Source: Chthoniobacterales bacterium
Lineage (GTDB): Bacteria > Verrucomicrobiota > Verrucomicrobiia > Chthoniobacterales > DASVRZ01
Assembly: GCA_038230215.1 (NCBI GenBank)
Contig: JBBRNR010000009.1
Location: forward strand, 30,386 to 94,385
DNA length: 64,000 nucleotides
Reading direction: 5' to 3'
Shown here: positions 1 to 64,000 of the stretch, piece after piece
How the letters are laid out: each line of letters opens with the position of its first letter
Position numbering within the stretch: position 1 is the stretch's first letter
Notes under the pieces: model-generated
What the model saw: the letters and a program-made list of their open reading frames with translations, nothing else
Databases searched by the model: none
What the model was told of the DNA's origin: nothing
Made by a program: the position numbers and the translations under genes

Positions 1-103
1 GATGCGATCATTGCGCATTTCAAAGACGAATACCGCAGGCGCACCGGCATTGATTGCCAGACTTATTTGACCGCAGTGGCGTCCGGCGCCCACTAACACT
101 CCC

Positions 104-1000
104 GTGGAACTTATCGCGCAGCAACTTATTGCCTCCTATCAGGAATCGGGCGGCATCAACCACCTCGACGGAGCCAACCTGCCCTCGAAAGTCGCCATCG
201 CGAAGATTTGTGAGGACTTGCTCAGCCTTATTTTTCCCGGGTTCCATGACGATGCGCCGCTACTCCGGGAAGCCGTGGAAAGGGTGACCACCACACGCGT
301 GGTCGCCGTTACCCAAGCCCTTAAAGTCGAGATCTGCAAAAGCCTCCGTCTGGGCGAACCGGACTGTCCGGATGCGCGCGCCGAAAAAATGGTGGCCGAG
401 TTTCTCATGGCTCTGCCGCGTGTCCGGCAAATCCTCAAAACCGACGTCGCCGCCGCCTTCGAGGGCGATCCAGCGGCTCGTGGCTTCGACGAGATCATCC
501 TATCTTATCCGTTCGTCGAGACGATTGCCGTGCAACGCATGGCGCATCTTTTCTATCTCGCGGAACTCCCGATCATCCCACGCATGATGACCGAGTGGGC
601 ACATTCGCGGACCGGGATCGACATTCATCCGGGAGCGCAGATTGGCACGCATTTTTTCATCGACCACGGCACGGGTGTCGTCATTGGCGAAACCTCCCAG
701 ATCGGCACGAACGTGAAGCTTTACCAAGGTGTCTCGCTCATCGCGCGTTCGCTCGCTGGTGGACAGCAATTGCGCGGAAAGAAGCGTCATCCGACTGTCG
801 AGGACAATGTCACGATTTACGCAGGGACCACCATCATGGGCGGCGACACGGTGATCGGTGCGGGCAGCACGATCGGGGCAAACGTTTTCCTCACCCACGG
901 CGTACCGAAGCGCTCGCTGGTCTATTTCCAGGAGAAGCAACTAACCATTCTCGACAAGAACAAACGCCACGACCTCAGCGGCGACGATTGGTCTATTTGA
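104..1000 (+). CDS. cysE: Serine O-acetyltransferase (CysE/EpsC type)
   Basis: Motifs GDPAA, TGIDIHPGA, FFIDHGTGVVIGET and KRHPT; hexapeptide repeats. GTG start. Confidence 0.9.
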   Translation: MELIAQQLIASYQESGGINHLDGANLPSKVAIAKICEDLLSLIFPGFHDDAPLLREAVERVTTTRVVAVTQALKVEICKSLRLGEPDCPDARAEKMVAEFLMALPRVRQILKTDVAAAFEGDPAARGFDEIILSYPFVETIAVQRMAHLFYLAELPIIPRMMTEWAHSRTGIDIHPGAQIGTHFFIDHGTGVVIGETSQIGTNVKLYQGVSLIARSLAGGQQLRGKKRHPTVEDNVTIYAGTTIMGGDTVIGAGSTIGANVFLTHGVPKRSLVYFQEKQLTILDKNKRHDLSGDDWSI

Positions 1001-1009
1001 GTTCCAATG

Positions 1010-2077
1010 TTAGCTGACGGCTGACTTGCGCCGGGTCAACCAGAGCAACCCGCTCAAGCCTACGAGCAACATGGCGTTCGTGTTCGCCTCGGGGACGACC
1101 TGATATCCCATGTCGTTCAGCATAGCCAAGTCCATTTGAGTGAGATACTTACGCGTGCCCTGGGTCAGAGTGGGGTCCATCACCGCCTCTTGCACAGCAC
1201 CAGTATCCAGCCGCGTGCTGGAGTAGCTGGAAACAATGTGCGCCTGATCCGACGCCAACAATCCTGCGCCACTTCCCCCATTCTGCGCGACAGCTTTGGC
1301 ACCCAGCCAGGTCGTGCCGGAATGCTCGTTGTCCCAACTGTCCGAACCGCCGAAGCCTAGGGAGTGGATCATCTCGTGCAAGGCGACGGAGTAGAAGTCG
1401 TTCTTACCCGCGAACGAGGTGTTTGCGTAATCGAAGTTCCAGTAATTGCCCAGCATGACGGCGTCATCGATGACGTTGTCGTTGTTGCTGTCGTTATCGA
1501 ACCAGAGATTGCCAAGGATGGGCCCGGTTCTGACGTTATAATTAGCCGGCGTGCCTCCCAAGGCCAGGCTTCCGCTGAATGAACTGAAAGTCACATTGGC
1601 CCCACGCCCCATTCCGGCGTTGGAGGCGGCCTCCGCAGCGGCCACGGCTCCGGTCCATTGCGAGCCTGATCCCGATCCGCCAAAGGAAAATCCGGCTCCG
1701 CCCGTGCCGCCTTGGCCAAGTGTCGTTCCGGCGATAGGCTGGGCTCCGACGTAGAGGGTGAATGTATTCGCCGCTGACGTGAAAGTATTCAGAGTCACCG
1801 TCGCTCCGGTCGTTGGATTGGTGTAGGTCAGCTTCCAATCGAATGTGGCCGTCGTGACACCGTTGGTTCCGGTGTAAACGTCTGTCGTGACCGGCGCGAG
1901 TGAAGTCGTGATCGCCGCACTGAGATCGGCGGCGGCTTTCTCCAGCGTGGCCTTCGCGGTGGTGTTGCCGAAGAAATTGGACGAGTCGTTCGAGTAATCG
2001 AAGACAATGTTGAAGGCTGGAGCCGCTTGCGAACCAAGAATGAGAGTAAGAACGGCGATCTGAATTTTCCGTTTCAT
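1010..2077 (-). CDS. Secreted PEP-CTERM-type protein with metzincin/matrixin-like zinc motif
   Basis: Signal peptide; HEMIHSLG zinc motif and Met-turn-like AVMDP; C-terminal VPEA + hydrophobic helix + RRK. ATG at 2077 has GGAGG upstream. Confidence 0.8.
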   Translation of the reverse strand: MKRKIQIAVLTLILGSQAAPAFNIVFDYSNDSSNFFGNTTAKATLEKAAADLSAAITTSLAPVTTDVYTGTNGVTTATFDWKLTYTNPTTGATVTLNTFTSAANTFTLYVGAQPIAGTTLGQGGTGGAGFSFGGSGSGSQWTGAVAAAEAASNAGMGRGANVTFSSFSGSLALGGTPANYNVRTGPILGNLWFDNDSNNDNVIDDAVMLGNYWNFDYANTSFAGKNDFYSVALHEMIHSLGFGGSDSWDNEHSGTTWLGAKAVAQNGGSGAGLLASDQAHIVSSYSSTRLDTGAVQEAVMDPTLTQGTRKYLTQMDLAMLNDMGYQVVPEANTNAMLLVGLSGLLWLTRRKSAVS

Positions 2078-2101
2078 GATAGCCTCCAAACAATCTGTGG
2101 G

Positions 2102-3340
2102 TCAGCGGTCGCTTTCGCCCATCACGAAGTCGAGCGAGCCGAGTATCGCGACGACGTCGCTCATCATGTGGCCCGGCAAAATCGTGGAAAGGATGCTCAA
2201 ATTAACGAAACTCGGTGCGCGAATCTTCATCCGGTGCGGCACGCCGCCGCCCTTGCTATTGATGTAAAAGCCCAACTCGCCCTTGGGGTTTTCCGCGCCG
2301 AAATACACCTCGCCCACCGGCGCGTCGATGCCTTCCGTGTGAATCATGAAATGATGGATGAGTTCCTCCATTTTCGTCATCACCTGCGCCTTGGGTGCGG
2401 CCATGTTTTTCGGATCGACATAATTGATCGGTCCCTCGGGCAGCGTTGCGATGACCTGACGCAAAATCTTCACGCTCTGGCGCATTTCCTCGAGGCGAAC
2501 GAGGTAGCGATCGTAGCAATCGCCAACCGAGCCGAGAGGAATATCGAAGTCGTATTTCTCGTAGTCGAGATAAGGATTGGCCTTGCGCACATCGTAATCG
2601 ACGCCGGAGCCGCGTAAGTTCGGGCCAGTCAGACCGAAGGCGATGGCTTGCTCCTTGGTGATGATCCCCACATCCTTCGTGCGGTCCACGAAAATGCGGT
2701 TGCGCGTCAGGAGCGCGTCGGTCTCGTTCAGGCTCGGGATAAATTCGTCGAGAAACTTCACCAGCAGATCGATGAAGCCCGGCGGCAGATCTCGAATCTG
2801 GCCACCGATTCGCGTGTAACTCGTCGTAAACCGCGCGCCCGTGAGCAGCTCGGTGAGGTTATAAATTTTCTCGCGCTCCGTGAAAGTGTAGAGAAATACC
2901 GTCATCGCCCCCGTGTCCATGGCGAACGCCCCGAGGCCGAGCAAATGCGCCGAGATGCGGGCCAGCTCACAGCAGAGCACGCGGATCGCCTTGCCACGCG
3001 CGGGCAGTTCCCAGCCCATCAGTTTCTCCACGGCGCAGGCGTAGGCGACGTTGTTGGCCAGCGGCGCGAGATAATCGAGGCGGTCCGTGTAAGGAATGAA
3101 CTGGTTGTATTGCATGTTCTCCGCAATCTTCTCGTCGCCGCGATGCAGGTAACCGACGTCGGGCACCGCCTTGGTGATCACCTCGCCATCGAGTTCCAGG
3201 GAAATGCGCAAGACGCCGTGGGTCGCCGGGTGCGACGGACCCATGTTCAGGGTCAATTTTTCGCCAAGGATTTCGCTGCTTTCCAAGTGTTGCGCAGTCC
3301 GGGCGAGAGTGTCTGGTGATTCGATTTCGACGATAGCCAT
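2102..3340 (-). CDS. nuoD: NADH-quinone oxidoreductase subunit D
   Basis: NMGPSHPATHGVLR, GYLHRGDEK, DRLDY and C-terminal DFVMGESDR. Confidence 0.95.
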   Translation of the reverse strand: MAIVEIESPDTLARTAQHLESSEILGEKLTLNMGPSHPATHGVLRISLELDGEVITKAVPDVGYLHRGDEKIAENMQYNQFIPYTDRLDYLAPLANNVAYACAVEKLMGWELPARGKAIRVLCCELARISAHLLGLGAFAMDTGAMTVFLYTFTEREKIYNLTELLTGARFTTSYTRIGGQIRDLPPGFIDLLVKFLDEFIPSLNETDALLTRNRIFVDRTKDVGIITKEQAIAFGLTGPNLRGSGVDYDVRKANPYLDYEKYDFDIPLGSVGDCYDRYLVRLEEMRQSVKILRQVIATLPEGPINYVDPKNMAAPKAQVMTKMEELIHHFMIHTEGIDAPVGEVYFGAENPKGELGFYINSKGGGVPHRMKIRAPSFVNLSILSTILPGHMMSDVVAILGSLDFVMGESDR

Positions 3341-3406
3341 GTGGTGTTATGGGTTTTTAATAAGGAGGATTCGCCCTCGCAAGCGCAATGTGCGAAAACA
3401 TTCCGC

Positions 3407-5557
<2,151 letters not shown>

Positions 5558-5620
5558 CCACACCAAGATTCCGTTGCCGCCCGCAGCATTTTCCCGTATA
5601 TCTCACCAAGAACATTTCTC

Positions 5621-5842
5621 ATGTCGGACAAGGATATTCAGAAACTCGAAAACCAATTCCCCGCCCTCTCCGGCCAGGCATTCGCAGCGGCCCGCCAACA
5701 AACCCTCGATGCGGGCCTCAGCGTTCTCCAATCCCGACACGGCGTCATCTACGAAGTCTTTCCCAATGGCGAAAGAACGGTCGTGAAACACATCGCGATG
5801 CCGATCAGCGTCGTTCCAGGAAGCCGGTTCACACTCCAGTGA
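5621..5842 (+). CDS. Small hypothetical protein, putative antitoxin partner of the downstream zeta-toxin-like kinase
   Basis: 73 aa; overlaps the next ORF by GTGA (translational coupling). Confidence 0.6.
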   Translation: MSDKDIQKLENQFPALSGQAFAAARQQTLDAGLSVLQSRHGVIYEVFPNGERTVVKHIAMPISVVPGSRFTLQ

Positions 5843-6594
5843 ACACTCCCCGGCTTCGGATGTTTGCCGGGCCCAACGGTTCAGGAAAAAGCGAACTCAA
5901 GCAGTATCTCCCCTCTGCTCTACTCGGCATCTACCTCAATGCCGACGAGGTGGAAGAGAAACTTCGGCGAGACGGCCTCTGGGATCTGGGCCGCTATCAA
6001 CTCCCGCTCGAATCCGAAGAAATCAGCAGCTTCTTTCGCACGTCCTCGTTTCTAGCCTCGGCTGGCTTGGCCGATCTCGCTGCGCAGATCACTTTCGCCG
6101 ACAACTGCCTCCGGGTTCCTAAAGAACAGGTCAACTCCTACCTCGCGTCTGTCGCGATTGATTTTCTCCGGCAAAAGCTTCTGGAGCACCGCATCTCCTT
6201 CACATTGGAGACCGTCATGTCGCACACTGGAAAAGTAGACCTGCTCGCCCAAGCCCAGCAACTCGGCTACCGTACTTACCTCTACTTTATCGCCACCGAC
6301 GATCCCGACATTAACATCTCTCGCGTGCGCAATCGCGTGAGCCGTGGTGGCCACGGAGTTCCGCCCGACAAAATTCGGGAACGCTACTTTCGTTCTCTGG
6401 ATCTTCTTATGGATGCTTTAAAGCATACCGACCGAGGCTACATCTTTGATAACTCACAAGAGGGCGTCGACCATACCTGGCTGGCCGAAGTGACCGGTGG
6501 TAGAGAGTTGGAAATCAAAACCGATGAGATACCTGTATGGTTTAAACAGGCCGTTTTGGATAAGATTCCCACAGAAAATGGCACCGTCCGGTAA
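5839..6594 (+). CDS. Zeta-toxin family / P-loop kinase
   Basis: AGPNGSGKS Walker A, NADE, FTLETV, RVRNRVSRGGHGVP and DNS. Confidence 0.8.
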   Translation: MNTPRLRMFAGPNGSGKSELKQYLPSALLGIYLNADEVEEKLRRDGLWDLGRYQLPLESEEISSFFRTSSFLASAGLADLAAQITFADNCLRVPKEQVNSYLASVAIDFLRQKLLEHRISFTLETVMSHTGKVDLLAQAQQLGYRTYLYFIATDDPDINISRVRNRVSRGGHGVPPDKIRERYFRSLDLLMDALKHTDRGYIFDNSQEGVDHTWLAEVTGGRELEIKTDEIPVWFKQAVLDKIPTENGTVR

Positions 6595-6679
6595 ATCTAT
6601 TTCCCAAAATCCAGCGAAGTTCCATTTCGGCTCTCCCGGGCGGGCGGCCAGAGCAGCGTCAATGGATGTGCGTTGACCA

Positions 6680-7782
6680 CTACTTCTTCGGGCTCGAAAA
6701 AAGGCCCTCCGCCTCGGCTGCGCCTGTGACCTTCACCGTCGCCACATCTTCAAAACGGGGGAATGTATGATTCTTTCCGGCTTCCTCAGCATCGGGATAT
6801 AGCACCCCCGGCAGACGGGTGATCTTCTCGAAAAGCCACCGATTCTCCACGTCGCCCGTTGAAATATCCGCCCCGGGTTCTTGCGGCTTCCGAGTAATCG
6901 ACAGCGTTCCATAAGGCTGCTCGTTTTTGGTTAGAACATACGGATCAGAGCCGTCCATCTCAGCACCATGTCCCATGCCTACCCGGATCGTCTCCAGCTT
7001 GCCATCCTTTCCGATCCCCTCGCCTTCGACAAACGTCGGATCGTTCGTGCCATATCCCATTTCATCGTGCCACGAGGCTTTTCTGATGAGTGAACCCTCA
7101 CTCCACTCAAGAAACTGCGACTCTCCCCAAATGGCGCGGCGTGGCGATTTGAAAAATAGCCGGACATATTTCCCGGCGTTTGCCGGTTCGCCCATCGCTG
7201 AGGCGAGGAGATTAAGTCGATGCTTCACTGGATCGAAGCGCAGCAGGTAATGCTCTTGAAAATACTTGTCCACCTCCCCGGCAAAGATCACTTCTGGCAC
7301 GCCATCTCCGCTCAGATCCACCAACTTAAAAGGCTCCGTCGCAGGTGTGACTGGCATGTAATCATCTCCGTTTTTTCCATCCCATTTCCATCCCTTTGGC
7401 CGCCAGACCGTCTCGATCTTCCAGAGCCCACGCAACTTCCATTTGCCGTCAGTCCATTCGGTAAACGCCACCCCAGCCATTTCCTCGCCCGCACCTGCAG
7501 CGAGCTCCGCCAAGGCATACGCCGTCCCCGTTTTGAAAAAATCGCCACCAATACGAACTCGCCCGTCTTCGTGATCGTGGACTCGGGTTGGGCGTTTGCT
7601 TGCGGTGGAAGTGTCGGAAGCAAGACTTTCAATTGCTTTTCCGCTGACTCGCGAACGGTCGACGGCTGATCAAGCGAGACGACCATCTTCCCCAGCTCGA
7701 CATCGCGCTCCTGCGCGAGGAGCAGCAAAGAAGAAGCGAACGACTCAATGACAACCAGCAAAACGAATGATTTAAATGACAT
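6680..7782 (-). pseudogene. Probable exported hypothetical protein split by a frameshift (ORFs 7312-7782 and 6680-7513)
   Basis: The upstream ORF carries a signal-peptide-like N-terminus. The downstream frame is open upstream of 7513 without its own ATG and contains an FG-GAP-like DLSGDGVPEV. Confidence 0.5.
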
Positions 7783-8094
7783 TACCTCGAATTTAACCGG
7801 AAGGAGCCGTTATCGTCCACTGGACATCGGCTCGAAAAGCACCCCGCAGCCCTGTCATTGATGCCGTTTCTATCTTCTCATTCTCTGACTCCAGTTTAAA
7901 GTTCAATAGACAATTCATTGTGCAGAAAGCTTTCACTATTTCACTCTATTCTGCGCCAGAATTTATTATCTGAAGGCTGCCATTAGCTAGCTCAAGCTGT
8001 TTTAATACGCATGGAGTTCCATTGTTATTAAAGTCGCAGGCACGGCAAGCTCCGTCCAAGTTGGGTCCTGGGGAAATGTTCTTTCATCTTGCAG

Positions 8095-8252
8095 GCCGGA
8101 GTTTGGGTGAAGTGTGCCGATGTTTAAGTCGAACAGAAATTAGTTTGGGCGGAGCCTTCAGGAGTTTGGGTGGCGTAAGAATGTTTCTGGTTTTTGCAGG
8201 TAGGAGTTTGGGTGCAGCGAGAATGTTTCTAGTTTTTGCAAGAATTTTATTT
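8095..8252. repeat. Degenerate ~21-bp-period array (AGTTTGGG core) including a 42-bp tandem duplication
   Basis: GTTT cores at 8101, 8122, 8143 and 8164, then two copies of aggagtttgggtg..agaatgtttct.gtttttgca. Confidence 0.6.
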
Positions 8253-8397
8253 AGAGCGCATTGCAAAAAGTTTGTTGTAGCGTCGAGCCTGTGGCTCGAT
8301 GGGCTTGGTGGCAGAGGGATTTCTTTCGAGCCATAGGCTCCCACTACCAACCCAGCCAGGATGCAACGGTCCATGCACGACTTATGAGACGCCCTCT
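8253..8397. mobile_element. MITE-like element carrying a GTAG-type REP doublet (left copy)
   Basis: 8274-8397 is a ~125-bp inverted copy of 9257-9382. Imperfect ends AGAGCGCATTGCAAAAAGT / GACTTATGAGACGCCCTCT; internal GTAGCGTCGAGCCTGTGGCTCGA palindrome. Confidence 0.65.
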
Positions 8398-8540
8398 GAG
8401 AGCGGCTACTTGGTCATTGGGTTGCCGTCGCACTTGCCACAGCCACGAAGGGGAAGCCACCATTCTTAAATTTTATTTTGGATAACTGTTGACCCATGTG
8501 GATGGCGGTCTCACTACTGGTTCTTAACTTATTCAAAACT

Positions 8541-9257
8541 ATGGCTAATTCTGAACAATCTTTTGCTGATCGTCTGCAACGCGGGAATTCTTTATAAGCA
8601 GCCATTGCGGCGATGACTCCTGCTTTTGTGCCGGTCGATACCACGCTGGCTCCCATCAGTTTCAAGGCATTCCTGGTTTCCGTTCTGGCAGCCAACGATC
8701 TCGTCGCCACGACCACGGCGGAGTGGAATGATCCCGTGGGAGAACGTCAGGATGCCTCCACCAGCATTCAAGCGCGGACCACGCAATCCCTCGGTTTCGT
8801 GAAGAGCAACAAGGCTTGGGATAAGAAGTTGCCCTCGATCAAACTCGCGGCCGACAAAGTGCGCGATGTGAAGGCTCCCCGACCGAAGACGCCAGTGCTG
8901 ACGTCGCCTGCAAAACCCGTGCGGAAAAAAATCGCCCGTGGCGGTGGAAGCTTCGGCGACATCGCGCTGAACTTCGGGAAATATGTGGCTGCGCTAACGC
9001 AACTGACAGGTTATGTGCCGGTCGATCCGACCATTTCGCTGGCGGCTTTGAGTGCGGCGAAGACGGAGTTTGATACTTTGAACGAGACGGTCTCCAGCAA
9101 GGAAATCGCCCTGACGAATGCGCAAGGTGATCGCAGCGATCTCTATGATGCCGAGGACGGCTTGAGTGTGAAAATGCTGGCAATCAAGGAAGCTGTAAAG
9201 GGTCAATACGGGCAGAAAAGTCCGGAGTATCTGTCGGTCAAAGGCATCAAACTTTAA
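8541..9257 (+). pseudogene. 238-codon alpha-helical hypothetical protein with an in-frame TAA at 8595-8597 (intact ORF from 8613)
   Basis: Reads MANSEQSFADRLQRGNSL*AAIAAMTP... in one frame. The C-terminal GL..K...IK..VKGQYG.KSPEY..VKGIKL pattern recalls a widespread uncharacterised family (from memory). Confidence 0.65.
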
Positions 9258-9401
9258 GAGGGCGTCTAATAAGTTGTGCATGGACCGTTTGCATCATGGA
9301 TGGGTTTGTAGCGTCGAGCCTATGGCTCGAAAGACATCCCTCTGCCACCAAGCCCATCGAGCCACAGGCTCGACGCTACAACTGACTTTTACGACGCCTT
9401 T
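9257..9401. mobile_element. MITE-like element carrying a GTAG-type REP doublet (right copy, inverted)
   Basis: Ends AGAGGGCGTCTAATAAGT ... ACTTTTACGACGCCTTT flanked by TTAA-like sequence; internal GTAGCGTCGAGCC...GGCTCGACGCTAC hairpin. Confidence 0.7.
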
Positions 9402-9466
9402 TAAAGAAAATGACGGCAGTGAGTCGGTTGTTCTAAGAAAGTGATGCGGCGGCGCGTGTTGCAGGT

Positions 9467-9970
9467 ATGAGATCATTGAAAGTCGTCGTGCCGTGTCCCA
9501 AGCAGTGGGATGAATTGACCGGAGGAGCGAGTCGGCGTTTCTGCGATCATTGCCAGAAAGATGTGCACAATCTTTCGCTGGCATCGCCGAGGGAAACGGC
9601 GCGGCTGGCCCGTCAGGTAGAGGCGGGAGAGAGGGTTTGCGTGGCGTATTTCCAGACTCCCACGGGAACGATCCAGCATCGTGCTTCGCGCTGGCCGCGC
9701 TGGGTGGCCGGGTTGCAATCGATCCTGGCGGTATTGCTGCCGATGAGTGCAGTCAATATGCAAGCAGAAGCGCCTGCAAAGGGTGGCGAACATCGCGGTG
9801 TGCGCCTCGGTGTGGATGGCGAGATCGTGATAGGGAAAGTAGCCCCTTCTCCGAAGCCGACCCCCACTCCACCGATCATTCGCGGGGAAGCGGTGGTGTC
9901 GCTTATGCCCCATATGATTCTGGGGGAGCCTGTAGGGGTGCCGGCGTCAACGCCCACTCCGAAGCCGTAG
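9467..9970 (+). CDS. Hypothetical protein with N-terminal Cys-rich (putative metal-binding) domain
   Basis: PC..W..L.G...RRFC..C.K.VHNLS...C motif, then a hydrophobic segment and a Pro-rich tail. Confidence 0.7.
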   Translation: MRSLKVVVPCPKQWDELTGGASRRFCDHCQKDVHNLSLASPRETARLARQVEAGERVCVAYFQTPTGTIQHRASRWPRWVAGLQSILAVLLPMSAVNMQAEAPAKGGEHRGVRLGVDGEIVIGKVAPSPKPTPTPPIIRGEAVVSLMPHMILGEPVGVPASTPTPKP

Positions 9971-10057
9971 ATGGGCGGCTCCTGATTTCTCCTAAAGAGG
10001 AACGTGGAAAACCACTAGACGTGGCTGGTTTCTCCATCCGGGTTGCAGAGACTTGGA

Positions 10058-10816
10058 CTAGTGGTCGAGTTTGGTGAGGACGAAGGCGGCGAGGAAGCCG
10101 AGGACGGTGATGAGCCCCGCAAAGTCGTGGGCTTCCTCAAAGGCCTCGGGGATCATGGTGTCGGCGAGCATAGCAAGAATGGCTCCGGCGGCAATGGCGG
10201 TGGTCCCGGCGATGATGTCGGCGGAGAAGTGGCTGAAGATGCTGTAACCGAGGAGCGAGGCGATGCCGGAGATGAGGGCGATGCCACCCCAGACGCTAAA
10301 GACGTAGGCGGCGGAGCGTTTCGCCTGGCGCATCCCAGCGGAGGACGACAAGCCCTCGGGCAGGTTGGAAAGGAAGATGGCGACGACGGCGACCCAGCTG
10401 ACGCGGCCCCCGCCAATGAGGCTTACGCCGATGACGATGGATTCCGGGATGCCATCAAGGAGCGCGCCGACGGCGATGGAGAGGCCGCTGCCGCTGTTTT
10501 CCTTTTCGGTGGCTTGCTGGGTGCCGGAGCGCTTGCGATGTTTGCCGCCCGCACGGTTCACGAGCCAATTGGCCCCGGTATAAATCGCCGCGCCGCCGAC
10601 GAAGCCGATGGCAGTGGAGTCAAATCCGCCGCGTTTGTAGGCTTCTTCCATGAGGTCGAAGGAGAGCGCGGAGATGAGGACGCCGCTGCCAAAGGCCATG
10701 ATGGCTGCGATGAGACGTTGGGGGATTTTTAGGTAAAACCCAGCTGACGCGCCGATGAGCAGGGCCGAGCCGGCGAGCCAGCCCCAAAATCCTGCCTGAA
10801 TCCAGATGGGAAACAT
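10058..10816 (-). CDS. ZIP family divalent metal transporter
   Basis: Multiple TM helices; LLDGIPES, FLSNLPEGLSS and DTMIPEAF motifs. Confidence 0.88.
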   Translation of the reverse strand: MFPIWIQAGFWGWLAGSALLIGASAGFYLKIPQRLIAAIMAFGSGVLISALSFDLMEEAYKRGGFDSTAIGFVGGAAIYTGANWLVNRAGGKHRKRSGTQQATEKENSGSGLSIAVGALLDGIPESIVIGVSLIGGGRVSWVAVVAIFLSNLPEGLSSSAGMRQAKRSAAYVFSVWGGIALISGIASLLGYSIFSHFSADIIAGTTAIAAGAILAMLADTMIPEAFEEAHDFAGLITVLGFLAAFVLTKLDH

Positions 10817-10872
10817 TCTGCTGCTAAATCGAATCTCGCCCAAGATTCGTTCCTTAAAAACGTCAGCATATT

Positions 10873-11124
10873 TCAAGGTGGAGCCCGAAAATGTGCCGAC
10901 GTTGATGAGTCGGTCTTTTTTAAGTTGTCGGGCTTGTGCGCGGCCTGGGCACCGGTTTTGTCGCTTTCGACTAGATATTCCGGGTTGTCCGGCGAGGCCG
11001 CCAGGCGATGCGATTTAATCTTGATGGGCGCGGTGAGTTTCTTTTTCACAGTGCCTTGGATGGGGCCTTGGGTGGAGTTCCATTCGACTTTGTCGCCGGG
11101 TTGCAGGGATTTTGATTTCGCCAT
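10873..11124 (-). CDS. DUF2945 / hypervirulence-associated Tudor-like small protein
   Basis: GDKVEWNS..G...G.V and ASPDNPEYLVESDKTG..AAHKP pattern. Confidence 0.8.
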   Translation of the reverse strand: MAKSKSLQPGDKVEWNSTQGPIQGTVKKKLTAPIKIKSHRLAASPDNPEYLVESDKTGAQAAHKPDNLKKTDSSTSAHFRAPP

Positions 11125-11310
11125 GTTAGCAGAAACGGATGGAAGTCGGCTGTCGGCCCTCGAAAAGCGCACCTTTGGGTAGTTCTGCACGGCCGGGAAA
11201 GGCGCGCTGACGTTATCGCATACATGGACTCCATCAAGATGCTTATCGGCGCTGCCATTGGTAAAACGCTCGACGATTCCCTCCAAGGCCGCATCGCGCT
11301 CTAACTCCGA

Positions 11311-11772
11311 TCAAGCGGCGGCCTGAGTGCCGAGGAAATGTGCCTGGAGCGCCTCATTGCGAAATTGGAAAATCCGCTCGATGTCTGGTTTCACCAGCCA
11401 GCTGTGCACTAGAAAATCGAACGCCACGGCATAGCGCACCCGATCTCCCACCAGCGTGCCGCCATTACTGGCCTCGAAGGTGTGCTGGTGAATCCACTGA
11501 CGATACGGGCCGCGCACCTGTTCATCGACGAAACGAAACGGCGGCTCCCAGCCGGTGATTCTCGCCCGCCAACGCAATGGCACGCCATGCACCCGCAGCC
11601 GGTAATCGATGATTGTCCCCTCGCCCATCTGGATCGGAGTGGGCGTGACGATGTGAAATTGCAACAACGGCGGTGTCAGCGCATCGAGATTCGCCGCATC
11701 TGCAAAAAACGGAAACACTTCCTCGGGTGTTAACGGCAACCAAAGCTCAGAAGAAAATTCATGGATTCGCAT
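11311..11772 (-). CDS. SRPBCC family protein
   Basis: VFPFF.DA.NL..LTPP and RFVDEQV.GPY..W.H.H.F motifs. Confidence 0.85.
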   Translation of the reverse strand: MRIHEFSSELWLPLTPEEVFPFFADAANLDALTPPLLQFHIVTPTPIQMGEGTIIDYRLRVHGVPLRWRARITGWEPPFRFVDEQVRGPYRQWIHQHTFEASNGGTLVGDRVRYAVAFDFLVHSWLVKPDIERIFQFRNEALQAHFLGTQAAA

Positions 11773-11923
11773 CTCACCAGATTCGCCCGAACGACCACGG
11801 CGGTTGCTGGAAATGTCCGGTTGCATGTGAGTTCCATTCCATTCTGGGAACTCTGGCCCGATGAAAAAAATTATCGCGTGACAAGCCACGCGCTCTGGAT
11901 ATTCTACCCCTCCCGCAACGAAC

Positions 11924-11996
11924 GGGGTCTTAGCTCAGTTGGTAGAGCGCCTCAATGGCATTGAGGAGGTCAGGGGTTCGAATCCCCTAGGCTCCA
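11924..11996 (+). tRNA. tRNA-Ala (GGC)
   Basis: Cloverleaf with acceptor GGGGTCT/AGGCTCC including G3:U70, anticodon GGC and GTTCGAATC T-loop; CCA not encoded. Confidence 0.95.
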
Positions 11997-12050
11997 CGTT
12001 ATTCACTGTTCGGAGTTGGCTTGTCTTTCTGAGGCTGTTAGTTTTTCGGA

Positions 12051-12932
12051 ATGAAATCGCATAATTTCCTTCGTGGTGCGCGTGTTTATCTCTCCGGCCC
12101 GATGGATTTCGTGGCTTCCCGGGCGAATGAAAAGAAATTTGGCTGGCGCAATCGCATTGGCGATTTCCTGCGGTCCTACGGCGCGGTGGTTTTCGATCCG
12201 TGGCACAAGCCGACGGTGCGCGGGTTGCATCAGTATGGGCTCGAAGATGTGAACACGATCGATGTGCGCGACAACTGGACTTTTGCTCAAGGTCAGGAGG
12301 GCGATGAAACCCGTGCCGACTGCGCAGAGAAATTCTGGGAAACGCTCCACATCGACTTGCGCATGGTGGATACGAGCGATTTCACGATTGCCTATGTGCC
12401 GACGAATATTTACAGCGTAGGGACGGTCCACGAGATCGTGTTGTCGCGGTTGCAGTTTAAGCCGGTGCTGTTCGTTACGCCGCCTGTGACTTTCCCCGCT
12501 TTGGACGAGTTGCGTTTACATCTGGCGGATGATCCGAAAGGCCTTGAGCTGATCGAACGCCTGTCTGTGGAAGCTCCGATCAAGCCCAACCCGAAAGGCA
12601 TCCCGAGTCTCTGGTATATGCCATTGATCGGCGGCGGGCATTTCTTCGATGGCTTCGGTTTCCAAGGTCACAGCAGCCGGTTTGGCTGGGAAAACATGCC
12701 GGTGGACGATCAGGAAAAAGCGCATCCACCGCAGAATCCGCTGCTGCCATTTCTAGAAAAACTGGCCCGCGAAGTGCCGAAGCGTTGGGACAACAAGCTC
12801 AAGCAATACGTGCAAAACGACGACTGGCTGCTCTGGGAGCTGGGCAGCGCTGCGGCTGAAGGCGAGGTTATTCAGGATTCGCCGATGGAAGACGAGCGCC
12901 AGGTGAATCTGCCGTTGTTTCCGGACGAATAA
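12051..12932 (+). CDS. Nucleoside 2-deoxyribosyltransferase-like (NDT fold) hypothetical protein
   Basis: VYLSGPM, FDPW, DLRMVDTSDF.IAY and SVGTVHEI resemble NDT/DNPH1 signature elements. Confidence 0.6.
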   Translation: MKSHNFLRGARVYLSGPMDFVASRANEKKFGWRNRIGDFLRSYGAVVFDPWHKPTVRGLHQYGLEDVNTIDVRDNWTFAQGQEGDETRADCAEKFWETLHIDLRMVDTSDFTIAYVPTNIYSVGTVHEIVLSRLQFKPVLFVTPPVTFPALDELRLHLADDPKGLELIERLSVEAPIKPNPKGIPSLWYMPLIGGGHFFDGFGFQGHSSRFGWENMPVDDQEKAHPPQNPLLPFLEKLAREVPKRWDNKLKQYVQNDDWLLWELGSAAAEGEVIQDSPMEDERQVNLPLFPDE

Positions 12933-12977
12933 GCGAGAGGGCTGACTTCCGTTTCGGACGTCGAATCGCTCAGGGAG

Positions 12978-13439
12978 CTATTTCGATCCGAGGCTCTTCG
13001 TGAAAGCGGCGTCGTCGGCGTCCAAGTAATCGAAGAGTGTGCTGGTCTTCGGATCGATCCCGAGAGGGGCGCATTCCTGTTCAAACCATTCGCGCTTGCT
13101 CGGGTCCTCGAACGGGCGGTAATTCTCCAGGCGGTCGCTCCATTCGCGCACTTCCTGGGGCGTCTTCGACAATCCGTTTTTGTCGAGCCACGCAGCCACT
13201 TCCTCGTCGCTGACACCAGTTTCCACCTGGGCCTTAAAGTCGGCCCCGCGCACTTCCTTAAAGCCGAAAAGCATGTTGTCGAGTGGGCAATCGAAATGGT
13301 ATTCGCCTAGTGTTCCGGCGATGAAGGAGCGGCATTTATCGAGGGTGCGGCTGAGGATCACATAGTCGTGAATGCGCTGGCGCGGACTGCGGGGAGTTTC
13401 TTGAGTAAGGTTTTTTGAGTTGGGTAGTGTTGTGTTCAT
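12978..13439 (-). CDS. DUF5069-like protein
   Basis: PRSPR...Y..L.R.LDKCR...G.LGEYHF.CPLD and FD.LDADD pattern. Confidence 0.75.
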   Translation of the reverse strand: MNTTLPNSKNLTQETPRSPRQRIHDYVILSRTLDKCRSFIAGTLGEYHFDCPLDNMLFGFKEVRGADFKAQVETGVSDEEVAAWLDKNGLSKTPQEVREWSDRLENYRPFEDPSKREWFEQECAPLGIDPKTSTLFDYLDADDAAFTKSLGSK

Positions 13440-13664
13440 GATGTAAATGCGTTGCTGTTTTTCGGCTATCCCGGACGGGCCATGTCTATGGAAGTCCGTG
13501 CAACAATCGTCCTTCGCTGGGCGGACGAGTGTAGGAAAAAGGCTTTAAGCGTTTTCCATGATCTGCTTGAGGCGCACAAGATATTCCTCAATCTGACGCT
13601 CCGGTATGTCGCCGAGAAATTTGGCCACGACATCTTAAATAGTCCATAGCACCGAACCTATGCG

Positions 13665-14216
13665 CTATATCGAACGGTTGTGCGTGTCACGGTAGATGCG
13701 GGCGAGGTATTGGCGGGAGATGGCGACGTATTTTTCGGCCCATTCCTTGATGCCGTTTTGCTCGGATTCCGAAAGCGTTTTGATGACTTTCGCCGGGGAG
13801 CCGAGGACGAGGGAGCCGGGAGGGATGATGGTTTTCCCCGTCACGAGGGAGCCCGCTCCGATGATGCTGCGGTGGCCGATGACGGCTCCATCGAGAATGG
13901 TCGCGCCCATGCCGATGAGGACTTCGTCCTCGACGGTGCAGGCGTGAACGATGGCCCCATGGCCGATGGTGACGTGTGCGCCGATCAGGCACGGGTAATC
14001 GTCGGCGATATGGAGGACCGCGCCGTCCTGCACGTTGGAATCGGGGCCGACGACGATGCGGTTGATGTCGCCGCGCAACACGGCGCTGAACCAGATGCTC
14101 ACATTTTCACCTAACTCGACTGCGCCCAGGACGGTGGCTGTGTTCGCGATGAAGGCGGTGGGATGAATCTGCGGCTGCGAGCCGAGATAAGTCTGGATGC
14201 GTTGGGCGAGTTCCAT
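13665..14216 (-). CDS. Gamma carbonic anhydrase family protein
   Basis: LRGD, SNVQDG.VLH and TIGH.AIVHAC; hexapeptide repeats. Confidence 0.92.
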   Translation of the reverse strand: MELAQRIQTYLGSQPQIHPTAFIANTATVLGAVELGENVSIWFSAVLRGDINRIVVGPDSNVQDGAVLHIADDYPCLIGAHVTIGHGAIVHACTVEDEVLIGMGATILDGAVIGHRSIIGAGSLVTGKTIIPPGSLVLGSPAKVIKTLSESEQNGIKEWAEKYVAISRQYLARIYRDTHNRSI

Positions 14217-14222
14217 GGTTAT

Positions 14223-14768
14223 CTAGGAGCCGGAGATTTGGCCGAGAAGTTCGTGGTTGCGCAAGTCCTGCGGGTCGAGTTGCACCGCTTTCTGAAGGGC
14301 GGAGGCGGCGGCTTTCTTGTCTCCGAGTTGGATGAGAATGTGGCCGAGATTGCCCCAGGCGGCGGAGACATCGGGGTAAATCTGGGTGCCTTTTTCCGCG
14401 GCCATGCGGGCTTCCTCCCATTTGCCCTGCTCGCCCAGGCACCAGGTGAGTTCCAGCCAGGCCTCGCCATTCATCGGGTTCTCATCCAGCACATCGAGAA
14501 AGGCCTGCGAGGCTTCCTCCCAGCGCTTCAACATTCGCAGCGCCAGTCCTTTCACCAGACTGGCAAGAATGAAATGAGGGCCGTCCACTTTCGTAAAATG
14601 ATCGGCCTTGCGAGCCAGACGTTCGATTTCTTTTTCGATCTCTTTCACCCGCGCGGCGTCCCCTTCGCGATGCGCCATGTCGCCATCCTGGTCCAGGGTA
14701 AATAGATAGTTTCCCATCTCCCGGAGCTTCTCATCGTAGTCGTTCGGCGTGGGCTGGGATGCGGACAT
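14223..14768 (-). CDS. Tetratricopeptide repeat protein
   Basis: AW..LG..L..LG....A......A....P TPR units; start uncertain. Confidence 0.75.
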   Translation of the reverse strand: MSASQPTPNDYDEKLREMGNYLFTLDQDGDMAHREGDAARVKEIEKEIERLARKADHFTKVDGPHFILASLVKGLALRMLKRWEEASQAFLDVLDENPMNGEAWLELTWCLGEQGKWEEARMAAEKGTQIYPDVSAAWGNLGHILIQLGDKKAAASALQKAVQLDPQDLRNHELLGQISGS

Positions 14769-14862
14769 GGCATCAGCTTTTACCCGCAAAGACTGGGCTT
14801 GCAAAGAGTAAGAACTCCACAAAAACTATTAACTCCCCAAAACTGGACCATACTCCCCGTCG

Positions 14863-17800
14863 ATGCCTCGCCCCTTTCTTATTCGGATCCTCTCTTTATC
14901 GCCCGTGAAGTGGCTGATGAAGGTTATATTTCTCGCGCTGATTTATATCGTGGTGGGTCATTTCACTCTCTCCCATACCTCGGTGGATGGGCATTACACC
15001 GGCTTCTGGCCTGCGGCTGGCATCTCGATCTCGTTCCTTTATTTGTTTGGATTAAACCTGTGGCCGGGGATTTTGGCAGGCGCCTTGGTGGTGAGTTTAC
15101 TCGCGCACACTCCACCGGTGGTCAGCGGTGCGTTGGCCGTTGGCAACACTCTGGAGGCCATTCTCGGCGCGTGGCTTCTGCGGCGTTCGCGGAATTTCAG
15201 CCCGCGGATCGGGAAGCTGAATGATGCCATCCAGATCATTTTCTACGCTGGCGTGCTGGCGAGCCTGTGCAGCGCGGCGGTCGGCACGGCGGCTCTCGTA
15301 ATGGGCGGCATGGTAAGCGGCAGCAGTTCCAGCGACACATTTCTCCTCTGGTGGACGGGCAACGTCCTCGGCACGCTGGTGATGACCCCCACGATTTTGG
15401 CGTGGGCGAATCCGGGGCGACAGTCCTACACGCTCGGACGAAAAATCGAGTGCGTGATCGGGTTTGTGTTGGGCATCATTCTGAGTTGGTTCATTTTCAG
15501 TTCGCCTCAACAACAAAACAGCTTCGGCTCGATGCCGTTTCTGGTGTTCTTTTTTGTTACTTGGGCCGCGTTACGCTTCGGCCAGCGCGTGGCGACGGCC
15601 TTTGTCCTGGTGGTCACCGTGATCACCGTCTGGAGCACGCTGCATGGGCTGGGGCCGTTTGCGAATGCCAGCGGCGTACTCTGGGGCGGGACGCAGCAGG
15701 CACAGGTGTTCATCATCGTTTGCGCGGTGGTTAGCATGCTCGTCTCGTCGACAACGACAAACCTCTTCGAGCGCAGTCAACATTTGGAGAATTCTGAGCG
15801 GCGCTATCGTCAGCTCTTCAACAGCGGCCCCGATCCACTCTGGATTTACAGTCCACAAACGCAGCGAATTCTGGCGGTGAACGAAGCGGCAATCAAGCGC
15901 CTGGGGTACTCACGAGAACAATTTCTCCAGTTGAATGTGGCCGACCTGCTTGTGGCGGAGGTGCCGTTGATCTCGCCCAGCAAGGCGAGCAAATACGAGA
16001 CGAGTCTGGCTTCGTTGAAGACTAAAAAGGACGGAAAAATCCAGGTGCGACTCACAGTCCGCTCAGCGGATTTCTTTGGCGAATCGGCGATACATTTTCT
16101 GGCCCAGGATGTGACCGAGCAGATGCGCACTGAGGACGATCTGCGCAAGTCCGAGCAAAAACTGAATCTGCACATCCAGCAAACCGCGCTGGGCGTGATC
16201 GAGTGGAACCAGGATTTCCAAATCACGGAATGGAATCCCGCCGCCGAACGCATCTTCGGTTTCAGCAAGGAGGAGGCCATCGGCAAACTCGGCCAGGATT
16301 TGATTGTGCCCGAGGATGGCCGGGAGGATGTCGCCCGAATATGGGGTAAAATCGTCGATACGGTCGAGCCGATTCGGAGCATCAACGAGAACATCACGAA
16401 GAGCGGGGAGCGAATCATTTGCGAGTGGTTCAACACGCCGCTGGCCGACAAAAAAGGCCACGTCATCGGCGCCGCGTCGCTGGTCCAGGACGTGACGCTC
16501 CGGGAGTCGATCAAGGAATCCATCCGCGAGTCCGAGGAGAAATTCCGCTCCGTCATCGAGTCCTCACCGATGGGAATCCAGATTTACGAAATGCGTAACG
16601 GGGACGATCTCATCCTCATTGGAGCCAATCCCGCCGCACAAAATTTCATGGGCTTCAAGAACGAGGAAGTCCTCGGCAAGACGATTGAGGAGGCCTTTCC
16701 GGCGCTGACCGGCACCGAAATTCCGCGGATGTATCGGCGGGCCGCAGGCGAGGGTAAGGCGTCGTGGACGGATCAGGTGCTCTACGATGGCGGCGAGTTG
16801 CGCGCGGCTTACGAGGTGAATGCTTTTCAGACTGTTCCCGGCAAGATGGTGGCGATGTTTCTCGACGTCACCGAACGCCGCCGGACTGAGCAAGCGCTCC
16901 GTCTGCGAGACAAGGCGATGGAGGCGATCAGTCAAGGGATCGTCATCATGGCGAGGTATCCAGACGGCTCGTTCCCGATCATTTACGCCAACCCGGCCTT
17001 TGAAACAATTACCAACTACACGCAAGATCAGCTGCTCGGGCAAAACTGGCGCGTGCTGACCGGGAATGAGAGCGAATCGAGCGAGGTGGAAGCCATTGAA
17101 AAAGCCATCCTGCGCGAGCAGCCTGTTTCGGTCGAGATGCGCAGCTATCGTCAGGACGGCACAACGTTTCAGAGCGCGATCAGCATTTCCCCGATCGTCG
17201 ATGCGGACGGGCGCGTATCGCATTACGTCGGCGTTTACACCGATGTCACCGGCATCAAAAAACTCGAAACCCAGTTTCGCCAGTCGCAGAAAATGGAGGC
17301 CATCGGACGTCTCGCCGGCGGCGTGGCGCACGATTTCAACAACCTTCTCACAGCCATCATCGGCTACAACGACATCAATCTCAGCATGATGGATCGCGAC
17401 ACGATGCTCAGCCGCAATTCAGCCGAAATCCAAAAGGCCGCCGAGCGCGCCGCATCGCTCACCGGGCAGATGCTTGCCTTCAGCCGCCAGCAAAATCTCC
17501 AGCCAACTCGCGTCGCCCTCAATAAAGCCATCGGCGGCATGTATCAAATGCTGGCCCGGCTCATCGGCGAAACCATCGAAATCCGCACCCTGCTCGACGA
17601 CAGCCTGGCCGACATCAAGGCGGGTTCCAGTCAAATCGAGCAGGTCATTTTGAACCTCGCGATCAATGCCCGCGACGCCATGCCCAAGGGCGGCGTACTC
17701 TCGATTCGTACCGCTAACATCACCGTCGGACCCGACTTAGTGGCCGATATACCCGGCATCATCCCCGGCGAATATGTCTTGCTTTCGCTCAGCGACACCG

Positions 17801-18435
17801 GCACTGGCATGGACGATCACACGAAGGAGCACTTGTTCGAGCCGTTCTTCACGACCAAAGAAAAAGGCAAAGGCACCGGCTTGGGGCTCGCAACTTGTTA
17901 CGGCATCATCACGCAAAGCAGCGGCTATGTCGCGGTCCATACAAAATTCGGACGCGGCACCACGTTCGACATTTATTTCCCGAAAATGGTCTCGGACGGC
18001 ACACGCGAGACCAACCGCATCGTGGAGGTCAAGGTGCAGGGCGGAAAAGAGACCTTACTGGTCGTAGAGGACGATCCGGCAGTGCGCCCGCTGACTACAA
18101 ACATCCTCCGCTCACTGGGTTACACTGTATTGGAAGCTGGCAACGGAATTGAGGCGCAAGAGTGTTTGAAGGCAATCAACGGCACGAAAATCGATCTACT
18201 TTTGACCGATGTCGTAATGCCGAAAATGGGCGGCAAAGAACTCGCCGACTGGATGAAAATCACCTACCCGGAGACTAGGATTCTTTTCGCCTCGGGCTAT
18301 TTGGAAAACCTGCTTAGCCGCGAGGATATCGGCGAGGACGAGGCTTTCTTTTTGCGCAAACCTTTCACCGCCAGAACCCTCGCCCGCAAGGTGCGCGCCG
18401 TGCTCGATCAAGTCGAGGATTCGCTCATCGGCTAG
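14863..18435 (+). CDS. Hybrid sensor histidine kinase (MASE1, multiple PAS, HisKA, HATPase, REC)
   Basis: MASE1 FWPAAGI; PAS repeats; H-box AHDFNNLL; GKGTGLGL; C-terminal receiver domain. Confidence 0.93.
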   Translation: MPRPFLIRILSLSPVKWLMKVIFLALIYIVVGHFTLSHTSVDGHYTGFWPAAGISISFLYLFGLNLWPGILAGALVVSLLAHTPPVVSGALAVGNTLEAILGAWLLRRSRNFSPRIGKLNDAIQIIFYAGVLASLCSAAVGTAALVMGGMVSGSSSSDTFLLWWTGNVLGTLVMTPTILAWANPGRQSYTLGRKIECVIGFVLGIILSWFIFSSPQQQNSFGSMPFLVFFFVTWAALRFGQRVATAFVLVVTVITVWSTLHGLGPFANASGVLWGGTQQAQVFIIVCAVVSMLVSSTTTNLFERSQHLENSERRYRQLFNSGPDPLWIYSPQTQRILAVNEAAIKRLGYSREQFLQLNVADLLVAEVPLISPSKASKYETSLASLKTKKDGKIQVRLTVRSADFFGESAIHFLAQDVTEQMRTEDDLRKSEQKLNLHIQQTALGVIEWNQDFQITEWNPAAERIFGFSKEEAIGKLGQDLIVPEDGREDVARIWGKIVDTVEPIRSINENITKSGERIICEWFNTPLADKKGHVIGAASLVQDVTLRESIKESIRESEEKFRSVIESSPMGIQIYEMRNGDDLILIGANPAAQNFMGFKNEEVLGKTIEEAFPALTGTEIPRMYRRAAGEGKASWTDQVLYDGGELRAAYEVNAFQTVPGKMVAMFLDVTERRRTEQALRLRDKAMEAISQGIVIMARYPDGSFPIIYANPAFETITNYTQDQLLGQNWRVLTGNESESSEVEAIEKAILREQPVSVEMRSYRQDGTTFQSAISISPIVDADGRVSHYVGVYTDVTGIKKLETQFRQSQKMEAIGRLAGGVAHDFNNLLTAIIGYNDINLSMMDRDTMLSRNSAEIQKAAERAASLTGQMLAFSRQQNLQPTRVALNKAIGGMYQMLARLIGETIEIRTLLDDSLADIKAGSSQIEQVILNLAINARDAMPKGGVLSIRTANITVGPDLVADIPGIIPGEYVLLSLSDTGTGMDDHTKEHLFEPFFTTKEKGKGTGLGLATCYGIITQSSGYVAVHTKFGRGTTFDIYFPKMVSDGTRETNRIVEVKVQGGKETLLVVEDDPAVRPLTTNILRSLGYTVLEAGNGIEAQECLKAINGTKIDLLLTDVVMPKMGGKELADWMKITYPETRILFASGYLENLLSREDIGEDEAFFLRKPFTARTLARKVRAVLDQVEDSLIG

Positions 18436-18444
18436 TGATTTGAA

Positions 18445-19800
18445 TCAGACTGGCCCTGGCGTTGTGTGCTCGCGCTCGCGAAGTTTGAAAATCACGGGCA
18501 AGCCCTCGTAAGCCGTCGCCGAGCGAATCTGACCCTCCAGATATTTCTCGTAGGTCTGAGTGAGCGCATCCGGCTTGTTCACGAAAAACAAAAATCGAGG
18601 AACGGGAATCAGATCGCGGCGTTTGTCGTCGATGCGGGTCGCGTAATAAATCTTCAGCCGACGATTTCCCACCACGGGCGGCGGATGCGCAGTGAGCGCC
18701 TGTTTCAGCAAGCGATTCAGAGGGCCGGTCGCAAGCTGGTCTTTCGACTGGGCTACGACGCGCTCAATGCATTTGAAAAGGTCATCCATACGCTGCCCGG
18801 TTTTTGCGGACACCAAGGCTCGGGGCGCGTGATCGAGAAAGAAAAGTTCCGTTCCTAACATTTGCAGATAATCGCGTCGGGCGTCTTTTCCTGCATTATC
18901 CATCAAATCCGATTTATTAATCACGACGATGCACGGCTTCTCGGCTTTTTGAATGAGGCCCGCGATCTTTTTATCCTGTGCCGTCAGACCGGCAGTGGCA
19001 TCCAAGACCAGCACGCAGAGATCGGCACGGCGAATGGTTTTCTCGGAGCGCATCACGGAGAAAATCTCCACTGACGTGTCCTGCTTCGAGCGATGGCGAA
19101 TACCCGCCGTATCGATCAGTAAATAATCCTGCTCGCCCTGACGATACGGAATGTCCACGGCATCGCGGGTCGTCCCGGAGACATCGCTGACGATGGTCCG
19201 TTTGTCGTTCATGATGGAATTGATGAGCGACGATTTGCCTACGTTCGGGCGGCCGACGAGGGCGATCTTGATGGGTTTGTCGGGAGTTGCATCCGACTCT
19301 TCGTCCGTCTCCGGGAGCAAGACCTCCACCCGCTGCACGACAGCGCTCACGCCCCGATTATGCTCGGCGCTCACCGGAAACACCTCAAACCCAAGCCGCG
19401 AAAATGCGTCCTCCATGCCCTCGTGTTTCGCGTGATCCACCTTGTTCACTAGCAGCAGCACCGGCTTGTCCGCTCGACGCAAAATCTTTGCTAGTTCCTG
19501 GTCCGCCGGGGTGAAACCCGCCGTGCCATCGACCACGAATAAAATCACCTGCGCTGTCGCCATCGCGATGTCGGCCTCCACGCGAACGGCCTCATCGAAG
19601 TTGTCATTCGTCGTCGCAATGATGCCGCCCGTATCGATGATCTCGAAAGCTTTGTCGCTCAGTTTGCAAACGGCATTCAGACGGTCGCGAGTGACTCCCG
19701 GTTGATCGTGGACGATGGCGATCCGGCGGCCAGCAAGGCGGTTAAAAAGGGCCGATTTTCCGACATTGGGACGGCCTACGATGGCAACAAGAGCATTCAT
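18445..19800 (-). CDS. der: Ribosome biogenesis GTPase Der (EngA)
   Basis: Two GRPNVGKS G-domains, DTGG/DTAG and NKxD. Confidence 0.96.
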   Translation of the reverse strand: MNALVAIVGRPNVGKSALFNRLAGRRIAIVHDQPGVTRDRLNAVCKLSDKAFEIIDTGGIIATTNDNFDEAVRVEADIAMATAQVILFVVDGTAGFTPADQELAKILRRADKPVLLLVNKVDHAKHEGMEDAFSRLGFEVFPVSAEHNRGVSAVVQRVEVLLPETDEESDATPDKPIKIALVGRPNVGKSSLINSIMNDKRTIVSDVSGTTRDAVDIPYRQGEQDYLLIDTAGIRHRSKQDTSVEIFSVMRSEKTIRRADLCVLVLDATAGLTAQDKKIAGLIQKAEKPCIVVINKSDLMDNAGKDARRDYLQMLGTELFFLDHAPRALVSAKTGQRMDDLFKCIERVVAQSKDQLATGPLNRLLKQALTAHPPPVVGNRRLKIYYATRIDDKRRDLIPVPRFLFFVNKPDALTQTYEKYLEGQIRSATAYEGLPVIFKLREREHTTPGPV

Positions 19801-20366
19801 TTCACGGGAGGGTGCTTCATTTGTTGCAGGCCGTCGAGGATGTATCCGACAGCAGAAATCAGGGTAAACAGCCCTGCAGCAGTGAACGGGAGCAGTTGGT
19901 GAGGCAGTTGCAGCATGGTCCAGCCGATGGCGATCATTTGCAGGACGGTAGAGATTTTTCCAAAGACGTTCGCTCGAATGTGCACGTCGCCGTTCACATG
20001 ATGCAGAATCATACTTCCCGAAACGATCACCACGTCCCGCGCAATGACGAGAACCATGAACCAGATGGGGAGTTCGTAGGGCCAGTTGGCGAGTGAGAGC
20101 GTGATGAGCGCGGCGAGGAGTAAACCTTTGTCCGCGATGGGATCGAGGATGCCTCCGAGTTTGCTCTGCTGGTTGTAACGACGCGCCACGTAGCCATCGA
20201 TGCCGTCACTTAAGGAAGCCAGCAAAAACACTCCGATGGCGGTGAAGCGCATCCATTCCTCCGGAGTGCCACGCCGCACGCTCTGTCCGTAATAACACGC
20301 AAACAGCACGAAGACCGGGATCAGTAAAATTCGTAACAGGGTGATCTTGCTCGCTGTCGTGATCAT
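19797..20366 (-). CDS. CDP-alcohol phosphatidyltransferase (PgsA-like)
   Basis: DGIDGYVARR..Q.S.LG..LDPIADK signature. Confidence 0.9.
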   Translation of the reverse strand: MITTASKITLLRILLIPVFVLFACYYGQSVRRGTPEEWMRFTAIGVFLLASLSDGIDGYVARRYNQQSKLGGILDPIADKGLLLAALITLSLANWPYELPIWFMVLVIARDVVIVSGSMILHHVNGDVHIRANVFGKISTVLQMIAIGWTMLQLPHQLLPFTAAGLFTLISAVGYILDGLQQMKHPPVK

Positions 20367-20382
20367 CGGAGAAATATGCGGA

Positions 20383-20462
20383 GAAACCTGAAAACTAGAA
20401 ACCTGAAAGAAAATAACGCAGCCAGTCTTTCTTCAGGTTTCAAGTTTCAGCTTTCAGTTTTT
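20383..20462. repeat. Imperfect inverted repeat built from ~7-bp GAAACCT/GAAACT units; possible terminator or attenuator hairpin
   Basis: gaaacctgaaaactagaaacctgaaagaaa pairs with tttcttcaggtttcaagtttcagctttc; similar units at 22265-22305. Confidence 0.55.
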
Positions 20463-20465
20463 TTA

Positions 20466-21920
20466 TCACGGCTCCGTTACCTCACGGACAAATACATTGA
20501 TCTGTCCACTGGCGTCCCGACGCACGGCGGTGATCTGGAAAGGACGACCGCTATCGCGGCTGACTTGTGACCCGGCCTTCGGCGCAGTCTGACCCGCCGG
20601 GTATTCGACGATCACACGCGGGGCGGAGCCGAGTCCGAGCAGGTTGCGGCTGTTCGCCCGCATTACGGCGCGCTGGCCATCGATGGCCTTGACCGTGAAA
20701 TCGCCCTGGAGATACATCGTGCTCTTCGGACCGCCATTTTTCACGAGCGCGTCGAGACCCGGCACATCGATCAAGCGCCCCCGCGGCATCTGGCCTGGAC
20801 GATATGTGGGCCAGCTCGCCACGGCCTTGGGAGTCGGAGCCGCTGAGGAAATAATCATCGGCTTGGGCGTCGGAACGGGCGTTTCCGCAGGAGTCGGCTT
20901 GGCCAATGGGATCGCCGCCAAGACCATTGGGGTCGGACTCGACAGAGCCACAGCGGAGGGAGCTGGCGTGGCCTTCGGAAGCGGCGGCAGCGTGCCGGTC
21001 AGAGGCTGGGCGCGGGCGACGCGGATCACCGATTGATCGGGAGTCGGACCGCTGCGGGCGAGCACAGGCACGTCCTCTTTCACCGGCGTCGGCGACTGGG
21101 CTTTCCCGTTTTTTGACATGGCGATGGAACTCGCCTGTGTTTCCAAAGGTGGCTCCAGCACGGGCAGAAGCCCGGCCAGATTCGGCATCAAAGGCGGCGC
21201 GAGATGGACTTCACGCCCGTCGCCGAGACCATAGGAATCGTAGTTCAATGGGACAATCGTCACCTGCCACGCGTCAGCTGGCAGACGCTCGACATGCAGC
21301 ACGGCGGACAGATCGTAAGTGCGTTCGAGTTTGATTTCCACGCCCGGCTGCAACATCGAGCGCAAGTCCTCGGTCGCTTCCGGCTCGGCGGGATAAAGTT
21401 GCTCGATGATCAATTTCGGCTCCTCCATCGATCGCGCCAACGCCACGTAACCGGAGGTCAACAAGTCCGATTTCGTCAACGCCCTCGACTGGATCACAGA
21501 GAAATGACCCATCAAATACGGCACCTGCAATTCCTTCAGGCTGTAGTTGTTAATATAGGCCTGGAGGAGTTCCAGATTAATGTGGGCCAGCTCGGTATCG
21601 GTCTTGTCGGCGTAGAGTTTCAGCAAATCCTTCGCGTGATAAAACCGCCCGTTCGGCGCGAGCGTTGGCTCGAAACGCTTCGGCGGATCGATCTTTTTCA
21701 GCTTCCGCAGAATCTTGTAACTCCGGGCATTTTCCGGGTGTTGGAAAACATAGAAACTCCCGATCCAGCAGGCGAACACCACCCCGATGAGCAGAAGAAT
21801 GAAAACCGTCCAGGCGAACAAATTATCCCGCTGCCCCTTCTTCGCCCGCAACTGTCGCTCCGACAACAATTCCACATCCACGGCCATGCCGGGCCGGTCG
21901 TTTTTCGCCTGACGCTTCAC
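20466..21920 (-). CDS. Hypothetical single-pass membrane protein with Pro/Ala-rich linker
   Basis: N-terminal TM helix; long ORF coupled to the upstream iscA-like gene. Confidence 0.75.
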   Translation of the reverse strand: MKRQAKNDRPGMAVDVELLSERQLRAKKGQRDNLFAWTVFILLLIGVVFACWIGSFYVFQHPENARSYKILRKLKKIDPPKRFEPTLAPNGRFYHAKDLLKLYADKTDTELAHINLELLQAYINNYSLKELQVPYLMGHFSVIQSRALTKSDLLTSGYVALARSMEEPKLIIEQLYPAEPEATEDLRSMLQPGVEIKLERTYDLSAVLHVERLPADAWQVTIVPLNYDSYGLGDGREVHLAPPLMPNLAGLLPVLEPPLETQASSIAMSKNGKAQSPTPVKEDVPVLARSGPTPDQSVIRVARAQPLTGTLPPLPKATPAPSAVALSSPTPMVLAAIPLAKPTPAETPVPTPKPMIISSAAPTPKAVASWPTYRPGQMPRGRLIDVPGLDALVKNGGPKSTMYLQGDFTVKAIDGQRAVMRANSRNLLGLGSAPRVIVEYPAGQTAPKAGSQVSRDSGRPFQITAVRRDASGQINVFVREVTEP

Positions 21921-22261
21921 GCTCCAGCCACCGTCTCTGCCGGCTCAAACGACGTTCCGCAACCGCAGCTCCGCGCCGCATTCGGATTCACAATTCGGAA
22001 TCCTGCTCCGGCCAGATCGTCCACATAATCGAGCGACGCACCACCGAGCAAACGCGCCGCTTCGACATCCACAAAAATCTGCACGCCATCACGCTCCGAG
22101 ACCTCGTCATTGGACTGCGACTCGCCGAGTTCCATATCGTATTGCAGCCCCGCGCAACCGCCTTTACTGATGCCAATCCGGAGCCCGCTCCCCTCGCCCA
22201 AGCCTTTGGAGGCGAGCAAGGATTTGAGTTCGGCGACAGCGCTTTCCGTAATGGTCATCAT
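21917..22261 (-). CDS. Iron-sulfur cluster assembly accessory protein (IscA/HesB)
   Basis: GGCAGLQY and NPNAARSCGCGTSF. Confidence 0.93.
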   Translation of the reverse strand: MMTITESAVAELKSLLASKGLGEGSGLRIGISKGGCAGLQYDMELGESQSNDEVSERDGVQIFVDVEAARLLGGASLDYVDDLAGAGFRIVNPNAARSCGCGTSFEPAETVAGA

Positions 22262-22339
22262 GGTGAAACTGATAAGGCAGAAAGCTCCAACTGGAAACCT
22301 GAAAAGCACCCGCTGCGCTGCCTTCCTTCACGTCTGAGT

Positions 22340-24499
22340 TTAAAGCAGACTCAACTGGCGCAGGGAGCGGCGCAGTTCGTTCATATCCACCGGCTTGACG
22401 AGATGCGCGACAAATCCCGCATTCTCCGAGCGCCGGATGTCTTCGTCCATGCCGTAGCCGGTAAGGGCGATGCCACGCAAGCCGTAAAGCGCGCGGAGTT
22501 CCTCCATCAACTCGATCCCGGTGCCATCTGGCAGGCCGAGATCGGAAATGACGGCATCAAAAGTGCCAGCAGCCGCCCCTGCACGAGCCTCGGCGAGCGT
22601 TCCGGCAGTCGTCACCTCGTGCCCCAGCCGCTTGAGCAACCGGGCAAGCACCACACGAGTCGCCTCGTGATCCTCCACCACGAGCAGACGCATGGTCGGG
22701 TCGTCCACCAGAGATGCCGTCTTTGCGACGTTTTTTTCTGATAAGGGTGAGGGTGGAATGGCGGCTCCAGGGAGTTGCACTATGAAGGTGGAGCCTAGCC
22801 CGTGTCCGGGACTTTCCACGGAAATGGTGCCGCCGTGCAGATCGACGATGGCACGGGCGATGGCCAGCCCGAGGCCAAGGCCGCCGAAACGATGGTCGTG
22901 CCCGAGCATTTGCTCAAAGGGCTCGAAAATGCGTTCCATCTCGGGTGAGTCGAGTCCGATTCCATTGTCCGCGACCTCAATGCAAAGCAGGTCGCCTTTT
23001 TTCGGATCGAGGCTGGGGACGTTCCGGGAAACAATGCTGATGCGACCCCCGCGAGGAGTGAATTTCACGGCGTTACGCAGCAAATTCCAGAGGACCTGCT
23101 GGAGGCGGGTGGAATCGCCCTGAAGATGATTGCTGATGGCCGAGAGTCTCAGATCGATCTCGATTTGTTTCTCCCTCGCCTCATCGCGCACGATCTCTAC
23201 GACCAGGCCGATAAGGGAATGCAGGTCGCAGGAGGCGGAGTGCAAGGTCAGTTTTCCCCGGGTGATCCGGGTGAGATCGAGTAGATCGTCGATCAACCGC
23301 GCTTCCAAGGCGACGTTGCGGGCGATCATGGCGAAGGAATCGCGGACCGTCTCCGAGAGCGTCTCATCTTCGCTCATCGCCACGGCTGTCATCAGCACGG
23401 GATTGAGCGGTGTGCGCAACTCGTGGGAGAGTGCCGCGAGGAAATTATCCTTGGCCTGCGAGGCGATCTCGGCATTGGCCAGAGCCACGCGCAAAGCCTC
23501 CGCTCCCTCTTGAATCCGACGCTCAAATTCGGCGCGGTCGCTAATGTCGGTATTCGTCCCGAACCACTGAATGATGTCGCCGGCGGCATTGCGCTGTGGG
23601 ACGACACGGGTGAGAAAGGTGCGGAATCGGCCATCCGCCCCACGCAAGGGAAACTCCATCTCGAAGTTCACCCCCAACTGGATGGCTGCCTGCCATTTCT
23701 GCATCACCTCCGGGAGAATCTCGGGATCGTGCACGCTCTGCCAGCCCCAGCCCGCCATCTGCTCGGGAGTGGTGCCGGTGTATTCATACCAGCGGCGATT
23801 ATACCAATGAATGAAACCGTCGGCATGAGCGGCCCAGGCGAGATGGGCAATGGAGTCGCCCAAAGCGCGGAAACGCGACTCGGATTCACGCAAGTCCTCC
23901 TCCGCCCGTTTGCGCAGGACCCATTGCGAGAGACTGTCGGCGATAAGCCCCAATTCGTGCATAACCGCCTCGGAAAGGGCGTTCTGGGAAAAAATCGCCA
24001 TGACACCGAGCACGCGGCCCTCCAGCAGGAGCGGATAACCGGCAAAGGCCTCCATGCCCTCGCGGTCTGCCCATTCAGGGTCACTGATATTGGGATCGTG
24101 CCGGACATCGTTCGTCAGGAGCGGCTCGCGGTTCTGAGCAATACGGCCGATCTTATATTCACCCATTTTTACACGGCCGTGAGGACCGTCCAGGTGAGTG
24201 TAGAGCCCGGCACTTGCTTGTAACTCGAGTGTGTTTTCAGCCTCATTCAGTGTCCAGACCCGGGCCAATGCCGCCTGCAGATGCTTCACTAATGCTTCGC
24301 TGCACGCCTGCAACACCTCGCGCAAAGTGGCCTTGCTCACCAGAGCCGCACCAATATCTGCTCGCAAAGTTGTCAGGCGCATCTGTCCCCGCAACGTCCT
24401 CAAAACCTCCGCATCCCGGGTTTCCTCCCCCGGCACTGGCGAATCTGAAAGACCGGGAAGCATGGAACCAAAGGGTAGGCGGTTTTCAGTGCTACGCAT
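22340..24499 (-). CDS. Hybrid sensor histidine kinase (GAF, PAS, HisKA, HATPase, REC)
   Basis: LSHELRTPL, NAVKFT, GGLGLGLAI and receiver SDLGLPD. Confidence 0.93.
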   Translation of the reverse strand: MRSTENRLPFGSMLPGLSDSPVPGEETRDAEVLRTLRGQMRLTTLRADIGAALVSKATLREVLQACSEALVKHLQAALARVWTLNEAENTLELQASAGLYTHLDGPHGRVKMGEYKIGRIAQNREPLLTNDVRHDPNISDPEWADREGMEAFAGYPLLLEGRVLGVMAIFSQNALSEAVMHELGLIADSLSQWVLRKRAEEDLRESESRFRALGDSIAHLAWAAHADGFIHWYNRRWYEYTGTTPEQMAGWGWQSVHDPEILPEVMQKWQAAIQLGVNFEMEFPLRGADGRFRTFLTRVVPQRNAAGDIIQWFGTNTDISDRAEFERRIQEGAEALRVALANAEIASQAKDNFLAALSHELRTPLNPVLMTAVAMSEDETLSETVRDSFAMIARNVALEARLIDDLLDLTRITRGKLTLHSASCDLHSLIGLVVEIVRDEAREKQIEIDLRLSAISNHLQGDSTRLQQVLWNLLRNAVKFTPRGGRISIVSRNVPSLDPKKGDLLCIEVADNGIGLDSPEMERIFEPFEQMLGHDHRFGGLGLGLAIARAIVDLHGGTISVESPGHGLGSTFIVQLPGAAIPPSPLSEKNVAKTASLVDDPTMRLLVVEDHEATRVVLARLLKRLGHEVTTAGTLAEARAGAAAGTFDAVISDLGLPDGTGIELMEELRALYGLRGIALTGYGMDEDIRRSENAGFVAHLVKPVDMNELRRSLRQLSLL

Positions 24500-24580
24500 C
24501 TACCTTTCTTCGTCAATATCCTTCTTTCTGCTCCCATTTATGTCGGAAAACGGGCGGGACGTGTATAAATTGCCCTGACC

Positions 24581-26617
24581 ATGGGAAACATTCGCCTCCT
24601 CCCCGAAGACGTTGCCAATCAAGTGGCGGCTGGCGAAGTCGTGGAGCGGCCCGCTTCCGTCATCAAGGAACTCGTCGAAAACAGCCTCGACGCCGGGGCG
24701 AAACGCATCGAAGTCCTCATTCGGCGCGGCGGCAACTCCCAGATCAAAGTCGTCGATGACGGCATCGGGATGGATCGCGACGACGCTCTTCTCTGTCTCG
24801 AACGCCATGCCACGAGTAAGATCCGACTCGGATCGGACCTCGCCGCCATCGCCACACTGGGGTTTCGCGGCGAGGCGCTCCCGAGCATCGCCAGCGTGTC
24901 GCGTTTTCGCCTCAGCACCCGTCCGCGCGACGCTGAGGAAGGCACAGAAATTCTCATTTCTGGAGGGAAAATCGAGGCCGTCCGTTCCAGTGGCGACGCT
25001 CCGGGGACTCAGATCGAAGTCCGCTCACTTTTTTATAATCTGCCCGCGCGTCGGAAGTTTCTCCGCACGGAAAATACCGAGGCCAGCCACATCGAGCACG
25101 CCCTGCACCTGCAAGCGATCGGGCATCCGGGTGTGGCATTCACTTATTTACGCGACGACCGGACGGTGTTCCAACTCCCCTCCTCCGCGACCCTCTCCGA
25201 ACGCCTGCGTGATCTCTATGGAAGTCCGTTCGTCGAGCAACTGGTCGAAATGCCGCCCATCGACGACGCCGGAATCCGCCCCGGAGAATCCGGGATTCGT
25301 ATTTGGGGCCTGATCGGGAAACCAGGAGTCTCGCGGTCGAATCGCAGCCAGCAGATCAGTTTCGTAAATGGACGCGCCGTGGAAAACCAGTCGATCAACC
25401 ACGGTCTGCGCGAGGGCTATCACACCGCCCTGATGCGCGGACAACACCCGATCACGTTCCTTTTTCTGGAACTGGACCCCGCGGCCGTCGATGTGAACGT
25501 CCACCCGGCGAAACGCGAAGTCCGTTTCCGCGATCCGGGCCTTATCCGCGAGAGTCTAGCCCGCGCCATTCGAACCACCCTCGACTCCACGCGCAGCGAT
25601 TGGGAAAAACAGCTGGGTGCTCCCCCGCCCGCCTTCCCCAGAGGGTCCAAAACTTCCATCGACACGGTCGGAGGCTTCTGGCGGGAGCCAAAAATAACCT
25701 CCGACGCGGTCGGCAGTGATTTGCGGGAGCCAAAAATAACCTCCGACGCGGTCGACAGTGATTTACGGGAGCCAAAAATAACCTCCGACGCGGTCGACAG
25801 TGATTTGCGGGAGCCAAAAATAACCTCCGACGCGGTCGACAGTGATTTGCGGGAGCCAAAAATAACCTCCGACACGGTCGACAGTGATTTACGGGAGCCA
25901 AAAATAACCTCCGACGCGGTCGGCGGGAGTTTTTTGTTCCCCGCCAGCAGCTCCGACGCGGTTGGGACGACTTTCCCCGTGCCCCCCGGAGCTGTCGATC
26001 ACGCCCCGGGAGGCTTTTCAGCGCCCCCGCCCTTCAAAATTCTCGGCGTCCTCGGTAAACTTTACATTCTCCTCGAATCCGCCGACGGCCTTGTACTCGT
26101 CGATCAGCACGCCGCCCACGAACGCATCCTCTTTGAGCAACTCCAGCGCAGCATGGAAACTCGCGGAGTCGCCTCCCAACGTCTCCTGCTTCCCCTCACT
26201 CTCGCCGTCGCGCCGCGCGATCACGCCTGGCTTTCGCAAAATCTGCCCACACTGCATCGCATGGGCATCGGCATCGAACCTTTTGGCGAAAGCCTCGGCG
26301 ACACCACCTACAAAATCGATGCCCTGCCCAGCTTCATCAAAACCAGCGACCCGCTCACACTCATCCGCCGCCTCATCGATGATCTCCGCTCCGTCACCAC
26401 GCAAACGAGCAGTCTGCGCCTGGGTGAGGACGTGATCGCGAAGACCGTGTGTCGTCACGCTGTGAAAGCGAACGACGTGCTGCATCGCGAAGAACAGGCG
26501 CATCTGATCCAGGATTTGCTGGCGTGCGACCTCCCCTATTGCTGTCCTCACGGCAGGCCGACTTTGATCCAATTCAGCTACGGGGACCTGGAGAAAAAAT
26601 TCGGGCGCAAGGCGTAG
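24581..26617 (+). CDS. mutL: DNA mismatch repair endonuclease MutL with repeat-expanded linker
   Basis: AAGEVVERPASVIKELVENSLDAGA, GFRGEAL, DQHAAHERI and CPHGRP. Confidence 0.97.
   Translation: MGNIRLLPEDVANQVAAGEVVERPASVIKELVENSLDAGAKRIEVLIRRGGNSQIKVVDDGIGMDRDDALLCLERHATSKIRLGSDLAAIATLGFRGEALPSIASVSRFRLSTRPRDAEEGTEILISGGKIEAVRSSGDAPGTQIEVRSLFYNLPARRKFLRTENTEASHIEHALHLQAIGHPGVAFTYLRDDRTVFQLPSSATLSERLRDLYGSPFVEQLVEMPPIDDAGIRPGESGIRIWGLIGKPGVSRSNRSQQISFVNGRAVENQSINHGLREGYHTALMRGQHPITFLFLELDPAAVDVNVHPAKREVRFRDPGLIRESLARAIRTTLDSTRSDWEKQLGAPPPAFPRGSKTSIDTVGGFWREPKITSDAVGSDLREPKITSDAVDSDLREPKITSDAVDSDLREPKITSDAVDSDLREPKITSDTVDSDLREPKITSDAVGGSFLFPASSSDAVGTTFPVPPGAVDHAPGGFSAPPPFKILGVLGKLYILLESADGLVLVDQHAAHERILFEQLQRSMETRGVASQRLLLPLTLAVAPRDHAWLSQNLPTLHRMGIGIEPFGESLGDTTYKIDALPSFIKTSDPLTLIRRLIDDLRSVTTQTSSLRLGEDVIAKTVCRHAVKANDVLHREEQAHLIQDLLACDLPYCCPHGRPTLIQFSYGDLEKKFGRKA
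25640..26017 (+). repeat. In-frame 42-bp tandem repeat (REPKITSDAVDSDL) in the mutL linker: six near-identical copies plus degenerate flanking units
   Basis: CGAC(G/A)CGGT(C/T)G cores at 25660, 25702, 25744, 25786, 25828, 25870, 25912 and 25954. Confidence 0.95.
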
Positions 26618-26712
26618 CGGTCGTCTTCGGGAGCGCACGCGTCTCGCGTGTTCTTTACGCCCGCCTAAAAGAATAGGGCATGACGACCCATTATGGCGGC
26701 GAACCTTCTCCT

Positions 26713-26902
26713 CCGGGGAGCGCGGGCCGCTGGCCTGCCGTTTTGGGCGGCTCGCCTAAAACAAGCACGTCTTGGGGCGGGACTATAGATAGAGAGTGTG
26801 CGCGGTCTCGCGTCGTTCGTTTCTAGAATGGCTGTTGCGCAGATGGGGACGTGTCTTCGGCGAGCCGCCAAAGACTGCAGGCCAGCGGCCCGCGCTCCCC
26901 GG
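26713..26902. repeat. REPIN-like palindromic element (GGGAGCGCGGG family) between convergent genes
   Basis: ccggggagcgcgggccgctggcctgc...ggcggctcgcc is inverted to ggcgagccgcc...gcaggccagcggcccgcgctccccgg; same family at 46051-46180. Confidence 0.8.
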
Positions 26903-26937
26903 CAGTGGACGCTCCGAGCTGGGCTTGGGGCACCGCT

Positions 26938-28446
26938 TTACGGCTCGGCGACGACCCGATACAAGCGGAAGAACTGCGTTTCCTTTTCCAGTCGGAGAAA
27001 AGCCGGGGCTTTGCGCGGGCTATTATAGATGGTGACGCCAAGGGCATCGTTCGCCGCCGGGATATCCACCAAGCCCGACGCGGTGGAAAGAACGCGACTC
27101 GGCTCATACGCGACGACCCAGCGAACTTGCCTCCGCAGAGCGATCTCCCGGGCTTTTTCTGGAAAACGACTCAGGTAGAAATTGGCGACGTCCTCATTCC
27201 CAGGCAGGCTCTGGTGCGAGCTTCCGGCAACGCATTTCGCCCCGCTCCAATACGCGATCTCCGGCGACAGCCACCACGGTGCGATCACACCGCCGCCGTC
27301 GTCGATGAAGCGGCAGATCTGGCGGAGTTCGCGAGTGTCCTCGGCCTGTTCGGCGAGCCGTTCCTGCTCCGACTGCAGAGGCCAGAGACGCGAGTCCCAT
27401 TCGGATGCAACTGGCCAGAAACCAAGGAAAAACAGGACCGCCACCCAGCTCGCCCGCCATTTTTCCAAGAGAAACGGCAGCGCGAAGATCACCGCAATGC
27501 CCATGAAATATCCCCAGCGCGCGGCTGTGGTGCAGAGGAGAAAGGTGAGCAGGAGCAACCCTCCCCATTGGAATGCAACTCGACTCCGGGCACGGATGAA
27601 CGCGAACGGCAGAGCCAGCAAGGCGAGGCCAAACCAGCTCAAGTAGGTTTTGGAAAACCAGCCCATCGGAGCGAGTTCGCCGATGGATCGGGACCAACGC
27701 TCGAAAAGCGGCCCCGTCGGCAGCGGTCCGACATGCCAGTGTTCGATGAAGAGGGCGAGGAGCAGGACGAGTCCCATGGTGATGGCGGCGATGGCGCGCG
27801 GTCGGTTGAACCACGACCGCCGATGCGCAGCAATGCCGAGGAGGACGGTGGCGGCGAGCAGGATCGCGGGCTCGAAAAGCGAGGTCCAGAGGGCGAGACC
27901 CCACGCGAGGCCGTTCCAGATCGGAATGGAACTCGACTCAGTCGGGGGCTTGGGGTTCATTTCCCATTCCGTGGCAAAGGCGGCGGTGAGGAGCAGAATG
28001 AGCAATGCCTGGTGGTCGGGCCTTCCGAGCACGGTGCCGTGGACGAGGATCGGACTGACGGCAAAGGTGAGAAGCACGGCGATTTGCGTAACGAAGCGAA
28101 AGCGGCGAACCCATTTCCAAAGAATGAGGCCAGAGGCGAGTGCGAGCAGGATGGGCGTGATCGCGCCCGCGAAATCGATGTTTCCAGTGATCCCTGCGAC
28201 GCTGGCGATGAGGTAATCCAGCGGCGCAGTGGTGTGCGGAGTGGTGCCAATGGGCCAGTTTTCAAAGTCGTGATGCCGCAAAATCGTCCCGGGATGGGCG
28301 ACGACGGCAGCGACGCGGGTCATGCGCGAGTAGCAGTCGGCGTCCACGAAATAGGTTTCCTGGCCGACGGAAATCTGGTCGTGGTTCCAGAGCCGTGCGA
28401 GGACGATCAACGCCAGACTGATGAGGAGAAGAAGCCCGCGTTTCAA
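26938..28446 (-). CDS. Polytopic membrane GT-C glycosyltransferase, STT3/AglB-like
   Basis: DADCYSRM after TM1, RPDHQAL, SIGE (TIXE-like) and PWWLSP at the position expected for WWDxG; many TM helices. Confidence 0.6.
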   Translation of the reverse strand: MKRGLLLLISLALIVLARLWNHDQISVGQETYFVDADCYSRMTRVAAVVAHPGTILRHHDFENWPIGTTPHTTAPLDYLIASVAGITGNIDFAGAITPILLALASGLILWKWVRRFRFVTQIAVLLTFAVSPILVHGTVLGRPDHQALLILLLTAAFATEWEMNPKPPTESSSIPIWNGLAWGLALWTSLFEPAILLAATVLLGIAAHRRSWFNRPRAIAAITMGLVLLLALFIEHWHVGPLPTGPLFERWSRSIGELAPMGWFSKTYLSWFGLALLALPFAFIRARSRVAFQWGGLLLLTFLLCTTAARWGYFMGIAVIFALPFLLEKWRASWVAVLFFLGFWPVASEWDSRLWPLQSEQERLAEQAEDTRELRQICRFIDDGGGVIAPWWLSPEIAYWSGAKCVAGSSHQSLPGNEDVANFYLSRFPEKAREIALRRQVRWVVAYEPSRVLSTASGLVDIPAANDALGVTIYNSPRKAPAFLRLEKETQFFRLYRVVAEP

Positions 28447-28624
28447 GGCGACAAAAATCCTCTGGCGCGAGGAAGTTGTCGATCATGGAGTTTTTCGGAG
28501 TGGAAAAGCACCAATTGTGGTGTTGCCGCCGTGCGACCACACTATCTCGTGGTGTCGGGTGGGTTTGGCTGGAAGAAAAGCATTGTTATTTAAGTGGAAA
28601 CCCGCTAACTTTCCCGCTCAGTAA

Positions 28625-31201
<2,577 letters not shown>

Positions 31202-31243
31202 ATAAAACTTGTGAGCGTGACTACTTGTGACTACAGTGCTGAA

Positions 31244-31564
31244 ATGAAACCTATTTTGCAGAGCAGATTGACCGATGGTGAGCCGTTTGGATCGACTGTC
31301 GTCAACGACATCAGTCTTCTTGGCAGCGAGCAGAAAGTCTCTGTTCGCACCGCGAAGGCGCAGCTTTCCAGTCTGCTTGATCTGGTGGAACAAGGGCGCG
31401 AAGTGGTGATTACCAGCAATGGCAAGCCGAAGGCTCGTCTTGTTTCTGCTGAGGTGGCGCGTAAGTCATTTGCCTTCTCCGTCGGTTTCCACCCCGCCCC
31501 ATGGCGCGGCGGGCCGACAGCAGATGAGCTTGTGCGGGAAGATCGCGACAGCCGAGGCTGGTAA
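31244..31564 (+). CDS. Phd/YefM family antitoxin
   Basis: VSVRTAKAQLSSLLDLVEQGREVVITSNGKPKARLV; start uncertain. Confidence 0.85.
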   Translation: MKPILQSRLTDGEPFGSTVVNDISLLGSEQKVSVRTAKAQLSSLLDLVEQGREVVITSNGKPKARLVSAEVARKSFAFSVGFHPAPWRGGPTADELVREDRDSRGW

Positions 31565-31567
31565 AAC

Positions 31568-31990
31568 GTGTATTTGGATTCGGCTATTATCATTAAGCTG
31601 CTTGTGGATGAGCCGGATAGTCATGTCTTCAAAGAGGCGATCCCTGGTCGTTCCATCTCAACGAGCGAACTGGCTGTAACGGAAGTTCGCGCCGCTCTTT
31701 TAGCCAAAGAGAGGGCGAACGCCATCAGTGAAGAGGAACGTCGGCAAGCCTGGGAGGAATTTTCCTCCTGGATCGATGATGAGCGACTCCAAATTCATCC
31801 TCTGGACAGTCTGACTTTGAAAAAATCCCGTCACACCCTGGATCAATGTCATCCCTCGGTGCCTCTGCGCACACTGGATTCCATTCATGTGGCGGCATGC
31901 GATTCGAGTCAGGATTTCCCACTTTGCGCCACTGATAAACGCATGAGGGACGCTGCCAAACTGCTGCACATCCCGGTTTTCCCCGAATAA
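31568..31990 (+). CDS. VapC / PIN-domain toxin
   Basis: YLDSA.IIKL, E, LRTLDSIHVA and TDKRM PIN residues. Confidence 0.9.
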   Translation: MYLDSAIIIKLLVDEPDSHVFKEAIPGRSISTSELAVTEVRAALLAKERANAISEEERRQAWEEFSSWIDDERLQIHPLDSLTLKKSRHTLDQCHPSVPLRTLDSIHVAACDSSQDFPLCATDKRMRDAAKLLHIPVFPE

Positions 31991-31999
31991 TTTACATAC

Positions 32000-34585
32000 A
32001 TGTATAACTCCAACGAAAAAGTCGAAAAGGTCAACGTCGCCGAGGAAATGTCAAAATCATTTCTCGATTACTCGATGTCGGTCATTATTTCCCGTGCGCT
32101 ACCCGATGCGCGAGACGGATTGAAACCTTCCCAGCGCCGTATTCTTTACGCCATGAACGACCTCGGCGTGCAGCCAAATCGGAAGCACCTGAAGTGCGCG
32201 AAAATCGTCGGCGAAACGATGGGCAATTATCACCCGCACGGTGACCAGGCGATCTATCCGACGCTCGTCCACATGGCACAGCCTTGGGCAATGCGCGAGA
32301 TGCTGATCGACGGCCAGGGTAACTTTGGCTCCGTCGAAGGCGATCCACCCGCGTCGATGCGTTACACCGAGGCTAGACTGCAGCATTTGGGCGCGGCCCT
32401 GATGCAGGACATGGACAAGGACACGGTGGATTTCGTTCCCAATTACGATGAAACTCGCACGGAGCCGACCGTGTTCCCGGCGGCGTTTCCGAACTTGCTG
32501 GTCAATGGAGGCACCGGCATCGCCGTTGGCATGGCGACCAACATGCCTCCGCATAATTTGAGCGAAGTCATCAACGGCATTTGCGCTCAGATCGACGACC
32601 CGGACATTACGATCGAGGGGCTCATGGTTCATGTGAAAGGCCCGGATTTTCCGACCGGTTGCATCATCCAAGGTTACGCCGGACTGAAGCAATATTTCGA
32701 GACCGGACGTGGTTCCGTTCGGGTGCGCGGCCGCATCGGCACCACCGAAATCAAGGGCGGTCGCGAGCAAATCATCATCTCTGAAATTCCCTTCAACGTG
32801 AATCGCGCGGAACTCGTGAAGAAGATCGCCGACCTCGTGAACGAGAAAGTCCTTACCGGCATCAGTGATGTGAGAGATGAGAGTTCGGAAGACACGCGGG
32901 TCGTGATCGATTTGAAGCGTGATGGGAATCCTAAGGTGATCGTTAATAATCTCTACAAGCACACGCCGCTGGAGTCCTCCTTCAGTGTGAACATGCTCGC
33001 GATCGACCGTGGCAAACCGCGTTTGCTGTCGCTGAAAGACGCGATCACCTGCTACATCGAGCACCGGCGCGAGGTGATTATTCGTCGGACAAAATATTTG
33101 CTCGGCCAAGCCGAGGCGGATGCCGAGAAGCTCGAAGGCCTCCTCATTGCCCTCGATAATCTTGACGATTTCATCCGCATCATCCGTGATTCCAATGACC
33201 GCGACGACGCAAAAAACCGCCTCGCCGCGCTCTCGTGGAGTCGCGCCGTGGTGGAAGGATTGGGTGTTCTCATCCGCGACGAGCAACGCGTCGCCGATGG
33301 TTTCTATCGCCTGAGCGACAAACAAGTCGGGCACATTCTCGATCTGCGACTTTATCAACTCACCGGTCTCGAACGCGACGCGATCAAACAGGAATATGAC
33401 GACCTCGTGGCCGTTATTAAAAACCTCCTCGACATCCTCGCGAACGAGATGCGCGTCCTCACCATGATCAAGGAGGAAGTCCGTGAGATTCAGCGCAAAT
33501 ATGGCAACGAACGCCGCACGCAAATCGTCGCTGCGGAAGGCGAAATCAGCATCGAAGATCTCATCGCCGACGAAGGCTGCATCATCACGATCACCCACAA
33601 CGGGTTTATTAAACGAACCGCCGTCAGTGCGTATCGCTCGCAACGTCGCGGCGGCAAAGGCGTCATAGGTATGGTCGCGCGCGAAGCGCAAAACGAAGAT
33701 GAGGACAGCGACTTTGTGGAAAGCCTCTTCACAGCCACGACTCACGACTATCTACTTTTTGTCACCCAGGATGGACGCTGCTATGTCGAGCGCGTTTTCG
33801 AGATTCCCGAGATGAGCCGCGCCAGCCGCGGACGCAGCATCGCTAATTTTCTGGAGTTGCGGCCCAATGAAAAAATCGCGACTACCATTCGCATCCAGGG
33901 TCAGAAAACCGACGAGGAAACCTGGACCGACAAGCTGCATATCGTTTTCGCCACCCGGAGCGGCATCGTCAAAAAATCCAATCTCTCTGACTTCAAAAAC
34001 ATTCGCAAAGGAGGGATCATCGCGATCCAAATTGAAGAAGGCGACCAGCTCATCGAGTGCAAATTGACGGATGGCTTTAAGGAAATCGTCCTCATTACTC
34101 ACCAGGGAATGAGCATCCGTTTCAGCGAGGAAGAAATGCGAGATCAAGGCCGCAACACCGTCGGCGTCTGGGGCATTCGTCCAGATAAAAAAGATTACAT
34201 TGTGGGAGTGGCGCTCGTAGATCCCAACTCCACCCTGCTCGTCGCTGGCGAAAACGGCCTCGGCAAACGCACTCCCTTCGACGATGAAAATGGCCCGGTT
34301 TACCGGCTCCAGTCGCGTGGTGGAAAAGGCGTCATCACGATGAAGACCAATACGAAAACCGGTGGCGTTGTCGGCGCGCTCACAGTTCGCGAAAATGATG
34401 AGATCATGCTCATCACCAACAAGGGCAAAATGGTTCGCACCAAAGTCGCCGGCATCCGCACCACAGGACGCAACGCTCAGGGAGTGATCCTCATCGACAT
34501 GCGGGAAGGCGAGCACCTCCAAGCCATCGCCCCGGTCGTCGCTACAGAAGAAGATGAGGCCGCTGAAGATGGCGCGGCTGAGTAG
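32000..34585 (+). CDS. gyrA: DNA gyrase subunit A
   Basis: [17 protein letters not shown], catalytic MRYTE and GyrA-box QRRGGKG. Confidence 0.97.
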
Positions 34586-34587
34586 GT

Positions 34588-35697
34588 ATGATTCCGACCG
34601 AACATAACGACCCGATCAACGCGCAGATTCTGGCCGTCTCTGAGGATAAAATCTCCGGATTCGTCCGCGAGCCATTTGACGAAATCTCGAAACAATGCGG
34701 GCTTCCGCTCGGCATCGTGCTGGAGCGAATACGCGCGATGCTAGAAGCAAAAACGGTGCGGCGAGTTCGGCAAACTTTAATCGCGACAAATCTGGCCGAG
34801 GGTGCCTTGGTCGCTTGGAAAATCGATGTCAGTAAATTGGACGCAGCCTTTGATTTCATGTCGAAGGTCGATCCATTTTCAGGGCATGTGGTCATTCGCT
34901 CCACCGATTCCATTACAGCTGGATCGGAATATAAACTCTGGACCACGGTAAAAGTCCCCGCTGGATTCAGTCTGGCTGCACACTGCCAAATGCTCTGTGA
35001 ATTAACCGGCGCCGAAACATACCGCCTGATGCCCGCCAAGGGAATTTTTGCCCTCGGCGTGGGTCATGTCCGCCGCAAAACCATCGAACCTGGAGACAAG
35101 ACTGAAACTCCCGCGTCGATGATTAAAACCGGAGTCGTCCAACTGACAGATCACGAATGGAGAATCCTCCTCACTCTGAAGCGCGAATTCGCACCGGAGG
35201 AAATCACTTCCAACCCCTGGCTTGCACGCGCAGAGGAGGCCGGGGTTTCCTTGGAAGATTTTTGTGAGACTGCGGAAGCCTTAAACCAAAGAAAAGTCAT
35301 CGGTCGTTTCTCGACTTTTTTGGAGCACGTTAAGCCGTCTCAAACTGGAGTGCGCGTGACCCGTTTCAATGGCCTTTTCCATTGGGCGATACCGGCTGGA
35401 AGGGAAATCGAAGCCGGCTCAGAAATCGGCCGTCATGATATTTTGACTCATTGTTACTGGCGCGAGGGCGGGCCGGAGTTTCGCAATGTCAACATCATGG
35501 CTGTGGCACATGGCACTGAAAAGCCACGCCTATTGGAGCATAAGGCGGCTATTGACGCGCATCTCGTGGGAATCGGGATTCCGGTCAGTTACACCAACGT
35601 CTTCTGGGGTGGGCGGAGTGAGATAAAACCCTCAGAAATATCTCCAATTATTTATCGCGAATGGACCTCAGCGATGCAGCCATCCTCGACACTTTAA
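34588..35697 (+). CDS. Fused AhbA-AhbB / NirDL-like protein (Lrp/AsnC-like fold; putative siroheme decarboxylase)
   Basis: Two tandem HTH+RAM-like halves; GHVVIR and THCYWR motifs, NIMAVAHG. Confidence 0.65.
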   Translation: MIPTEHNDPINAQILAVSEDKISGFVREPFDEISKQCGLPLGIVLERIRAMLEAKTVRRVRQTLIATNLAEGALVAWKIDVSKLDAAFDFMSKVDPFSGHVVIRSTDSITAGSEYKLWTTVKVPAGFSLAAHCQMLCELTGAETYRLMPAKGIFALGVGHVRRKTIEPGDKTETPASMIKTGVVQLTDHEWRILLTLKREFAPEEITSNPWLARAEEAGVSLEDFCETAEALNQRKVIGRFSTFLEHVKPSQTGVRVTRFNGLFHWAIPAGREIEAGSEIGRHDILTHCYWREGGPEFRNVNIMAVAHGTEKPRLLEHKAAIDAHLVGIGIPVSYTNVFWGGRSEIKPSEISPIIYREWTSAMQPSSTL

Positions 35698-35714
35698 GCA
35701 AGCCCAGCTATTCC

Positions 35715-36554
35715 CTATTCCTTAACCGAATAGTCGGCGGTACCATCGGCGATAGTATTGCGCACGATCACATCCGCCCGTTTCCGACGATTTTGAACAA
35801 ACGTGTTGTTGTCGCCATAGAGTGACCACGGCCCTTGCGGCACTTCCTCAAAATCAACAAATTTCCAATCCGTCACGTCGGTGCCGCCCATTCCGAGATA
35901 ATCACGAACCGCCGGAGAAACATCCAGCCCGGCGCCTTGGTTCAAATTGCGCCTTGGCCGCTCATTGCCAAAAACATATTCCCAATGGTCAGTGCGAAAG
36001 GGGCCGCAATCCTCCCATTGTGCGTAGCAAACTCGACTGCCCTTGCGAATGGCAAGCCAGCGGTCTTTGCAGACCGTTTTCCCCGAGCGCTCAAAGGCGG
36101 AGCGAAACCAAGGAATAACCCTTGAGGCCTCGGGCTTCGTGCCCCCACGCATGACGTCATTGTAAGGCAGTGCAATGTAAAAAGGGTTCTGCCGGGGCAC
36201 GAAATTCACTGGAATAAAACTCCTGCGGTAGGCTGGATTCGGATTGTCGTAGCCGCCGTAATTCCGCCCCCATTCCTTGTCCCAGCTACTTGCATGATTC
36301 GGCACTGGATTGTTGCCACCCGGGCTTTCTCCGATCCAAAAAGTCGTCGTAACAATATCCGACTTCCAAGCGTATTTTCCAAGATTGGTGGCCTTATAAA
36401 CCACTGGCTGCAGCGCATCCACCTTGCTTAAAACCTTTTCCCGAAGCCTCGAAGTGAAGTCCAGACTCCCACTTTCCCGTTGAGCGAGCCCTGACAACGG
36501 AAGCGCCATGAGAACGCTAGCCGAGGTCAGTAAATGTAGAATTTGCCGCTTCAT
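35715..36554 (-). CDS. Exported hypothetical protein with DPBB/RlpA-like motifs
   Basis: Signal peptide; YIALP, QWEDCGPF and AGLDVSPAV. Confidence 0.6.
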   Translation of the reverse strand: MKRQILHLLTSASVLMALPLSGLAQRESGSLDFTSRLREKVLSKVDALQPVVYKATNLGKYAWKSDIVTTTFWIGESPGGNNPVPNHASSWDKEWGRNYGGYDNPNPAYRRSFIPVNFVPRQNPFYIALPYNDVMRGGTKPEASRVIPWFRSAFERSGKTVCKDRWLAIRKGSRVCYAQWEDCGPFRTDHWEYVFGNERPRRNLNQGAGLDVSPAVRDYLGMGGTDVTDWKFVDFEEVPQGPWSLYGDNNTFVQNRRKRADVIVRNTIADGTADYSVKE

Positions 36555-36647
36555 ATCGGAGGAAAAGGGTAAACTCAGGTGAGGAATGTGTCAACGTTGA
36601 GCCGTCCAGCCTTGTTTTTGAAGCCGGGTTTCATCTAAATCAGCCGC

Positions 36648-37310
36648 ATGATCTTTATTACCGGCACTGACACAGGAGTGGGAAAAACGCATTTTTCCTG
36701 CCTGTTGATTCGCCAACTCCGGTCAGAGGGTGTGTCCACCGTGGGCTTCAAGCCGATCTGCTGCGGGGACCGCGATGATGCGATTTTACTCGCCAAAGCT
36801 TCCGACGACGCCCTCACGATCAATGATTGCAACCCTGTTTGGATGCGTTTCCCTGCGGCTCCCTACACCTCCAGCATCATTGAAGAACGACAGATCGATC
36901 TGGGTCAGATTCGAATGGAATGGGCCTCCTTGCGCGGTCGCTTTCCAGCGATGGTGGTCGAAGGTGTAGGTGGCTGGCAGGTTCCGATTCAGCGCAACTA
37001 CAGCACGGCAGATCTAGCGCGGGAACTCGGCCTCCCGGTTCTCATCGTGGCTGCGAACCGGCTCGGCGTACTGAATCATACGCTGCTCACCCTCCAAGCC
37101 GTGCAAGCCACTGGCCTTGCGTGCGCCGGGATTGTCCTAAATAATGGCATCAACCGTGTTGATCCCAATGATGCTGCCAGCGTGACCAACCGGAGTATTT
37201 TAGAGGATTTGTTGCATGGCACCACGGCCCGTGTGCTTGGGGAAATCGAGGCTGATCAAACCGTCCTGCCGAAGGATCTATTCGATAAAATCCGACCTTT
37301 ATTTCCCTAG
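36648..37310 (+). CDS. bioD: Dethiobiotin synthase
   Basis: FITGTDTGVGKT, FKPI, VEGVGG and LGVLNHTLLT. Confidence 0.95.
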   Translation: MIFITGTDTGVGKTHFSCLLIRQLRSEGVSTVGFKPICCGDRDDAILLAKASDDALTINDCNPVWMRFPAAPYTSSIIEERQIDLGQIRMEWASLRGRFPAMVVEGVGGWQVPIQRNYSTADLARELGLPVLIVAANRLGVLNHTLLTLQAVQATGLACAGIVLNNGINRVDPNDAASVTNRSILEDLLHGTTARVLGEIEADQTVLPKDLFDKIRPLFP

Positions 37311-37371
37311 AAAAACTTCTTGCTGGAATCTGTGGCATGGGCCACTTATACAGCCCGCCAGTTGGGAAAAT

Positions 37372-37446
<75 letters not shown>

Positions 37447-37498
37447 ATCTTATTGACTTGCATAACTCACTGCACAGCTAGGCCGAAGGACGCGTGTT

Positions 37499-38734
37499 TT
37501 ATGGACGAGGTTTCCAGAAAAGCACGGCGGGCTTTTCCTCGCGACTAACTTCAGTGAATCCCTTCGAGCGGAGATATTCCTCGATGCCAGCGAGATGCAT
37601 TGCACCCCAGGGGACGACAATTCGGTTGTGCGTCTCCATTCCTTTTTCGATCTGCTGGATGAGGTGGGTGTTGCGATTGGTGAGGATGTCTTCCATCGCG
37701 CCATGAACGACGCGGTCATCTTGCAACACGCCTTTTTTCTCTTCCATGACTTTGAGGAAACTTTCCATTTTCCCAGTCTGGGTCGATTGGTAGAGCAGCG
37801 CCACGGCCTTCAAATAGCTGATCGTTTGCTGTCTAAACGTGTTCACATCCACATCGGCGCGACGCACATCGACCTCCTTGTCGATCTCCACCGAACCGTC
37901 CGCTGCTACTTCCCCGGCGTCCTCCTTGGCGGTCATCTTGTCGATCGTCGTGCGATACTCCCCTCGCTCCATCTGCGAGTTAAGTCCGAAATATTTCGCG
38001 AGCTTGTCCATTCCCAAGCCTCCGGCGAGCAGGTGGTTCTCATCCGATACGCCCTCTAAAAGCACGAGCGTTTTCACGCCGTCGATACCCCATTTGATCT
38101 TCTGGTAAAAATCCGCGTCGGCCACATGCATCATGCCATCGAGCGCCACCGTGTGGCTGTTTTTCGCGAAGCTGGTCTGGGTGACATACAACCCACTCGG
38201 ACGCAGCCGCACATAGCCGGCAGTCGCCTTGTCGATGCTTTCCACGGCGCTCCCGAGCAACGTCGCCAGCGCCAGCACGGGCAGAAATACGACATTCACC
38301 GCCGCAAAACGTAGAAAGCGCCGCCAGGTAAAGCCCTCCCGTCCCATCGCCGGATCGAGAAACCCGGGGCCGCTCGCTACCGCCTGCGAGCGCCAGGCGA
38401 CTCCGACCAGGATAAAAGCCATCAGCATTTGCGCCCCCGCCAGCCAGAGACCGGCGGACTTCAAATAGAAGAGCGGCAATGGAAAACAGCCCGTCAGATT
38501 CGCCCATAAAAGAAACAACGCCGGCCAGCCGACCAGCCGGAAGGACAACCGACGCGTGAATGCCAGGCACACATAAAGCACTGTCCCCTGCATTAGTGCC
38601 GAAAAGGCGATCAGCATCCGGATGTCCGCAAACGAGCCGCTCTGAATGTGATACAACTCGGCCCAAAACGACAACACCGCGTCGATGCAAAACCCGTAGA
38701 GAAAAAGCTGCGTCAGGAAAGGAAACATGGCCAC
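37499..38734 (-). CDS. Membrane protein with C-terminal TraB/GumN-like domain
   Basis: About five TM helices, then GMMHVA...FY, LLEGV, RN and PWGAMHLAGI motifs. Confidence 0.6.
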   Translation of the reverse strand: MAMFPFLTQLFLYGFCIDAVLSFWAELYHIQSGSFADIRMLIAFSALMQGTVLYVCLAFTRRLSFRLVGWPALFLLWANLTGCFPLPLFYLKSAGLWLAGAQMLMAFILVGVAWRSQAVASGPGFLDPAMGREGFTWRRFLRFAAVNVVFLPVLALATLLGSAVESIDKATAGYVRLRPSGLYVTQTSFAKNSHTVALDGMMHVADADFYQKIKWGIDGVKTLVLLEGVSDENHLLAGGLGMDKLAKYFGLNSQMERGEYRTTIDKMTAKEDAGEVAADGSVEIDKEVDVRRADVDVNTFRQQTISYLKAVALLYQSTQTGKMESFLKVMEEKKGVLQDDRVVHGAMEDILTNRNTHLIQQIEKGMETHNRIVVPWGAMHLAGIEEYLRSKGFTEVSREEKPAVLFWKPRP

Positions 38735-38808
38735 TATCTTAACGCATTCGGGACGTGCGCAAAGGAATTGCGCATCGCCAAACTGGCAAACATTTCTAGA
38801 ATGGTTCG

Positions 38809-39273
38809 GTGATCCAGAAATCCGCCGTCATCGCAGCCATCCTCCAGACATTACGGGCGGAGTTTGAGACTTATGTGGCGACTTCGAAGCAGGCCCGCTC
38901 GACCGGTAATGACACGCAGACCAAGGCTGAGGGGAAATACGACACACGCTCGATCGAGGAAAATTATCTGGCCGACGGCATGGCGAAACACGCACTCGCG
39001 GCGCGCCAGTCATTCGACGCCATTGCCGCGATTCCGGTCGTCGATTTCACCTCGACGACGCCGATCAGCCTGGGCGCTCTGATAGAACTCGCCTTCCCCA
39101 CGGAGACGCTGTGGTTCTTTCTCGCGCCCGCCGCCGGTGGATTGGAATTGGACGTGAACGGGCGGACGATCACGGTACTGTCGCCGGATTCACCGCTCGG
39201 ATTGCAACTAAAGGATCGCCGCCAAGGCGACAGCACTTTGCAGCCGAAGACGAAAATCCTGCGCGTGCTTTAG
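38809..39273 (+). CDS. GreA/GreB C-terminal-like protein
   Basis: KAEGKYDTRSIE..YLA and ITVLSPDSPLG. Confidence 0.75.
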   Translation: MIQKSAVIAAILQTLRAEFETYVATSKQARSTGNDTQTKAEGKYDTRSIEENYLADGMAKHALAARQSFDAIAAIPVVDFTSTTPISLGALIELAFPTETLWFFLAPAAGGLELDVNGRTITVLSPDSPLGLQLKDRRQGDSTLQPKTKILRVL

Positions 39274-40566
39274 TTAGTTTTTTAACTCGGCTTCCATCGC
39301 GTCGAGATAGCGACCGATGGGTTCCCGACTCGGGGGACGCGCTGCCTGGAGCGATTGCATGAGCCGGAAATAACCATCGAACTCGCCTGGCCCCTGCTTT
39401 GCGGCCTGCGTCGCCTCGAACCAAGTGAGGTAATCGCCCACGTCTTGCAGCCGCTGGTTGAGTTGTGCGCGAAGCTGCTGCAACTCATCCAGTTTGCCCT
39501 CGAGATTTTTCAATTTCCCGCGCTGCATTCGGTCCAGAATGTCCAGGTAGCCGTTCAAGACCGGACGAAAAAGCGGGTGCGCGTGAATGCTAAGCCGAGT
39601 CAGATCGTTCCCCATCATGGTCAGCGCCTGACGGCTTTCCGGGATTTTGATGAAGTCCTGAAACTGATCGAGCGTAAATTTTTTAGTCTCTCCAGCCTGT
39701 GTAAGACTGATGACCAATAACTTCTCGAGCGCGTCGTTGGTGGCTGGTCCCGACCAGGCCATATAACGGTCGGACGAGGAAAGTTTCGCCAGGCTGATTG
39801 ACCACCACTTGGCGAGATTTTTTCCATCAGCGCCCATGCCGGGAAACGCCTTCGTCAGCCAATCGATGGCTCCGTTGGTTTCAGCCGGCGCCTTCTGGAG
39901 AAAGTTGGTCAGCTTTTTGTTTCCACCGGGTTCACTCAGAAAATAATTCACCAGCGAGCAGGCGTAGGCGCGGTAGATGCCGAGCGAGGTCGCGTCCAGT
40001 TTCGACGGATCGACTTTCATCCAACTGGCAAGATCGGGAACTTTCCGCGCGTTGAGCAGACCGCGATAAAGCGACGCGTCGGGCTCTCGTGTTTGCAGAC
40101 GAATTTTTTCGGCCAGCCCCTCGACCATCCATGCAGGGGCCTCGGTATAAACCTGCCCACCAGGTGGCGGGTTGTCGCGATATTTAATGGTTAGGAGCAG
40201 CGCGCTGACGATGTGTTCCTGCAGCCGCTGCTCATGCATGTCCTCATCGACGAGGATGTCGAGTTGCACACGGGCGCCAGCGGGCGCATCGAGCCAGCGC
40301 ATGTTCCAGGTGCTGGAGTTGTACTCGACGATTTTGCGCGGCGCGATGTTCACATAGATCGGCGTGGTGGCGCCAAGCTGGATGCCCAACTCTGAGAAAA
40401 GTCCGCGTCTGACATCATCGAACGCGCTGGTCAGATTCTGGCGCAGATCCCGGTCGGCACAGATGACGGTGAATTGCTGCGAGCCACTGGTACTGCGGTT
40501 GCCCACGGCCAGGAGCGGCGATGTTAGCAGGGCCGCCAGACCAATGGTTAGGAGACTTTGCCGCAT
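39274..40566 (-). CDS. Exported hypothetical protein (gluzincin-like WxxEGLAE segment)
   Basis: Signal peptide; PAWMVEGLAE but no intact HExxH. Confidence 0.65.
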   Translation of the reverse strand: MRQSLLTIGLAALLTSPLLAVGNRSTSGSQQFTVICADRDLRQNLTSAFDDVRRGLFSELGIQLGATTPIYVNIAPRKIVEYNSSTWNMRWLDAPAGARVQLDILVDEDMHEQRLQEHIVSALLLTIKYRDNPPPGGQVYTEAPAWMVEGLAEKIRLQTREPDASLYRGLLNARKVPDLASWMKVDPSKLDATSLGIYRAYACSLVNYFLSEPGGNKKLTNFLQKAPAETNGAIDWLTKAFPGMGADGKNLAKWWSISLAKLSSSDRYMAWSGPATNDALEKLLVISLTQAGETKKFTLDQFQDFIKIPESRQALTMMGNDLTRLSIHAHPLFRPVLNGYLDILDRMQRGKLKNLEGKLDELQQLRAQLNQRLQDVGDYLTWFEATQAAKQGPGEFDGYFRLMQSLQAARPPSREPIGRYLDAMEAELKN

Positions 40567-40605
40567 GGCATTGCAAGGAGGGGGAAAACAGGACGGGCGA
40601 AAGTC

Positions 40606-41355
40606 CTAACGCCGCGCGACGACCGGAGTCATAACCACCATTTTAGGAGTTACTTCGATGGACTTCATTTTGCCCCCGGCGCTGGCTTCTTGTTTCATAG
40701 CTTTAATGAAATCGGCGAAGATAAATTGGTCGATTTGGTCGTAGAGCAAGCCGGGTAGAGACAGGCTGCCGACGTGGCCTGCGAGCGGATGGAGATCGAG
40801 TCCGGCAGTGTTCACAGCGGGAATGTAGGTGCCACCAATATAGACCGGGAGGGTGAAGAGAAGGTATTTTTTCGTGATCCGAAACGCCTTGGATTGCAGA
40901 TGCACGAACGAGGTGTCGTAAGCCAGCACCGAGGTGGGAATGGTGGGATTTTTCGGAGCCTTGATGCGATTTTTTAGATATGCATTGAGCTGGGCCTCGC
41001 TGTAGCCGAGGCGGCGCGGAGTCTCGATGGCCTCCTGCATTTCCACGGAGAGCGACGGGGCGTCGATGATCTCGGCACCCATTTCCTTATGGTCGGCCGG
41101 AGCATCAAATGGCGGGCGAACGGCTTGAATGAGGCACGCGACGAGAAAAGCGAAGAGGACCGTCTTTAGGAAAGTTTTAATAACCCTCCCCGTGGCCGCG
41201 TTGGCCTCGGTGGAACGCCTGGGCTTGACGACTTTCTGCGGCTTTTTCGCTTCCTCTACCAGAGTCGAGCGATCCAGACGCGTGCCGCAGCTGTGGCAAT
41301 AAACGCGTTGGGTTTCATTTTCGTGCCCGCATTCCAGACATTTGAGAGTGCTCAT
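40606..41355 (-). CDS. Zinc-ribbon domain membrane protein
   Basis: CLECGHEN....YCHSCG followed by a TM helix. Confidence 0.75.
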   Translation of the reverse strand: MSTLKCLECGHENETQRVYCHSCGTRLDRSTLVEEAKKPQKVVKPRRSTEANAATGRVIKTFLKTVLFAFLVACLIQAVRPPFDAPADHKEMGAEIIDAPSLSVEMQEAIETPRRLGYSEAQLNAYLKNRIKAPKNPTIPTSVLAYDTSFVHLQSKAFRITKKYLLFTLPVYIGGTYIPAVNTAGLDLHPLAGHVGSLSLPGLLYDQIDQFIFADFIKAMKQEASAGGKMKSIEVTPKMVVMTPVVARR

Positions 41356-41358
41356 GGG

Positions 41359-41694
41359 TTAATCGGCCGCTGGTTTAGGGGTGGAGGGCTTGGGGGTTTC
41401 CGCTTTCGGAGCGGCGGGTTTGCTTTCACTGGTGGCTGGGGCCGGCGCGGCAGGACTTCCTTCGCTCTTGGCACCTTTCTTGTAATTGTCGCTGCGATAA
41501 TCGGTGATGTAGAAGCCCGATCCCTTGAAAATAAGGCCCGCACCCGTGCCGATCTGGCGTTTCACAGCTCCCTCGCCCCACTCTTCCAACTGGCATTTTT
41601 CCTTGGGGCAAGTCTTGAAGGCGTCGTCCTTCATGGATTGATAAGCGTCGAAATTTTTACCGCATTTCTCGCAGTGATACTCGTAGGTGGGCAT
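41359..41694 (-). CDS. FmdB family zinc-ribbon protein
   Basis: MPTYEYHCEKCG...CP...FKGSGFYITDY. Confidence 0.9.
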   Translation of the reverse strand: MPTYEYHCEKCGKNFDAYQSMKDDAFKTCPKEKCQLEEWGEGAVKRQIGTGAGLIFKGSGFYITDYRSDNYKKGAKSEGSPAAPAPATSESKPAAPKAETPKPSTPKPAAD

Positions 41695-41763
41695 GTTGTG
41701 GATGTTAATTACCAGCAGTGCGCTTGGAATGCAATCTTCGTGCCGCAAAGTCCACGACTTGCA

Positions 41764-42036
41764 CAATCCGTCGCTCAAAGAAACCGCCCGGTCGGCGTCA
41801 GAAAGCGCCCAGTCGGCTGTATTTACCGCCCGGTCGAGCTTGGAAACGCCTCGGTCGGCCTCATCAACAGCCCGGTCGGCCTCATCAACAGCCCGGTCGC
41901 CCCCAGAAACACGCCGGTCGGCTTCATGAATCCCTCGGTCGAACTTGGAAACACCCCGGTCGGTCTTCCAAACAGCGCGGTCGATGCCTTAAACCCTCCG
42001 GTCGATGTCATAAATAGAGCGGTAAGCGTCATATTG
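41764..42036. repeat. 13 x 21-bp degenerate tandem array (CGGTCG core, AAC/AAT end)
   Basis: Units such as cgcccggtcggcgtcagaaag, agcccggtcggcctcatcaac and accccggtcggtcttccaaac; no indels. Confidence 0.9.
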
Positions 42037-42133
42037 GCACACTTTGAGCCTTTTTTCGAAAAAGAGGCTGGTTTTCAGTCTTTGGAGGCTAATTTTTCTG
42101 GGCAACAACCCACTCCGCTGACAGCTTTCTCCC

Positions 42134-42850
42134 ATGAAAAACGAATTTAACAACCGCCTGGGCATGGCCAAAACCGTGCTCACCACCCTCGACAAACCTG
42201 CCAACTTCGCCATCTGGCAGGGAAAACCGCCCCTCGCCTTCACCAAAAAAGTCGCCCTCCTGCGCACCAAAGTCGCCCAGAACGAGACCCTCCTGAGCGA
42301 ACAAGAGGCCATCATCACCGGTTTTGCCGAGCAAAAAGACAGCAGCGAGATCGAACTCGAAGACCTCGCCCACGAGATCGGCGCCGCCCTTTCCGACTAC
42401 TACGACGACAACGACCACCAGGACCTCTCCGCCCAGGTCGATTTCTCCATCTCCGCCTGGCGCACCCTTCGCGAGGAATCCCTCGTCGCCCGCGCCCGCA
42501 TCGTCGAGAAAAACCTCGGCACCACCCTCACCGCCGACGCCGCCGGATTGGTGGATTACGACCTCGACGCCGCCGACCTCACCGCCCTCAGCGCAGCCAT
42601 CGCGAGTTACAACGATATCATCCACAGCCCGCAAGCCGCCATCGCCAACCGCAAATCCCTCACCAAAGCCGCGCGCCCCACCTTCCGCGACATGAGCAAC
42701 ATCCTCGGCAGCCTCGACAAACTCATCCTCCGCTTCCGCAAAACCGACGCCGGCCGTCAATTCGTCGATGCCTACCTCGCCTCCCGCATCGTGCGAGACC
42801 TCGGCACCAGCCCCGCCAAAGACGACCCGACAACACCGCCAACTCCATAG
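42134..42850 (+). CDS. 238-aa predicted all-alpha hypothetical protein
   Basis: Strong C-ending codon bias; amphipathic helices; C-terminal F..AY..SRIVRDLG pattern recalls an uncharacterised family. Confidence 0.85.
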   Translation: MKNEFNNRLGMAKTVLTTLDKPANFAIWQGKPPLAFTKKVALLRTKVAQNETLLSEQEAIITGFAEQKDSSEIELEDLAHEIGAALSDYYDDNDHQDLSAQVDFSISAWRTLREESLVARARIVEKNLGTTLTADAAGLVDYDLDAADLTALSAAIASYNDIIHSPQAAIANRKSLTKAARPTFRDMSNILGSLDKLILRFRKTDAGRQFVDAYLASRIVRDLGTSPAKDDPTTPPTP

Positions 42851-42860
42851 GAGTTTCAGT

Positions 42861-42932
42861 GTTATGGAGAAAACGAAGCCGCCACCCTGTAGCTCTTTGC
42901 CAAACGAAACTTTCGCCTACAACATGTTAGGC
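42861..42932 (+). other. attI-like integron recombination site
   Basis: TCGCCTACAACAT-GTTAGGC resembles the attI1 core (TCGCCCTAAAACAAA-GTTRRRY); upstream GTTATGG; directly precedes the first cassette. Confidence 0.5.
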
Positions 42933-42964
42933 GGCTCGACGAATCTCTATTCCAAAGAACCGGA

Positions 42965-43216
42965 ATGAAAGCAGCCACAATTGGAACACTCGTAGTTCGC
43001 GGTAACGCTTTGGCCATGCTTATCGTGGCCACGAGAAGTTTGTTTATTTTTGTCTATGTGCTCTATGACCCAGTTGTTGCACCACGGGCGTCAGCTCCAG
43101 GCGCCATGCGTTACACTCTCACATTAGCTTTCTTAGAGCTTGGCATTTCTCTTCTACTTTTTATTTTCAGCAGACGTATCGGCCTGTTGTTTTCACGCGG
43201 TCTCGCCGAGTCTTAG
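42965..43216 (+). CDS. Gene cassette 1: small two-TM membrane protein
   Basis: AT-richer ORF between the attI-like site and attC1. Confidence 0.7.
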   Translation: MKAATIGTLVVRGNALAMLIVATRSLFIFVYVLYDPVVAPRASAPGAMRYTLTLAFLELGISLLLFIFSRRIGLLFSRGLAES

Positions 43217-43250
43217 CACCCATGCCACATCTCACCTTCAACACACCGCC

Positions 43251-43352
43251 GCCTAACCATACTCTCAGCGAATCCTCCGGGCTCGTCACGAGCTGTGCTG
43301 TCGCACATCTCGCGCCGTTCCCTACGCGTCGCTGATCTTGAGGTCGTTAGGC
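43251..43352 (+). other. attC site 1
   Basis: GCCTAAC (R'') ... TCAGCGA / TCGCTGA arms ... GTTAGGC (R'). Confidence 0.85.
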
Positions 43353-43372
43353 GCTCTTTGACTATCGCCATT

Positions 43373-43753
43373 ATGAAAAAAACATTACAGATTGCATTGC
43401 TATTTGCTGGCTTGTTCCTTGGCTGCGGACAAATGGAAAGTCAAAACGCGAATAACGATCTGGTAGGAACGTGGACCGAAGGTAACAAAACCTTTACACT
43501 AAATCCAGATGGGACCGGAAGCTCGCATGCGACGATTAAAATTGGGGCGTTTGATACCCCAGTCTCGATTGAAGGATCGTGGATGATTGCAGACGGTTAT
43601 TTATATACTACGGTCAAGTCATCCACACTTCCGAAGCAGATTCCAGTCGGTTTTAAAGACAGAGACAAAATTGTAAGCATCGACCAGGAAACATTTCATT
43701 CGATAGACAACCAAGGCAAAAAGCACACCTATCACAGAAGAGGTTTACGATAA
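43373..43753 (+). CDS. Gene cassette 2: lipoprotein with lipocalin-like beta barrel
   Basis: MKK...FLGC lipobox, LVGTW and DGTG...GSW motifs; AT-rich. Confidence 0.75.
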   Translation: MKKTLQIALLFAGLFLGCGQMESQNANNDLVGTWTEGNKTFTLNPDGTGSSHATIKIGAFDTPVSIEGSWMIADGYLYTTVKSSTLPKQIPVGFKDRDKIVSIDQETFHSIDNQGKKHTYHRRGLR

Positions 43754-43772
43754 ATTCTACCCCCGACCAAGT

Positions 43773-43876
43773 GCCTAACGAGAACAAGATCAGCGACGCG
43801 TAGGGACGGTGCGGCTCCTGCCCAAGCAGGAGACATGACGAGCCCGGAGTGTTCGCTGATCTTGTTCTCGTTAGGC
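43773..43876. other. attC site 2 (symmetric ends, inverted interior)
   Basis: GCCTAACGAGAACAAGATCAGCGA is perfectly complementary to TCGCTGATCTTGTTCTCGTTAGGC. Confidence 0.85.
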
Positions 43877-43902
43877 GCTGAACCACACGCTTCTATATTG
43901 CT

Positions 43903-44241
43903 ATGAATTCATTGCCTATTCTTCGTTATTGGCCTTTCGTCATCGCCTTTTTCTCCTGTATCTTAGCTGGTTTGGTATTTATTCAATGGCGTCATAAAAG
44001 AGCTTCCCCAAAGAAGGTATCTTCACCAATGCAACCAACCCTATTCAGTTGTTATCTTTTTTGCCTTCTTATGCCCGCTATTTTGGGCATTCAGGTAGAT
44101 TATTACTATCGAATTGTCCAAATCTATTTGGGATTCTGGCTATGGGATGAGTTTCGTAAGCTATACCGTTTGTGGCAGGCCTCGACGCAAAACAATCCCA
44201 ATACACAGGACACTAACTTACTTCCACTCAACCGCACCTAA
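43903..44241 (+). CDS. Gene cassette 3: small membrane protein
   Basis: AT-rich ORF whose stop TAA lies within the ACCTAAC R'' box, as is typical of cassettes. Confidence 0.7.
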   Translation: MNSLPILRYWPFVIAFFSCILAGLVFIQWRHKRASPKKVSSPMQPTLFSCYLFCLLMPAILGIQVDYYYRIVQIYLGFWLWDEFRKLYRLWQASTQNNPNTQDTNLLPLNRT

Positions 44242-44323
44242 CACGTCCGTTGCCGCTTTCTGCGCTCCACCTTCGCAGCTACCTCGCCACGCTCCGCCGT
44301 CGCTGATCTTGTTCTCGTTGGGC
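44236..44323 (+). other. attC site 3 (left arm degenerate)
   Basis: ACCTAAC ... GTCGCTGATCTTGTTCTC-GTTGGGC; right arm matches attC2. Confidence 0.7.
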
Positions 44324-44346
44324 CGCTTTACACTTACTAAGCCGAG

Positions 44347-45285
44347 TTACATTGCACTCTTTGGCTCGCCGTTGAGGAAGACGTCCATCTGCTGGCCGAC
44401 ATAGACGGGGAAAGCGGGGCGCTCGAAGCGGTAAATGATTTGCAAAACGCGGGTATCGACGCGCTCGCTGCTGAGGCCGGTGAGCGATTGCTTCGGCACG
44501 ACATAGGGCTCGATGCGGACGAAATGGAGCACGACTTTTTTGTCGCGCGAACCTTTCAGAAACGCCACGGCTTCGCTGCCTGGGATGACGTGCGAGGCGT
44601 AATCTTCGTCCACGTCGGCGCGGAGTTGAAATTGATCGACGTCGCCCAGGAGCATCGCGGGCACATTGGTATTTAACTCCGCTGGCTCGCCAGCGCGGAT
44701 GTTCACCTGGAGGACGCGTCCATCGCGCGGCGCGAGGGTGGTGAGTCTTTCCAAGGTCACCTGGGCACGGCTGAGATCGGCCTCGGCCTGCTCCAACTCG
44801 GCCCGCGATTTTCCGAGGCTGGCACTGGCTTGCCGCGCGGCGAAGTCGGCCCGCGTGCGTTCGTCTTCGCTGGAGACCTGGCTCTTCGACAGCTTCTCGA
44901 TGCGCCGCAGCGTGTCGTTTTTATCGGCCAGCGCGACCTCGGCCAATGCAATGGAACTCCGCAGCACGCCGACCTGCGCCTGCTGGCTGGCGATGGCGGC
45001 CTTGGCGTCGCGGTCGTCGAGTTTGAAGAGCACGTCGCCCTTTTTCACCGTGTCGCCGACGGTCACGTTGACCTCGGAAACCAGGCCCGCGCTCGTCGGA
45101 GCGATCCGGACGTTTTCATTCACCGACTCGACGAGGCCACTCGCGCCGAGGGAATTGGCGAAGGGCGCGGACGTCGGCTGGGCCAGTGGAGCCACATGCG
45201 GATCGGGCCGGCGCAGTTTGGAGACGAGGAGAAACGCCATCACCACTCCGATGACAGCGAGATAAAACGTGGGTTTGCGGAACAT
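44347..45285 (-). CDS. Efflux membrane-fusion protein (HlyD/DevB-like)
   Basis: N-terminal anchor, lipoyl-like G.V..V.V..GD.VKKG, coiled coil and ERVDTRVLQ. Confidence 0.88.
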   Translation of the reverse strand: MFRKPTFYLAVIGVVMAFLLVSKLRRPDPHVAPLAQPTSAPFANSLGASGLVESVNENVRIAPTSAGLVSEVNVTVGDTVKKGDVLFKLDDRDAKAAIASQQAQVGVLRSSIALAEVALADKNDTLRRIEKLSKSQVSSEDERTRADFAARQASASLGKSRAELEQAEADLSRAQVTLERLTTLAPRDGRVLQVNIRAGEPAELNTNVPAMLLGDVDQFQLRADVDEDYASHVIPGSEAVAFLKGSRDKKVVLHFVRIEPYVVPKQSLTGLSSERVDTRVLQIIYRFERPAFPVYVGQQMDVFLNGEPKSAM

Positions 45286-45301
45286 AAATTTGGAACTCGA
45301 A

Positions 45302-45985
45302 TCAGGATTTTTTCTGCGCGTGGATGCCTTTCACCACGCCATCCTCCATCTCGGCGATGCGGTCGGCGAACTCAAAAATGCGGCTGTCATGCGTCACCAC
45401 AATCACCGCGCGGTCGGGGCGAAGGGCTGTTTCCTGGAGGAGTTCCATCACTTTGTGGCCACTCTTCGCGTCGAGCGAGGCGGTCGGCTCGTCGCAAATA
45501 ATCAGCCGCGGCTCGTGCACCAGCGCCCGGGCGATGGCCACGCGTTGCTGCTGGCCGCCAGACATTTGCGTGGGATAGGAACGCAGCCGGTCCCCCAGCC
45601 CGAGTTCGGAAATGGTGTGCGCCGCACGTTCCTCCGCCTCCTTGCGCGAGCAGCCGTTGATCAGGAGCGGCACGGAGGCGTTTTCGAGAATAGTCAGCGT
45701 CGGAATCAAATTAAATTGCTGGAAAATGAACCCGATGTTCTGACCGCGAAACCGGGTCAGCTCGCCCGGTTTCATCTCGTCCAGCGCGTGATCGAGCGTG
45801 CGAATGCGGCCTTCGTCGATCTTCAAAGTCCCGCAGATCACGCTCAGCAGCGTCGTTTTTCCGCAGCCGGACGGGCCAACCATCATGAGCAATTCGCCAA
45901 ACTGCGCGGAGAAATTCACATTGCGCAGCGCGAAGACACGCTGGTCGCCGACTCCGAAGGTTTTCACGACGTTTTCGACTTCCAC
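45302..45985 (-). CDS. ABC transporter ATP-binding protein (DevA/MacB-like)
   Basis: GPSGCGKTT, MSGGQQQRV and DEPT; start may be CTG at 46009. Confidence 0.92.
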   Translation of the reverse strand: MEVENVVKTFGVGDQRVFALRNVNFSAQFGELLMMVGPSGCGKTTLLSVICGTLKIDEGRIRTLDHALDEMKPGELTRFRGQNIGFIFQQFNLIPTLTILENASVPLLINGCSRKEAEERAAHTISELGLGDRLRSYPTQMSGGQQQRVAIARALVHEPRLIICDEPTASLDAKSGHKVMELLQETALRPDRAVIVVTHDSRIFEFADRIAEMEDGVVKGIHAQKKS

Positions 45986-46050
45986 GGCTGGGGAAATAGG
46001 CGGCTTCAGAAGGAACCTCCTTCATTCGGATGGAACTCGGATGTGAAACT

Positions 46051-46180
46051 CTGGGGAGCGCGGGCGGCTCGCCTGCTGTTTTCGGCGGCTCGCCGAAAAT
46101 CTGTGGACGCCCATCGAACCGCCACGCGGCCATTCGGCGAGCCGCCGAATGGTGCAGGCCAGCGGCCCGCGCTCCACGGA
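46051..46180. repeat. REPIN-like palindromic element inside the ABC operon
   Basis: ggagcgcgggcggctcgcctgc...ttcggcggctcgccgaa ... ttcggcgagccgccgaa...gcaggccagcggcccgcgctcc. Confidence 0.8.
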
Positions 46181-46199
46181 TTGTGCGCGCTTGACGGGT

Positions 46200-47333
46200 T
46201 CATTTGAAGACCACCGCTGGCTCGAGTTTGGCAATCTTGTGCAGGCCGAAGAGCGCGGACAGGCAGCAGATGAAAATGATCACACCGCCAGTAAAGGCCA
46301 AAATTTGCCACGGCATGAAGAATGGCGGCTGACCTTTTTTAATGACCAGATTTCCAAAGAGCGCGGCAAGTCCCACGCCCATCCCGTAGCCGACGGCCCC
46401 GACGACGAACGCCTGGAGAAAGACCATTTTCGCCAGGGTCGGCATCGTCGCACCCATCGCTTTGAGCGCGGCGAGATAGCGCAGATTCTCGTGGATGAAG
46501 AGGTAAAAGGTCTGCCCCGAGATCGCCACGCCGACGATGATCCCGAGCAAAACCACGGTGCCGAAGGAGATCGGAATCCCGGTATTTTTGACATACCACC
46601 AGATGGTTTCCCATTTGAAGGCCTCCGCCTCCACCGCCCGCAGACCGGGCAGTTTCGAGATTCGCGCCGCGCACTCGGCAGGGGAAATTCCAGCCCGGGG
46701 TTGCACGAGGATGAAGGACAGCCGCTTCCGCACAAATGGCACATATTCCAGCGCCCGATCGTAAGTCGTATAAACATAAGGCTGCCCAAAAAAACTCCGG
46801 GCCGTCTCGCAGATTCCGACGACCCTCGCCTCCTTGTCGTTGATCTCAAAGGTGGTGCCCAAGTGGAGTTTGAGTCCCTTCTTGGCAAATTTTTCCGTCG
46901 CGACCTGATCCACGATCACCGCGTTGGGCAGCCGCAAATCCTCGATTCGGCCCTCTTTCATCACTGCCGGACGGCCCACCAGTGTCGCCGTATCGAGCCC
47001 GGTGAGCTGGATTTGCTGAAACGATCCATCCTCCAATCGAGTCTGAGTCAGCCCCCAATACAGACGCACCGCCCAATCGACGCCGGGCACACTGCGAACG
47101 CGGTTCACCTCGATCTCGCGCATGGCCGTGACCTCATTCACCTGCTCCACGGCCCGATCCATCACCCAGACTGAGGCACCGATGTTTCGGATCGTCGCTG
47201 TGCACCACATCATGAGTCCGCAAAAAACCGACGACTGCTGCGACATGAGCAGTGCGCAAAACGTGAGCCCGCAGACCAGCATGGCGTATTTCGCCCGGTC
47301 CCGAATGAGCATGAAGATCGCAATGCGCAGCAT
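46200..47333 (-). CDS. ABC transporter permease (DevC/FtsX-like)
   Basis: MLRIAIFML.RDRAKY start, periplasmic domain, LAALKAMGA and KLEPAVVFK. Confidence 0.9.
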   Translation of the reverse strand: MLRIAIFMLIRDRAKYAMLVCGLTFCALLMSQQSSVFCGLMMWCTATIRNIGASVWVMDRAVEQVNEVTAMREIEVNRVRSVPGVDWAVRLYWGLTQTRLEDGSFQQIQLTGLDTATLVGRPAVMKEGRIEDLRLPNAVIVDQVATEKFAKKGLKLHLGTTFEINDKEARVVGICETARSFFGQPYVYTTYDRALEYVPFVRKRLSFILVQPRAGISPAECAARISKLPGLRAVEAEAFKWETIWWYVKNTGIPISFGTVVLLGIIVGVAISGQTFYLFIHENLRYLAALKAMGATMPTLAKMVFLQAFVVGAVGYGMGVGLAALFGNLVIKKGQPPFFMPWQILAFTGGVIIFICCLSALFGLHKIAKLEPAVVFK

Positions 47334-47456
47334 CGCAGGCAGTCTTTGGCGATGCGCCGCCATTTGCAACCCGCGAGTGAGCCCTATGAAGTGGAAACTG
47401 GCGGGCCATGGGTTAATGGGCGTCCCTCTGGCAACGCCGGGCCTCGCCCCATTCGT

Positions 47457-47834
47457 CTTCCGGGTCGTTCTAAACTGCTTCCGGGGCACTTTGAACGCCT
47501 TCCGGGGCGCTTTGAACGCCTTCCGAGCCTCTCTGCACGTCTTCTGTATCTCCCTGTTCGTCTTCCGAGGTCGTTTTGCACTGCTTCCGGGGCGGTCTGA
47601 TCTGCTTCCGGGGCGGTCTGGACGCCTTCCGGAGCGAGTTGCAGTGCTTCCGGAGTCCGCTGAACAGCTTCCGGGGTGAGTTACAGTGCTCCCGGACTCG
47701 ATGGGAGCGCTTCCGCTCGAGTCTGATCGTCTTCCGGGGCTCGCTCTACGTCTTCCGCGACGAGTTGCACGTCTCCGCAACCTCCCTGAAGCGCTTCCGG
47801 TCGGGCGAATCAGCTTCCGGGAATCTCAATTTTT
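47457..47834. repeat. ~18 x 21-bp degenerate tandem array (CTTCCG core)
   Basis: Cores at 47457, 47478, 47499, 47520, 47541, 47562, then (+1 slip) 47584, 47605 ... 47794, and 47814. Confidence 0.9.
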
Positions 47835-47896
47835 GAGGCCTATCTGCGGACGATTAGGCGTGAAAGACGGCGGCGGTTGGTTATGGTCTGTCCATC

Positions 47897-48871
47897 ATGC
47901 CCCCTCCCCGCAAAAAGATTGCCATTAAGAAACCTGTGATGACCATTGCCGAGTTTTACGCCCGGCACGCGGAGATTCTGGGGCTGAAATTGGTCGGGCC
48001 AGCCGTCGGGTTCGATCGCGAGATTCGCGAGCCGACGATCAATCGACCCGGTCTGGCGCTCTCGGGGTTCTTTAGTTATTTCGCCGAGAAACGCATTCAG
48101 GTGATCGGGAGCGCGGAGCTGACTTATCTGAAAACGCTCGGCCCGGTGGTGATGCGGGAGCGTTTTCAGAAGATCTGTGCGCGGAATATTCCCTGTCTCG
48201 TTTTCTCACGGGGAGTGGTGATCCCGAAGCCTTTGCTGGAAGAAGCCGTCAAGCAGCAGGTGGCGGTGTTTTCGACACCGATGGTGACGATGCGGTTTAC
48301 CAACGCGGCGACGATCGCGTTGGAAATGGATTTCGCCCCGACCACGTCGGAGCATGGGAGCATGGTCGATATCATGGGGGTCGGCACACTGGTGCGCGGG
48401 GCGAGCGGCGTAGGCAAAAGCGAGTGCGTACTGGGTCTGATCGAACGCGGTTACAGTCTGGTGGCGGACGATGTGACGCGGTTTCGGGCGTTGGAGGGTC
48501 GCGATCTCGTGGGCACGGCTCCGGATTTAACCCGTTACCACATGGAAGTGCGCGGGATCGGGGTGATCAATGTGTCGTCGATCTTCGGCATCGGCAGCAT
48601 TCGGCTGGAGAAGCGACTCGATCTGGTGGTCACGCTGCAAGACTGGAATGAAATGGAGGAGGTGGATCGGATCGGACTCGACCAGCAATATTACGAGATT
48701 CTGGGCATCCATGTGCCGCACATTATCATCCCGGTCCGCATGGGCCGCGACATCGCCCGCTTGATCGAAGTGGCGGCATTGGACCAAAAACTGAAGGGTT
48801 TGGGCCAAAATAGCGCGATGGAGTTCAATAAGCGGTTGCTAAGTCTGATGGAAAATAGGACAACTCATTGA
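47897..48871 (+). CDS. hprK: HPr(Ser) kinase/phosphorylase
   Basis: INRPGLALSGF, GASGVGKSE, LVADD and MEVRGIGVI. Confidence 0.96.
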   Translation: MPPPRKKIAIKKPVMTIAEFYARHAEILGLKLVGPAVGFDREIREPTINRPGLALSGFFSYFAEKRIQVIGSAELTYLKTLGPVVMRERFQKICARNIPCLVFSRGVVIPKPLLEEAVKQQVAVFSTPMVTMRFTNAATIALEMDFAPTTSEHGSMVDIMGVGTLVRGASGVGKSECVLGLIERGYSLVADDVTRFRALEGRDLVGTAPDLTRYHMEVRGIGVINVSSIFGIGSIRLEKRLDLVVTLQDWNEMEEVDRIGLDQQYYEILGIHVPHIIIPVRMGRDIARLIEVAALDQKLKGLGQNSAMEFNKRLLSLMENRTTH

Positions 48872-49179
48872 TGGGATTGCTAAGTAGAAAGCCAACGGAC
48901 GCCAGCGCGAAAAAAATCACCAAGGAACTCACCATCGTGAACCGGCTCGGGATGCACGCGCGGCCGGCTGCGATGTTTGTGAAAATCGCGAACCGCCACA
49001 AGGCCGAGTTGTGGGTGGAAAAGGACGGCGAGCAGGTGAATGGCAAGAGCATTATGGGTTTGATGATGCTGGCGGCGGGCCAGGGTTCGAAGTTGATCGT
49101 GACGGCGGATGGCTCGGATGCGGAGAAGGCGATCGGGGAAATCGAGGATCTGATCGCTCGAAAATTCGACGAGGAATAG
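48871..49179 (+). CDS. ptsH: Phosphocarrier protein HPr
   Basis: GMHARPA (His15) and NGKSIMG (Ser46). Confidence 0.93.
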   Translation: MGLLSRKPTDASAKKITKELTIVNRLGMHARPAAMFVKIANRHKAELWVEKDGEQVNGKSIMGLMMLAAGQGSKLIVTADGSDAEKAIGEIEDLIARKFDEE

Positions 49180-49277
49180 GGGCGAGGGCGGAGTTACAGG
49201 GGTTTGATGCAAGTATTTGCGGGGAAAATCGTTCTAGGATTGATTTCGCAGAAATAGCCCGTTATGACGGGTTTGCC

Positions 49278-51038
49278 ATGAGCGAACCTGACATTTCTCA
49301 AGAAAAAATCTTTGAGGGAATTCCTGTCGCTCCAGGCATCGCGCACGGGACGTTGTACGTTCATCACTCGGATGACGAGGAGCCGCCTCACATCGAGCTG
49401 ACGGAGGCCGACATTCCCAATGAGATCCAGCGTTTTGAAGCTGCCTTGGTGGCGACCCGCGCCCAGATCATCGATATGCAGCAGCGGATCGCGGTGGCCA
49501 TTGGAGCCAAGGACGCGAGTATTTTCGACGCGCATCTGCTGGTGGTCGAGGACCGCACACTGATCGACGAGGTGTTGCGGACGCTGGAGAAAAAGAAACT
49601 CAACGTCGAGACCATCTTCCTCAGTGTGGCCAATCGTTATTCCGACACTCTGAGCAAAATCGACGACCCGTATTTGCGCGAACGCGCCTACGACATTCAC
49701 GACGTAACCCGGCGAGTAATCCGCAATCTTCTGGGGAAAATGGGTCGCCCGCTGTCCTCGGTGGATTACCCGCACATCATCGCGGCGCAAAATCTGACGC
49801 CCTCTGACACGGCACTGCTGAACAGGGAATTTGTCCTCGGCTTCGCCACCGAAGGCGGCAGCAAGACGTCCCACACCGCGATCATGGCGCGGTCGCTCAA
49901 CATTCCCGCCGTGGCTGGTCTAGAGAATTTCATGGGGCATCTGCACGAGGGTCAGACCATTCTGATCGATGGTTATCAAGGGTGCGTTTTCATCAATCCG
50001 ACCCCGGCGACGCTGGAGAAATTTGGCCGGATCGAGGACCAAAAAGAACAGGTCGAGGAACGTCTCAGCGAGTTACGCGAAACCCTTTCCACCACATTGG
50101 ATGGCCGCCGCATCGTGCTGTCGGCGAACATCGAGTTTACCAACGACCTTCCGTCCATTCATGAAAGCGGCGCAGAGGGCATCGGCCTCTATCGCACCGA
50201 GTTTCTATACCTCAACCGCACAGATTACCCGACTGAAGAAGAGCAATACGAGGTTTACCTGAAAGTCGCCCAGACGGCGCTGCCTCACTCGGTCATCATT
50301 CGCACGATGGACATCGGCGGCGACAAATTCATCGGCGACGAGCGCAAAGAGCCCAACCCGTTTCTCGGTTGCCGAGCCATACGTCTCTGCCTCGAGAACA
50401 TCCCGGTTTTCAAGACTCAGCTTCGCGCCATTCTCCGGGCCAGCGCCCTCGAAAATGTGCGGTTGATGTATCCGATGATCTCCAGCGTGGAGGAATTGCG
50501 GAAGGCGAATCAGGTTCTCGCCGAATGCAAAAACGAGCTGCGAGGCGAAGGTCAGGGCTTCGCCGAAAAAATGGAAGTCGGCGTCATGATCGAAGTCCCG
50601 AGCGCGGCTCTTTGCGCCGATTTGCTGGCCCGTGAGGTGAGTTTCTTCTCCATCGGCACCAACGATCTCATTCAATACACGGTCGCCGTCGATCGGGTAA
50701 ACGAGCAGATCGCGCACCTCTACCAACCGACGCATCCGGCGGTTTTGCGGCTGATCAAAATGGTCGTGCGCTCGGCGCACTCGGCCGGAATCTGGGTCGG
50801 CGTCTGCGGAGAAATGGCCGGTGATGTGAGTTTGACTCCCCTCTTGCTCGGCCTCGGCATTGACGAATTGAGCGCCTCGGTTCCTTCCGTCCCGCGTATC
50901 AAGCGCGCTGTGCAAACACTCAATCAAAGCGAGTGCGAACGGCTCGCCGACCATGTGCTGAACTTCGACACCGCTAAGGAAATCCAAGACGCCATCGAGG
51001 CCCACGCCCGCGAGCATTATCCGGAATTGTTAGGCTAA
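49278..51038 (+). CDS. ptsI: PEP-protein phosphotransferase (Enzyme I)
   Basis: TSHTAIMARS, GIGLYRTEF, EPNPFLG.R and FSIGTNDLIQY. Confidence 0.95.
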   Translation: MSEPDISQEKIFEGIPVAPGIAHGTLYVHHSDDEEPPHIELTEADIPNEIQRFEAALVATRAQIIDMQQRIAVAIGAKDASIFDAHLLVVEDRTLIDEVLRTLEKKKLNVETIFLSVANRYSDTLSKIDDPYLRERAYDIHDVTRRVIRNLLGKMGRPLSSVDYPHIIAAQNLTPSDTALLNREFVLGFATEGGSKTSHTAIMARSLNIPAVAGLENFMGHLHEGQTILIDGYQGCVFINPTPATLEKFGRIEDQKEQVEERLSELRETLSTTLDGRRIVLSANIEFTNDLPSIHESGAEGIGLYRTEFLYLNRTDYPTEEEQYEVYLKVAQTALPHSVIIRTMDIGGDKFIGDERKEPNPFLGCRAIRLCLENIPVFKTQLRAILRASALENVRLMYPMISSVEELRKANQVLAECKNELRGEGQGFAEKMEVGVMIEVPSAALCADLLAREVSFFSIGTNDLIQYTVAVDRVNEQIAHLYQPTHPAVLRLIKMVVRSAHSAGIWVGVCGEMAGDVSLTPLLLGLGIDELSASVPSVPRIKRAVQTLNQSECERLADHVLNFDTAKEIQDAIEAHAREHYPELLG

Positions 51039-51087
51039 ACCCGCCTCCGCCCCTCGACTCGATTTTTGGGTGACTCAACCTGCCGAG

Positions 51088-51318
51088 TCGCATTCTTGTC
51101 CTGGTGTCTCAGAAACTCGCCGCGAATTCTCAGAAGCCGGGCCCGTCAACTCAGAAACTCGCCGCGACCGGACAGAAACTCGCGACGATTTGTCACAAAC
51201 TCAGTCCGACCAGCCAGATTCTTCTGAGCATTTATCGCCATTTCGCCGCGAATTATCAGAAGTTCGTGGTCATTTCTCGCCATTTCGAGACGATTTATCA
51301 GAAATTGCAGTTTTTGAG
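51088..51318. repeat. ~11 x 21-bp degenerate tandem array (TCAGAA/TCGCCA core) between convergent genes
   Basis: Cores at 51088, 51109, 51130, 51151, 51172, 51193, 51214, 51235, 51256, 51277 and 51298. Confidence 0.85.
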
Positions 51319-51320
51319 GG

Positions 51321-52292
51321 TCAAAGTCTGATCTGAGCCAGCACAAAGTCCGAAATTGCCGCCGGACTTGGGGCGTCCATTTTCTGCACCGGACTCGGTT
51401 GATAATCACCCATCCGGCAAATGCTGGCATTTTTCCAGATCCAAGCGTCGCGGTTGTAAGGACCCACCAGCAGCGGGTCGCTCCAAGTGTGGATCGAGAG
51501 GAGTCGCGACGTGATCGCCGCCGCAATATGCATGGGACCGCTGTCCACACTGACCGTAAAATCGGCGTGACGAATCAACCAGATGAGTTCGCCCAAAGTC
51601 GTTTGGCCGAGGAGATTGGTCACGTTTTCCGGCAGGTGATCCACGGTTTTTTCTCCGCCGACGAGCACGACGGCATGCGGCTGCAAGTCGCGGCAGAGGC
51701 GGACGACGTCGCTCTTTTTCATGGACTTGCCTTCGCCGCGAGAGAACGGATGGAGCAAAATAAAGCGCTCCGGCAAGTCGCCAGCGGGCCGCTTTCCCTC
51801 GGGCAAACGAAAGACCGGGGTCTCCATTTCACCCACATTCAGATGGCGGGCGAGCCGCAGGTATCGGTCCACCGCATGGAGCGACTCGGGCGGCAGGCGG
51901 ACCACTTGATGATAGAAAAACCCAGCGCCCTCCCGGGCATCGGAGAGGCCGACGATCTTTTTCGAGCCGAGAAAACGTGCAATCAAAGCCGTCCGCAGCA
52001 ATCCTTGGAAATCCAGCGCCAAGTCCGGCGTCCAGTGTCCCAGAGAACCGAGCCAGCCGGGTATGCGTAGCCAGCCGCGGAGGCCGCGAAACTGACGCCG
52101 CGGAAATTCGATGATGCGAGTCACATCGGGATGGCCCTCCAGCAGCGGGGCCCATTCGGGGTTGATCAGCCAGGCGATTTCACTTTCTGGCCAATGTGTA
52201 CGAATCGCGGCCACGGCGGGCAGGGTGTGCACCACGTCTCCGAGGGACGACGGTTTAAGAATCAGAATCCGCTGCGGATCTGGAGCAGCCAT
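51321..52292 (-). CDS. Glycosyltransferase family 9 (LPS heptosyltransferase-like)
   Basis: ILILKPSSLGDVVH, DFQGLLR and DSGPMHIAAA. Confidence 0.9.
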   Translation of the reverse strand: MAAPDPQRILILKPSSLGDVVHTLPAVAAIRTHWPESEIAWLINPEWAPLLEGHPDVTRIIEFPRRQFRGLRGWLRIPGWLGSLGHWTPDLALDFQGLLRTALIARFLGSKKIVGLSDAREGAGFFYHQVVRLPPESLHAVDRYLRLARHLNVGEMETPVFRLPEGKRPAGDLPERFILLHPFSRGEGKSMKKSDVVRLCRDLQPHAVVLVGGEKTVDHLPENVTNLLGQTTLGELIWLIRHADFTVSVDSGPMHIAAAITSRLLSIHTWSDPLLVGPYNRDAWIWKNASICRMGDYQPSPVQKMDAPSPAAISDFVLAQIRL

Positions 52293-53014
52293 TATTTTCC
52301 GAGTGCCAGGCGGTCGGCGAGGCGCTGCGGAAGACCGGCGGCCACGATTTTATCCTGAGCCAGATCGATATCGTACTCGACCCGGCGCAGTTCGATAAAA
52401 TTCCGGTTCGCGTCGTAGATCGTGTAGGCGGAACGCCAGTCGCCGTCGCGAGGCTGGCCAACGCTGCCGACGTTGATGAAATATTTTTTGCCCATCTCAA
52501 ACTTGAGCTTTTCCAGGGGCAGGCCGATCACCGCCCCGTCCCGAATGTAAACTCGCGGCGCGTGGGTGTGGCCGAAAAAACAGACCGAGGTGTGCTGGTA
52601 GGAAAAACTCGCCGCCGCATCGAGTTGGTTGAAAACGTAGCCCCATTTGTGCGGCGTATCGAGCGTGGCGTGAACGATCGTAAAGTCGCGGACCTGACGC
52701 ACCATGCGCATTTCGCGGAGCCAGTTTTTGTCCTCCTGGGTGAGGTTTTCGCGTGTCCAGTTCAGCGCTTCCTCAGCCAGCGGATTGAACCCGTCGAGCG
52801 CTTCGACTATCGCAGCCTGCTCGTCGTGGTTTCCCTTCACCACAGGGCAATCCAACTCGCGAATAAGCTGCACGCAGGCATGTGGATCGGCGTTGTAGCC
52901 GACGACGTCGCCCATGCAGACGTAGTGGGTGCAATTTTGCTTTTGGGCATCAGCGAGCACCGCCTGCAAGGCTTCGAGGTTGGCGTGGATATCTCCAAAA
53001 ATGGCAAAACGCAT
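52292..53014 (-). CDS. Metallophosphoesterase family protein
   Basis: DIHAN, GDVVGY, GNHD, GHTH and NVGSVGQPRDG. Confidence 0.92.
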   Translation of the reverse strand: MRFAIFGDIHANLEALQAVLADAQKQNCTHYVCMGDVVGYNADPHACVQLIRELDCPVVKGNHDEQAAIVEALDGFNPLAEEALNWTRENLTQEDKNWLREMRMVRQVRDFTIVHATLDTPHKWGYVFNQLDAAASFSYQHTSVCFFGHTHAPRVYIRDGAVIGLPLEKLKFEMGKKYFINVGSVGQPRDGDWRSAYTIYDANRNFIELRRVEYDIDLAQDKIVAAGLPQRLADRLALGK

Positions 53015-53037
53015 GGACAGGAAATCGTGATTATCTT

Positions 53038-53793
53038 TTAGCGGACGGATTTGTAAATCCTTTGTTCTTCGGGAATATGGAGTTGGTCTTCGAGCGTCTT
53101 GAGCAGGGTAATGACGGTCGGCTTTCGCTCGTCGTTTCCCCGCTGCCAGAGGTTACGTAGCTGATCGTATGCCAACCTCTCTTTTCCGGGGCATCTCGCC
53201 AGATGAATTGCTGCCGCGCGCTCCATATAAGCCGGTGCATCCTTCAATTTCGCTCCCAAGCGGTATTGTTCGGCGGCCCCGCACTCGTCGAAACGTTTTT
53301 GTTCGAGGAAAAGCGCGTAAGTGACACGCAACTGGTAGCTTTCCGGGTTGTTCTTAATCCCACGAATGAGAAAATCCTCGCCCAAATCAAAGAATTCGCG
53401 CTGCTCTTTCTTGCGAATGGCCAGTCGGGGCTGTTTCGGGTTCTCGAATGCGAAGACACTCCCATTCCAGGCCATGTGCCAGGCGGCGTTGTCCCAGAAA
53501 TAAAAATTTCGCGGCTCCAGAGCGGTCACATTGTCGAAGATGTGCGCCATGATGCCGTATTCGGTTTTCTCCCAGGCGGTGTGCGCCTGAATCCAGAGAA
53601 TGTCGGCAATCGGCGCACGGAAACCACTCAGCGCGGCGATAAAATTGGCCTGCCCGATGCGTTCGCGGAGAGAAAGATCGAGTTTGGCCGTGCGAAACTG
53701 GGCCGCTTGATGCTCCTGATTCAAATGCAACTCCAATGGCAGTCGCAACGCGCCGAAACCGAGTACCAATCCGATGAGCGCGAGCAATCGCAT
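53038..53793 (-). CDS. Hypothetical membrane-anchored TPR-like protein coupled to the ABC transporter
   Basis: N-terminal hydrophobic anchor; LSGFR..AD.LW and W..AWN helical repeats. Confidence 0.7.
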   Translation of the reverse strand: MRLLALIGLVLGFGALRLPLELHLNQEHQAAQFRTAKLDLSLRERIGQANFIAALSGFRAPIADILWIQAHTAWEKTEYGIMAHIFDNVTALEPRNFYFWDNAAWHMAWNGSVFAFENPKQPRLAIRKKEQREFFDLGEDFLIRGIKNNPESYQLRVTYALFLEQKRFDECGAAEQYRLGAKLKDAPAYMERAAAIHLARCPGKERLAYDQLRNLWQRGNDERKPTVITLLKTLEDQLHIPEEQRIYKSVR

Positions 53794-54686
53794 TACAATT
53801 CCTTTTTCACGAAGATGAACTGCGCCGCCAGCGTGTAAAAAAGGATATAGAGACAGCCGAGTCCGCAGGTTTTCAGGAACAGCGCGGTCGCCACCGGATT
53901 GCCAGCAACGATGTCATCCACGAGGTTGAACAACTGCAAATCGGGAAAGACGAGCGAGATCAACGCCGTGAAAACCCGCGTAAACCACGTCACATGCCCA
54001 TCGGCGAGCCAGTATTCGCGGGCGGTCGATTGCAGGTGGCCGATGAAATACACAACCACCGCCACGATGGTACTGAAGATAGCGGATGAGGCAAAAGTCG
54101 AGATGAGTAGCGTCAGCGACGCGAGCAGACAGGCCTTGATGTAGATCAGCGCGACGCCTTGGAAAATGGCCGGGGTCAGACCCGCCGCGCGGACTTCCCG
54201 CAGCTTGACCGCCAAGTCCTCGGGACTGCGGGCAAACTCCGTCTGCACCTGAGCCAGCACCGTCGTTTGCCGCAGCCAGAGCACCGCGACGAAGACGAGT
54301 GACATGCATATCACGGAGATGAGTAGGAGCAAAAAGACGCCGAGCAGTTTCCCGACGAGATACTCAAAACGCGGCACCGGTTTTGCCAGAATCGTGTAGA
54401 GCGTGCGGTCCTCGATGTCCTTCGGCAGTAGATTGGCCGTCGCAAGGATCGCCAGGAGCGAGGTGAAAATCGTCATCGCCCCAAGCGATGCATCCTTCAG
54501 CACCTGAAACTCCTGCTGGAAGGTGAATTGGATCATGAAAATGGAACTCCCGATGATCACCAGCGCGAAGAGAAGCAGGAAATAAAACACCTTCAGACGC
54601 ACCAGTTCGGTGAGGGTATTCCAGGCGATGGCCTGGACACGGGAAACGGAAAACAGTTTCCGCTTTCTGGGTAGGGTAGTGGTCAT
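53793..54686 (-). CDS. ABC-2 type transporter permease
   Basis: DIEDRTLYTILAKPV.R.EY.VGK.LG; multiple TM helices. Confidence 0.88.
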   Translation of the reverse strand: MTTTLPRKRKLFSVSRVQAIAWNTLTELVRLKVFYFLLLFALVIIGSSIFMIQFTFQQEFQVLKDASLGAMTIFTSLLAILATANLLPKDIEDRTLYTILAKPVPRFEYLVGKLLGVFLLLLISVICMSLVFVAVLWLRQTTVLAQVQTEFARSPEDLAVKLREVRAAGLTPAIFQGVALIYIKACLLASLTLLISTFASSAIFSTIVAVVVYFIGHLQSTAREYWLADGHVTWFTRVFTALISLVFPDLQLFNLVDDIVAGNPVATALFLKTCGLGCLYILFYTLAAQFIFVKKEL

Positions 54687-55528
54687 TTTTTCTCTGTCTC
54701 CTCCAGGAACAGCCGCTCCAAAGTCGTCTGCGGACGTCGGGCAAAGAGGACTTGCGCCTCGTTCTCCGCGACCAGCGCCTCGATTTTTTTCAGCAATTCC
54801 GGGGTCGCGTCCTGGAGGATGATCTCGGTCTGGTTCTCAATGGAAATCAGCTCTTCCAGCGGACCTTCGCGAACCATGAGGCCTTTCGCGAGAATGCCGA
54901 CGCGGTCGCAGATTTCCTGCACCTGCGCGAGCAGATGCGAGCAGAGCAGGACGGTGATTCCTTTCGATTTGAGTCCCACGATCATGTCGCGAATTTCCCG
55001 TGAACCCGCCGGATCGACGCCCGCCGTCGGCTCGTCGAGCACCAGCAAGCGCGGCTCCTGCACCATCGCCTGCGCGATGCCGATCCGTTGCAACATTCCT
55101 TTTGAGTAACCGCCCAACCGACGATGACGCGCATCCGTCAGCCCGACGAGTTCGAGCAGAGTCTCAATGCGAGTTTCGAGGTAATCACGTTTCAACCCGC
55201 AGATTTTCCCATAGAACCGGATCGCCTCCTCGCCAGTCAGATATTTATAGAAGTAGGGATTCTCTGGCAGAAATCCCACCTCCTCGCGGCTCTCGACCAG
55301 ACTGCTGTCCTGGCCAAAAATCTCCGTAGTCCCGCGCGTCGGCGTAACGAGACCGAGGATGATCTTCAGTGTCGTGCTTTTCCCCGAGCCATTGGGGCCG
55401 AGCAACCCGTACACCTGGCCCGGTGCGACCTCCAGGGTAAGATCGCGCACCGCCACGAGCTTCTCCCGCCGAAAGGGAATCGGGTAGATTTTCGTGAGAT
55501 TGCGAACGGCAACGGCTGGGGTTTCCAT
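54683..55528 (-). CDS. ABC transporter ATP-binding protein
   Basis: GPNGSGKST, YSKGMLQR and LDEPT. Confidence 0.93.
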   Translation of the reverse strand: METPAVAVRNLTKIYPIPFRREKLVAVRDLTLEVAPGQVYGLLGPNGSGKSTTLKIILGLVTPTRGTTEIFGQDSSLVESREEVGFLPENPYFYKYLTGEEAIRFYGKICGLKRDYLETRIETLLELVGLTDARHRRLGGYSKGMLQRIGIAQAMVQEPRLLVLDEPTAGVDPAGSREIRDMIVGLKSKGITVLLCSHLLAQVQEICDRVGILAKGLMVREGPLEELISIENQTEIILQDATPELLKKIEALVAENEAQVLFARRPQTTLERLFLEETEKK

Positions 55529-55736
55529 GTACAGAGCCCCACTATTGAAAGAAACCCCGCCTCACGCAAGGGAAGTCCTGCCTCAGATTTCTGGCACTCT
55601 GGTTCCTAGGTCGAGGAAATAGCGAGCAGAAAAGCGCGGACTTGGAGCCATCCAAGAGGCATGGGCGCCTCACCGTCGCATTGCAAAGAGCGGGCGCTTA
55701 ACCTGGACTTCTATAGATCTGCTAAGGCGGAACGAG

Positions 55737-56651
55737 TTAGGGTTTTACCTCTGCCGGAGTGCTGCTGGTGAGGTTCTTCTTGAGGGTTTCGATCCATTCA
55801 CCCACTTTGGGGTGCGTAGGGTAGGTCTTGATGAGGGCAAACATTTCCTGCGTCGCACGATTCGGCTGGTCGAGAACAAGATATTCCTGGGCTCGCTGCC
55901 AGAGTAAATCCGGTCGGCGCACAGTGGCGAAATTCTTTTCTTGAAAGTCGAGTTTGGCGTTACCCGATACGGCGCTCTCCCGGGCAATTTTCGCATCCCA
56001 GTAAGCCAGCAGTGCCGGATTCTTCTGCTTGCGCCATTCGGGCATGAGATATTTCGTGGCGATCGCATCGGACTTCCCGGGATTCATTTCCCAATTTTCC
56101 GCCTTGGCTAGCTCGGGTCCAAGTCTGAGCCATTTGGCAAAAATTCCGTCGGACACAGAGTTTTTTAGCAACGATTCCTTCACATCGACAGCGCTCCAGG
56201 ACGCATCGAGTGTTCTTACATAGTCGGAGACTTGCGGCATGAGTTCCTCTGGCTTGGCGTCGGCGGCTTTCTTCAAGCTGAGGCCCAAATAGAATAGATG
56301 CAGTCGGACGGATTCGCGGAAGTCACCGTTCTTGAGCTGGTCCTCATGTTTCTTTTTCCAATCGCGAAATTGGCTGTTCTCCCGGTTCGCGCCTTGGAAT
56401 TGCGTGGCCATGAGTGCCTCCTCGTAGAGGGCGACGGCCGCTTCCTGGCTGGCCGCAGACTTGAAAACGAGGTCGAGGTTTCGCTTCTGAATCGTGCTCG
56501 AGACGTCTTTTTGTTTCGTCTGAATGTCCTGCAACTCCTGCAAAATCTGGCGCGGATCGAGCGGGTTGGCGTCATCGGCATGCGCATGGAAGCCGGGTGC
56601 AAAAGAGATCAAGGCGACTAATACGACGGTGGTCGCGGCGGATATTTTCAT
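55737..56651 (-). CDS. Exported alpha-helical hypothetical protein
   Basis: Signal peptide ending AHA; 304 aa. Confidence 0.75.
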   Translation of the reverse strand: MKISAATTVVLVALISFAPGFHAHADDANPLDPRQILQELQDIQTKQKDVSSTIQKRNLDLVFKSAASQEAAVALYEEALMATQFQGANRENSQFRDWKKKHEDQLKNGDFRESVRLHLFYLGLSLKKAADAKPEELMPQVSDYVRTLDASWSAVDVKESLLKNSVSDGIFAKWLRLGPELAKAENWEMNPGKSDAIATKYLMPEWRKQKNPALLAYWDAKIARESAVSGNAKLDFQEKNFATVRRPDLLWQRAQEYLVLDQPNRATQEMFALIKTYPTHPKVGEWIETLKKNLTSSTPAEVKP

Positions 56652-56682
56652 GTTTCTTGGGGGGGGGGTGAAATGGGATGGC

Positions 56683-56934
56683 TTATTCCGGAACCGTCGG
56701 CAAAAGCTCGTTCAGCTTGGTCTGGAAAACTTTCAGGTCCTCGGCGGTTTTCGTGGATTTTTCAAGCACAATATCGATCAGCTTCGGCACATGCTCTGCG
56801 CGGCGCTGAGAAAGCTCCGCCAGCGCCATCATCACGGCGAGCGAGTTATTGATGTCATGCTTCATTTTCCGGTAGTAGAGAACGAGATCCGCATACTCCT
56901 CTGGAGTGGGAAGGGGTTTGTCGGGTTTGCTCAT
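56683..56934 (-). CDS. Small protein resembling a stand-alone HisKA/DHp domain
   Basis: KHDINNSLAV H-box-like motif in a two-helix 83-aa protein. Confidence 0.6.
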   Translation of the reverse strand: MSKPDKPLPTPEEYADLVLYYRKMKHDINNSLAVMMALAELSQRRAEHVPKLIDIVLEKSTKTAEDLKVFQTKLNELLPTVPE

Positions 56935-57001
56935 AACGGAAAAGATTCTGGTGACTGGCGGGTGCGTGTGCTTAGGTTGCTATTTCGAGGTTTCACCCCC
57001 G

Positions 57002-59880
<2,879 letters not shown>

Positions 59881-59884
<4 letters not shown>

Positions 59885-62301
59885 AAACTGTCGCTGTCAG
59901 CCTCATTCTGCTAACCTCCGCCGCGCTGGCGCAGGAAGCCCCATTGTTTCAACAAGCCGAGGCCGCGCTCCACGAGGGCATTCCACAAGTCGGAATCCAA
60001 AAGCTTCAACTTTATCTAACTCAAAACCTTTCCGCCGATGAAAATCGACGCGTGAATCTGGAGCTGGCCCAAGCTTTTCTAACCATCAAAAAGACAGACG
60101 CCGCGCGTGAATTGCTGGGCAGGATTTCACCTGGTGAGGACGTGCAATATTGGGTTGTCCAGTCTTATCTGACCGACAACAACTGGCACGAAGTCATCGA
60201 AAAACTGCGCCCACTGCCATCTCCCGAGTCAGCCTTTTATGCCCGGGATATTTTTGCCCGTGCCGAGGCGAAACGAGGCATGGGACAACTCCAGTCGGCC
60301 TCTGCGGATTACGAATTGATCGAGAACGATCCGATGTTAGGAAGCGCCGCGCAATTACGAAGAGCCGACATCTCTCTGCAAACACTGCCTAATGTTTTAG
60401 TGAAGCTAACAGTTTCTAAGAGTCCATCGCCTGCGGCCACTTTATTGACCGCCCAAAGCTGTCTTCTCGCCAGGGATTACAAAAATGCCGAGTATCATTT
60501 TCGTTCACTGCTGGATCATCCATCTGGACTAACATCGTCCCAATACGCTGCGCTCCACTTGGGACTGGCCCGCGCCCTGGTGGAGCAAATTCACCTGGAT
60601 GACGCAGGCGATTTGCTTGAAAAATTCATCGAGGAGCGGCCGCGCCACGAGCAACTTCCCGAGGTCTTCACCGAACTCAACACGATTTATCAAAAGCAAA
60701 GTAACCCGTCGCAAAATCCACTGCGTCATTGGAGCCGCGATGCGGTGAACCCGGCGCGGCAGGCCCTGGCCATTTATTATCAGTCGCAGTTCGACCTTCG
60801 CGACAAGGGCTCCGACACCGCGTTGGCAACGCTTTCCAGTTGGCTGGACAAGTTTCCGACCCATCCCCTGCGGGCCAGTGTGTTGCTGAAGTATGGCGAA
60901 CAATTAATCTCCGAAAATAAGCTTCAAGAAAGCATTCGCCGCCTCAACGAAGGTCTGGCCCTGTCCTCGCTGCCCGCGACTACGGGTGAGTTGCATGCGA
61001 CTCTGGCCCGGGCTCTTTTTGCCAATAATCATTTCGCTCTTGCGGCAGCACATTTTAAGCTAGCCTCGCAACTTCTAACCAACTCTGCGCAAAACCTTCT
61101 CTACAACAGTGCTCTTTGTTGGTTGAGGGATTCCAACTTCAAGGAATTTCTGGTGGTCTACCAGAACTTCAGTAGTCTTTTTCCAGAGAGCAGCTTGCGC
61201 CGCGATCTGCTCATGGAGGAAGGGTTTTTTCAAGCTCGCTCTCACGAAATTGACCAGGCAAAAAGCACCCTGAATTTGTTTATTCGCGACTTTCCAGGGC
61301 ATCCGCGCATTCCCGATACCCACCTGGCTTTGGCAGAAATTTCCACCCCAAGTTCTCCGGACGAGGCGGAGCGCCAGCTTTCTCTCGTCGCGCAATCGCT
61401 TCCGTCACCGGAGACATCCGAACGCGCTGCCTATCTGAAATTCATTCAACAGATTGACACCAGCAAAACTAATTTCGATGCCAAAAAACAAATCGAGGAA
61501 TGCGAGATTTTTCTCAGGCAATATCCCCACTCGAGTTTTGAGGCGGAAGTTAGGTTTAAGTTAGGTGAAGCCCAGTTTTCCGAGAAGGATTACACTACAG
61601 CGGGTACGCAGTTTGAGTTGATCTCAACGAAATTTCCTGAGTCGCCGCTGCTCGAGCAGGCTCGTTTTCTAGCCGGACAATCGGCCATTCGCACGATGAA
61701 TCCCAGCGCTGTCGATGAGGCCATTTCCCTCTTCGAGCAGGTCGTGCGCATGAAGGGTCCGCTCCAGCCTTATGCGCGTTTCGAGCAGGCGACGGTTAAG
61801 AAAAACAGTGCGTCCTACGACGAGGCGATTGTCTTGTATAACGACTTGCTGAGTCAGACCTTGCCTTCCGATTTGTTAGCTTCCACCCTGGCGGCCAAAG
61901 CTGAGACGTTCTACTTGCAGGGAAGCAGCGACCCTAAGAAAATTGTCGCGTCCGTGGAGACTTTTAATCAATTGGCGACACTGCCCAATACTTCGCGCTA
62001 CTGGAAAAATCTGGCGCTCTACAAGAAAGGAAAGGCTCTCGAATGGCTGGGCAAAAAAGATGAGATGTTAGCGGCCTACTACGACGCACTCGCGCTGCCG
62101 ACTGATTCGAATGAAACTCCCGAATACTACTGGTTTTATCGCGCTGGATTCGACGCGGCGGAAAGCTTGGAATCCGACGAGCACTGGGAGGCCGCCATCG
62201 CCATTTATCGTAAGCTGGCCGATTCCAAAGGCCCGCGTTCTGCAGAAGCTGCGGAGCGCATCCATCGCCTGAGGCTGGAGCATTTCATTTGGGAGAAATA
62301 G
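59881..62301 (+). CDS. Large exported TPR protein
   Basis: Signal peptide; repeated F...FP.S/HP TPR units; ATGA overlap with uvrA. Confidence 0.85.
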
Positions 62302-63480
62302 CTAGTCAACCTGATAAATTCGACCTTTCCAAGTAAGCCCCTGCTTTTGATTTTTGCGGTGGCTGTTAATCGCAATCGCCGTGCCTAGCAGAAAGGCCAA
62401 TGGATGCAGCCACGCACTGAGCCAGCTCGACTGGTAACGCAGAGTGAAGATAATGCGAATGAAGATAATCAGCACTATCTGAAAGAGTAACATCAGCCAC
62501 GAGGCACTGGAGAAAGGAAGGAAAAGAAAGGGGGCAACGAAGACCAGAAACATCCCAGCATTTCCGAGGCAAAAGAGCGGGAAATTACCCTCGAAAACAG
62601 GCCAGGCATTTTTAGTAAAACCCTCCCAGAGCTGGTCGAAGGATTGATACATTCGGGTGGCAACCAGAGTGCCACCGTCGCAGTTTTTCAGGATCATTCC
62701 TTCCAAAGTTTTGCTGGCAACGAGGCGACCGAGAGCCACGTCCTCGACCATATGATTTCTCACCACCTCGTGACCGCCGATCTGGTCGTAAGCACGGCGG
62801 GTGAAGAGAATGTATTGGCCATTGGCGACGCCCATCATACGCCATTGTCGTGAGGTTAGACGCCGGCGAACGGCGGGATTTTTTTGGCCTAGAACTAGAA
62901 GCCAGTGAGGCAGCATTCCCGCTGCGGCTACGAAGAGAATGGGAATGACCAACTTCTCGCTCCAGGTTTTTGTTTCCTGCGCCGGCCACAAGGTTAGCAG
63001 ATCGGACTTGCAGTCGAATGCCTCCGCCATGACGGAGCTGAGAGCCTTCGGGGAATGGGCGGTGTCCGCGTCGGTGAAGAGCAGATATTCACCGCGAGCC
63101 GCTTGGGAAAGCTGGTGGCAGGCCCACGGTTTTCCCACCCATCCGGCTGGAAGCGGCAACCCGGAAAGAATGCGAAATTTTCCTTCATGAATGAAACCTA
63201 ACTCGCCTGCAATTTTGGCGGTCCGGTCGCTGGATTGGTCGTCGAGTAGAATGATCTCGTAGTTGAGATAATCTTGGGCTTGCAACGAACGCAGGCAACG
63301 CTCGATGCCCGCCTCTTCGTTGCGCGCCGGAACCAGAATGGACACCAGCGGACTTTGATCCGGATGAGTTTTTTTCGGAGTGAGACGGGGAACCGCAAGT
63401 TGATTCAGCAGAAAATTAATCAAGATCACCACGAGAACTAACACCACGAGCAGGTGATAGAGAAAAATGACGTTGCTCAT
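62302..63480 (-). CDS. Glycosyltransferase family 2 (CrtQ/HpnB-like)
   Basis: VSILVPARNEE, DDQSSD, GWVGKPWAC, FTDAD, VEDVALG and WKGR. Confidence 0.88.
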   Translation of the reverse strand: MSNVIFLYHLLVVLVLVVILINFLLNQLAVPRLTPKKTHPDQSPLVSILVPARNEEAGIERCLRSLQAQDYLNYEIILLDDQSSDRTAKIAGELGFIHEGKFRILSGLPLPAGWVGKPWACHQLSQAARGEYLLFTDADTAHSPKALSSVMAEAFDCKSDLLTLWPAQETKTWSEKLVIPILFVAAAGMLPHWLLVLGQKNPAVRRRLTSRQWRMMGVANGQYILFTRRAYDQIGGHEVVRNHMVEDVALGRLVASKTLEGMILKNCDGGTLVATRMYQSFDQLWEGFTKNAWPVFEGNFPLFCLGNAGMFLVFVAPFLFLPFSSASWLMLLFQIVLIIFIRIIFTLRYQSSWLSAWLHPLAFLLGTAIAINSHRKNQKQGLTWKGRIYQVD

Positions 63481-64000
63481 CTCTCTTCCGCGAGAGCCGT
63501 TAGATAGTCTCGCGCCGCTTGGCTGATCTGACCCGCCACATCGGCTCTTACCCTGGCAAACTTGGGCGTGAACCACGGGAAGAACCCGATCAGATCGTGC
63601 GTGACCAGAATCTGCCCGTCACATTCTTTTCCAGCGCCGATGCCGATGGTGGGAATGGCCACGGACTGGCTGATGAGGCGGGCGACTTCGGGTACTATCA
63701 GTTCCAATACGATGGCACTCGCCCCTGCTTTTTCGACGGCGAGCGCCTCTTCTAACAATCGGGCCGCGTCGGCCTCGGACTTGCCCTTAATCTTGTATCC
63801 GCCCTCCTCACGTACGTGCTGGGGTAGCATTCCCAAGTGGGCCACGGTGGGAATTCCATGCTGGGTGAGAGCGGAGATTTCATCAATGTGGGCACCCTCA
63901 AGCTTGACGGCTTTCGCGCCGGCTTCGATCAACTGGCGGGACGACTCCATCGCCATGTTAGGAGAATTGTAAGAGCCGAAGGGTAAATCAGCGACGACCA
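63477..64000 (-). CDS. panB: 3-methyl-2-oxobutanoate hydroxymethyltransferase (5' end outside the window)
   Basis: ADLPFGSY, AVKLEG, AHLGMLPQ and PTIGIGAG..CDGQILV.HD. Confidence 0.93.
   Translation of the reverse strand, partial: VVADLPFGSYNSPNMAMESSRQLIEAGAKAVKLEGAHIDEISALTQHGIPTVAHLGMLPQHVREEGGYKIKGKSEADAARLLEEALAVEKAGASAIVLELIVPEVARLISQSVAIPTIGIGAGKECDGQILVTHDLIGFFPWFTPKFARVRADVAGQISQAARDYLTALAEER

Follow-up and report, generated by a model that had tools for sequence, protein, structure and literature searches.

A 64,000-nt stretch of DNA from a Chthoniobacterales bacterium (hereinafter the window) carries a phased array of 13 units of 21 bp each (41764..42036, forward strand), directly followed by a gene for a 238-aa all-α protein with a Pro/Thr-rich disordered tail (42134..42850, forward strand). 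The array-plus-gene pair looks like an undescribed DNA-recognition module. The 21-bp period recurs upstream of homologous genes in other genomes, the motif of the units follows the protein subfamily, and a full-text literature search returned no description of such arrays or of the protein family, here termed F1. These results support the proposal of an undescribed array-plus-protein module that had been made in the initial annotation of the region.

The array was characterized by its periodicity, by comparison with shuffled sequences and by the occurrence of its motif in other genomes. When cut in 21-bp steps, it keeps its register over 13 adjoining units with zero indels. The lag-21 self-identity on the exact array span is 0.627, and no lag in any of 2000 shuffled sequences rose above 0.394; self-identity stands at 0.62 at lags 21, 42 and 63 and at about 0.25 at other lags. 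Within the unit, CGGTCG occupies positions 5-10 and is exact in 10 of the 13 units, with the one-base variants CCGTCG and CAGTCG in two units and CGGTAAG in the last one. An AAC or AAT end is found in 11 of the 13, most units being closed by A/G-AAC, and a second conserved block, GAAAC or AAAC, lies about one helical turn from CGGTCG in each unit. The remaining positions vary freely between units, such that about half of the unit positions are degenerate. Thus, the indel-free 21-bp repeat with a nearly fixed core and end, as originally annotated, is borne out. TRF lists the array as two rows (41779-41963 and 41970-42023). A length of 21 bp corresponds to two turns of B-DNA. Since the 13 units show no indels while their non-core positions differ, and since lags of 21, 42 and 63 are favoured, the phase appears to be under selection; this earlier suggestion of selection on spacing is further supported by the motif following the protein subfamily (see below).

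The array fills the divergent intergenic region between a Zn_ribbon_8 (FmdB-like) gene on the minus strand and the ORF 42134-42850. The locus is placed between housekeeping genes on a contig of 136 kb, and its sequence was found only in DNA contigs of one sediment-metagenome study. The array is closed by a terminal element, CGGTAAGnGnCATnnTGGCACACTT (42020..42044, forward strand), which is common to an orphan partner array elsewhere in the genome and to the arrays of the two closest homologue loci, where it likewise forms the end. A reading of the TGGCAC within this element as a sigma-54 site was rejected, as only 2 of 4 copies keep the GG-N10-GC spacing and more distant loci lack it. Between the array and the start codon lies a terminator-like hairpin with 10 pairs and a loop of 3, followed by GGTTTTCAG (42047..42076, forward strand). 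A hairpin of this kind recurs only in the closest homologue loci. Terminator-like hairpins in general occupy the sense strand at 8 and the antisense strand at 13 of the 37 homologue loci, and the idea of a general terminator between array and gene was accordingly dropped. A scan of 41000-44500 with Rfam gave no family match; two sub-threshold matches to miRNA models, both on a palindrome at 43763-43890, were the only ones seen. A CRISPR array, already discounted in the initial annotation, was likewise rejected: the units abut without spacers and are degenerate, and a Cas match was found neither for the 238-aa protein (Pfam, PADLOC) nor for the neighbours scanned in Pfam.

Open throughout, the ORF 42134-42850 starts 98 bp past the last array unit. 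AlphaFold2, run on a 13-row alignment, models its product as all-helical (pLDDT 86.7), one helix spanning 59 residues and the Pro/Thr tail being disordered, in agreement with the annotated all-α ORF about 100 bp after the array. The protein belongs to a large unnamed family: an F1 profile search of 1.84 billion metagenome cluster representatives recovered 6600 at E<=0.001, of which 4662 reach E<=1e-10. No match to the 238-aa protein was found in Pfam, NCBIfam, PHROGs or PADLOC, and 0 of 50 family members match Pfam over the helical domain. A Foldseek search with the F1 model against PDB and BFVD returned nothing at E<=0.001, the best fold match being the McpS sensor domain with a TM of 0.44, and a sequence-profile search of PDB gave nothing below E 0.25. 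Hence, structure prediction and Foldseek comparison, which had been recommended for both helical families of the window, yielded all-helical models for both and a known fold at E<=0.001 for neither.

A C-terminal CarboxypepD_reg domain is present in 3 of the 50 scanned F1 members and a C-terminal fn3 domain in another homologue, after a Pro/Thr linker, an arrangement more typical of surface or phage proteins. The family is acidic, with a median pI of 5.6 across 156 proteins and a pI of 5.2 and net charge of -6 for the 238-aa protein, and a homodimer prediction for residues 1-224 of the latter scored 0.00. By ESM features, its nearest clusters are in Bacteroidota (0.97). Several candidate assignments were tried and discarded. 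DUF6261 (PF19775) was a lead from ESM features only (0.88), and hmmscan gave no match for the 238-aa protein or the 50 family members. NCBIfam NF052641 'PQLLE family protein' (80-bit cut-off) was set aside for the 238-aa protein, which has no NCBIfam match, and a HEPN-like Rx4-6H reading of a C-terminal R..GH motif fails in that the His is missing from this protein.

The genome encodes eight F1 genes, namely that of the 238-aa protein and seven paralogues. Six of the eight have a large TRF array within 450 bp upstream; one shows weak periodicity and one none. Other arrays precede ORFs of 226-297 aa that lack a Pfam match and fall into several sequence families, one of which (F4, L014) is recognized as NF052641 'PQLLE family protein' with 104.7 bits against the cut-off of 80. 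Profile-profile comparisons among the array-linked families of about 240 aa, for which the alignments are shallow, give 94% for F0-F3, 80% for F0-F1, 60% for F0-F4 and <5% for the others. In other genomes, we collected 38 loci with F1 relatives at 34-68% identity, mostly from Verrucomicrobiales, with one each labelled Pirellulaceae, Abditibacteriaceae, Chthoniobacterales and Proteobacteria. Haloferula sargassicola (locus L040) is an example of a carrier available in culture. For the 37 that had enough upstream DNA, a locus was counted if the strongest periodicity in the 500 bp upstream scored 0.27 or more and fell at one of the lags 21, 42 and 63, control blocks being cut from the same loci. 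The 21-bp periodicity is strongly enriched upstream of homologues of 42134-42850, with 32 of 37 loci positive as opposed to 2 of 334 control blocks, although a gene and its upstream DNA are inherited together and co-occurrence among kin is therefore not independent evidence. No gene family is conserved beside the module in the 38 loci.

A stricter detector delimited arrays in 30 of the 37 foreign loci, and these reveal that the motif is specific to the protein subfamily. In 19 of the 30, the unit contains GGTCG followed 6-8 nt later by CAAA or CAAC, its orientation to the gene being invariably that of the array at 41764..42036; the associated proteins share 35-68% identity. Units of CCGGTAAG, the variant that closes the array in the window, make up 3 of the 30 arrays, while the other consensus units are CTTCG(G)...GCAAC in four, CTTAAG in one and other sequences in three. 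The spacers between array and start codon are not alignable between these motif groups. Within the genome itself, five paralogues with 22-31% identity come with five different array units. A module that is syntenic between this genome (G000) and the congener G001 has 13 and about 12 units, respectively, in which the blocks AGCAATC and CGTTAC, whose centres are 10.5 bp apart, persist and the variable positions have drifted; the synteny breaks at the stop codon. The orphan partner of the array in the window lies on another contig (C1 59099-59310, minus strand), is flanked by convergent genes and away from any helical gene, and has the same unit and closing element. Runs of three CGGTCG spaced by 21 bp are present in four G000 arrays and two G003 arrays, and in none of G001, G002, G004 and G005; a control with the reversed pattern gave 0. 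A close homologue of the 238-aa gene is present only in G000 and G003 among these six congeners, with G005 keeping a 147-bp fragment; as only six related genomes are covered, this co-occurrence of CGGTCG array and gene is a hint rather than a test. Across the six congeners, F1 is present in 8, 4, 0, 11 and 0 copies and, in the sixth, as a fragment. The 23 genomes examined from other families of the order yielded no copy, and an F1 match was obtained in 3 of 300 sampled genomes of the phylum.

Among the possible functions of the array, that of phased binding sites for the adjacent protein fits these observations best, and we give even chances to the units being cognate DNA-binding sites of the encoded 238-aa protein. 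Array and gene would then constitute one cognate, self-contained module, in which the 21-bp units serve as phased recognition sites on double-stranded DNA, with the CGGTCG and GAAAC blocks about one helical turn apart. The helical protein would read the units head to tail, most likely lining up cooperatively along a single helix face beside the promoter of its own gene, and the outcome of binding might be either autoregulation or the assembly of a nucleoprotein structure. Orphan arrays of the CGGTCG/GAAAC motif elsewhere in the genome would probably be recognized by the same protein, and the module as a whole would be an accessory one that is gained and lost between close relatives. We infer both the binding and its effect from the linkage, phasing and motif patterns, and likewise favour DNA over RNA as the target. 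Observations that speak against binding are that no DNA-binding fold or motif was recognized in the 238-aa protein (Pfam, PDB, BFVD), that the family is acidic, that some homologues end in fn3 or CarboxypepD_reg domains, that only about 21 of the 69 large arrays of the genome precede a gene of the ~240-aa families, and that arrays also occur between convergent genes and inside coding sequences. If the protein does read the array, F1 would represent a widespread and so far unnamed DNA-recognition fold, with its 6600 metagenome cluster representatives, members in Verrucomicrobiota and feature-level look-alikes in Bacteroidota. As motif specificity differs by subfamily, a recognition rule could be derived from the natural pairs of protein and motif.

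Such a module would have parallels in several known systems. The centromere-like sites of plasmid partition systems, such as parC/ParR of R1 and pSK41 and sopC/SopB of F, consist of phased direct repeats upstream of the gene of their reader, have each their own motif and double as promoter region. The present module resembles them in having phased direct repeats directly upstream of a protein gene. It differs from them in lacking a partner gene for a ParA, ParM or TubZ NTPase: the neighbours of 42134-42850 in the window are the Zn-ribbon gene and small membrane ORFs, and no neighbour is conserved in the 38 loci. Further, the 238-aa protein is a large all-α bundle with no RHH, HTH or ParB-type match in Pfam or PDB, and the arrays are chromosomal, number in the dozens and lie in some cases inside genes. 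The iterons of R6K, pPS10 and RK2, read by Rep proteins, and the heptads of the omega repressor are tandem repeats of 17-22 bp (or 7 bp) that are read head to tail and used in autoregulation. Here too tandem direct repeats stand beside one protein gene, but without a winged-helix Rep or RHH fold or a plasmid context, and with a period that is strictly 21n across many unrelated motifs. The KfrA-type plasmid autoregulators are mostly helical and bind repeats in their own promoter; they show no sequence or fold match to the 238-aa protein in Pfam and PDB searches. BrickBuilt of Porphyromonas gingivalis is an intergenic, spacer-free tandem array of units of about 20 nt found at many sites of a genome, much like the present arrays (PMC4596501). 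However, it is a single sequence family of 23-nt units with leader and tail inverted-repeat ends in 19 copies, whereas our arrays have a period of 21n, nearly every one has its own sequence, and they are tied to a protein family. A MITE of the BrickBuilt type is also at odds with the 36 of 69 large arrays that have no similar partner and with the lack of inverted ends at the junctions.

The conserved units might instead act at the RNA level, the array being transcribed ahead of the gene and its units bound by the protein as RNA, either as a type III antitoxin (ToxIN-like) or as an autoregulatory leader; on balance, we regard this as unlikely. The observations speak neither for nor against the cutting of an array transcript into short RNAs that the initial annotation had considered. 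Type III toxin-antitoxin systems (ToxIN, CptIN, TenpIN) combine a repeat array, a terminator hairpin and a protein gene, and are accessory, patchy and fast-evolving. The locus in the window recalls this layout, with repeats followed by a terminator-like hairpin with a T tract and then the gene, though a sense-strand hairpin is present at only 8 of 37 homologue loci; the orientation of array to gene is fixed and the distribution is that of a patchy accessory element (0-11 copies in the congeners). Should all the families be homologous, a common 21-nt footprint might account for the shared period as well. On this reading, the orphan arrays would be antitoxin-only loci. However, the all-α 238-aa protein has no ToxN/AbiQ, CptN or TenpN match (Pfam, PADLOC, NCBIfam) nor any other match in PADLOC, and its 21-nt units, degenerate at about half of their positions, are unlike the ToxI repeats, which are near-identical. 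Sense hairpins at the homologue loci are outnumbered by antisense ones, and no Rfam family is matched. Array composition shows no bias with respect to the gene strand either: GC skew is negative in 14 of 23 gene-array pairs (p=0.40), which counts for DNA, since a role at the RNA level would be likelier to leave such a bias. Finally, the period equals two turns of B-DNA in every family, with conserved blocks about 10.5 bp apart.

Arrays with this period are not confined to the F1 genes. TRF returned 438 rows for the whole 3.0-Mb assembly, with 132 at a period of 21, 47 at 42 and 22 at 63. The 21n-bp rows merge into 122 arrays, 69 of which are at least 90 bp long ("large"), and TRF places four further arrays inside the window. 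A scan of 21,832 segments of 273 bp found self-identity of at least 0.5 in 64, 80 and 44 segments at lags 21, 42 and 63, respectively, compared with 0-2 segments at lags 18, 19, 20, 22, 23, 24, 30 and 33. To our knowledge, no bacterial mechanism explains why long tandem arrays should occur almost only at 21, 42 and 63 bp. By blastn-short, 33 of the 69 large arrays group into 15 small clusters while 36 have no similar partner; no universal core common to the 69 was found, and even the commonest 5-mer, CGACC/GGTCG, is present in only nine. The conservation profile of 50 arrays peaks weakly a second time when shifted by 10-11. About 21 of the 69 lie upstream of genes of the ~240-aa families as delimited here, a count that is not independent because these families were partly picked by having an array. 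The 56 intergenic arrays are distributed over tandem (26), divergent (17) and convergent (13) gene pairs; the corresponding genome-wide numbers are 1597, 492 and 495, from crude gene calls made for this analysis. Orphan arrays precede ordinary genes such as a batA-like gene, a CHASE2 cyclase gene, lnt, hrpB, an MBOAT gene and ispG. Several others lie within real coding sequences and are translated as linkers of 7 or 14 residues, always in frame because 21 is 3 x 7. A promoter role cannot explain those between convergent genes or inside coding sequences. One of the latter, a 42-bp array at 25656-25924, is in the linker of MutL. At the same linker site, G001 carries a 42-bp array of different sequence that is equally young; in three other relatives the linker is free of arrays. 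Two different arrays at one site point to a process generating repeats of 21n bp that does not depend on a binder. This process may be separate from the upkeep of the old, degenerate motif arrays at the helical genes, or may be caused by it.

Taken by itself, such a lineage-specific mutational process, making or expanding 21n-bp duplications wherever they are tolerated, would dispense with a reader altogether, the helical genes being frequent neighbours in variable regions. It would account for the large number of arrays of mostly unrelated sequence, for those in convergent intergenic regions and in-frame coding linkers, for the unrelated young arrays at the MutL site of two congeners, and for the orphan array between hrpB and lnt, which is absent in G001, where the short spacer keeps one unit-like 10-mer. 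Nevertheless, we consider this account improbable as the main origin of the arrays. It does not explain the position-specific conservation within units, the retention of one bipartite motif with one subfamily across genera (35-68% identity), the excess of periodicity at homologue loci over control blocks, or the restriction of phased CGGTCG arrays to the congeners that carry the gene. In a bolder version of the binding-site reading, the large, unnamed all-α superfamily might be a new class of sequence-specific double-stranded DNA readers that seed or expand their own 21n-bp arrays, even in coding linkers such as that of MutL. We offer this as a speculation with rather low odds. If true, each subfamily would have its own bipartite motif every two turns, array and protein would form a self-propagating element, and the recognition rule could possibly be decoded.

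The module is part of an accessory segment of 2594 bp (41747..44340, no strand assigned) that also carries ORFs for small membrane proteins or lipoproteins along with an inverted-repeat pair. Two congeners lack the segment at this site, and their flanks abut, being 14 bp apart in G001 (82-84% flank identity to our genome) and about 27 bp apart in G005 (about 70%); it is therefore an indel. Presence and absence of the module is thus polymorphic between close relatives, and this bears on the turnover of intergenic DNA, as the MutL case does on that of protein linkers. The left edge of the segment is no more than 20 bp from the first array unit. At the two closest homologue loci (65-68% aa identity), the module sits between genes whose counterparts in G000, with 80-89% aa identity, lie on other contigs. 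It is conceivable from this that the array is the cis end site of a minimal mobile or selfish element, with the protein as its mobility or maintenance factor and the orphans as non-autonomous copies or relics. The break of synteny at the stop codon of the G000/G001 module, the C1 orphan with the unit and terminal element of the array, and the range of 0 to 11 copies among congeners are consistent with such an element. Yet the genome has no near-identical copies of the module, its paralogues being 22-31% identical. Neither a target-site duplication nor a terminal inverted repeat is visible at the junctions of the segment or of the hrpB-lnt site, and no recombinase-like domain or catalytic signature was seen in the 238-aa protein, all of which makes this interpretation very unlikely.

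The remaining suggestion, that the array codes for a heptad-repeat peptide (xPVGxxN) or is what erosion has left of such a coding sequence, is close to untenable: the frame 41293-42150 is indeed open across the whole array, and other 21n-bp arrays are translated as linkers, but a stop-free repeat unit trivially stays open in every copy, the frame runs antisense through the Zn-ribbon gene and terminates out of frame with the 238-aa gene, the CGGTCG hexamer reaches across codons, and the supposed Val codon reads GTC, third position included, in 12 of 13 units while the adjacent codons vary at all three positions. The fixed GTC, the position of the hexamer across codons and the variability of the adjacent codons together imply that conservation of the array is at the nucleotide level; judged by this codon pattern, the array is non-coding. 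This has a bearing on genome annotation, as annotations regularly mistake such arrays for ORFs or N-terminal extensions.

The initial annotation had seen the same layout a second time at 8095-9257, which held only in part: a 238-codon frame of a helical family follows a 42-bp repeat there, while the array is irregular, the gene is not open and the protein is not detectably related. The repeat (8099..8240, forward strand, from TRF and inspection) is short, with about 3-4 copies; TRF reports only 1.9 copies of the 42-bp unit at 8160-8240, and AGTTTGGG can be located by eye at 8101, 8144, 8164 and 8206. The frame 8541..9257 (forward strand) is broken at codon 19 by an in-frame TAA (8595-8597), which leaves 8613-9257 (214 aa) as the longest open ORF. 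Homologues are 218-284 aa long, and the nine closest are intact, with 235-254 aa covering 97-100% of the read-through frame; the gene is therefore interrupted. BLASTP finds no significant similarity between the 8541-9257 protein and the 238-aa protein encoded at 42134-42850, and profile-profile comparison gives a probability of 4%. Hence, at the level of sequence, the resemblance of the two loci is one of layout rather than demonstrated kinship. A sample of 300 other genomes of the phylum contained no member of this second family, and a PDB fold search with its model returned nothing at E<=0.001. The model, made for a homologue, is all-helical (pLDDT 88.5) and consists of two similar halves.

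Among the homologues of the 238-aa gene (window 42134-42850, plus strand), a conserved element of the form TCAGTCACAA-N5-CTCTCCCCCAA was found upstream of the coding sequence at the Luteolibacter- and Akkermansiaceae-type loci L030, L033, L037, L041, L043, L044 and L064. It directly follows the array, with the start codon lying about 45-60 nt further on, and may represent a promoter or leader element. Within the window's own genome (G000), one paralogue (G000:C1:379940-380653) contains an internal TGA and is probably a pseudogene; a 420-bp array region still precedes it.

Such arrays are also found inside coding sequences. The MutL ORF (24581-26617) carries an in-frame 42-bp array of 6.4 units (25656-25924), whose translation yields 14-residue repeats in the disordered linker between the DNA_mis_repair and MutL_C domains. 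The MutL linker of the related genome G001 has a 42-bp array at the same site with an unrelated sequence, and no array is present at this site in the related genomes G004, G005 and G006. Separately, a conserved gene for a membrane protein contains a 21-bp array (G000:C1:147939-148143) that is read as (E)VNPSSS repeats. The unit of this array is similar to arrays that precede two genes for helical proteins from a different family, and fewer units are present in a close relative.

Two further intergenic arrays lie in the window. The first, a 21/42-bp array with the unit CTTCCGGGGCGCTCTGAACGC (47457-47696), separates a minus-strand MacB/FtsX-like permease gene from hprK (47897-48871); a similar array occurs outside the window at G000:C9:106441-106700. 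The second, a short 21-bp array of 4.6 units (51107-51202), is flanked by two convergent genes, a ptsI-like gene (49011-51038) and a minus-strand heptosyltransferase gene (51321-52292), a position where a promoter is not expected. An identical 21-bp array is present at two contig ends (G000:C5:1-217 and G000:C8:145900-146035), and therefore such arrays probably break the assembly.

The accessory segment holding the 238-aa gene (41747-44340) additionally contains two paired inverted repeats, each about 100 bp long (43245-43354 and 43774-43859), on either side of a small lipoprotein-like ORF, with its signal peptide starting near 43373. This repeat is MITE-like, since many copies in both orientations are found in the congener G001 (contigs C7, C13, C21 and C10). 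Weak Rfam mir-1253 matches fall on one arm of the pair.
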